From a virus (taxonomy: Duplodnaviria; Caudoviricetes), in IMG/VR virus record IMGVR_UViG_3300044699_000031, positions 1-47,200 of that record: a DNA stretch of 47,200 nt; one strand, 5' to 3'. The translations under genes were made by a program, and so were the position numbers. Below the pieces are notes generated by a model that did not search any database, had not been told where the DNA came from, and saw only the letters and a list, made by a program, of their open reading frames with translations. Shown here in pieces: positions 1-47,200 of this stretch. The stretch's first letter is position 1; each line of letters opens with the position of its first letter.

Positions 1-390
1 TCGACGTCTACTACCGTCCCTGGTCAGCGCCCTGGCCGCTGTCGGCGTCGCGCTCCTGACGCAGATGCTGCGCAAGGTCGGCGTGCAGCTCGACGTCGAG
101 CAGCAGAATCAGATCAAGAACGCGGCACGCGATGCCGTCCTTGCGGTCGAGGAGCAGAACCGGCGCAACGTAAAGGGCGGACTCGACCCCATGACGTCGA
201 AGCAGAAGGACACGGCGGCGACGTTCATCGTCAGCCAGACCCGTGCCGAAGGCCGGACCCCGACCAGGTCAAGATCGCCATCGCGTCGACGCTGCCGGAA
301 GTGCGCGCGGTCACGACGCCGTCGACGCCCGTGCTGATGGTCGGCCCTGGCACCGTCGCTGCCGATCAGCGCGTGTTCACGAAGCAGTAG
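1..390 (+). CDS. Holin-like membrane protein (LL-H type), 3' part; 5' end lies at 47173-47200
   Basis: Frame 2 reads LLPSLVSALAAVGVALLTQMLRKVG (TM) then IKNAARDAVLAVEEQ...SKQKDTAA; indels near 240-255; TAG at 388-390; follows the endolysin across the junction. Confidence 0.6.
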   Translation, partial: STSTTVPGQRPGRCRRRAPDADAAQGRRAARRRAAESDQERGTRCRPCGRGAEPAQRKGRTRPHDVEAEGHGGDVHRQPDPCRRPDPDQVKIAIASTLPEVRAVTTPSTPVLMVGPGTVAADQRVFTKQ

Positions 391-409
391 CCAGTTCTGC
401 ACAGGCCGG

Positions 410-438
410 TTGACAACTGCCGACCAGGTCGCTAGACT
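410..438 (+). promoter_or_regulatory. Sigma70-type promoter P1, probably leaderless
   Basis: TTGACA-17 nt-TAGACT; ATG at 445 begins 7 nt after the end of the -10 box. Confidence 0.75.
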
Positions 439-444
439 CGCCGC

Positions 445-775
445 ATGGAAGGGATCGCCGCACACATCCCCATGGAACCGGTCGAGTCGAGCAACCTGGC
501 GGCGATCGGCTACGATCCCGAGCGTAGCATCCTGGCCATCGCGTTCAAGAGCGGCGCGATCTTCCACTACACCACCGTCGACCAAGCGCTGTTCTTCGAG
601 TTCTACAACTCCCTTTCCAAAGGCACGTTCTACGCCGAGAACATCAAGCGCAAAATGCCCGGTCAGAAAATGACCGGCGAGTGTCCGAAGTGTGGCGCCA
701 AGAACGGCTGGAATCGGCGAGACGTGCACCGATTGCGGCTGTGAGGTTTACATGGACACGAGGAGGCAGGAATGA
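445..775 (+). CDS. KTSC-domain protein with C-terminal Cys cluster
   Basis: VESSNLAAIGYD...LAIAFKSGAIFHY...SKGTFY is the KTSC pattern; then CPKCG and, after an indel near 712, ETCTDCGCEVY. Confidence 0.8.
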
Positions 776-1202
776 AAGGCCAGCAGGAACGCCAGGCGGC
801 AGCGGCAGCGCTGACGGCCTACATCAGCAAGATCACCGGACAACCCTGGAGTGAGGAGCATGCCGCAGAAGCTGAAGCCGTTGTCGAGGCGATTGCCAGC
901 TACGCAAAGGTCCAGCCGACACGCGCACGAGCGCGCCGTCAGCGACATCCGGAAGCGCAAAGCCTGACGCCAGGTCGTTCGGGAACCAGTCGATTTTCAA
1001 GGGACCCTCTGGCGACCGCGTGCAAGGACTGCTGACCGTCACCGGCAGCATCAGCTTCGAGAATGCACGGCAGAAGCTGGCGAAGATGTCCGGACGTGAG
1101 ACGGCCAGCGACCGCGACACGATCATTGCGCTGTCGATCGGCTGGCGGGAAACAGAGCGCTACCTGTTCGATAAGGAGCAGGAGGAGCGGAAGGTAAAAT
1201 AA
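772..1202 (+). CDS. Hypothetical protein (joined across one indel)
   Basis: ORFs 772 and 1020 join via an indel near 915; GGAGG/AGGA upstream; ATGA overlap with the previous gene. Confidence 0.55.
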
Positions 1203-1237
1203 CAACGGCCGGTCAGGCGGCGAAACCTGACCGGCCG
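1196..1237. terminator. 12-bp GC stem-loop; U-tract on the minus strand
   Basis: CGGCCGGTCAGG (1206-1217) / CCTGACCGGCCG (1226-1237), preceded by AAAATAACAA. Confidence 0.55.
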
Positions 1238-1288
1238 CGCTCCGTGAAGGAGGGGGACCAGACGCACCCATCCTACACCGAGGACCCC

Positions 1289-2231
1289 ATGAAAACCAAA
1301 ACGCGGAAGAAGGCGAAGCCGTCGACGGCGCTCGCCAGGCGGAAAGCAGCAACGCCGGCACCGTTGAAGCCGGCCACGCTGGTGACGGCGACGCCGGCTA
1401 CGACCGCCCTGGCGGCGCTGACGGACGACATCGACCTGGGCAACCTCGCCCTGGTCGAAGTGAAGTTCACGGAGAAGGAAGAATCGATCTGCAACGAAGT
1501 CGTGCAGCTCAAGGACGTCAGCATCAAGCCGACCGGCCAGCCCTACCTGTCGCACCCGGTCTATACGCGCTGGATGAATCGAGCGTTTCGGGCGCACCGG
1601 ATGGGGCATGCGGCCGGCGGCGAAGCCACTGAAGTCAGGCAACAGCGTCGTGCAGCCCTACGTGCTCTACATCCACGGCAAGCCGGTCGCCTTCGCCATG
1701 GGCGAGCAGGAATATTTCGAGGGCAACAAGGAGCAGACCTACGGCGACGCCCTGGAAGCGACTGTCGCGTCCGCGCTACGGCGCTGCATGAAGCGCCTGG
1801 GCATCGGGCTCGAACTCTGGGATCGCGCCTGGGTCGACAACTTCATGGCCGAGCAGGGCGTGCACGTCCAGATCGAGAACAAGGACGGATCGAAGAATGG
1901 GTTTGGCGGAAGCGAGGGTCGGCGCCGTTCTGGAACGAAGTCAAAGGCGGCCGACGTCGCGACGCCGAGGATGCGGCGCCGGCACAACGGCGGTCCCGCG
2001 AGACGGCGCCAGCGGACCCATCGCACGCGCATCACTCGCAGAGCACCGAGAAGATCAACGACGCGCAGGTCAAACGCCTGGGCGTGATCATCCACAACAG
2101 CGGGCGGTCGCCGGAGGAGATTCAGCCCTGGATGGAGAAGCGCTACGGGTTCAAGCTGCGGAAGGACATCACCCGAAACAAATACGATGAAATCTTGCGC
2201 GGCCATCGAGTCGCCGAGGGATCTGCCATGA
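1289..2231 (+). CDS. Mgm101/Rad52-family single-strand annealing protein
   Basis: Joined translation VSIKPTGQPYL...YTRWMNRAFGRTGWGMRP...AMGEQEYF...ALRRCMKRLGIGLELWD matches the Mgm101 motif order; indels near 1588, 1895 and 2195. Confidence 0.8.
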
Positions 2232-2483
2232 AGCTGAAACCAGAGGACGCGAAGAAGATGCTGGCGCTGCAGCAGGAGCTGGCGATCGTGCTACGGCGCG
2301 CGAACGACCAGAAGCTGGAGGCCGCCGTCGCCGCCTTCGCCCTGGTCCGCCTGGCGCGCGAGCTGTTCGACAAATATCCGCCCAACGTCCGGCGCACCCT
2401 GACGACGATCTGTTTCGCTGTTTCTCGAACGGAAGGCCGTTGTGGTCGAGGATGATCCGGCGAGCAAGCTGCTGGTGATGTAA
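2228..2483 (+). CDS. Hypothetical protein
   Basis: MKLKPEDAKK...; ATGA and TAATG overlaps with neighbours; one indel near 2415. Confidence 0.55.
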
Positions 2484-3064
2484 TGGCCGAGGGTTCGGCC
2501 GTCTTTCGGTTCGACGCCGTCAACCACGAATACATTGACCCGTCGTCGGGCAGCGTGTTCCCGCACATCACGGGCATGCTGCAGCAGACCGGCTGGATCG
2601 ACGACACCTGGTATACGGAGGAGTCGAGCGCGCGAGGGCGCGCAGTGCACCGACTGACTGCAGACTTCGACCTGGGCGCGCTGCACGTCGATAGCTGCGT
2701 GTCGCGCTACCGGCCCTACCTGCTCGGCCACGTCAAGTGCACGGCATGCTGAGCCCGACCTGGTATTCGATCGAGGAACCGCTGGTCCACCCGAAGCTGC
2801 GTTTTGGCGGCCGGCCGGATCGCATCGGCCTGGTCACGAACCTGGTCGCTGTGTTCGAGATTAAGACCGGACCCTTCACGAAGGCACACCCGATCCAGAC
2901 GGCACTGCAGGCCATCCTGGCCGAGCTGACGACGCGCGTGCCGGCGGAATCGATCGCCCGGTTCGGCGAGTATCTGAAGCCGTCCGGTCGAGGGACGGTC
3001 GAGCGCTTCGACAAGCGGGCAGACTTCGACGAGGCTCAGGCGCATCATCAAGAGGTGCACATGA
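2483..3064 (+). CDS. PD-(D/E)XK family phage nuclease
   Basis: FDAVNHEY...HITGML...RGRAVH...IEEPL...FGGRPDRIG...FEIKTG...IQTALQ; sits next to the annealase. Confidence 0.75.
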
Positions 3065-3280
3065 TCCGCCGCTGGAACCCTGGGAAGTTGAGGCGCTGGA
3101 ATCCCTGGGCGTAGACTTCGGACTGAACGAGGATTGACGGTGCTGACCGTCAGGTTCAAGAACGGCACCTGTGAGCACTGGCTCGGCGTGCCTGGTCCGG
3201 TCGAGCGCTACGCCGGCAAGGAAGTGCTGACGATCGGCGATCGGGTTTTTCATCCGGACACAGGACAAGGAGAGCTGACC

Positions 3281-3550
3281 ATGATCGACGGAAGACGGAT
3301 CGTATCTAGTGGTTGGGAAGGCTACCGCGCAGGCGTCGTGCCGAGGGACGCCGGACCGACGCAGGTTCTGGAGTGCAAGCGCGCCTTTGTGGCCGGCGCG
3401 ATCGTCGTGCTGACCGCCTTCAAGCGTGTCGGCGAAGACGACATCAGCGAGGACGCTGCCGTCGAAATCATCGCGGAGCTGGACAAGGACGTCGCTAAGC
3501 TGACGGCCGAGATGATGGCGACGCCGCCCGCGCCGCAGGTTGGAAACTGA
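3281..3550 (+). CDS. Hypothetical phage protein
   Basis: GGAG RBS; WEGYRAGVVP...ECKRAFVAGA. Confidence 0.55.
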   Translation: MIDGRRIVSSGWEGYRAGVVPRDAGPTQVLECKRAFVAGAIVVLTAFKRVGEDDISEDAAVEIIAELDKDVAKLTAEMMATPPAPQVGN

Positions 3551-3552
3551 CC

Positions 3553-4063
3553 ATGGGCTGGCCGCCGACCTGGGGACAAACCGCATTTCAAAGACGGCAG
3601 CTCAACGAAGATCGAGCGCTACAAACGTCGGATGAAAGCGAAGGACGCCGAGGACGCAGAAAAGCAGAAGGTCCGTCGACGTGACGGCTACTGCAGGTTC
3701 CCGCTCTGCGGCTGCGGCAAGATGAGGCTACGGACGGAAGTCAGTCACAGCGAGCACAAGGGCATGGGCGGCAACCCGGCCGGCGACCGCTCGAAGGCCG
3801 ACCTGATGGTGCTGGTCTGTCACCGCCGGCACAAGGACGGCCGCGTCGCCATTGACAAGGGCACGCTGCGCTGGCGAGCGCTGACGGCGCGCGGCAGGCA
3901 ACGGCCCGATCGCCTGGGACATTCAGGCCGACATGATCGCGTTCTCGTTCGCCCGTGGGCGGGAATGGTTTACGCTGGCCATCGAGACGGCGCCGCACAC
4001 CTACCAGGCCATGAGTAGCGACCAGGTCGCCGTCTGAAGCGTCTAGCGGAGATGGAACTATGA
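3553..4063 (+). CDS. HNH-like nuclease
   Basis: VRRRDGYCRFPLC...EVSHSEHKGMGG...LMVLVCHRRH; several indels. Confidence 0.55.
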
Positions 4064-4255
4064 ACGGATGGGGACCGAGTCGCGAAGTTGAGAAGCCGAA
4101 GGGCAAGCGGGCGATGCGCGCCGAGCGCGCGGCCAAGGCGCTGAAGCTCTCGTATCACCTGGACACCGACGCGAGCGCGCTGCAGCACGTCACCCTGGCA
4201 GCGACGTCGTGCGTCATCTACGGGAGGCGGCCGACCTGCTGCGGTCGATGGCCGA

Positions 4256-4528
4256 ATGAACGCCTGTAAAGACTGTGGCGTGAAGTGGGCGCAAGAGCGC
4301 GGGCTCTGTCGATCGTGTCAACGCGCACGCAGGGAAGACGGATCGATCCCGAGTCACACGCTCGATCTCGCCGCCGTGCAGCGCGCGCTGATGCCGGTCT
4401 GCTACGCGAAGCGATGGATGCTCGTGTGTAATCTTGTCGACGAACTCTCAGAGCTGCGGGCGTTCCGTCAGATCGTCGTGCAGAAGATCCCTAAGACAGA
4501 GCTGGCTGGTTGGGGCATCGAGCTATGA
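4256..4528 (+). CDS. Small Cys-rich hypothetical protein
   Basis: CKDC...CRSC; overlapping start/stop with neighbours. Confidence 0.45.
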   Translation: MNACKDCGVKWAQERGLCRSCQRARREDGSIPSHTLDLAAVQRALMPVCYAKRWMLVCNLVDELSELRAFRQIVVQKIPKTELAGWGIEL

Positions 4529-4638
4529 CGCGCATCAATCCGCTGACGCCGGAGGAGCGCCTGGACCGCAACGTCGCCTGGCTGCTGATCGTCGCGATGG
4601 TCATCGCTGCCGGCGGCCACCTGGCCGGATTCTGGTAG
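4525..4638 (+). CDS. Small membrane protein (37 aa)
   Basis: MTRINPLTPEERLDRNVAWLLIVAMVIAAGGHLAGFW; ATGA overlap. Confidence 0.45.
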   Translation: MTRINPLTPEERLDRNVAWLLIVAMVIAAGGHLAGFW

Positions 4639-4988
4639 ACTGCCGGCCATGGCACACAAGAAACTCGGCACGAGCGCTGCGCGTCAGGCCGCCGCCCGCC
4701 GCAAGGCGAAGGCGCCCGCACTGAAACCCCTCACAAGATCGACGCCATCATCCGCGACCGCCTGGCCGACGAGCGTATGAAGTCGTGGAGCGCGCCAAAC
4801 GAGGGCTACAACAGCCAGGGATTCTGCAGCGGGCTGGAGTGGGTTCTACTGCAGCTCGAAGCGCTGCGGGCATGATACGCGGGCTCATTCTCTGGTGCTG
4901 ATCCTGGTCCTGAAGCGCTGGCCGATCTGGGATTGCACGTAGGGCTGCACACTCTCGCGCACAATCGATCGACCGTCTCACTTTCCGG

Positions 4989-5017
4989 TTGACAACTGCG
5001 CTCGCCGACGTCAGACT
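4989..5017 (+). promoter_or_regulatory. Sigma70-type promoter P2
   Basis: TTGACA-17 nt-CAGACT; shares TTGACAACTGC with P1 and P3; AGGAGG RBS and ATG 5040 downstream. Confidence 0.65.
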
Positions 5018-5039
5018 CCCGTCTCAGGAGGCTGAGATT

Positions 5040-6034
5040 ATGGCGAGGGGCAAGGTAGAAGCGTCGGCGCAGGAAGTCATCGACGCAGTCGCAACGGTAG
5101 ACGATCCCGATCAGCAATTTGTCGAGCAGGCAGGGCTCGGCGTCAAGGAGTTCCTGGCGCGAGCTGGCGCGTTCTTCGCCGAGGCGCGTGCCATCGAGAA
5201 GGCAGCGAACGATCGCCTGGCGCTGGCGAAGACGCTGACGGTGCCGACGTCGGCCGACGAGGACGTCGCGTTGCAGGAGCGCATCAAGTCGACGACGGCC
5301 GCCACGAAGCACGCGATCGAGCACTGGGGCATCGCCCAGGCACTGCATCACTTTCACCGCCGCATCACGTCCGCGCGAGCGCGAGGCGTCGAACCCAACG
5401 AGCAGGCCAACACGATCCAGAACCGCCTGCACAACGAATACGTCGACAACGAACGGCGGAAGGCGGCAGCGGAGACAGAGCGCCTGCGGCGCGAAGCCGA
5501 AGCCAAGGCCCAGGCCGACCGCGACGCCGAAGTCGCGCGCCAGGAGGAGCAGGCAGCCAAGGCCGAAGCGTCAGCGCCGACCCTCAGCGAGCGCGAATCC
5601 GTGTTCGTCGACCTGATCGTCGCCGGCAACAAGCCGAGCCTGGCGGCACAGCGCGCCGGATTCAAGAACGCGGTGACCGTCGGCCGCAGCTCTTGGAACG
5701 TCCGAAGATCGCGAAGGCCATCGAAGCGAAGGAGAGCGCGGCGGCGATGCGCGCCCAGGCGGCAGCCACGAAGGAGCAGCCGCTCGACGTGCAGTATCAG
5801 CAGGCCAAGCCGGACGTGAAACGGGCGGCCGGCGCCAGCGACCGCACGACACACGGCGCTGAAGTGATGGACGAGGCCGCGCTGCACGACGCCGTGTTCG
5901 CCGGCCGGTTCGGCATCCCGCGCGACGTCCTGGTCGTCGACCACGCGCGAGTGAACGCCTACGGCAAGGACCTGAAGGAACTGATCAACAAGTGGCAGGC
6001 GTTGCGCTACACGAAGAACACGAAGGTCGTCTAA
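5040..6034 (+). CDS. Coiled-coil phage protein with an internal TerS-like HTH segment
   Basis: Long E/R/A-rich helical region; insert LSERESVFVDLIVAGNKPSLAAQRAGF...LLERPKIAKAI; indel near 5685. Confidence 0.7.
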
Positions 6035-6182
6035 TGGTCGGCCTAGCGATTCTCAGGCTGCTGCTGGCGCTGGCTGCCGTGGCGATCGAACACGATCTCG
6101 GGTTCATGTCCCGCAAAGCGTGGAGAGGCTGACCGATGCCATGAAGGCCGGCCAGGAGATGCTCAACAAACGGAGTGGAGAA

Positions 6183-6433
6183 ATGACCAGGCGGACCAGA
6201 CTGCCGGCGCCCTGGCGACGCACCGACGGCGGCAACGCGACGATCGGATCGACCTACGAGCACCCGAAGGGCTACACCATCCAGCACTGCGGACACCGAC
6301 GGCGCTCTGGCCCTACGCGCTGTATGGCCCTGACGACCAGATCATCCTGGCCGAGAACGGACGCGCCTTCAGGACGTCGGCCCTGGCTGCGCTCGAAGTC
6401 GACCGCCGACTGATGGAGGGACCGAAGCCATGA
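6183..6433 (+). CDS. Hypothetical phage protein
   Basis: GGAG RBS; GYTIQHCGHPTALWPYALY after one indel. Confidence 0.5.
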
Positions 6434-6939
6434 AGCTCACGACGGCGAAGATTGGCAGCGTCAGCATCGACATCGAGGTCAATGCCGGCGGCACGTTCAC
6501 GGCCAACTACAACGACAACGACTACGAGGCGAAGACGTCCGACGAACTCTACGAGAAGCTGCGCGCGGCCGTGAAGAAAGCGCAGCAGCAGGGGACCGTC
6601 GACGTTAGCGTGCTCGGCCTGGTGCCGACAGAGAAGAAAAGCCCGTTCGGTCGCACCGAGCCGTATCAGCAGGGCATCGGCGTCGTCCACGCCAAGCTGC
6701 GCGCCAAACACGAGCGCCACTACCAGACGCACCTGCTGGTGTCCGAGGAAAAGAAGAACTTTCAAGTCAACGGCTACGACCGCAGCGGCATCGTCACCAG
6801 GCGACTGAGCCAGACCGACGTCGACTACTACGTGGCGCTGCGCGAGAAGGTCAAGGCCGCCGAGCAGGAGCTGCAGACGTTCGTCGACAGCGTCAAGATC
6901 GATCCCGACCAGGCGCTCGAAGCGGCGAGGGTGAAGTGA
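6430..6939 (+). CDS. Hypothetical protein (169 aa)
   Basis: Intact ORF, GGAGG RBS, strong GC3 bias. Confidence 0.7.
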   Translation: MKLTTAKIGSVSIDIEVNAGGTFTANYNDNDYEAKTSDELYEKLRAAVKKAQQQGTVDVSVLGLVPTEKKSPFGRTEPYQQGIGVVHAKLRAKHERHYQTHLLVSEEKKNFQVNGYDRSGIVTRRLSQTDVDYYVALREKVKAAEQELQTFVDSVKIDPDQALEAARVK

Positions 6940-7019
6940 AGCCGCGCGTGCTGATCGTGCTGGCGGACAAGAACGGCAAACCCGTGCGCATCCTGCGCGA
7001 CATCCCAGGAGAGAAGTAG

Positions 7020-7418
7020 ATGGCCAAGGACGAACGTGAACCCGAGATGCGACTGCCGCGCGACGCTTTCTCACAGCGCCTGCGCGAGCTGAGCAACCAC
7101 CCCGAGGCAGTTCAGCGCCGGAGCGTCATCGACATCGTCGACGACTACGGCAACCTGACCACCTGGATCGCCACGACGTTCCGGCACGACGGCGCCATGA
7201 CGCTGTTCCTGCAGCGGAACACGAACCAGGGCGGCGACCGCTGGCTGGTCCCGCCGCAAGTCGTCGACAGCATCATCCGCCAGCGGACGAGCGCCGTAGC
7301 CGTCAACCGGCGGAAGGGCGCCAAGAAGGGCGCGGCGACCCGGAAGGCCGAGGGAACCCAGTTCATCCCAGAGCCGCCCAAACGCCCCCCGCCGCCAGGC
7401 CAGGGCTGGCCAGGTTAA
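7020..7418 (+). CDS. Hypothetical protein (132 aa)
   Basis: Intact ORF, GGAG RBS, basic C-terminus. Confidence 0.65.
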   Translation: MAKDEREPEMRLPRDAFSQRLRELSNHPEAVQRRSVIDIVDDYGNLTTWIATTFRHDGAMTLFLQRNTNQGGDRWLVPPQVVDSIIRQRTSAVAVNRRKGAKKGAATRKAEGTQFIPEPPKRPPPPGQGWPG

Positions 7419-7424
7419 GCGAAC

Positions 7425-9239
7425 GTGAAGGAGGGCGCCCCTACCCTACGCCCCTACCAGGCCGGCGCCACAGCGGCGACCGTGGCGGCCCGCCTGGCCG
7501 GCCAGAACCGTCTCCTGGTCCAGAAGCCGACCGGCACCGGTAAAACCGTCTGGTTCGCCAGCCTGCTCGACCACCTGGCCGAGCTGCGCCTGAGCAAGGG
7601 ACGCGGCGCCGTCATGCTGGTCATCGCCCACCGGGAGGAGCTTCTGGACCAGGCGGCCGAGAAGATTACCCGAGCGCACCCTGGCGCCATGGTAGCCATC
7701 GAGCAGGGCGACCGCCACGCCAGCCGCTACTCCGACGTCGTCGTCGCCAGCATCCAGACCCTGGCGGCCATGAAGTTCCGCCGGCTGAAGAAGCTGATCG
7801 GCCAGCACACGTTCCGCCTGGTCATCGTCGACGAGGCGCACCATGCGGCGTCGAAGACCTACCGCACGGCCGCTGGCGATCCTGGGATTCCTGCCGATGG
7901 CCGAGGCGACGATCGGCAGCGACAACATCGAGGCGGCGACCCATGACGACGTCGTCGAGATGGAAAAGGTGCTGGCCGGATGGGACGCGCAGGCCAGCCA
8001 GGAGCAGCTCCTGATCGGCGTGACGGCGACGCCGAACCGCAGCGACGAGGTCGGCCTGGGCTGCGTGTTCCAGACCATCGCCTTCAGCTACCCGCTACGC
8101 CAGGCCATCGAGGACAAATGGCTGGCGCCCATCATGCCCGTGGGCGATCGAGTCGTCGGTGCAGCTCGACGCCGTCAAGAACGTGGGCAACGATTTCAAC
8201 CAGAAGCAGCTCGCCGCCGCCGTCAACACGGAAGTCCGCAACAAGCTGGCGGTCGCCGGCTGGCGCGACTACGCCGAGGGCCTGTCGACCATCGTGTTCT
8301 GCGTCGACGTCGAGCACACGCACCAGATGGCGGCCGAGTTCCGATCGAACGGCATCCCGACCGAAGCGATCACGGGCGACACGCCGAAGGAGGAGCGCCG
8401 GCAGATCCTGCGGACGCTACAGCCAGGGCACCGTCGAAGTGCTTTGTAACTGCATGGTGCTGACGGAAGGCACCGACCTGCCGCGCACCGGCTGCATCCT
8501 GCACGCCAGGCCGACACAGTCGGCGCTGCTCTACGAGCAAATGACCGGCCGAGGGCTACGGCTGTTCCCTGGGAAGGACCATTGCATCGTGCTCGACGTC
8601 GTCGACGTCAGCCGTCGGCATTCGCTGATGGCGGCGCCCGTGCTCTACGGCCTGCCGCCTGGTCTGCTGGCGAACGGCAAGAAGCTCGACGACGTCCGCC
8701 GCGACATCGACGAGCTGCGCGAGCGCTACCCTGGGTTCATCATCGACGAGGCCGCCAGGCTCACCCTGGAGCAGCTCCACGCCACAGCCAAGACGTTCGA
8801 CGTCTGGTCGGTCCCGTCGACGGCCGCCCTGGGCAAAGGCCGTGCGATGGACTGGATGCGCGTGGCGACCGACGAATACCGCCTGCAGTATCCCTGGGGC
8901 GACGGCACCGAAGTCGTCACCATCCGCAAGGACATCCTTGGCCACTTCGACGTCAGCCTGACGCTGCGACCGCGCGACGGTTCGCCGGCCAAGCAGCGGA
9001 CGATCGCGGCCGGCGTCACGAACGTCCAATCGGCGGCCGGCCTGGCGGAAGCATTCATCCTGCAGGAGCGCCGGAGCGTGATGAAGCTGAAGGCGGCCGA
9101 GACACACTGGCACGACGATCCGCCGACCGAAAAACAGATCGCGATTCTGCGTCGCATCGGAGCGCCGATTCACCGGCACCTGACGAAGGGCGACGCCAGC
9201 CGAATGATCAGCCTGCACATGGCCAGGAGGAGCAGATGA
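7425..9239 (+). CDS. SF2 DEAH helicase, Irc3-like
   Basis: LRPYQ, PTGTGKT, HREEL, DEAHH, TATP, IEDKWL, VLTEGTD, QMTGRGLR; C-terminal W..PPTEKQ...LTKGDAS; indels near 7870, 8138 and 8413. Confidence 0.9.
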
Positions 9240-9376
9240 GATACCTGGTAGTTTTCACCAACGGCCGACGCGAGGAAGTTTACGGTAAGGATTTCATCGA
9301 AGCCTGGCACGCCATCGGCGACCTGGCCAGGCGCTACGGCATCATCGATCTGGTCTACTACCTGGGGAGAGGCTAA
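9236..9376 (+). CDS. Small hypothetical protein (46 aa)
   Basis: MRYLVVFTNGRREEVYG...; AGGAG RBS, ATGA overlap. Confidence 0.5.
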   Translation: MRYLVVFTNGRREEVYGKDFIEAWHAIGDLARRYGIIDLVYYLGRG

Positions 9377-9640
9377 TGAAAGTCAGGGGAGTGTATTGGG
9401 CGCTGCTGACGCCGCGCGAGGAGGAGCTGCTGATGCGACCCGTGCCGGACGGCGACCGGCGAGAGAACGCGCACGTCGTGCGGATGCTGCAGGGCAAGGT
9501 GCAAGGGCGCCGGCAGCCTGAGCCCGGAGCTGGAGCTGACGCACGCCGAGCTGCGCCAGGTCGAGCGCGCCAAGGCCGACTGGAAAGGCGGACACGAGCC
9601 GGCACTGCGGGCTGTGCTCGAAGCCTTCGCCAGACACTAG
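9376..9640 (+). CDS. Hypothetical protein
   Basis: TAATG overlap; indels near 9510-9525; TAG at 9638-9640. Confidence 0.45.
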
Positions 9641-9653
9641 ATGTTGTGGTTGC

Positions 9654-9683
9654 TTGACGGGGAGAAAGGACGAGGCGTATAAA
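9654..9683 (+). promoter_or_regulatory. Sigma70-type promoter upstream of the replication genes
   Basis: TTGACG-18 nt-TATAAA, immediately followed by stem-loop 9687-9720. Confidence 0.55.
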
Positions 9684-9954
9684 AGTGCCCTGCGAAGTCC
9701 TTGAGAAACTTCCGCAGGGCGGCCGACACACGGTCGCCAGGTGGCTGGAACACCGACGACGAGGGCATTCTACTCCCCGTCCCGATCCCCCACCGCAAAA
9801 CCCAGGAAGTGCGCTGACACCATCTACGCGCCTGGTCCACATCGCCGTCGTGCAGGCGGTCACTGGTTGAAACTTTTTTCCCGTGTAATGTGGAAAAAGA
9901 TGGTGGAGGTGTCCCTAGAAACCCGGAAGCGCTGAGAGCGGAAAGGGGCTGGTA

Positions 9955-10466
9955 ATGGGATCTGGAGAACAGGCCAAGTTAGAAACACTGGGGAAGTTGT
10001 GCGCCGCGTTAGCTGAGCACCAGGCCAAATGCTTCGAGATTCGAGAGGAGATGGCCAGGATTCTCGGCGGCCAGGCCGGCATCGGTGCGACGCTGAAGCG
10101 GCTACAAGCCTGGTTCGATGCAGCAGTGGACCGAGCGCTACGCCCCTGGCAGCGTCAAGGGCGCCTACGTCTGGCAGTGGGCGAAGGACATCACGCTGAT
10201 GAAGCGCCTGCTCAAGACGCTGTCGGTCGAGGAAATCGAGCGCCGGATGTCCAACTACCTGAAGTCGAGCGAACCGTTTTTCGTGAAGAACCGGCATACG
10301 TTCAGCCTGTTCGTCGGCAGCGTGAATCAGTTCGCTGAGTTCTCGAAGGAGCTACACGAGGAGTTGCCGGCGCCAGTCGGCTGCAAGCACCTACCGCTCT
10401 GTCGCAGCGACCAGGAGCATACCCGTCGTCGGGCAGAGGACAACGGCCCTGGGGTCGGCGTTTTGA
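9955..10466 (+). CDS. Putative replication initiator or helicase-loader-like protein
   Basis: Directly upstream of DnaB with TTGA overlap; LLKTLSVEEIERRMSNYLKSSEPFF...HTFSLFVGSVNQF resembles initiator C-terminal domains; call is largely positional. Confidence 0.45.
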
Positions 10467-11884
10467 CGGAGCGCCGAAACACAGACGATCCGCCGCCGCT
10501 GCTGCCGCACAGCATCGACGTCGAAAAGTCGACGCTCGGCGCGGCGATGCTGGAGGAGCGCGCCGGCCGACTACCTGGTGCACCGGCTGCGCAAGGACGA
10601 CTACTTCCGACGAGCGCATCAGCAACTGTTCGAGGCGATCCAAAGCCTGCGCAACGGGAACATCGCGGTCGACCTGCGCACCATCAGCTCGAAGCTCGGA
10701 AAGAAAGGGCTGGAGCAGGTCGGCGGACCCGGCCTACATCGCGTCGCTGCTCGACGGCGTGCCGCGATCGACGAACGTCGAGCACTACGCCGACATCCTG
10801 CAGGACCTGAAGACGAAGCGGAACCTGGTGCACTTCGGCCAGCGCGTGCTCGACGCGGTAGCCGGCGGCGACAAGTCGTCGACCGAGATGCTGGCCGACG
10901 TCGACCGCCAGGTGCTGGAGATGCAGCAGGGCTACGACGGCGGCCACATGCAGAGCCTGGCCGAGACGGCGCCGGCCATTCTCGACAAGCTGCAGTATCG
11001 CGTCGACCACCGTGGCCAGCTCACGGGCGTCGACACTGGCTTCACGTCGATCAACAACGAGACGAACGGCTGGAACGCGGGCGACTACGTCATCCTGGGC
11101 GCGCGGCCATCGATCGGGAAAACGACGTTCGCCGTAAACACGATGGTTGCGGCGGCCAGGGCTGGCGCCAAGTGCGCGATCTTCTCGATGGAAATGACGC
11201 GCGATCAGCTTGAGTTCCGCATCCTGTCGAGCCTGTCGAACGTGCCGCTGACGCAGCTCCTGCGCGGCTACGTGCCGAGCGCGGAAGCCTGGACGTCGCT
11301 GAGTGCGTCGCACGCCCTGATGTCCGAGCTGTCCATAGAAATTGACGACTCGCCGGCACGCACGGCCTGGGACATACGCGGCGCCGTCCGCCGGATGAAG
11401 GCCGAGAAGGGCCTGGACCTGGTCGTCATCGACTACGTGCAGTTGATGCCTGGCACGATCGACCGACGCGGCGCGACCAGGAACGAGGAGCTGACCGACA
11501 TCAGCCGGCGACTCAAGATCCTGGCCGGCGAAGCCAAGGTCTGCATCATGCTGCTGTCGCAGCTCTCCCGGCCGGACAGCTCACGCGCGGACCCCAGGCC
11601 GAGGCTGCAGGACCTGCGCGACTCTGGCGCCCTGGAGCAGGACGCCGACCTGGTTTGTTTCCTGCACCGGAAGAACCACCGCGAAGGCGGCGTGACCAAC
11701 CTTCATCATCGAGAAGCAGCGGAACGGCGCGACCGGCACGGTCAACTTGACCCTGGACCGCGACGTCGTGCTGTTCACCGACGGCGGCGAGGAACCGCCC
11801 CCGCCGGAGAAGACGGACGCCGAGAAACACCAGGCCAAGGTCGGGGCCATCATCCGAAACCGGAGGCGCGCACATGCCAATTGA
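10463..11884 (+). CDS. dnaB: DnaB-like replicative helicase
   Basis: LPHSIDVEKSTLGA, GARPSIGKT, FSMEM, VIDYVQLM, LSQLSR, PRLQDLRDSGALEQDADLV, IIEKQRNG; indels near 10565, 10730 and 11700. Confidence 0.95.
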
Positions 11885-11909
11885 CAACTGCCGATCGCAG
11901 CTTCAGAAT
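11881..11909 (+). promoter_or_regulatory. Sigma70-type promoter P3, overlapping the dnaB stop
   Basis: TTGACA-17 nt-CAGAAT; same TTGACAACTGC core. Confidence 0.6.
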
Positions 11910-11920
11910 GGTCGCCCGCG

Positions 11921-12505
11921 ATGGTCTGCATAGGCATCGATCCGGTAGGTCTGGCGGCCTGGCGCTGCTCGTCGCCGACGTCGTGCTGGCGACGCCGATG
12001 CCAGACACCGAGCGCGACATTTGCGACCTGGTCGAGTTCTGGAAACGATACGGCGACCGCAACAAGCCAGGCCACGGCATTCACGCGGCGCTCGAACACG
12101 TCTGGTCGACGCCAGGCCAGGGCGGCGCGTTCAAGTTCGGAAAGAGCGTCGGCCACCTGGAGATGGCGCTGACCGCCGCGCGCATCCCGTTCGACAAGGT
12201 GCTACCAAAAGCCTGGCAGCGAGCGCTCGGCGTCGCCTACCCCGCCAGGGTCCACCGACACCGAGAAGAAGAACATCACAAAACGTCGAGCGCAGCAGCT
12301 ATTCCCTGCGTTCACGCCGATCACGCATGCGATTGCCGACGCGCTGCTGATTGCGGAGTATTGTCGGCGAGTCAGAGGAACGAATGGCCAAGAAGAAAGC
12401 CGCAGCCCGGAAACCGTCAAGGAAGCCCGTGGCGAAGGCACGCAGCAAGCCAGCTCGAAAATCGGGCGTCTCATCCAAAGCCGCCAGCGCCAGGGGACGC
12501 CGTAA
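11921..12505 (+). CDS. RuvC-like Holliday junction resolvase
   Basis: IGIDPGRSGGLA...AALEHV...AFKFGKSVG...PKAWQRALG...ADALLIAEY. Confidence 0.85.
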
Positions 12506-12855
12506 GGGACCGAGCGCTGCGCGCCTGCCAGGCATGGAGGACGTCGCGATCGTCCCGCTGAAACAAGGTCTGTCAGTCGATCGCCGAAACCCGCGAAGCG
12601 ATCAACGACCTGAAGGCCGAGGAGGCCGGCTACGAGCAGACTGCGCTGCAACTGATGCGCCGCAACGAGCGGACGACGTATCAGCATGCTGGCGTCACCC
12701 TGGTCCGCGTGCCTGGCGAGGAGAAGCTGCAGGTCAAGACGACGCGCGAGCGCACAGCGACGGCTGAAGCGCCGACCGATGCCGGCGGCGACGCGAGCGC
12801 CGGTAAAAGCGAGGACAGCACGCCGGACGTGACGGAAGGAGCTGACGGCGAATGA
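12384..12855 (+). CDS. Hypothetical protein with Lys/Arg/Ala-rich N-terminus
   Basis: MAKKKAAARKPSRKPVAKARSKPARK...; GAGG RBS; indel near 12562. Confidence 0.6.
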
Positions 12856-13892
12856 CGAAAAAGGGCGCTCGACGAGAACTCGCACCAGTCGGCGGTCTGT
12901 TCGATGAACGACCGATCAAGTTGGACGGATTCATCCTGCGCGCGAAAGGTGTCGACATCGTCGGGCGCCGTCGATCGAGAAGTGGATCGCGGCCATGGAT
13001 TTCGCCACGGCCACCGAGCAGGCGTCGACGTTCTGGGTCGGCCATTTGTGGAATTACGCCGAGGGTCGGGCCGAATGGAAGGAGCAGATTTACCAGGCGC
13101 TGACGAAGATCGGCCGGCCGAGTCACCCTGAAGACCCTGCAGAACCTGGGATACATCACAAAGAACGTCACCGCCGAAGCGCAAGCCATGGCGCCGTCGA
13201 TGGGACACGCCGACGTCGTCGCCGGCCTGCCGCCATCCGAGCAGGTCAAATGGTTGGAGAAAGCGAAAAGCGAGGAGCTGACGGTCAGGGACCTGCGCCT
13301 GGTCGTGCGCGCGTCGCGTCGAGCCAAGATCATCGACGGCCAGGCCGTGCTGTCCGGCATGTATCGCGTGCTCTACTCCGACAACCCCTGGTTGTATGGC
13401 GACCGCCCGCCGTCGGGAGTCGGCCAGGGCGAGCACTACCCTGGCATGAGCATCGAGGATCAATGCAAGCTGCCGGTCGGCGCGCATGCGCTGCCCGATT
13501 CGATCCTGTTTATGTGGTGCACGGCGCCGCTGATCCTGCAGAACCCTGGCCCGCGTGAAGTCGCCGAAGCCTGGGGATTCACCTACAAGCAGCAATGGAT
13601 CTGGGACAAGGTCGACGGCAACTACGGCCACTACAGCACGAGCAACCACGAAGTGCTGACGATCTGGACGCGCGGATCGTGCCTGCCCGACAATCCCGAG
13701 GACCTGCCCGACTCCGTCATCGCCGTCCGCAAGTCACGCACGCACAGCTCGAAGCCGGAGGAGTTCCGCCGGCTGATCACGAAACACTGGACGCGCGGCC
13801 CATACCTGGAGCTGTTCGGCCGCGACAAGGTCGACGGCTGGTCAGTGTTCGGCAACGACGCCAAGTTATGGGCCGAGGAGGCTGCATCGTGA
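12852..13892 (+). CDS. MT-A70 family DNA methyltransferase with N-terminal helical domain
   Basis: YRVLYSDNPW, HYPGMS, ILFMWCT, AWGFTYK, WIWDK, NHEVL, HSSKPEEF, YLELFGR, GWSVFGN. Confidence 0.88.
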
Positions 13893-13987
13893 AGCCGTTC
13901 ATCTACGTCTGTCAGTGCGGCCACGGTAGTCGCACCGCCAGAGAGGCGCTGATTCACCAACACGAGAAGCACGGGGCCAAGTCGTGA
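13889..13987 (+). CDS. Tiny Cys/His peptide (32 aa)
   Basis: YVCQCG...ALIHQHEKH; GAGGAGG RBS; GTGA overlaps at both ends. Confidence 0.45.
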   Translation: MKPFIYVCQCGHGSRTAREALIHQHEKHGAKS

Positions 13988-14475
13988 AGATCGTCACCGC
14001 GTTCACCCTGGCGCTGCTGCTGCCGGCACTGGCGAGCGCGCAACCGCAGCCCGTGAACAAGTGGGCGGACTGGAGTAGCTACGGCACGGCCGGCGTCAAC
14101 GTCACGATCGGCGCGATCGACGCCTGGAATAGCGAGCGCCGAGGCTGCCACCTGGCGCAGCTCCTGGTCAGCGAAGGCGTCGGCAACGGCACGGCGCTGA
14201 CGGTCAAGCACTACGTCCGATCGCCGCGCCCATGCCTGGGCTGTCCGCCTGACGGCATGCCGAGCGCGCACACCATGAACGGCATCATCGGCATCAACCA
14301 AACGCACCCGGCCAGGAGCTGGAAGGGTCGTGTGCTGGTCGGCGTCACGATGGCCACGCTGACCGGGGTTCTGCGCTGGCAGGCGAACCGTCACACCTGG
14401 GAACAGATCGGATATGGCGCGTTGCTCGGCGTCGGCGCTGAGCTGAGCGGCCAGATTATCCGCTGCGACGATTGA
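13984..14475 (+). CDS. PAP2-superfamily membrane phosphatase with signal peptide
   Basis: Motifs KHYVRSPRP, MPSAH and LRWQANRH...I; Sec-type signal ending ASA|Q. Confidence 0.75.
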   Translation: MKIVTAFTLALLLPALASAQPQPVNKWADWSSYGTAGVNVTIGAIDAWNSERRGCHLAQLLVSEGVGNGTALTVKHYVRSPRPCLGCPPDGMPSAHTMNGIIGINQTHPARSWKGRVLVGVTMATLTGVLRWQANRHTWEQIGYGALLGVGAELSGQIIRCDD

Positions 14476-14494
14476 AGCAGCCGCGCGATCCGTT

Positions 14495-14764
14495 ATGAAA
14501 AAACGCGGCGCCTACATGTGCGATCGGTGCGGAGAGCGCTGGCGACAGTCGGCCGCCGGCCTGTGCCGGCGCTGCGAGCGTGAACTCGGCGACGCCAGGA
14601 CGCTGTTCGAGCGCGAACGGCAAGAAGTCGAAGAACGGAAACGCGCGCACGAGCTGATGGAGCGCCGCGCGATCCACAAGCCGGAAACCCCGACCATCAC
14701 GATCGACGGCGTCGATTACCTGGTCGTGACGGAGCTGCTAGGGTTCGGAGCTGCACGCCGATGA
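14495..14764 (+). CDS. Small Zn-finger-like protein
   Basis: CDRC...CRRC followed by a charged helix. Confidence 0.5.
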   Translation: MKKRGAYMCDRCGERWRQSAAGLCRRCERELGDARTLFERERQEVEERKRAHELMERRAIHKPETPTITIDGVDYLVVTELLGFGAARR

Positions 14765-15045
14765 TTGAAGTGCGCTGCTGCTGCGACGGGCACCTGGTCG
14801 GCCACATGGAAGGCCGATTTACCGAGGGCAAGACTTACACGTTCATCATCACCCGCGCGACGCCGGACAAATACGCCGACGGCATGCTGACCATCAGCAC
14901 CGAGCGCATCACCATGACAGCCATGTTCTGGGGCCAGACCCTGGGCGGCGAACAGATCGGCACCGTGGCCCTGCAGTCGCGCGACTATCCGATCGAGAAG
15001 CTGAAACAGATACGCGGGTTCCATCCCGTCGAGGCCAAGCCATGA
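14761..15045 (+). CDS. Hypothetical protein (94 aa)
   Basis: Intact ORF with ATGA overlaps; VRCCCD. Confidence 0.6.
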   Translation: MIEVRCCCDGHLVGHMEGRFTEGKTYTFIITRATPDKYADGMLTISTERITMTAMFWGQTLGGEQIGTVALQSRDYPIEKLKQIRGFHPVEAKP

Positions 15046-15149
15046 CGCCGCCGGCCGATCCGCGCGACGTGTTCGCTGCAGTCGTCGACCTGGTCGCCAT
15101 CGCCCTAGCGCTCAGCGTGTTCGCTGTCTGGCTGTCACGGAAAACCTGA
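15042..15149 (+). CDS. Small membrane protein (35 aa)
   Basis: VFAAVVDLVAIALALSVFAVWL; ATGA overlap. Confidence 0.4.
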   Translation: MTPPADPRDVFAAVVDLVAIALALSVFAVWLSRKT

Positions 15150-15212
15150 TAAAAGTCTTCCGGCTCGAGGATTTTCAGATCGCAAAGTGTGGCAGTGGCG
15201 GGCGCTGTCGTG

Positions 15213-15230
15213 TCGGCACGCGACCTGCTA
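15213..15230 (+). promoter_or_regulatory. Candidate sigma54 (-24/-12) promoter
   Basis: TCGGCACGCGACCTGCTA has GG-N10-GC spacing; intergenic, upstream of the DUF932 gene. Confidence 0.4.
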
Positions 15231-15302
15231 CGATCGCCATTGGGTCGACGTGTAGCGCTGGCAATCAAGCCAGGCCACAGCGTGCGCCCAGTGGAGCACA
15301 CA

Positions 15303-16393
15303 ATGAAATCCGGACGCAGCCTCAACGATCTCGCCGCCGAGCTGACCCGCCGCCAGGAAACCCGCAAAGACTACCTCGCACCCCAGGGCATCATCGAAGC
15401 CGTCCCCAACGGCCAGGACATCACGCTGAACGGCATCAACGGCGGCATCGACATCACGCCCTACGCGCACGGCCAGCTCGCCGGCCATCTGGGAATCCCC
15501 AAGGTCTACTACGACCGCATGAAGGCCGAGGACCCGGAGCTGCTGGCGAAAAACGTCAACGCCTGGTTCAAGAAGGACCCCGACAACAAGCGGATGATCC
15601 GCACCATCGACAACAAGGCGATCGGCGTGCTCTCACCGAAGTATCGCCCGCTCGACAACTACGACCTGGCGACCACCATCCTGCCCGTCCTGACCGAGCA
15701 CAACGTGCAGATCATGTCGTCGGAGCTGACCGAAACCAGGATGTATATCAAGGGCATCCTGCCGGCGCTCAGCGACGAGCTGCCGGAGGGCCTGGCCTAC
15801 GGCACCGGCCATCACAACATCAAGGCCGGCGACCGTGGGCGCCTGGTCGCCGCCATCACCATCAGCAATTCCGAAGTCGGTGACGGCACGCTGCGCGTCG
15901 AGCCGTCGGTGTTCACCACCTGGTGCACGAACCTGGCGGTCATGCAGGACGCGGCCATGAAGAAATACCACGTCGGCCGCGCGAACGACCACGACGCATC
16001 CTGGGAAGTGTTCGCCGACAAGACCCGCCAGGCCGACGACGCCGCGTTCTGGCTGAAGGTTCGGGACATCACAATGGCAGCCTTCAACGAGAAAGTTGTT
16101 TCGCGCAGGCCATCGAGAAGATCCGCGTCACCGCCAGCCGGCCGATCACGAACGAACTGCCGAAGCTGGTCGAGCGCGCGGTCGAAACCCTGGCGCTGCC
16201 GCCCGCGAGCGCTGGCGGCATCCTGACCCACCTGGCCGGAGGCGGCGACCTGACGCAGTGGGGGCTCAGCTCGGCGATCACCCGCATGGCCAACGACGCT
16301 GCCGACTACGAATACGCGACCGTGCTGGAGCGCGCCGGGGGCAAGGTCATCGCCCTGCAGGAGCGCGACTGGTCGAAGCTGGTAGCCGCGTAG
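15303..16393 (+). CDS. DUF932-family phage/plasmid protein
   Basis: MKSGRSLNDLAAEL...AHGQLAGHLGIPKVYYDRM...LSPKYRPLDN...ISNSEVG...WCTNLAV...HVG; indel near 16095. Confidence 0.8.
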
Positions 16394-16420
16394 ACTCCCG
16401 CGACCCTACCAGGCGACGAC

Positions 16421-16467
16421 AAACGGCCGGCCATGGGCTCACCACCCTGGCCGGCCGTTTCCTTTTT
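16421..16467 (+). terminator. Intrinsic terminator ending the early region
   Basis: AAACGGCCGGCCA / TGGCCGGCCGTTT stem followed by CCTTTTT. Confidence 0.75.
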
Positions 16468-16509
16468 CCCGTCAACGGGAAACGCCAGGCCGCGCTACAA
16501 TGGCCGGCC

Positions 16510-16683
16510 ATGGACCCCCTCACCATCATTCTGATCGTCGTCCTGGTGCTCATCCTGGCTGGCTGGCAAGGCGTTTACACCGCCCCCGGCTACGTCACCC
16601 CTGGCGCTGTCCTGGTCGTGCTCCTGGTCATCGTCCTGGTGCTGTTCCTGACCGGCCACGGGTTCCGCCGCCTGGGCTGCTAG
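16510..16683 (+). CDS. Small two-TM membrane protein (DUF3309-like)
   Basis: MDPLTIILIVVLVLILAGW...GAVLVVLLVIVLVLFLTG; TACAAT at 16496-16501. Confidence 0.6.
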   Translation: MDPLTIILIVVLVLILAGWQGVYTAPGYVTPGAVLVVLLVIVLVLFLTGHGFRRLGC

Positions 16684-16687
16684 TCCA

Positions 16688-17266
16688 TTGGGCAAGCGCA
16701 AGGCGCGACGCATCCCCAACGCTGGCCGGCGCGTCCAGACAGACCCTGACGCCCTGACGCCGGCCATGGAAGCGTTTATCTGCGAGTATCACAACAACGG
16801 CGGCAACGGCACGCGCGCCTACCTGGCCGCTCACCCTGGCGTCACCATCCTGACCGCTGCGTCAGAAGCATGCCGGACCTTGAGAAACCCCAAGGTCGCC
16901 GAGAAATTGAACGCGATGCGCGCCGAGCGCTGGCAACGGCTGCAAATGAGCGCCGACGAAGCTATGAGCTTGCTGGCCGGCGACGCCAGGGCAGACATCA
17001 GGGACCTGGTCGACGAGAAGGGCGAGCTGCTACCGATTCACCTGTGGCCGGACCATGCCGCCAGGAGCGTGCGCGCCATCAAACCAGGACCGTTCGGGCT
17101 GGCCGTAACCATGAACGACAGCCAGGCCGCCAGGCGCCTGATTGCCGAGCAGCTCGGCGCAGTGAAGTCGATAGCCGGCGGGCTCGACGCCCTGGCCGAA
17201 GCCATCAAGGCGGACCAGGCCAAGCACCAGGTAAAGCCGCCCGTGTCAGATCGGGACACCGAGTGA
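16688..17266 (+). CDS. terS: Terminase small subunit
   Basis: LTPAMEAFICEY...NGTRAYLAA...AASEACRTLRNPKV...ADIRDLVDEKGELLP; upstream of TerL. Confidence 0.85.
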   Translation: MGKRKARRIPNAGRRVQTDPDALTPAMEAFICEYHNNGGNGTRAYLAAHPGVTILTAASEACRTLRNPKVAEKLNAMRAERWQRLQMSADEAMSLLAGDARADIRDLVDEKGELLPIHLWPDHAARSVRAIKPGPFGLAVTMNDSQAARRLIAEQLGAVKSIAGGLDALAEAIKADQAKHQVKPPVSDRDTE

Positions 17267-17415
17267 AATCCTTAGCGAAAATGCGAAGTGCTCACCGTAT
17301 GGAAGGCGACAATCATGGCGACCGTGGTCATAACTGACACACGCACCGGGCTGCGCCTGGAGCTGCAGGACGATCGGCCGGCGCTGGTCGTGCTCGCCCT
17401 GGTCAAGGCCGCGCT

Positions 17416-18931
17416 GTGAGTCAGGCGCCGCGCGAGTTCCTGAACGCGACGATCGCCCGCTGGCATGACGACGCGGTCGCCTTTGTGCGCGAGTGCTTTG
17501 GCGTCGAGCCGGACCCCTGGCAGCTCAAGGCGCTGCGCCTGGTCGTAAAGCGCGAGACTCGCCGGCTGGCGTTTAAAGCGTGCAAGGGACCAGGGAAGAC
17601 CGCTGTCCTGGCGTGGATCATCCTCTGGTTCCTGGCGACACGCTGGCAGAGCAAAGTCGCTGCACATCCGTCACCGAGGGCAACATCGACGCGAACCTCT
17701 GGCCGGAGCTGTCGAAGTGGATGGGGCGTAGCAGCTTCATCACGGCCAGCTTCGTGTGGACATCAACCCGCGTCAGCCGGCGCGGCGTCGAGGGCTCGAA
17801 CTGGTTCGCTGAGAAACGCGCCTGGCCCAAGACCGGGACCGCTGACGCTCAGGCCAATGCCCTGGCCGGCTTCCACGCTGACCACGTCATGTTTGTGCTC
17901 GACGAATCCGGCGGCATCCCGCAAGGCGTCATGGTCGCCGCCGACGCCGTCCTGGCCAACCTGGGCACCGAGGCTAAGGTGATTCAGTCGGGCAACCCGA
18001 CACACACCACGGGACCGCTGCACCGCGCGTGCACGATCGACCGTCACCTCTGGGAGCTGGTCGAGATAACCGGCGACCCCGACCGCGCCGACCGCTCGAC
18101 CAGGATCGATCCGGTCTGGGCGCGCGAGCAGATCGCCAGCTACGGCCGCGAGAACCCCTGGGTTATGGTCAACGTCCTGGGACAGTTCCCGCCGTCGTCG
18201 ATCAACGCGCTCCTGGGCATCGAGGACGTCAACGCGGCGATGCGCCGCCACTTGCGCAAGGACGCTTACGACTGGGCACAGAAGCGCCTGGGCGTCGACG
18301 TCGCCAGGTTCGGCGACGATCGGACGGTCATCTTTCCACGCCAGGGCCTGGCCAGCTTCTGGCCGGTCGTGCTGCGCAACCTCAAGACGACGGAGATCGC
18401 CGCGCGCACGATGCTGTGCATGAAGCGGTGGGCGGGCTGCGAGCTGGCGCTGATCGACGACACCGGCCACTGGGGCCACGGCGTGATCGACAACCTGTCG
18501 ACGGGCGGCTGGCCGGTCATCGGCATCAACTACGCCGGCAAGGCGCTCGACCCGAGTATCGGAACCGGCGCGCTGAGTTCTGGATGCTCGGCGCTGAGGC
18601 CATCAAGAACGGCGCCGCGCTGCCGCCGATCCCGTCGATGATTCCGGAGTTCACCGAGCCGACGTATACGTTCGTCAACGGCGTGTTCGTGCTGGAGGAG
18701 AAGGACCAGATCAAGGCGCGGCTGACCTACTCGCCGGACATGGCCGACGCCTACATGCAGACCTACGCGCTGCCGGACGTGCCAGGCGAAATGATGTCGC
18801 GCCTGGCCGGCCGCAACCGCGTCGCCCAGGACGGCGACCCCTACGCCCAGGCGAACGTCTACGAGCAGAGCATGAGCGTGCGCGAGGCCGAGCGCGTGCT
18901 GCAGGACGGCGATCCGTTTCAGGTGCGCTGA
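17416..18931 (+). CDS. terL: Terminase large subunit
   Basis: PDPWQ, KGPGKT, FVLDES, GNP, VLGQFP, LGVDVARFGDD, SPDMADA; indels near 17660 and 18553. Confidence 0.95.
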
Positions 18932-19062
18932 TGATCAAGAAATCCGGCAAGGGCTACGTGGTGGTGAGCCACAGCGGCAAGCGACTCTCGAAGGTGACGA
19001 GCCACGCGAAGGCCGTCAAGCGGCTGCGCCAGGTTGAATACTTCAAACGGCGCGGCAAGTGA
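18931..19062 (+). CDS. Small basic phage protein (43 aa)
   Basis: MIKKSGKGYVVVSHSGKRLSK...AVKRLRQVEYFK; TGATG overlap. Confidence 0.6.
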   Translation: MIKKSGKGYVVVSHSGKRLSKVTSHAKAVKRLRQVEYFKRRGK

Positions 19063-19292
19063 AGGGAGGGGCCAATGGCGAAAAAGAAGAAGCCGCGACG
19101 CCGCCCGCGATACTGAGGATCTGCGCGCAGCTCGACGCGCCGCCGACCAGGGCGACAGCCAAGGACGGCACGCGCTACACTCTCGACACACGCCGAGCCG
19201 GCGGCATCGAGACAACGACCATCCGGCGGGCGGAAACGAAAGCAGAACGTCGCGCCAGGCTGAAAGCCGAGAAGCGCGCAAGGGGCAGACAC

Positions 19293-19959
19293 ATGAAAGT
19301 GAATCACCTGAACATCGTGCAGGACGAGCACGCCAAGAACCCGCCGGTCAGCGGCAGCCTTGAATCAGTGTTCGCCTTCGAGCAGCGCGTGCTGGCCCGC
19401 CTGGCGCTGGAGTTCCCTGGCGAGAAATGGGGCTATCTGAAGAAGGGCGGCGAGAACACGATCCAGCACAATGGCGAGACGGTCAAGGTCGGGCGCGTGT
19501 GCGACCCGTCGTCGCAGCTCTACAAGATCGCCACGGACATCCCGACCACGAACGATCCGATCTGGAACGACGACGGCATCCTGACGGAAGACTTCCCAGG
19601 CAGCACGCCAGGCCAGTGGTATATGCCCTTTGACGGTGAAGTCGTCGACCCGCCGGTCGAATCCGCCTGTCGACCCTGACCCGGACGTGCAGGCGCAGCT
19701 TGATCGCATCGAGCTGAACACCGAGCGCACGCTGGCCGCCGTCACGCACCTGGCGGCGACCACGGCCGATCAGTTCGCGCACCAGGAGGACCTAATCAAG
19801 CAGCTCAGCGATCAGATCGCAGCCATCCCTGGCGGCGGCGGCACGATCCCGCCGACCGTCGTCGCGATGCTGCAGGCGATCCTGGTCGCATCGAAGGCGG
19901 CGCGTGTCGGGCATACGCAAGCGTTCGGCGGTCGCATGACGATCGACGCGCAGCCGTGA
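19293..19959 (+). CDS. Hypothetical protein: unnamed globular domain, Pro linker and coiled coil
   Basis: WGYLKKGGEN...VGRVCDP...TNDPIWND, then DPPVDPDP and a heptad helix; the frame is open from 19059, so the start is uncertain. Confidence 0.65.
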
Positions 19960-20417
19960 ACATCCGCAGGGCCACGCCAGGCGACCATCACGAGCTGGTG
20001 CGCCTGGCGACCCACTTCGCCACCACGGTGGAACCGTATCGGACGCTGTTCGACGGCGTCGACGTGCCGGCGCAATGCGCCCTGGTGATCAACCTGCTGT
20101 TCGACCTGGGCGAGCGCGCAGCCATTTTTGTGGCGGTCGACGCGGACGACGTGCCGCATGCCGGCATCGCGATCTGTGAGAACTCGAACCTGATAACCGG
20201 CGAGCGCTTCGCCGACGAAATCACCTGGTGGGTCGAGCCGGAGATGCGCGGCGGCCGGCGCCTTGGACCGCTACTAATGGGGGCGGCTGAACTTTGGGCT
20301 ACTACGCGCGGGCTGCGATCCATTAAGATGGTCGCGCCAATCCCGTCAACGGTCGGCAAGTTCTACGAGCGCGCCGGCTACCAAGCGATCGAAGTCAGCT
20401 ACCGGAAGGTGTTGTGA
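19956..20417 (+). CDS. GNAT acetyltransferase
   Basis: IRRATPGD...EITWWVEPEMRGG..LG..LM..AE.WA...FYERAGY. Confidence 0.88.
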   Translation: MNIRRATPGDHHELVRLATHFATTVEPYRTLFDGVDVPAQCALVINLLFDLGERAAIFVAVDADDVPHAGIAICENSNLITGERFADEITWWVEPEMRGGRRLGPLLMGAAELWATTRGLRSIKMVAPIPSTVGKFYERAGYQAIEVSYRKVL

Positions 20418-20584
20418 TGGCCAAGAAGAAGAACGTCAGGGACCTGACCGCGCGCAACCTGTCGCCGCTCAAGGTTCGGCTGACGAAGCTCGAACAGGCG
20501 ATCGTGCTGCTGCACGGCGACATCAACAAGATCAACGTGCGCCTGGCCGCGCTCGAACCCACGCCGCTCGAACCGAAGCCATAG
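20417..20584 (+). CDS. Small coiled-coil protein (55 aa)
   Basis: MAKKKNVRDL...RLTKLEQAI...RLAALE; TGATG overlap. Confidence 0.55.
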   Translation: MAKKKNVRDLTARNLSPLKVRLTKLEQAIVLLHGDINKINVRLAALEPTPLEPKP

Positions 20585-20586
20585 CC

Positions 20587-20938
20587 GTGGCATTCTTCGG
20601 CGGCAGCAATCCGACGACTGGCACCCTGGGCAACCCCGATCGACAGAAGGGCGCCGAGGGTTACGACATGGGCGGCGCGTCCGGCCTGGGGCGGAAGAAC
20701 GTCAACAACGCGCCGATCATCGGGGAAGCTGTCACCCGCCAGGAATACGCGAAGCGCGAAGCCGAGAAGAACGCGCCGCCGTCGACCCTGGCCGCGCTGT
20801 CAGCAGCTCAGGGCGGCGCGAAGTCGGCCGCCGAGCGCCAGCGCAAGCGAGCTGCCGCCGGCAGCACCCTGGCCAGCAAGTCAAACATCAACGCGCCGAA
20901 CCGCCAAGCTGCAGCCTAAGACGCTGCTCGGCTACTGA
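20587..20938 (+). CDS. Small virion protein preceding the portal
   Basis: Ends KTLLGY after an indel, as is typical of the pre-portal gene in this phage type. Confidence 0.6.
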
Positions 20939-22704
20939 TGGCCAAAGACGTCTACGATTTCCTCGACCCGACGGAGAAGCGCAAGCGCTACGGCACGCTG
21001 CGCGCCCGCCTCTGGGCTGACCGCAGCAGCTTTGATAGTCACTGGCGCGAGCTGGCGGATTTCCTGATGCCCCGCCGGACCCGGTTCTGGGCGAGTGACC
21101 GGAACAAGGGCGACCGTCGCAACCAGAACATCATCGACTCGACGGGCCGGTTCGCTGCGCGCACCCTGGCCAGCGGGCTACACGCCGGCCTGACGTCGCC
21201 CGCCCGCCCCTGGATGAAGCTGACGACGCCGGACCCGAGCCTGGCCGAGTTCGGCCCGGTCAAGGCGTGGCTGCACGAAGTCACGATCCGGATGATGACG
21301 CTGTTCGGCACGTCGAACCTCTTACAACGTGCTGCCGCTGGCGTATCTCGACATCGGGATTTTCGGCACGGCCGCCATGTCGATCGTGCCGGACTCGAAA
21401 GACCTGTTCCGCTGCTACAGCTATCCGATCGGCAGCTTCGCCATCGGCCAGGACGAGCGCGGCCTGGCGACGACGTTCTGTCGCGAGTATGAGCTGACCG
21501 TGCGCCAGGTCGTGAAAACAGTTCGGCGTGCAGGAGGACGGGCGAACGATCGACTGGTCGAATATCTCGAAGGCGATCAAGGACGCCTGGGACAAGGGCA
21601 ACTACGAAGACGCCGTCCGCATCACCTGGATCGTGCAGCCCAACGACTACGCCGACCGCGACAAGCTGGCGGCGAAGTATCTACCCTGGGCGTCGTGCTA
21701 CTTCGAGACGGAGGCCAGCCAGCCCGTGTTCCTAAAGGAAAGCGGGTTCCGCACGTTCCCGCTGATGGTGCCGCGATGGGACATCACGGGCGAAGACAGC
21801 TACGGCACGGACTCGCCAGGCATGACGGCGCTCGGCGACATCAAGCAACTGCAGATCGAGCAGCGCCGCAAAGGGCAGCTCCTACACAAGGCTGTCGACC
21901 CGCCAGCTGTCCGGCCCGTCGTCGCTGCGGCAACAGAAGACGTCGCTACTGGCCGGCGACATCACCTACGTCGACGTGCGCGAGGGCCAGCAGTCGCTGA
22001 AGCCGATTCACGAGATACGGCTCGAAGGGCTGCAGCACCTGACGGCGGACATTCAGGACGTGCGCTACACCATCCAGCGCGCATTCTTTGAAGACCTGTT
22101 CCTGATGCTCGCCAGGTCGGACGATCGCCTGGGCGCGGACCGGCCGACGGCTCGCGAGATTGACGAGCGCCACGAGGAGAAGCTGCTGGCACTCGGCCCC
22201 GTGCTCGAACGGACGAATGACGAGCTGCTCGACCCGATCGTCGATCGCGTGTTCGACGTGATGCTGCAGGCCGGCCTGTTGCCGGAACCGCCCGAGGAGC
22301 TGGTCGGCGTCAACGTGCGACCCGAATACATCAGCATCCTGGCGCAGGCGCAGAAGCTGATCGGCGTCGTCGGACAAGATCGGTTCATGCAGTCGGTCGG
22401 CGGCATGGCGGAACTGTTCCCCGACGTCCGCTACAAGGTCGACACGAACCGCGTCGTCGACAACTACGGCGAAATGCTCGGCGTCGACCCGCGCATCATC
22501 CGCTCGAACGACGACGCCAATGCGCTCATCAACCAGGAGCGCCAGGCGATGCAGGCGCAAGCCGAGGCCGAGCAGGCCGCGAAGCTGGCCCAGGCCGCGC
22601 GCAACGCGAGCCAGGCGCCCGTGTCCGGCGACAGCGTGCTGCAGCGTATCGTCTCAGGAGCTGCCGCCAGCCAGCCGGCGCAGCAGCCGCAACCGGTGCA
22701 GTGA
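20938..22704 (+). CDS. Portal (head-tail connector), BPP-1 Bbp21-like
   Basis: HWRELADFLMPRR, LASGLHAGLTSPARPW, PRW...YGTDSPGMTALGDIKQLQ, TAREIDERHEEKLLALGPVLER, YISILAQAQK. Confidence 0.93.
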
Positions 22705-22922
22705 TGGTGCACATAGCCGGACCCATGAGCGCCGACGGTGTGCAGCTCTGCGTCCGCTGCGGGCACATCCTGACCGACTATCGCGGGGCGATGGTGCCGA
22801 CGGAAGACGCGAAGAAACCGCTCGGCGGATGGGCCGTCGGCGCGCACGTTGAAACCGAAGGCGCGAACCCGGCCTGGTCAGGTGTCACCAACAAGCCGGC
22901 CGATTGTAAGGCGGTTCGTCTG
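22701..22922 (+). CDS. Small CxxC protein, in frame with the next gene as sequenced
   Basis: HIAGPM...QLCVRCGHIL; no stop before ATG 22923. Confidence 0.4.
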
Positions 22923-23310
22923 ATGCCGCTGTTGCCGATCGTCCGGAATGCTGCCGACCCGAAGCAGGTCAAACGTGCCGAGCGCACGGAGGCCCGCCGG
23001 TTCGCCAGGTTCGCCAGCGCGCTGAAGGCCGTCATGGCGACGCCGGAAGGCCGCTACGTGCTGCGCACGATCATCGACGATGCCGGCATGCTGCGCAGCA
23101 GCTTCGATACGAACGGCTCGATGATGTATTTCAAGGAGGGACGCCGCAGCTTTCGGACTAGAGATACGCGCCGCGTGCGTGGAAGTGGACGAGGAGCTAG
23201 TGCTCCTGATGGACACGGAAGGCACCGCGCAGCGTCGCGCCGACGAGTCGGAAATCAAGGCCGGCCACATCAGTGACCAGGCCGCAGCAGAGGGAGACGG
23301 CAATGGTTGA
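22923..23310 (+). CDS. Bbp19-like protein
   Basis: LKAVMATPEGRYVL...SF.......FKEGRRSFGL; lies between portal and scaffold. Confidence 0.7.
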
Positions 23311-23978
23311 TCAACCCGCAGCCGGCGCAGCGTCAAGCGAAGCCGGTAAAGGTGGAGCAGCAGCAGAGCACGAAGACGGCCGACACGAAGACGGCCGACG
23401 AAAAGAAACCGGCAGCCGGCGCCGCTGCAGCAGCGACCGGCGAAAAGAAGGAAGGCGCGGACGGAGAGCAGCCAAAAACCGGCGGCAAGGACGACAAGGC
23501 GGCAGCCGAGTCGAAGGCCCCCGAGAAGTATGAGCTGGCGATTCCGGACGGCGCCGAGCAGTGGCTCGACGACGCGGACCTGAAGAACTTCGAGAAGACG
23601 GCCCGAGCCAAGGGCCTGACGAACGAACAGGCGCAGGCACACATCGACGAGTATGCCGATTCACTGGCCACGCAGAGCGCAGCGTTTCGAGAGGAAACAA
23701 GCAAGCACCCGAAATACGGCGGCGACAACCTGGCCGAGACTCAGCGCCTGGCCACGTTAGCGCTCGACCGTGTCCGGCCGGCCAACACGGCAGAGGGCAA
23801 GGCGATCCGCCAGCTCCTGGCGCGCACCGGCTACGGCAACAACGTGCACATCGTCGGCCTGTTGGCCGACCTGGGCAAAATGATGGCAGAGGACTCGCCC
23901 GCCCACGGGACCGGCGCCGGCCAGCTCAAAGACAAGAGCCCCGAGGCTGTGCTCTACGGCGGCAGCGCGAAGACCTGA
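23303..23978 (+). CDS. Capsid scaffolding protein
   Basis: Low-complexity N-terminus, APEKYEL, AKGLTNEQAQ, YGGDNL, TGYGNN, GKMMAED, VLYG; immediately upstream of MCP. Confidence 0.8.
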
Positions 23979-23995
23979 CCATCGGAGAAACTCAC

Positions 23996-25133
23996 ATGCG
24001 CAGCTTTCTAGTGTTGATGGTCCTGTTGGCCGTCGCCATGCTCAGCGTAGACCTGGGCGCGGCGACAACGGTCGCAGGACACACGACGGCGATTCCGCTG
24101 GCGTGGAAGATCGGGCTGTTCGTCGCGTTCGGCGCGGCGCTTGGCACCGGCAACCTGACCCTACTCGACTGGGCGAAACGCCTGGACCCTGACGGCAAGG
24201 TCCCGACGATCGTCGAGCTTCTCAATCAGACGAACGAAGTGCTGGACGATATGCAGTGGAGGGAGGGCAACCTACCCACCGGCCACCGCACGACCGTCCG
24301 CACCGGCCTGCCGACCGTCGCCTGGAGGTTGCTGAACCAGGGCGTCGTGCCGAGCAAGTCGACGACCGCGCAGATCGACGAACAGGTCGGCATGCTCGAA
24401 GCCTGGTCGGAAGTCGACAAGGACCTGGCGCTGCCTCAACGGCAACGTCGGCGCGTTCCGCCTGTCCGAGGCGCGAGCGTTCCTCGAAGCCATGAACCAG
24501 GAGTTCGTGCAGACCCTGTTCTACGGCAACGGCGGCCTGGCGCCCGAGGAGTTCACCGGGCTCAGCGTCCGCTACGCGACGACCGCCGGTTCGCCGGCCA
24601 ACGCCGACAACATCATCAAGGCCGGCGGTGCCGGTTCCGACAACACGTCGATCTGGCTGGTGTCATGGGGCGAGGAAACGATCACCGGGATCTTCCCGTC
24701 CGGCAGCAAGGCCGGCCTGCAGCACGACGACTACGGCGAAGTCACCGTCGAAACGGTCGCCGGCCTGCCTGGTGCCCGTATGCGCGCGTTTCAGGAGCGC
24801 TGGCAGTGGAAGGCCGGCATTGCGCTGAAAGACTGGCGCTATGTCGTCCGGATCGCCAACGTCGACATCAGCGACCTGAACGCGGCGAACGTCAAGACGA
24901 TCATCGATAACATGGAGAGCGCGATCGAACGGATTCCCAACGCCCTGGGCCGTCCCGTGTTCTACATGAACCGCACCATCCGCCGGTTCCTGCGTCGTGA
25001 GGCGCGCGAGTCGGTCGGCAGCGGCGGCGGGCTCAGCTTCGAGAACTTCGCCGGCAAGCGGATCTTGATGTTCGGCGAGGTTCCGATCCGGACGGTGGAT
25101 CAGCTTCTGAACACGGAGGCCCTGGTTCCGTAG
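23996..25133 (+). CDS. Major capsid protein (BPP-1 Bbp17/epsilon15 gp7 type) with hydrophobic N-terminal extension
   Basis: TLLDWAKRLDPDGK...ELLNQTNEVLDD...EGNLPTGHRTTVRTGLP...TLFYGN...DWRYVVRIAN...PIRTVDQLLNTE; one indel near 24433; GGAGA RBS. Confidence 0.93.
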
Positions 25134-25174
25134 TCTGCGCCCGCAAGGGAGACTCGGCACAGGAGAAACCAATC

Positions 25175-25617
25175 ATGTATCTCGACAACCTACTCGTGGT
25201 CAGCGACGCGCAGGCATTCACAGGCGCCGCCGTCTCGACCAACTCAATCGACTCTCGGAACGTCACGCCCAAGCGAGAAATCGCAACCGGCGAACCGATG
25301 GGATTCGGCATCGCGGTCGACGTCGCTGCGTCGTCGACGACCGTGCTGGTCGAAATCATTCAGGCGACTGACGCGGCGCTCACCGCCGGCATCATCGTCC
25401 TGGCTCAGCGGACGTTCCTGTCGGCCGACATGCCGGCGGGCGCGCTGATCTTCTTCCCCATCCCGCAGAACCCGACGGCAGCCGGACCCCTGCGGTTCCT
25501 GGGCATCCGCGTCACCCCGGCGGGCGGCGCGGCGACCGTGACGCTGACGTCGTGGCTGACACGCACGACGCATTCAGCGTGCTGGCGAAGCCCTACGCCA
25601 AATCCTACGTGGTCTGA
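25175..25617 (+). CDS. Capsid cement/decoration protein (Bbp16-like)
   Basis: MYLDNLLVVSDAQA...STNSID...IATGEPM...LRFLGIR; AGGAG RBS; directly after MCP. Confidence 0.8.
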
Positions 25618-25714
25618 TTCAGACCTGGGCAAGACGAAGAAACCGAAAGATCCGAAGCCACCAAAATAGCCGGCGGTCAACGGGCCGCCGGCACTCGTTC
25701 AGTAGGAGAGAACC

Positions 25715-26198
25715 ATGGCGAAGAAGAAGGCAGCGGAAGCCAAGGCGCGCGTGCGGGCGAAGCATCCCGCTGGCCGCTTTGCACCGCGTCACGAAACAGG
25801 GCAAGGTCGAGGCCGAGCGGCCGATGGCGGCCGAAACCGACGACACCGGCTACGATCCCGAGCTGGACGAGCCGGAGGAGGTCGATCCCCGGCCGGCGCC
25901 GTCGATTCGAGTGCGGGCGCTCAAGGACGGCTACTACGACGACAAGCGGCGTCGGGCGGGCGACGTGTTCACCATCCGCGCGCCGTATGAGGGCGACATC
26001 GAGAACGACGGCAAGGTCAAGCGGCAGACGATCGACGAGTTCTCGAAGAAATGGATGAAGAAAGTGGCGCGCTCGACGCCCGAGCGCATCACCACCGGCA
26101 AACAGGTGTTGCGTCGCCAGCACGATGAGGAGATGCAGCGCCGCATGTCGGGCGCCCCGCCCGATAATCCGACCGGCGCCGAAAAGGTGCTGGAGTAG
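25715..26198 (+). CDS. Hypothetical virion-region protein
   Basis: IRVRALKDGYYDDKRRRAGDVF...FSKKWM; AGGAG RBS; indel near 25775. Confidence 0.65.
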
Positions 26199-26221
26199 TA
26201 GACCCTCACAGGTAGACGACA

Positions 26222-26252
26222 CGGCCGCCAGGCTCTGGGAACCTGGCGGCCG
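26222..26252. terminator. Intergenic 11-bp stem-loop between head and tail genes
   Basis: CGGCCGCCAGG / CCTGGCGGCCG; no U-tract. Confidence 0.35.
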
Positions 26253-26269
26253 GCGGATTCGAGTGACTG

Positions 26270-29200
26270 ATGGCCAAAACACAATTCCTCGATTACACGA
26301 TCTACCTGACGGACGCCGCCCTGTGCAGGAGCTGCAGAGCACACCGCACGCGGGCGCGGCGGCTCAGGCTCGGAAGCTGGCGGCGCGATCGCCGTATCAT
26401 CATGGCGCCCACCGTGGCCGCCACGACCTACAGCGCGCCGATTCAGGAACAGAGCGCCGAGATGGTCGCCCCGTGTATTCGATCGAATGGTTCACCGCCG
26501 GCAACAATTTTCCAAGGATCAGCGGACGTTCGATCGCTGCAAACGGCGGCTGGTTTGGGATCTGCTTTCTGTTCGGCACGACGACGCATTTCTACTGGCG
26601 CGGCAAGTTCGCCTGGATGCGAAGCTGGATACGACGTCGCCGACCGGCGGCGCCAAGTTCATCATGCCGCAGCGTCGCTACATCGATGGCGCCGAGCTGG
26701 CGGGTAGCACGAGCTTCGGCGAGGGCGGCAGCGGCAACATGATCGACATCGTGTCGCGTGCCGCGTCGCGACACTTGCAAGGCTTCGGTTATTGGGCCGA
26801 CCGTGTCGTGCTGGAGCGCGTTCACGTCTTCAACGAAGCCGTCCCTGGCCATGTGCAGGATTCACAAGGATGGGATCGGTTCTATTTCCGACTCCGCAAA
26901 TACCCGACCGCGAAGACGCGCATTTTCAAAACCTCTGGCACGGTGTCGGCGACGTCAGGCGTCGAGATCGGCGTGCTCGCCAGCGGGCAGATCACACTGA
27001 CGAACATCGACAGCGCCGGCAATGAAACCACGATCGCGACAGTAGCGCTCCGATCCGCTACACCGTTGGACGAAGGTCGATCTGATCTTCCGCTATGGCA
27101 ACGCGCTCGGCGGCGCTGGCGTGCAACTCTTTCTCAATGGCGTCCTGGCGATCATGAAAGATCCGCTTGGCGACACCGTTGGGCTCGGCCAGGCCATCGG
27201 CGTCGCTAACTGCCGGCTCGGAACAGGCACCGCCGCGCACAACGAAATTTCGATTCAGTTCGACGACTGGATCGGCGCCGACCTGCTCGCTGGAATGACG
27301 AACGGCGAGGACTGGAACACGGCAGCCGCGTCGCGTGCATCACCGCGAAAGCGTTCGGTTCCGATAACGCGGCGAGCTGGCTGGCAGCCGGCGACTGGCG
27401 CGTCCTGACGCAGCGCCGGCCGATCACCACGCCCGTTACGCGCCTGCAGAACACGACGAGCGGCGCGCGGCTGTGCATCTTGACCGATGCCGATCGTGAG
27501 TGCGATCAGGAGACGGCAAGCTCGGCGTCATGGGCATGGTCATCGGGGTCCTGGGGTTCGAGGCCGGCGGCATCGGCGGGCAGCTCGGCTACCGCCTACC
27601 TGGCGGCGGCGCGGCTGTGCTCACGGCCGTCACACAGGACCGCAGCCAACTACCTTTGGCGCAACGCCTATTACGTGCCGTCAGGGCTCACCGATCCCGT
27701 GCATCCATTCGCCGGACGGAACTGATTTTCGATCATGGCGCGGCAGCGAGCGCGCAGAATGTCGCATCCTGGCGGCGGCCGTCGAAACGATCGCGTCTTC
27801 GGTCCGGAGGACGTCACCCCTAACGCGCAGACCGACAATCTGACGCCCGCGCCGACGATCAACCTGGCATCGCAGACCGCGCAATATGTGTCCGACGTCA
27901 AGGATCGTCTGGTCGCAGCCGGCGTCCACTGAACAGCAACTGCGGCGCGCACGAAATTACCCGCCGCGTCGCCTGGGGGCTAAAGCACGAGAGCGCCGGC
28001 CTGCAGATCAAGACGTCCGGCGCGAACTGCAACGGCAAAGCGGTCGGCATCATCATGTTCCCGAGCGGGCGCGCGGTCGACATCCTGGGCGATGCCGGCG
28101 GCGCGAATAACCCCGCAGTGGTCAGAGATTGCGGCGCTCGACCCGTCGCTCTACGCGCTGCCGGAAGATCCTGGTGACACCGACGGACTGTCGACGGTGC
28201 CGGAACACCTGGGCATCCACAATGCGCCGTATCCGCGCAGCCAGTGGGCCAGGCGCGGCACGCCGCCTTCTTCTCCGGTCGGCCTGGTCACAGGCACCTA
28301 CGTCGGCAACGGGACGAGTCGTCGAGTTTCAAAGAACTGTTCTTCCGGTTCCCGGTCAACTTCCTGATCATCCGCAGCACGTCGGCGCAGACCGGCGTGA
28401 TCTGGTGGTCGTCGCTGATTGGATCGCATCAGGACGGTTCGCAGGAGATGAGAAACAACGCGCCCGTCGGCGCGCTGATTGATCCAAATTTCCCGGTCGG
28501 CGCCCCGCTGTCGACGCGCAGGAGCAGCAGACCGTCGTCCGCATCACCGGCAACGACAACAGCAGCAACGCGAACGGCATCACCTATCAATACACGGCGT
28601 TCTGCGATCCGGCGATGCGCTTCTGCAATGCCGGCGCGCTCGCGACGCGCAACGCTAACGTCGACTACGTTACGAACCTGGACAACGAGGGGTTCACGCC
28701 GGATAACGTGTGGCTGGCCACCGAGCTGCGCGGCGGCGGCGCAACGGCGGGATCTGGTATCGAGGGCCAGGACACACCGCGCAAAACGCCAGTCAGCTCA
28801 ACACGTCAGAGACGGCGTCGGCCCTGAGCTTCGCCAAAGGCACCATCACGAGCAAGACCGCGCTGACGAACGCGGCCTGGCATCAGATCGGCTATCTCGC
28901 CTTCCGCAAAAACGACGGCAGCGGCGACGCCAACATCAACAAGGTCCTGGCGACGACGAGCTACACCGGAGACGGCGCCGGCTCACGCACGATCGGTTAC
29001 TCATGGCGGCCAGCGGCCAGCCTGGGCGATGGTCGTGCCGCACAACGGCGCCGCCTTTATCCGCGACGTGTCGCACACCGGCACCAACTCGCTGCAGTTT
29101 CCGACCACGAACAATGCGGCCACCGGCATCACGGGCGGCGGCCCTGACTCGCTGAGCGTCGGCTCGGCGCTGAACACGAACGGCATCATCTACGACGTGT

Positions 29201-30079
29201 TCGTGTTCCCAGGCAGCACGACGGCCGGCAACGGCGGATTTTCGATCAACGGCGAGTTCATCGTCGTCGCCCCTGACTCGCCGACCGGCGGCGACGTGTT
29301 CGGCGGCGGACTCTGGGACGGCACCCCGCCGGACCCGGAGCTGAATCCAGACGAACCTGATTCTGGCGGCGGCACGCCTGACATCCCAGACCTGCCGGAT
29401 GGCGTGCCTGGCACGGACTTCGGCACGAGCTGCGTCGACTCGACGACGTTCCTGATCAACCAGGCCCTGTCGCTGATCGGGTCTCGAAGCAGATCGGCGA
29501 CATCACGACGGAGCTGTCGAAGGAAGGCGACCGACGGCCGAGGCTGCACTGGATCGACGACTGTCGGCGCGACGCTGCGCGCCTTCCCCTGGAACTTCGC
29601 CACGCGATACGCGCGCCTGGTCCTGGTCGGCGGCACGTCGACGGTGCCCGTCAACAACGACTGGCAATACAGCTACCGCATGCCGTCCGACGCCGTGTTC
29701 TCTCGACGCATCACCAACCCGAGCATGGTGCAGCGGCGCTACGACGAAACGCCCGTGGACTTCCGTGTCGGCAGCGACTCGACCGGCGGCCTGATTTACA
29801 CGAATCAGGCACCGACCGACGACAACGATCTGACGCCGGAGCTGGAATACACCGTCCGCACGGACTGCGCGGCGCTGCAACGGCGACCATATCTTCCGAC
29901 GCGCGCTGGTGTGGCGGCATGCGGCCAGCTTGGCCCCGGCGCTGGCGAAGGACGAGAAGAAACAGCAGTTCTGCCTGGCCATGTTCGCCAGGACGATCGG
30001 CGAAGCGGAAACGGCCGGCGCCAACGAGGAGCAGAAGGACCCCGAGGGTGATGCGCCCTGGACGACCGGAAGGAACTGA
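26270..30079 (+). CDS. Large tail protein: lectin-like and repeat domains fused to a C-terminal head-tail adaptor (tail tubular A-like)
   Basis: Beta-rich N-terminal part (RFYFRL..WTKVDL..QLFLNG..FDDW; Y(T/V)G(N/D)G..NxNGxxY repeats); C-terminal INQALSLIG...LRAFPWNFATR...WQYSYRMPSD...LIYTN; many indels. Confidence 0.7.
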
Positions 30080-30339
30080 TGATCGACTACGACGACAAGC
30101 CGCCGGCACCGGACCCGACCGACGATCCGCGTGACCCGGACCCAGAAGAAGTCAAGCACGATCGTCAGGTGCAGGACGACCTACGGCGCGAGCGCGAGGG
30201 CTAATGGTCGAGCGGCGCATCAAATCGCGCGGCCGGCGCTACGCCGACGAAACGCTCTGGTATTACTGTGAGCTTGGCCGTCGCCTGCCGCGTTCCTGAT
30301 CGGCATCGCGCTCGGCTGGCTGGTTGCGGAGCTGGTCTG

Positions 30340-32565
30340 ATGGGTGAAGCCGTTTTCCAACGTGCCTTTGCCGGCGGCGAGCTGGCGCCGTCGCTGGCCG
30401 CCCGCGCCGACCAGGCGAAGTATCTGACCGGCCTGCGGACCTGCCGCAACTTCATCGTGCAGCGTCATGGCGGCGTCACCAACCGCGCCGGCACCCGGTT
30501 CGTCTTTCGGCAGCAAGCTCGACTCGACGGCGACGTTTCTGCTGCGCTACGTGTCTGCCGTCGACGGCGAGAGCGTGCTGATTGAGGCCGGCCCGAATTA
30601 CCTGCGCTTCTACAAGAACGGCGCGATCGTCCGGCTGACCGGCGTCGCTGCGTGGAACGCCGGCACGACCTACGCGGTCGGCGACATCGTCGTGAGCGGC
30701 GGCGTCAACTACTACGCGGTCGCCGCCGGCATCAACCACATCCCGCCCAACGCAGCGTTCTGGTATGCGATGCCGACCGACATCTTGGAGATTCCGACGC
30801 CGTTCGGGAACGCCGGATTCAACTGGTCGCAGTCGGGCAGCATCATCACGCTGACGTCGCTGCTGGTGCCACCGCACGAGCTAATTTACTTCTCGCTGAC
30901 GCACTGGGTGATCCAGCAGGTCAACACGGCGCCGGCCGTCAACCCGCCGACGGGACTGGCCGCCGTCGCAGGCGTCGCCGGAGCGCGCGACTATAAATAC
31001 GTCATCACGTCGGCGGCAGCGGACAGCTACGAGGAATCGATCGCGTCTAGCATCGTGCAGGTGTTCTGCGGCGAACCGACGAAGGACAACCCGAATCAAT
31101 TGAGCTGGACGCCACCAACCGGCGGCGCGGTCGCCGAGTATTACATCTATCTCGACCCATACGAGAACGGCACGTTCGGCTTTGTCGGCACAGCCACCGG
31201 CCAGACCACGTTCAAGGACGTCGGGTTCACGCCTGACTTTGCGGTCACGCCCCGCTGCCGCGCATCTTGTTCAACACGACGGACAACTACCCGGCGCGCT
31301 CGACCAACTATCAGCAGCGCCGGTTCTTCGCCAACACGAACAATGAGCCGGACGCCGTGTTCGGATCGCGCGTCGGGTTCCGCAGCAAACTTCAACATCA
31401 GCAGCCCGCTGCAGGACGACGACGCGCTGACGTTCAAGATAGCCGGCGACCAACACAACCCCGTGCGTCATCTCCTGGGCCTGAAGGCGCTCGAAGTGCT
31501 GACTGACGGCGGCGTGTGGACGGTCGGCCAGGCCAAGACCGCACTGACGCCGTCGAACATCCCGGCCGACCAGGAAACCTACAACGGCGTCGGCGGCGTC
31601 AAGCCGGTAGTCGTCGGCAACTCGATCCTGTATCAGCAGGCGCGCGGCGCGATCGTGCGCGACGTCCGGTTCGAGCAAGAGGTCGAAGGACTCGCCGGCC
31701 GCGACCTGACGCTGTTCGCTGCGCACCTGTTCGACGGTCGCACGCTGACGGCACTCGACTATCAGCAGACCCCGCACTCGATCGTGTGGGCCTGTCGATC
31801 GACGGCGCCCTGCTCGGCCTGACCTACCTGCGCGAACAAGAAGTCTGGGCTGGCACCGTCACGACTCTGGCGCTGGCGCGCTGTTCGAGGACGGTGTGTC
31901 GTGCCGGAAACCGACGAGGACGTCGTCTATCTCCTGGTCCGGCGGACGATCGGCGGCGTGTTCAAGCGCTACATCGAGCGTCTGGAGCGTCGCGAGATTC
32001 TGTCGTTCAACGCCGACTGTTTCTTCGTCGACGCCGGCCTGACCTACACAGGCGTGCCGGCGACGTCCGTCTCAGGGCTCGACCACTTGAACGGCCAGCT
32101 TGTCGCCGTCGTCGCTGACGGCCAGGTGATTTTCAACGGCGACGCATCGACCGCGACCGCCGCCCAGGTCACGGAGTTCACCGTCGCCGCCGGCACAATC
32201 CCGCACGTCTTTAACCCGGCGGCGAGTATCATTCACGTCGGGCTTGGTTACTTCGCCGACATCGAGACGTTGGATCTGGACGTGCAGGGCGTCGCCATCC
32301 GCGACAAGGCGAAACGAGTCGGCACCGTCCAAGTGCTGCTGAACGAGAGCTGTCGCACCTGGTGGGCTGGTCCGTCGACGACGCGCCTGGTGCAGGTCAA
32401 GCTGGAAGAAGCGGAGAGCGGCCTGGAGGAATCACCGTTCACCGGCCAGGAGAACATCAAGATCGAAAGCGACTGGAACGACTACGGGCGCGTCGTCATT
32501 CGCCAGAAGGACCCGCTGCCCTCGAAATTCTCGGCGTGCTGCCGATCGTAGAAGTAGGAGGATGA
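30340..32565 (+). CDS. Tail nozzle / tail tubular protein B
   Basis: FAGGELAPSL..RAD..KY..GL..CRNF.V..HGG..NR.GT.FV; YQQRRFFA; RDLTLFAAHLF; YQQTPHSIVW; YIERL; FFVDAG; SGLDHLNG. Confidence 0.9.
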
Positions 32566-32566
32566 G

Positions 32567-33100
32567 ATGCGACGACTGTTGATCGGTTCGATTCTGGCCC
32601 TAGTGCTCGGCACGCAGGCCACGCACGCGCAGCCGGATTTCTTTGTGATGCAGCCGTCACAAGTGTCTGGCATCACCGCCACCACGCTGACGCGGAACAC
32701 GTTCCGCCTGCCGCCTGGCGTCGAGCAGCTCGACATCCTGCTGAACATCACAGCCGGCGGGACCGCGACCGGCACCCTGCAGATTTATCTAGAGGACAGC
32801 GTCGACGGCGGCACGACCTGGGATGACGCGGTCAGCTCGCTGACGTTCGCCCTTGGCGCCGCCGCCGTCACGCAGCGCTTTTTTATCAGCACGGCGATCA
32901 TCCCGTCCGTTATCACGACGGCCGCCAGCACGAACATCACGCAGGGATCACCCGCGACGCAGGAAGCGCTGGCCGCCGGCAGCGCTCGCCAGGGACCGAT
33001 AGGCACGCAGTGGCGCGTGCGCGAGAAGCTGAGCGCCCCGTCGGGCTCACCCGTCGGCGCGACCTACACCATAACCGCCAGGGTGAAAGTAGGGATCTGA
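32567..33100 (+). CDS. Beta-sandwich protein with Sec-type signal peptide
   Basis: MRRLLIGSILALVLGTQATHA|Q; LLNITAGGTATGTLQIYLEDSVDGGTTWDD; intact ORF; AGGAGG RBS. Confidence 0.75.
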   Translation: MRRLLIGSILALVLGTQATHAQPDFFVMQPSQVSGITATTLTRNTFRLPPGVEQLDILLNITAGGTATGTLQIYLEDSVDGGTTWDDAVSSLTFALGAAAVTQRFFISTAIIPSVITTAASTNITQGSPATQEALAAGSARQGPIGTQWRVREKLSAPSGSPVGATYTITARVKVGI

Positions 33101-33436
33101 TGGCCGACACGAAGCTGACGTCCATGAAAATCTCGAAGGCCGAGCGTGAAGCGCGCTACTCCGAGAAGTCGATTCGCGACCGAGGGACCGATGTATCCCT
33201 ACGGCCTGTCGGTCAGCCTGGATAATGAGAGCATGGAGAAGTTGGGCCTGGAAGCCGGCGACATGACGGTCGGCAGCTCCATGGTCCTGGTCGCCAAGGT
33301 TGAAGTGTGCAGCGTGTCGTCGAGTGAATACAAAGGCGGCGATCCGAATCAGTCGGTCACGCTGCAGATCACCGACATGTGTCTCGAAGCGGAAGGCGCG
33401 AAGGCGTCGGACGCGGCGGGCGCGCTCTACAAGTAG
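33100..33436 (+). CDS. Capsid staple-like protein (epsilon15 gp10 type)
   Basis: YPYGLSVSLDNESMEKLGL...VG....L.AKVEV.SVS.....SV.LQITDM; indel near 33175. Confidence 0.7.
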
Positions 33437-34018
33437 ATGGCTGGACTGACGCTCACAGCGATTTCGCTCGGCCTGGCGGCAGCCGGCACAGCGACGCAGG
33501 TCTACGGCCAGGTGAAGGCCGGCCAGGCACAGCGCGAAGCCGGCAAGAACGCGAAGAAGGCCAGCGAGAGCCAGGCGCAGCTCGCAGACTTCAATGCCAG
33601 CGTCGCCGAGCTGCAGGCCAAGGACGCCATCGAGCGCGGCGCCGAAAGCGAAAGCCGGTTCCGCACGACTATCCGGTCGACGATCGGTTCACAGCGCGCG
33701 GGGTTCGCTGCGCAGAACGTCGACGTCGGATACGGATCGCCGGTTGACGTCCAAGCGGACAGCGCGTTCCTGGGCGAGCTGGACGCCTACAAGATCCGCA
33801 ACAACGCGGCGCGCGAAGCCTGGGGCTACAACGTGCAGGCGCAGGATCTGCACAAACGCGCGGAGATAACCCGGAAGGAAGGCGTTTATCTTGAAGCGGC
33901 CGGCCGACAGAACCAGAGCGCGTCGAACCTGGCCGCCGCCGGCAGCCTGATCGGCGGTGCTGGTTCGCTGCTGCAAATGAAATACGGGTTCGACAAAGCC
34001 TCACGGATGGGTGGATAA
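33437..34018 (+). CDS. Internal virion (ejection) protein, small
   Basis: Ala/Gly/Gln-rich; AKDAIERG...GSQRAGFAA.NVD...GS..D...IR.NA.REAWG. Confidence 0.8.
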   Translation: MAGLTLTAISLGLAAAGTATQVYGQVKAGQAQREAGKNAKKASESQAQLADFNASVAELQAKDAIERGAESESRFRTTIRSTIGSQRAGFAAQNVDVGYGSPVDVQADSAFLGELDAYKIRNNAAREAWGYNVQAQDLHKRAEITRKEGVYLEAAGRQNQSASNLAAAGSLIGGAGSLLQMKYGFDKASRMGG

Positions 34019-35743
34019 ATGCCCGTCGTCACCTACGGCCCGAGCAAGGTCGGCACCGATGCGCTGCCAGGTGTCCGGAAGCAATCGGCCGAGACGAACC
34101 TGTCGGAAGGCGTCGGCCTGGAGCAGGCACGGGCGAACAAGTTCGAGTCGCTGGCCAGGGTCGGAGAAACCATCAGCGGCGTCGCGCGTGAGACGTATCG
34201 CCAGGCGCGGCTGGTCCAGAAACAGGAGAAGGATCGCGCCGACGAAATCGCCCTGCTCGACGCACAGAATCAGCTCGACGCCTGGGAACATCCCCGACTC
34301 TACGACCCGGAAACCGGCGCGCTGAACACGCGCGGCAAGAACGCCATGGGCCTGCCCGAGGCCGTCGGCAAGGAATACGAAGACGTCACGGGCAAGATCG
34401 CCGAGGGCCTGGGCAACGACCGCCAGCGGTTCATGTTCGCCAGGCTGAAGCAGCAGCGTGGCGCTGCGCTCGACCTGAACCTACAGCGGCATGTGTCGCA
34501 GGAGATTCAGCGCTACGAGGGCCAGGAGCTGCAGGCCACCGTCAGCAACGCGACCGGCAACGCCATCGCCAACGCATCGGACCCGCGCCGCGTCGGCATG
34601 GAACTCGGCCGCGCGATCGAAGCGATCAACACGCACGCGCCGCGACTCGGACTCGGCCCCGAGCAAATCGCCGAGCAGATCAGCGCCGTCCAAACGAAGA
34701 CGCACGAGGGCGTCATCGAGCAATTGCTGGCCGAGGACCAGACCAAAACCGCGCAGGTCTATTTCGAGGAAACGAAGTCGCAGATCACCGGCCCCGCCGT
34801 AGCTCGCATTGAGAAGGCGCTGGAAGCCGGCAAGACGAAGGCCGAAGCGCAGAAGCAGGCGGATGCCATCATCGCAGCCGGCGGCACGCTGACCGAGCAG
34901 CGGACCAAGGCCAGGGCGATCGAAGATCCGACTGTCCGCGACGCGGTCATGCAGCGCATCGAGCACGAGGACGCCGTCAACGACCGCATCCAGCGGGAGG
35001 CCGAGCAGGCGAGACTCAATAACGCCTACAGCATCGTCGACAAGACCAAGAGCGTCGACAACATCTCGCCGGCCGACCAGGTCGCCCTGGCCACGCACAT
35101 GCCGGCGCTGCGCGCCTACGCCCTGCAGCGCGCGAAGGGTCTGCCGATCGAAACCGACTACCCAACCTACTACGGGCTAATGACGAAGGCCGGCGACGAC
35201 CCGGCCGCATTCGTCAAGGAGAACCTGCTGGCCTATCGGTCGAAGCTGGACGACGGTGAGTTCAAGCAGCTCGCCGACCTGCAGCTCCGTATCAAGGCCG
35301 GCGACCGCAACGCGGCCGACAAGGCTACCGGATCGTTCCGCACGCATCAGCAGATCGCCAACAACTCCCTAACGTCCTACGGCATCGACCCGACGCCGAA
35401 AGAAGGGACCGCCGAGGCGAAGGCCGTCGCGCAGTTCTACCGGATGCTCGACGTGCGCGTGTCCGCGCTCGGCAAGGAGAAGCCGACCAACGACGACATC
35501 CAAGCGATCGCCGACGACCTGCTGTCGACGAGCGTCGACGTCAAAGGGTCATGGTGGAACATCTGGCCAGGCGGTAAACCGTTCTTCGACAACTCCAAGA
35601 AAGTCATCGAGCAAACGATCGCCGACGTGCCCGACGACAAGCGGAAGCTGATCGAGCAGAGCCTGCGCGCCAACGGCCAGCGCGTCACCGACGAAACCGT
35701 TCTGAACGTCTGGATCGAACACACCGCACGGAAGAAGCGCTAA
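34019..35743 (+). CDS. Internal virion (ejection) protein, middle (574 aa)
   Basis: Intact helical ORF; LYDPETGALNTRGKNAMG; position between the small and large ejection genes. Confidence 0.75.
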   Translation: MPVVTYGPSKVGTDALPGVRKQSAETNLSEGVGLEQARANKFESLARVGETISGVARETYRQARLVQKQEKDRADEIALLDAQNQLDAWEHPRLYDPETGALNTRGKNAMGLPEAVGKEYEDVTGKIAEGLGNDRQRFMFARLKQQRGAALDLNLQRHVSQEIQRYEGQELQATVSNATGNAIANASDPRRVGMELGRAIEAINTHAPRLGLGPEQIAEQISAVQTKTHEGVIEQLLAEDQTKTAQVYFEETKSQITGPAVARIEKALEAGKTKAEAQKQADAIIAAGGTLTEQRTKARAIEDPTVRDAVMQRIEHEDAVNDRIQREAEQARLNNAYSIVDKTKSVDNISPADQVALATHMPALRAYALQRAKGLPIETDYPTYYGLMTKAGDDPAAFVKENLLAYRSKLDDGEFKQLADLQLRIKAGDRNAADKATGSFRTHQQIANNSLTSYGIDPTPKEGTAEAKAVAQFYRMLDVRVSALGKEKPTNDDIQAIADDLLSTSVDVKGSWWNIWPGGKPFFDNSKKVIEQTIADVPDDKRKLIEQSLRANGQRVTDETVLNVWIEHTARKKR

Positions 35744-35744
35744 C

Positions 35745-38700
35745 GTGGCGCTCAACGAGTTCGACGAGACGGTCGAGCAACTGGCGCCGACGGCACAGAA
35801 GCCGACGCAGCCCAACGAGTTCGACGAGACGGTCAGGGCGCTGACGTCCGGCAGCCAGCAGAAGCTGCGCACCACGCTGCAGCAGGCGAAGCCGGAGTCG
35901 CCCGATCGCGCGGCCGAGGCGCGGACCCTGGGCGAACAGTTCGGCCTGCCGCCGGCCGTCGTGCTGCGCAACTTCGACACCATTAAGAAGCGCGCGGCGG
36001 TCACGATGCCCCCGGTGGAATCGGTGCTGCGCGAAACGCCGGCACTCGGCGAGTGGGCATCGAACCCGCAGAATGCCGCCGTCAGCCACGACGACATGGA
36101 GCAGCTCGGCGCCCTGGAGTGGCTGGTCACAGCGCCGCAGCGCGCATTCGCGCAAGGCGTCAACCAGTTCCGCTACGGCCAGCTTCGCAGCGAATCCCTG
36201 TTCCGCGACCTGACGCAGGCCGAGCAGGACCTGCTCAACTCCTACAAGTTCGGCATGGAGAACGGCGGCGCTCTCGGCACGGGCGGACGGTCCTGGTTTG
36301 CCGGCGCGGTCACGGGCGCGTCGCAGCAACTACCCAACCTGTTCGGCGCCGGACTCTACGGCATCAAATACGGGATCGCGGGCGCGCTCGAAACAGGCGC
36401 GGCGGGCGCCGTCGCCGGCAGCATCTTGCCTGGCGCTGGCACGGTCAGCGGCGCGGTCGCTGGCGCCGGCTACGGATTCACCGCCGGCATGCTCTACGGC
36501 GGCTGGAAGACGACCGCGCAGCTTGAGGCCGGCCTGGCCTACGACGAGTATCTGGGCTTCAAGGACGAGCACGGGCAGCCCCTGGACCCTGCTGTCGCGA
36601 AGGCCGCCGCCCTGGCCACTGGCGCCATCAACGGCGGCATCGAGCTGGTCGCCCTGGAGAAGCTGGTCAAATCGATCCCTGGCATCCGGAAGCTCGGAAG
36701 CGTCGGCGTCAAGGCAGCCGTCGGCCAGGCGCTCAGGGTTCCGACCGTGCGCGCGGCACTCTACGAAGCGGTCAAGAGCTACGGCGGCACGCTCGGCACC
36801 GAGGCGGCGACCGAAGTCGCACAACGCGCCATCACCATCCTGAGCGGCGAGCTGGCGAAGGCCAGCGGCGCGGTCGGCCAGGTGCCTGGTCAGACCGAGC
36901 GCGGGAACGTCGACCTGTTCGCACAGCCCAAGGTCACGAATCCGGACGGCACGACGTCGACGGTCGACAGTCTCAGCGTCAACATCGACGGCCAGGAGGT
37001 TCTCCTGCCGACCGTCACGCCCGACGGCCGACACCTGAAATCGCCCGAGGAAGCGATTGCGGAGTATCAGCAGAGCGGCAAGCATCTCGGCAAGTTCGAC
37101 TCGCCGGCATCGGCCACGGCCTACGCGCAGCAACTACACGAGGATTACGCCGCCGGCAAATACGATCAGAAAAGCAAGTTCCGATCGGGCACGTCAATCG
37201 TGGAAGACCTGGTCGGCGAGTTCGCTGGCGCCATCCAAGGTTTCGCGCTGACGGTTCTGCCCGGTCCCCGCGATGGACGTCGTCATCGGCGCGCAACGCG
37301 CCCGACGCGCCGAGCACAATGCCACCTTTTTCAAGGCACTCGGCGAAGGCGTCGCCAACAGCAAGACCGCACAGCGGTTGCCAGAGGCGGCCCAGGCGTT
37401 CATCGCGGAGGCAACGAAGAACGGACCCCTCGACACGCTCTACGCCCCGCTGGACACCTGGAACACCTACTGGCAGAGCAAGGGCCTGGACCCCGAGGAA
37501 GTCGCCAAGGACGTCACCGGCCGCGCTGAGGCGTATCAGCTCGCCATGAACACGGGCGGCGACCTGGCCATCCCGACGGCGCGCTACGCCGTCAAGCTGG
37601 CGGCGACCGAGCACAACGGGTATTTCGCCAACGAGCTGCGACTCGGCCCTGATGAAATGAACGTGCGCGAGGCGGACGCCTTCGCCGAGCAGCTCAAGAC
37701 GGTCGGCGACGCGACCTGAGGCCAAGGACGTCAGCCCCGCCGCCCCGATCCGGACGGCGATGCTGGCGCAACTGAAGAACGCCGGCATCCCGGCATCGAC
37801 CGCCGACGCCTACGCCGGCCTGTATGAGGCGGCCATCGGCACGATCGCGGAACGGGCTGGCGTCGACCCGGTTGCGCTCTACGAGCGCTACGGCCTGAAG
37901 GTCGAGCGTCCGGAATTGATACAGGCGGAAAAGGCCCAGGAGACGGCCCAGGCGCCACCAGGAGAGGCGACGGACGTCAGCCAGCAAACGGACGACCGAG
38001 GGCAGAAGCTCGGAGAGGGCGCCACGGCAGGCCCGCCCGTGGGGCAGCCTGAGCGTAGGACGAGTCAACAGGGTCCGCCAGCCGGCCAGGCCGAGCGCCG
38101 GCAGCAGCTCGACCGCCCGATCGACGTCATGTCGAACGTCGGCGAAGCCGCCGTCCAGATGATCCGCGAGGGCATCAAGCCAGGCACTGGCGGCGCCCGC
38201 GCCGTGTTCCTGGCGCATGGTCCGGAGGGTCCGCTTTACAACATCATCGGCGGCCGGAGTGATCGGTCGACCGCCACGGCCGAGGGCCTGACCGCCCAGG
38301 GTATCCCGATCCCCGAAACCCCGCCCGACACTGGCGAGCGCCTGAGCGGCGCGCAGATCCGCGAGCGCATGCTGGCGAGTCAGAAGCTGGCCGAGGCGCC
38401 GGAGCCCGTGCTCGAAGCGACGCCGGCCCCCCAGGCCAGCCTGTCGGAAGGATTCCGCGCCGAGATTGCGGAGCTGAAGGCAAAGCGCGACGCATGGGCG
38501 AAGCAGGTCGCCGAGCGGTTCGCCAGCCAGGGCAGCGTCCGCACGACCAACAAGTCGGGCGTCGTCCACCTGGTGCACGAGAGCACGCGCGAGCCTGGCC
38601 GGATTCAGATCACGTCGTTCGACGAGAACGGCGAACCAAGCGGACACATCACCGTCGACTCGATCGCTGAAGCCGCCAAGGAATTGACGGGCGACACGAT

Positions 38701-41700
38701 CATCGGCGAGACTGGAGCACCCGATGCCGGTGGATCTCAAGAGAGTGGATACGCTGATCGACTCAGGGACGCCCGTGAGCGTGGCGTTCCGGCAAGCTAT
38801 CCGCGAGAGCGCGAGAAGCCAGCCCAACGCGCCGAGCGCCGGCAGCGCCACTACGACGCCGCCTTCGCCGACCTCCTCGACGCCGCGCGTTCACTAGTCC
38901 CAGACGTCGACGAGCAGGAGCTGCGCGGGAATTTGATTTCCGCGTCGACGCCCTGGAGGCCCGCCTACAGGATGAGCGCGAGAGCGGCCACAACTCCACC
39001 GACCTGCTGCGCGCCATCGCCGGCTACGGCGGCCTGAACACCGTCGACTCGACGTTCCCCGGAGAAGTCAAGTTCCTGCAGGACGGCGCCAAGTTCGGCC
39101 GGATCGCTGGCGTCGCCAAAGTGTTCCAGAAGTCGGGCGTGTCGATCGACGACATGATCACGCAGCTTCGCCAGGACCAACGGTTTCCAGTGGATCGAAA
39201 ACGCGACGATGCTGATCGACGCGATCGACGACGCGATCCGCCATCCGCCGCAAGCCGACTACTTCCCTGGGAACGGCGAGCTGTGGACTGAGGCGAACAT
39301 GGACCCGACGCGCGACTGGTGGACGGACACCTGGCGCCCGGTGAACCTGCTGGCCGAAGAAAGCGACATGCTCGACCTGGGCGAGGAAGGCGACACGTCA
39401 TTCAACATCGCGGAGTTCGACCAGTCGCTGTTCGACGATCTGACGCCGCCCGATGCTACGGCCGACGAGCTGACGACGCAGAGCGCGAAGACCGACGTGC
39501 AGGAGCGCGCGGAGAAACCGCCCGAGCTGCCGAAGGCGCGACCGTTCCGAGTCGGCGACAAGGTCAGCTTTCTGGCGAGTGCCCCGCGATGGTGAGACGA
39601 CGCGCCTGCACGGGACCATCACCAAGGTCACGCCGACGGAGTTCAAGGCGCAGATCGAAGGCAGTAGCCGCGTCGTCCACGTCCGCCCTGACGCGCGCCA
39701 GGCGAAGCACGCTGACGACGTGCTCGACACTGGCGAGATACAGACCAGGCTGCCAGGCGCCGAGGCTGTGCGCGAGACGGAAGTCGCGACGCCAGAATTT
39801 GAAGCGCCATTCTCCCTGACGTCGGAAGTCGCCGAGCGTAAGGGCAAACAAACGACGCTGTTCCAGTCGGAGACACTGACGCCGGATCTGCTGAAGCGCT
39901 GGACCGAAGACGTCAAGCGTCGCGCCGGCAGCGACCTGCGCGAGTTCAACGTCGACCTTACGCGCGAGGGCGACCTGCACCTGGATCTGCTGGTCGTCGA
40001 GCGCGGCGCCCAACGTGCCGGCCTTGGTTCCAAGGTGATGAAGGAGCTGACGCGGTTCGCCGACGCGCACGGCCGCCGGCTGACACTGCAGCTCGCCAAC
40101 AAGAACGACCGTTTCGGCACTACGTCGCGCGCCCGCCTGGTGAAGTTCTATAAGCGCTTCGGGTTCGTCGAGAACAAGGGACGCTACAAAGACTTCGCGC
40201 TGAGCCTTTACGCGCACATGTATCGCGAGCCGTCGCTGCCAGGGCGCGAGGGTAATCGCAACGATCGCGGCGCCAACCTGAAAGCCTGGTTCGGTGACAG
40301 CCAGGTCGTCGACGAGGACGGCGATCCGCTGGTCGTCTACCACGGCACCACGGCCAACTTCGACACGTTCGACGCCGAGCGCGGCAACATCGAGTCAGAC
40401 TTTGGGAAGGGCATTTACTTCAGCAACAACCCGCGCGACGTCGGCGCCAACTACGCCGGCATCGGCCCCGACCTGACGGCGAAACTGGAGCAGGATCGCG
40501 AGCGCCTGCTGCAGGAATACGAATACGACACCGACACCCAGAAGCGCGTCGCCGATTACATGCAGCGCCACGGCCTGGTCAGCGAGGGCGACGCCATCGA
40601 GCGCATGAGCAGCGAACGGTTCGTCCAGCACCTGGGCCTGACGATGCCCGTCTATCTGAAGCTGGAGAACCCGGTCATCATCGGCGGCCCGAATGAAACC
40701 CGCCTGGAGATGGAGCAGCAGATCGACGAGGAAGGCGAGTTCATCGACGAGGAACCGACCGGCACCCTAGTCCGGTTTGCTACGGCGCTGAAGGAGCTGG
40801 CCGGCGAAGATGCGATCCCTGGGCTGAACCGGATATTCGAGCAGGCCGACTACGAGAGCATCACCGCCAAGCAGATCGTGCAGATCCTGAAGGCGGACGC
40901 GCGCTTCTCGACGCGCGAGAACAGGGAAACCGGCGAGTTCGACGGCGCCGAGCTGGTGCGCCAGGCATTCGAGAAAGCGGGATTCGACGGCATCATCGAC
41001 CACTCCGTCGACGAGAAGTTCGGATCGCAGCGCCGGATCGGCAAGTCGATGGAAGGCATGGACGAAGAAACCGTCCACTACATCGCGTTCCGACCGGACC
41101 AGATCAAGAGCGCGATCGGCAACGCCGGCACGTTCGACCCGGCCACGCCCAACATCCTGTTCCAAGGTGAGCCCGCCGGCCGCATCAAGGTCAAGGAAGT
41201 GCGCGGCGCGATCCGGTTCGGTCCCGACCGGCAGTTCACCATCAGCTTGCTACAGCGCGCCGACCTGTCGACGTTCCTGCACGAGTCTGGACATTTCTTT
41301 TTCGAGGTATTCGCCGACGTCGCCGACCAGGCCCGCGCGATTGCGGAAGCCGAGCGCACGCCGCTGCAGCAGCAGCTCATCGCCGACTACGACCAGGCGC
41401 TGAAGGAGTTCGGCGCAAAATCGCGAGCCGACGTCGGCACCAAGCAGCACGAGCAATTCGCGCGCAGCTTCGAGGCGTATCTGTTCGAGGGCAAAGCGCC
41501 GAGCCTGGAGCTGCAGCCGTTGTTCTCCCGGTTCCGCGCCTGGCTGACCGGCGTCTACCGGACCTTGCGCCGGCTGAACGTCGAGTTATCGCCGGAAGTG
41601 CGCCGCGTGTTCGATCGCCTGCTGGCCAGCGACCGCGCCATCGCGGACGCGGAAGCGCGTCGTGGCGTCGCCCCGATGTTTCTCACGGCCGCCGAGGCCG

Positions 41701-44700
41701 GCATGGAGCCTGGAGAGTTTGCGCTCTACACCAAAACGATCGCCGAAGCGTCCGCGACCGCACGCGCGCAGCTCGATCGGAAACTCCTGGCGGAAATCCG
41801 ACGAGAGCAGACGGCCGCCTGGAAAGCGCAGGAAGCCGACATCCGGCAGCAAGTCACCGAGGAACAGCAGCAGCAGCCCGTCTACCGCGCCCTGTCCGCC
41901 GTCCAGAAGGGCGAGCATCCCAACGGCCAGCCCCTGATCGAAGGGCTGGAACCGCGCCCGCTGAAGCTCTCGCGCGCCATCCTGGTCGAGCGCTACGGCG
42001 AGGACCGCCTGCGGCGCCTGCCCAAGAATCCCTACGTGTATTCGATCGACGGCGGCATGGACCCGGACGTCGTCGCCGGCATGTTCGGATTCACGAGCGG
42101 CGACCAGATGCTGACGGCCATGGAGACGGCGCCGCCGATGGACGCCGTCATCGACACGCAGACCAAGACCAGGATGCTGTCACTGCATGGCAGCCTGCTG
42201 CTCGACGGCACGCTGCCGGAAGCCGCACAGCAGGCGGTCGCCAACACGGAGCGCGAGCTGGTCATCCGCCAGGAGCTGCGCGCCCTGGCGAAGAAGCGTC
42301 GCGAGCTGGACCCGTTCATCAAGCAGCAGCAGCGGGCGAGTAAGGAAGGCGATCGACCAGGCGCAACGCGAGAGGGAATACGAGCGGCGCTGGTTCGACG
42401 CTGAGCACAAGCTGGCCATGGCCATCGCAATCGGCCGCAAGCAGGTCGAAATCGACGAACTCGATCGCGACGTGAAGGAGCTGCGCGCGAAGGCCCGAGG
42501 GGGCGCCGCCTACATCCGCGCCGCGATCCCGCCGGCCGACACGCTCAAGGCAGCAGCAGCAGCCCGCATCGCGGTCCTGCCCGTGCGCGACATCACCCCT
42601 CAGCGGTTCTGGTCCGCGTCGCGTCGTGCTGGCCAGCAGGCGCTCGACCGAGCTGCGCGCCAGGATCTGGACGGCGCCATCGTCGCGAAGCAGCAGGAGC
42701 TGATCAACCTGCACATGTATCGGGAAGCCGAGGACGTCGTCGACGAAGTCAGGGACGGCGTCGACTACGCGCTGAACCTGACGTCGAAGACCCGGCGCGC
42801 GACCATCGGCCTGGCCGGCCAGAATTACCTGGACCAGATCGACGGCCTGCTCGATCGGTTCGGGTTCGCCCAGGCGTCAGACCAGGTCAAGAACCGGCGG
42901 CCGGAGCTGCGGAAGTTCGTCGAGGGCATCGAGTCGACCGGCCAGGCCATCGATCTGCCCGAGGAGCTGCTGGACGAATCCCGTCGTCGGGATTACAAGG
43001 ACATGACCGTCGTCGAGTTCACGGGCGTCATCGACGGACTCAAGGCGATCGTCACCTGGCGCAGACGAAGAACCGGCTACTGAAAGGCCGCCGAGCGCGC
43101 CGAGCTGGACGCTACCGCTACCACGATCGCGGACTCGATCTACGCAAACAAAGGACACGCCGCCGCGAGCGCTCGAACGGGACCGGCGCGCGTCGACGGA
43201 GCGCGGCCGGACGATCGACAGTATCTTCGCCGGCCACCGGAAGATGGCCAGCCTGGCCCGTCAAATGGACGGCTACCAGGACGGCGGCGCGTTCACCACG
43301 GCGATCATCAGGCCGCTCAATGAAGCCGGCGCGCGAGAGGCGGAAATGAACGCCGCCGCCGCGAAGAAGTTCAGCGAGCTGGTCGAGGCCGCGTATCCGC
43401 GAGGGTCGAAGCGCGACCTGTATCTCAAGACGTTCGTGCCGGCGATCGGTGACAGCCTGTCGAAGATGGAGCGGATCGTCATCGCGCTGAATTGGGGCAA
43501 CGAGGGCGGACGCGACCGCATCCGGCGCAGCGAGCAGTGGTCTGACGAACAGGTCCAAGCGATCCTGAACACGCTCGACGATCGCGACGCGACGTTCGTG
43601 CAGGGCGTCATCGACTACATCAACAGCTACTGGGCGGAAATCAAGGCCAAGCAGGAGCGCGTCTACGGCATCGCGCCGGAGAAGGTCGAGGCGTCGCCGT
43701 TCATGATCAACGGCCGCGAGATGGCCGGCGGTTACTACACGCTGAAATACGACGATCGTATGAGCGCTAAAGTCGGATCGCAGCTCGACCTTGAGGCGTC
43801 GAACCTCGCGCGCCAGGCCAGCTACGTGCAGGCGACCACGAAACGCGGCTGGACCAACGAGCGCCTGAAGACGGTGAAGGAACCGATCCGGCGAGACTTC
43901 GGCGTGATGTTCGAGCACGTCAAGGCGGTCATTCACGACCTGTCGCACCATGAGGCGCTGATCGACGTCGGCCGCATCCTTGGCCATCCCGCTGTGCAGC
44001 GGGCGATCTACGACACGCACGGCGACATCGTCTACAAGCAGTTTAAGACCGGCATCCGCGACGTTGCCTTCGGAGACATCCCGGCCACCAACGCCTTCGA
44101 GTCGGCGCTCAACCATGTCCGCACTGGCGCGACCATCGCCGGCCTGGGCTGGTCGCTGACGACGTCGCTGCTGCAGCCGATCGGCCTGACGCAGTCGGCT
44201 GTTCGCATCGGGCCGAAATGGGTTTTCGCCGGCATGGTCCGCTGGCTGCGCGGCACCGAGTCGATGGAGTCAACGGCCGAATGGATCAATCGGAAGTCGA
44301 CGCTGATGCGAACCAGGACGATCACGCAGCAGCGGGAAATCAACGAAATCCGCAACACGCTCGGCGTCGGAACCGGTAAGTTCTCAGGCATCGTCGACGA
44401 CGTCCTCTGGGCAAGCTGACGGTCGACACCATCACCAAGCAGGGCATCGCGGACAGCTACTTCTACCTGATCACGCAAATGCAGCGCGTCGCCGACATCC
44501 CGACCTGGCTCGGCCAGTATGAGAAGTCGATGGCCGCAGACTTCAGCGAGGAAGACGCCATCGCGCACGCTGACCAGGCCGTGCTCGACGCGCAAGGTGG
44601 AGGGCAGAACAAGGACCTGGCGGCGATTCAGCGCGGCGGTCCACTGCTCAAGGTCTGGACGAATTTCTATTCGTTCTTCAATGTGACCTACAACCTGACC

Positions 44701-45223
44701 GTCGAGTCGACGAAGCGCGCGAACCTGAAGGACCCGGCGAGCATCGGCCGCCTAGCCGTCGACTATCTGCTGCTCTACACCGTGCCGGCGACGCTCGGCT
44801 ACCTGGTGCGAGAGGGACTCAAGGGCAACGTCGATCCGGACAACCCGGAGGACACGCTGTTCGGTCTGATTCGAGAGCAAGCCAGCTACATGATGGGCAC
44901 CGTGCTCGGCCTGCGCGAGCTGGCCGGCGTCGTGCAGGGCTACTACGGCTACGAGGGTCCAGCCGGCGCCCGTGCCTTTAGTGCAGCGGGTAAGCTGGTT
45001 CAACAGTCAATCCAAGCAGGGAAAAAAGTCGCCGAAGGTGACTACGACGAAGCCTTCGACGAGGCGTTCTGGAAATCGCTGAACGCTACGGCCGGCATCC
45101 TGTTTCACTATCCCGCGTCGCAATTCCAGCGGACGGTGCAGGGCCATAGCGGCGATTGCTGAAGGCAAGACGCGCAACCCTGGTGTGCTGATCGGCGGCG
45201 TGCCGAAGGAGCAGAAAAAGTAA
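35745..45223 (+). CDS. Giant ejection / large polyvalent protein (~3,150 aa) with GNAT, ADP-ribosyltransferase-like and HExxH modules
   Basis: Successive ORFs join through about 10 indels; N-terminal Gly/Ala hydrophobic stretch; LVKFYKRFGF; PLVVYHGT...GIYF...GFDGII...QIKSAIGN.GTFD; STFLHESGH...HEQFAR.FEAYL.EGKAPS; C-terminal ALNWGN, GGYY, FYSFF. Confidence 0.8.
35753..35834 (+). repeat. 22-bp direct repeat, 60-bp period, encoding NEFDETV twice
   Basis: CAACGAGTTCGACGAGACGGTC at 35753 and 35813. Confidence 0.85.
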
Positions 45224-45661
45224 ATGGCCCGCGACAAGGTTCTGAAGTCGACGCGCATCCGCCGGCCGACCAGGCTGCAGGACAGCTACGGCCTGGAGGA
45301 AACGATCCTGCAGGACGTGCAGGTCGACATCACCAACGACATCGACGCGCGTGTCACGGTGCTGGAAGACTTCGTCGCGTCGTTCGTCAAGGCGCAGGTC
45401 GGCACGGCCGATGTCGAGCTGCCCAGGCGACGCGGCGGCCACTTCACGATCGACGGCACGTTCGAGCTGTCGCAAATTGGTGCGCCCGTTGTCATCACGC
45501 AGGGCGTCAACCCCTGGTTCGCCGACGAAGCGGAGTTCGGCATCGTGCACTTCGTCGGCCAGGTGCTGACGACCAGGTCGCTGCGAGTCTACTGGAACGC
45601 GCCGAATGTTCCCCCGCGTCGAGTCAGAATCCACTACATTATTGGCACCCTACAGGAGTAA
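45224..45661 (+). CDS. Hypothetical protein (145 aa), possibly virion-associated
   Basis: Intact ORF abutting the previous stop; beta-rich C-terminus. Confidence 0.7.
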   Translation: MARDKVLKSTRIRRPTRLQDSYGLEETILQDVQVDITNDIDARVTVLEDFVASFVKAQVGTADVELPRRRGGHFTIDGTFELSQIGAPVVITQGVNPWFADEAEFGIVHFVGQVLTTRSLRVYWNAPNVPPRRVRIHYIIGTLQE

Positions 45662-45666
45662 CGCCG

Positions 45667-46341
45667 ATGGCCGTGATTGAGTCACCAAACGATCCCCGCA
45701 TCATTCTGGAGGTCGACCCGTCGTTCGCAGCGGCGCGCGTCAGCGCTCGACCGCTGGAGTTCAAGGCCAAGAGCGGCGAGCTGGTCGGCGGTCACTACCG
45801 ACAGGGTTCTTCACCGGCAGCACGACCATCCTGGCAGGCCGGCGACGCGATCGTGTCGATGCGCTGGAACAGCGATCAGCTCCTGTTCGTGCTGCAGCGA
45901 CTGCGCGCCTTCGCCACTGTCATCACGGCGTTCACCACCGGCCAGGAGCTGGCGCTCGACCTGGTCAAGATGAACGGATTCACCGCCAGCGACACAGGCG
46001 GCACCGATAAGCTGCCGGCGATTCAGGCCGGCGCAGGTCGGAAACGGCTGACCATGCAACCGTCACGCATCACCGATCTGCGCGTCGCCAACGCGACCGC
46101 GCTCGGCGCCGGCACGGGAACTGCTGATGGTCAGGCATGTGGCTACTGCAACATCCCATGCACCAACGTCGTCGGCAGCAGCGCGGGCGAGGATCTGATT
46201 CAGTCACCGACCGGCGGCGAGCATCCTCTGGCGCTGGCGAAGCAGGAAGGATTCCGCATCCGGATCGCACAGGTGCAGGGCGCTGTCGGCGTCGTCAGGT
46301 ATTCGTTTGTGATGGACTGGGCTGAGGTTCCGTCCTACTAA
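45667..46341 (+). CDS. Hypothetical beta-rich protein, possibly virion-associated
   Basis: AGGAG RBS; ends YSFVMDWAEVPSY; probable compensating indels near 45805-45835. Confidence 0.7.
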   Translation: MAVIESPNDPRIILEVDPSFAAARVSARPLEFKAKSGELVGGHYRQGSSPAARPSWQAGDAIVSMRWNSDQLLFVLQRLRAFATVITAFTTGQELALDLVKMNGFTASDTGGTDKLPAIQAGAGRKRLTMQPSRITDLRVANATALGAGTGTADGQACGYCNIPCTNVVGSSAGEDLIQSPTGGEHPLALAKQEGFRIRIAQVQGAVGVVRYSFVMDWAEVPSY

Positions 46342-46345
46342 CCAG

Positions 46346-46654
46346 GTGCGCGTCGTCACGATTGAGCGCGTGACTTTAACGGATCGGGTGGCATCCTTGA
46401 ACTATGCGCTTGTCGGTTCCCTGGTAACGCTGGCTCTGTTTCTTGCAGGAGCAATCTTCAAGATGGGGCATCACAGCAGCTCGCATCGAACAGCTCGAAC
46501 AATGGCGGGCGACCATTCGCCTGGACATGCACGAGATATCGAACAGCCTGGAGGGTATGGCCGTCGAGATGAAACGACTGGCCGTGCTCATCGAAGGAAC
46601 GCACACACGACGGACGTCGTCGCCGACCGAGAGCTGGACCGCGACATCCAATGA
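46346..46654 (+). CDS. TM plus coiled-coil protein (holin/antiholin-like)
   Basis: YALVGSLVTLALFLAGAIF then RIEQLEQW...LEGMAVEMKRL; immediately upstream of the endolysin; start uncertain. Confidence 0.5.
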   Translation: MRVVTIERVTLTDRVASLNYALVGSLVTLALFLAGAIFKMGHHSSSHRTARTMAGDHSPGHARDIEQPGGYGRRDETTGRAHRRNAHTTDVVADRELDRDIQ

Positions 46655-47168
46655 TCGATTCAATTCTCCGGATACACGATTCCGGCAGCGATGGACGTGC
46701 TGCCGGCGGAAATGGCGAGCGTGCCGGCGACCGCGATGCTGCTGGCCACGGGCCTGCAAGAATCCCGGTTTCTCGAACGGCGCCAGCTCCCAGGCGGACC
46801 TGCGCGCGGGTTCTGGCAGTTCGAGCTGACCGGCGTCGAGGCCGTGCTGGCGCATCCGTCGAGCGCGCAGCACATCGCGGCAGCGCTCCGTCAGCTCCGT
46901 TACCCGCACCACATCCCGGCGACCTTCATACACTCAGCGCTCGAACACAACGACGTCTTAGCGTGCTGCTTCGCCAGGTGCCTGCTCTGGACGCATCCGT
47001 CGAAGATGCCGGCGCAGGACGATCCAGGATCGCGGCTGGCGAATCTACCTCAGTTGCTGGCGCCCTGGTCGGCCGGCGCCTAACACCTGGTCGGGCCTGT
47101 TCACAGAAGCCTGGGAACGGACGACGAACGTCGGCATGCCGGCACCCAACGAACTCCGAAAGGCATAG
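46651..47168 (+). CDS. Putative endolysin (lysozyme-like family)
   Basis: MLLATGLQESRF..RRQ..GGPARGFWQFE...LEHNDVLA..FAR.LLWT...W..YL..WRPGRP; indels near 46670 and 47030. Confidence 0.75.
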
Positions 47169-47172
47169 GTCC

Positions 47173-47200
47173 ATGGATCGATTGATTGAAGCGCTCAGCG
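47173..47200 (+). CDS. 5' end of the holin-like gene (continues at position 1)
   Basis: ATG GAT CGA TTG ATT GAA GCG CTC AGC G, 4 nt after the endolysin stop. Confidence 0.55.

Follow-up and report, generated by a model that had tools for sequence, protein, structure and literature searches.

Capsid proteins of the HK97 fold are taken to be soluble, and in phage BPP-1 the cement protein lies on the outer surface of the shell. The inovirus procoat consists of a signal peptide, a loop and a helix and is cut by leader peptidase. A membrane-held coat precursor has been described for such filamentous phages, but we found none described for tailed phages. In the BPP-1 report (PMC5701804), the capsid protein is given as not truncated, and a strand of its N-arm pairs with the cement protein; the same pairing is described for Xacm4-11 (bioRxiv 10.64898/2026.02.16.706137).

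The window, that is, the whole 47,200-nucleotide stretch of DNA that was analysed, is a complete 47.2-kb virus record with about 65% G+C from an uncultured soil phage, and public sequencing runs containing the region came from soil, rhizosphere and freshwater sediment. Its genes run in the order portal, scaffold, capsid, cement and tail, which is that of the BPP-1/epsilon15 podophages. The scaffolding protein gene (23303..23978, + strand), which has an early frameshift in this assembly and carries the PHROG 458 label "protease", precedes the capsid gene, and a cement protein gene of the Bbp16 family (25175..25669, + strand; PF21190), itself without a leader, follows it, giving a GP7-type neighborhood. 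The open reading frame that begins at 23996 codes for a capsid protein of the BPP-1/epsilon15 (GP7) type, which opens with a leader of 46 residues. Its mature HK97-fold body (24134..25133, + strand) belongs to PF20911 and PHROG 212 and resembles the solved structures 3j4u, 8cjz and 3j40 by sequence and by fold. The two halves of the frame scored 123.9 and 282.4 bits against PF20911 (cut-off 27), placing the protein in the GP7 family, and Foldseek matched it to 8cjz (E 6e-25) and 3j4u (E 1e-24), as befits an HK97-type fold. The Pfam GP7 match begins at residue 64 and the PHROG 212 match at residue 50, and the three solved relatives could be aligned only from residues 47-50. In the ESM Atlas, the whole protein fell into GP7 clusters of viral taxa only, and residues 1-62 gave no usable match.

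The capsid gene has a ribosome-binding site, GGAGA (23984..23988, + strand), between the scaffold stop at 23976-23978 and the capsid ATG. A sequence-only reading of this DNA had reported an unbroken frame following this site and no in-frame start with a ribosome-binding site at the usual position. Indeed, translation gave the same frame at the same positions, and among the 12 in-frame ATG, GTG, TTG or CTG codons in 23996-24190, a Shine-Dalgarno (SD)-like motif was found at the first only, and none of the 12 is at the canonical start position. The window assembly is rich in indels: frameshifts also interrupt the terminase, portal, scaffold and tail genes, and the capsid frame is broken downstream because of one extra base near 24433-24435, an insertion that is missing from the contigs of runs X2, X3 and X4. 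An intact version of the capsid protein (P0003, 378 residues) shares 99% identity. The same reading had called for a check of reads over the leader, and we aligned contigs of four public runs (X1-X4) to the region: single contigs from X1, X2 and X3 spanned the leader, X4 covered it in two pieces, and none of the indels listed fell inside it. Neither a stop nor a separate ATG came to light, and homologues did not turn out to lack the leader. Among the runs listed, no RNA run contained a useful share of the region.

The leader was present in 105 and absent from 9 of the 114 script-classifiable sequences among the best 120 matches, counts that do not amount to a frequency because the query contained the leader; the remaining six lacked the script's anchor motif and were left unclassed. 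Five scans yielded 130 distinct loci, 53 with a leader, 75 leaderless and 2 unclear; on inspection, L234 was reassigned to the leader class, a leader was found in L236 and a frameshifted one in L184. In a second set, gathered with another query, 107 distinct loci divided into 17 with a leader, 89 without and 1 unclear. Leaderless genes had their own SD directly 5' of the Met in 68 of 74 cases, and an internal SD-backed start near the junction occurred in none of 54 leader loci. Across six disjoint close pairs, pN/pS was 0.29 for the leader versus 0.18 for the next 95 codons of the body, and the window leader differed from that of L085 by nine synonymous changes and one replacement. By these measures the leader is under purifying selection, and because of this selection, together with the lack of an SD-backed start near the junction, it is very likely translated. 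Judged from its homologues, the leader is real and conserved, among more than 100 relatives, and the earlier question of whether it is kept across a clade is answered by 140 distinct homologous leaders.

The leader was absent from all 8 GenBank records opened, which were spread over 104 matching phages, and a GTDB scan returned four loci, all leaderless. A profile of the leader only (44 sequences) run against 1.84 billion representatives gave one weak match and missed its own family, a search too insensitive to be informative on other families. The G+C range was 53-71% for leader loci and 36-72% for leaderless loci, which hints at host dependence.

To describe the anatomy of the leader we used the 140 homologues, which are 24-58 residues long (median 47) and mutually related, so not independent cases; peptidase sites and spans were called with simple rules of our own rather than SignalP or DeepTMHMM. 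Residues 1-22 (23996..24061, + strand) form a signal-peptide-like segment with a basic N-region, a hydrophobic core and a predicted signal peptidase I site after Ala22. The sequence-only reading had proposed such a signal peptide, and the family supports this anatomy: the N-region was basic (net positive) in 134 of 140 leaders, and a signal-peptidase-like site lay at residues 20-26 in 133 of 140, against a mean of 67 and a maximum of 80 after shuffling. The first hydrophobic core had a median 12-residue hydropathy of 3.0 over the 140 leaders. With a small residue at -1, an aliphatic one at -3 (mostly Leu/Val rather than Ala) and a position of about 20-26, the putative site has the features predicted for signal peptidase I, and at least 90% of the 99 homologues that were aligned retain Ala22. 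The polar, Lys/Arg-poor linker that follows (residues 23-36; 24062..24103, + strand) is predicted to lie on the periplasmic side, and of 130 homologous linkers 123 carry no net positive charge.

The second hydrophobic segment (residues 37-57; 24104..24166, + strand) is a predicted marginal transmembrane span across the leader/mature junction. A second hydrophobic helix had been claimed for the leader; the segment exists, but only half of it belongs to the leader, and its 19-residue hydropathy reached the usual transmembrane level (at least 1.6) in only 68 of 140 leaders. Near its middle stands Gly46 (24131..24133, + strand), which the junction alignment sets opposite the initiator Met of leaderless relatives and which is the predicted final cleavage site. 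This Gly was present in 138 of 140 leaders, in 129 exactly at the Met position and in nine one residue earlier; two leaders were without it. The nine have an extra residue after the Gly (Met in five of them) with the Gly retained ahead of it, an arrangement that suits a putative cut site better than a fixed packing motif. An uncharged run of at least 19 residues extended across the Gly in 132 of 138 leaders, was centred on it and included the first 11 residues of the mature protein. Relative to the Gly, hydropathy was greatest at -5 to -2 and +1 to +3, Trp/Tyr peaked at -14 to -8, Asp stood at +12 and Lys/Arg at +15/+16. The best conserved element of the leader was the five residues ending in Gly, with a junction consensus of Val/Ala at P3, a bulky residue at P2, Gly at P1 and often Gly at P6. 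An AlphaFold2 model of modest confidence placed helices at residues 2-16, 20-26 and 35-48. Taken together, these features suggest a signal peptide followed by a loop on the outside and a marginal span, the inner half of which would be the N-arm of the mature protein.

Not every relative has this full form. At L495 (1129-1191), a minimal 21-residue leader with a good ribosome-binding site has a single segment, too short for a hairpin, and the same terminal Gly; several other leaders have only 4-6 hydrophobic residues before the Gly. Measured against an inovirus-type layout, the linker and the uncharged span fit, the hydropathy of 1.6 is attained by the 68 leaders counted above, and L495 is without the layout. 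One leader (L490) has a lipobox-like Cys. Three single-helix forms with putative starts (P0061, P0067 and P0104), apparently N-out, were left out of the support. In class III (prepilin) substrates a polar, basic leader precedes the Gly and a hydrophobic helix follows it. Here hydrophobicity peaks at residues -5 to -2, contrary to that rule, and we rejected the protein as a prepilin peptidase substrate.

Signal-like or added N-termini were also seen on other proteins of the group. Four large terminases have a short signal-like N-terminal leader that is basic and hydrophobic (L172:1307, L225:3678, L249:3621 and L208:4139), and in L172, L225 and L249 the terminase GTG start overlaps the stop of the preceding gene with GGAG upstream. 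No link between terminase and capsid leaders was seen: a pattern that missed L172 and L225 picked out 2 hydrophobic ones among 34 terminase N-termini, and the capsid protein of both these phages has no leader. At L248, a Bbp16-type cement protein with a typical-looking signal peptide is encoded about 1044 bases downstream of the capsid junction. The scaffolds of L089, L185, L195, L197, L207, L208, L226, L232, L235 and L248 have short N-terminal extensions in which basic and aromatic residues are frequent; these recall host-cut propeptides. In the window, a small two-helix membrane protein gene, which presumably resembles DUF3309, lies directly before the small terminase (about 16510-16683), and open reading frames with a signal peptide occur in the replication region (13984-14475) and among the tail genes (32567-33100; 177 residues, with relatives in five loci). 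A tail protein (30467-31822) has an insert like a carbohydrate-binding module, with PF02839 just below cut-off. Small secreted-looking genes between terminase and portal occurred in both leader and leaderless classes.

We propose, tentatively and with somewhat less than an even chance of being right, that the capsid protein is synthesized as a procoat tethered to the membrane, and that host proteases would cut it after Ala22 and, within the membrane, after Gly46, a rhomboid being the most plausible enzyme for the second cut. Acting as a signal peptide, residues 1-22 would insert into the membrane; the linker, poor in Lys/Arg, would be carried across, and residues 37-57 would halt the transfer, so that the capsid domain would stay in the cytoplasm alongside the scaffold and portal. 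A signal peptide was not found on the scaffold N-termini, and by the established logic of head assembly the capsid domain would therefore have to meet the scaffold in the cytoplasm. Signal peptidase would then remove residues 1-22, and a host intramembrane protease would cut at the mid-segment Gly; a rhomboid best fits the predicted N-out topology. The 11 uncharged residues that remain could not hold the protein and would slip out of the membrane, and the cut after Gly46 would give the same N-terminus that leaderless kin have after Met removal. Rhomboids are described as requiring a small P1 and helix-breaking residues (PMC2941825). Applying the recognition motif from the same source with the cut after the Gly, 66 of 129 junctions obeyed the P4 rule and 6 of 129 had both P4 and a large P2'; with the cut one residue later, 71 of 129 had the full motif.

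The phage itself appears to bring no such enzyme. The rhomboid family PF01694 was found neither in the phage's own genome nor in any of 50 related records (the longest were chosen; 26 were at least 90% complete), and the site-2 protease family PF02163 was absent from its own genome and gave one match in the 50 records, below cut-off and inside a 2697-residue frame. We rejected the scaffold as a protease for its modelled last 155 residues: their predicted structure is all-helical with no protease fold and no PDB match at E<=0.001, and 66 scaffold sequences held no invariant Ser/Cys/His set. Because no phage rhomboid, site-2 protease or scaffold protease was found, any leader-processing enzyme is most likely the host's.

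Nor did any other phage gene follow the leader. Among 96 loci (genes of at least 60 residues), no accessory family within about 8 kb was significantly linked to it, the lowest p values falling on core genes and shadow frames. Across largely complete whole records (18 with a leader versus 13 without; 102 families), no accessory gene tracked the leader in gene calls that may miss small genes; the best p value (0.001) belonged to an apparent shadow frame over the largest gene and the next (0.012) to a family commoner in leaderless phages. No multi-helix family was tied to the leader in these 18 and 13 records. A quick tree was built from 111 capsid bodies, excluding incomplete ones and all but two enterobacterial copies. 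On this tree the leader state changed 21 times, compared with about 37 when labels were shuffled; gain and loss are not distinguished, and at least 9 of the changes are forced by well-supported branches. Since the state flips at least nine times and no phage protease tracks it, the leader looks accessory.

These results bear on what the leader is for, which is the weakest step of the proposal. Repeated loss of the leader without other change would point to an optional holding or hiding stage, controlling when or where free subunits appear, and not to a new core assembly route. Possible benefits would be less contact with capsid-sensing defences or a concentration of subunits at the membrane. 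The sequence-only reading had gone further, to membrane-associated head assembly, which does not follow: some relatives without the leader share about 90-94% identity across the first 100 residues of the core, the leader changes state repeatedly and subunits could detach before assembly. In a broader form of that idea, tailed phages of several capsid families would use an HK97-fold coat as a membrane procoat and build proheads tethered to the inner membrane, to be freed by intramembrane proteolysis or to carry host lipid, with export-type leaders extending the scheme to terminase and cement; we think such an undescribed assembly route decidedly unlikely.

The junction can also be read as part of a plain export signal, with signal peptidase, or an enzyme resembling it, making both cuts on the outer face, after which the capsid domain, folding in the cytoplasm, would slide back from the translocon. 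We consider this aborted export unlikely. Signal peptidase follows a (-3,-1) rule and usually prefers Ala at -1. The junction consensus of Val/Ala, a bulky residue and Gly fits the (-3,-1) rule as well, the short leader of L495 reads as a single signal peptide ending at Gly, and in relatives large terminases and one cement protein also have signal-like starts; however, the near-invariant Gly is at odds with the preference for Ala, and, judging by the aromatic belt, the Gly lies some ten residues deep in the hydrophobic run. We know of no bacterial precedent. A viral precedent is hepatitis B precore, for which 70-80% of the peptidase-cut product is reported back in the cytoplasm (PMC2114996).

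An improbable alternative is that the leader is never stably inserted and serves as a soluble, hydrophobic pro-sequence cut by a cytoplasmic host protease, as by Prp in 80alpha. It would agree with the strong conservation of the five residues ending in Gly and with the N-terminal additions on some scaffolds of the group, and the leader replaces Met exactly, as Prp-cut extensions are described to do (PMC9405229). It gives no account of the signal-peptide layout, of the conservation of Ala22 or of the scarcity of Lys/Arg in the linker, and the junction has Gly rather than the Phe of the Prp motif, while the window scaffold has no matching leader.

We find it quite improbable that only the signal peptide is removed and the anchor retained, with Gly46 as a helix-packing residue and shells built on the host inner membrane or incorporating it. 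A GxxxG/S pattern is indeed formed by Gly46 with the small residue four positions further on (Gly in 80 and Ser in 43 of 138), but Gly or Ser at the second position is also present in 42 of 55 leaderless forms, and the extra residue after the Gly in nine leaders argues against packing. The N-arm of BPP-1 pairs with a cement protein that is itself on the outer surface, which can be cited for this reading, yet because of the same pairing the finished shell would have difficulty accommodating a retained leader. A different virion architecture would, moreover, hardly allow close kin without the leader and without a linked gene change. True export, in which the capsid protein would be wholly or partly secreted into the periplasm to act as a decoy or to be added late, is very improbable: weak second segments in some relatives and the many signal-bearing genes among the structural genes speak for it, but there is no second start for a cytoplasmic form, the scaffold has no signal and the density of signal-bearing genes is alike in leader and leaderless classes (0.034 and 0.036 per kb). 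An assembly error or wrong start call, suggested by the many frameshifts in the window, is hardly credible given the independent contigs, the 140 distinct leaders, the purifying selection and the lack of an internal ribosome-binding site.

In full-text literature, mostly open-access and judged mainly on titles and abstract openings, we found no description of a tailed-phage capsid protein with a signal-peptide/anchor leader, and the part consulted of a review of membrane-containing phages (PMC6356626) has no mention of HK97. If the membrane-tethered precursor is real, it would link tailed-phage head assembly with membrane biogenesis of the inovirus kind, and bacterial intramembrane proteases would gain an abundant substrate. 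It would also be a way to hide a known immune trigger, the capsid, which Thoeris is described to sense (bioRxiv 10.1101/2024.07.29.605636). Natural pairs of leader-bearing and leaderless phages with near-identical cores allow a direct test of the role of the leader.

Compared with known systems, the window protein is closest to the PF20911 capsid proteins of BPP-1 (Bbp17; 3j4u), epsilon15 (gp7; 3j40) and Carin-1 (8cjz), which it resembles in family, in fold from residue 47 and in the order scaffold-capsid-cement; they start at the Met that Gly46 replaces here. The capsid and scaffold extensions of 80alpha likewise put an N-terminal extension on a tailed-phage capsid protein, cut by host Prp with no phage protease (PMC9405229), whereas the cut is only predicted here. 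Those extensions are short, soluble, L27-mimicking, common to capsid and scaffold and end in Phe, in contrast to a hydrophobic 46-residue leader that ends in Gly and is missing from the window scaffold; with P1 Gly in 138 of 140 leaders, we rejected a Prp-processed extension. Providencia TatA has an N-terminal extension missing in other homologues and cut by the rhomboid AarA (PMC3712462, PMC2941825), but it keeps its helix, stays in the membrane and has no preceding signal peptide, and the rhomboid motif is only partly present in the window family. Hepatitis B precore is also a capsid protein with a signal-bearing N-terminal extension whose cut product can end in the cytoplasm (PMC2114996); it is eukaryotic, with an unrelated fold and a core that has its own start, whereas the window gene offers the long form only. 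T4 builds its head at the inner membrane (PMC3185693), but its prohead is anchored through a connector chaperone and not through every capsid subunit, as would be the case here. Finally, inovirus (M13/fd) pVIII is likewise a coat protein whose precursor lies in the membrane and has a loop in the periplasm (PMC5766580, PMC3185693), insertion being only predicted for the window protein. In pVIII the helix itself makes up the coat protein and is kept in the virion, whereas the window protein has a 330-residue HK97-fold domain whose anchor would need removal; as its coat is not itself a short helix, we rejected it as a true inovirus-type procoat, although it may work alike.
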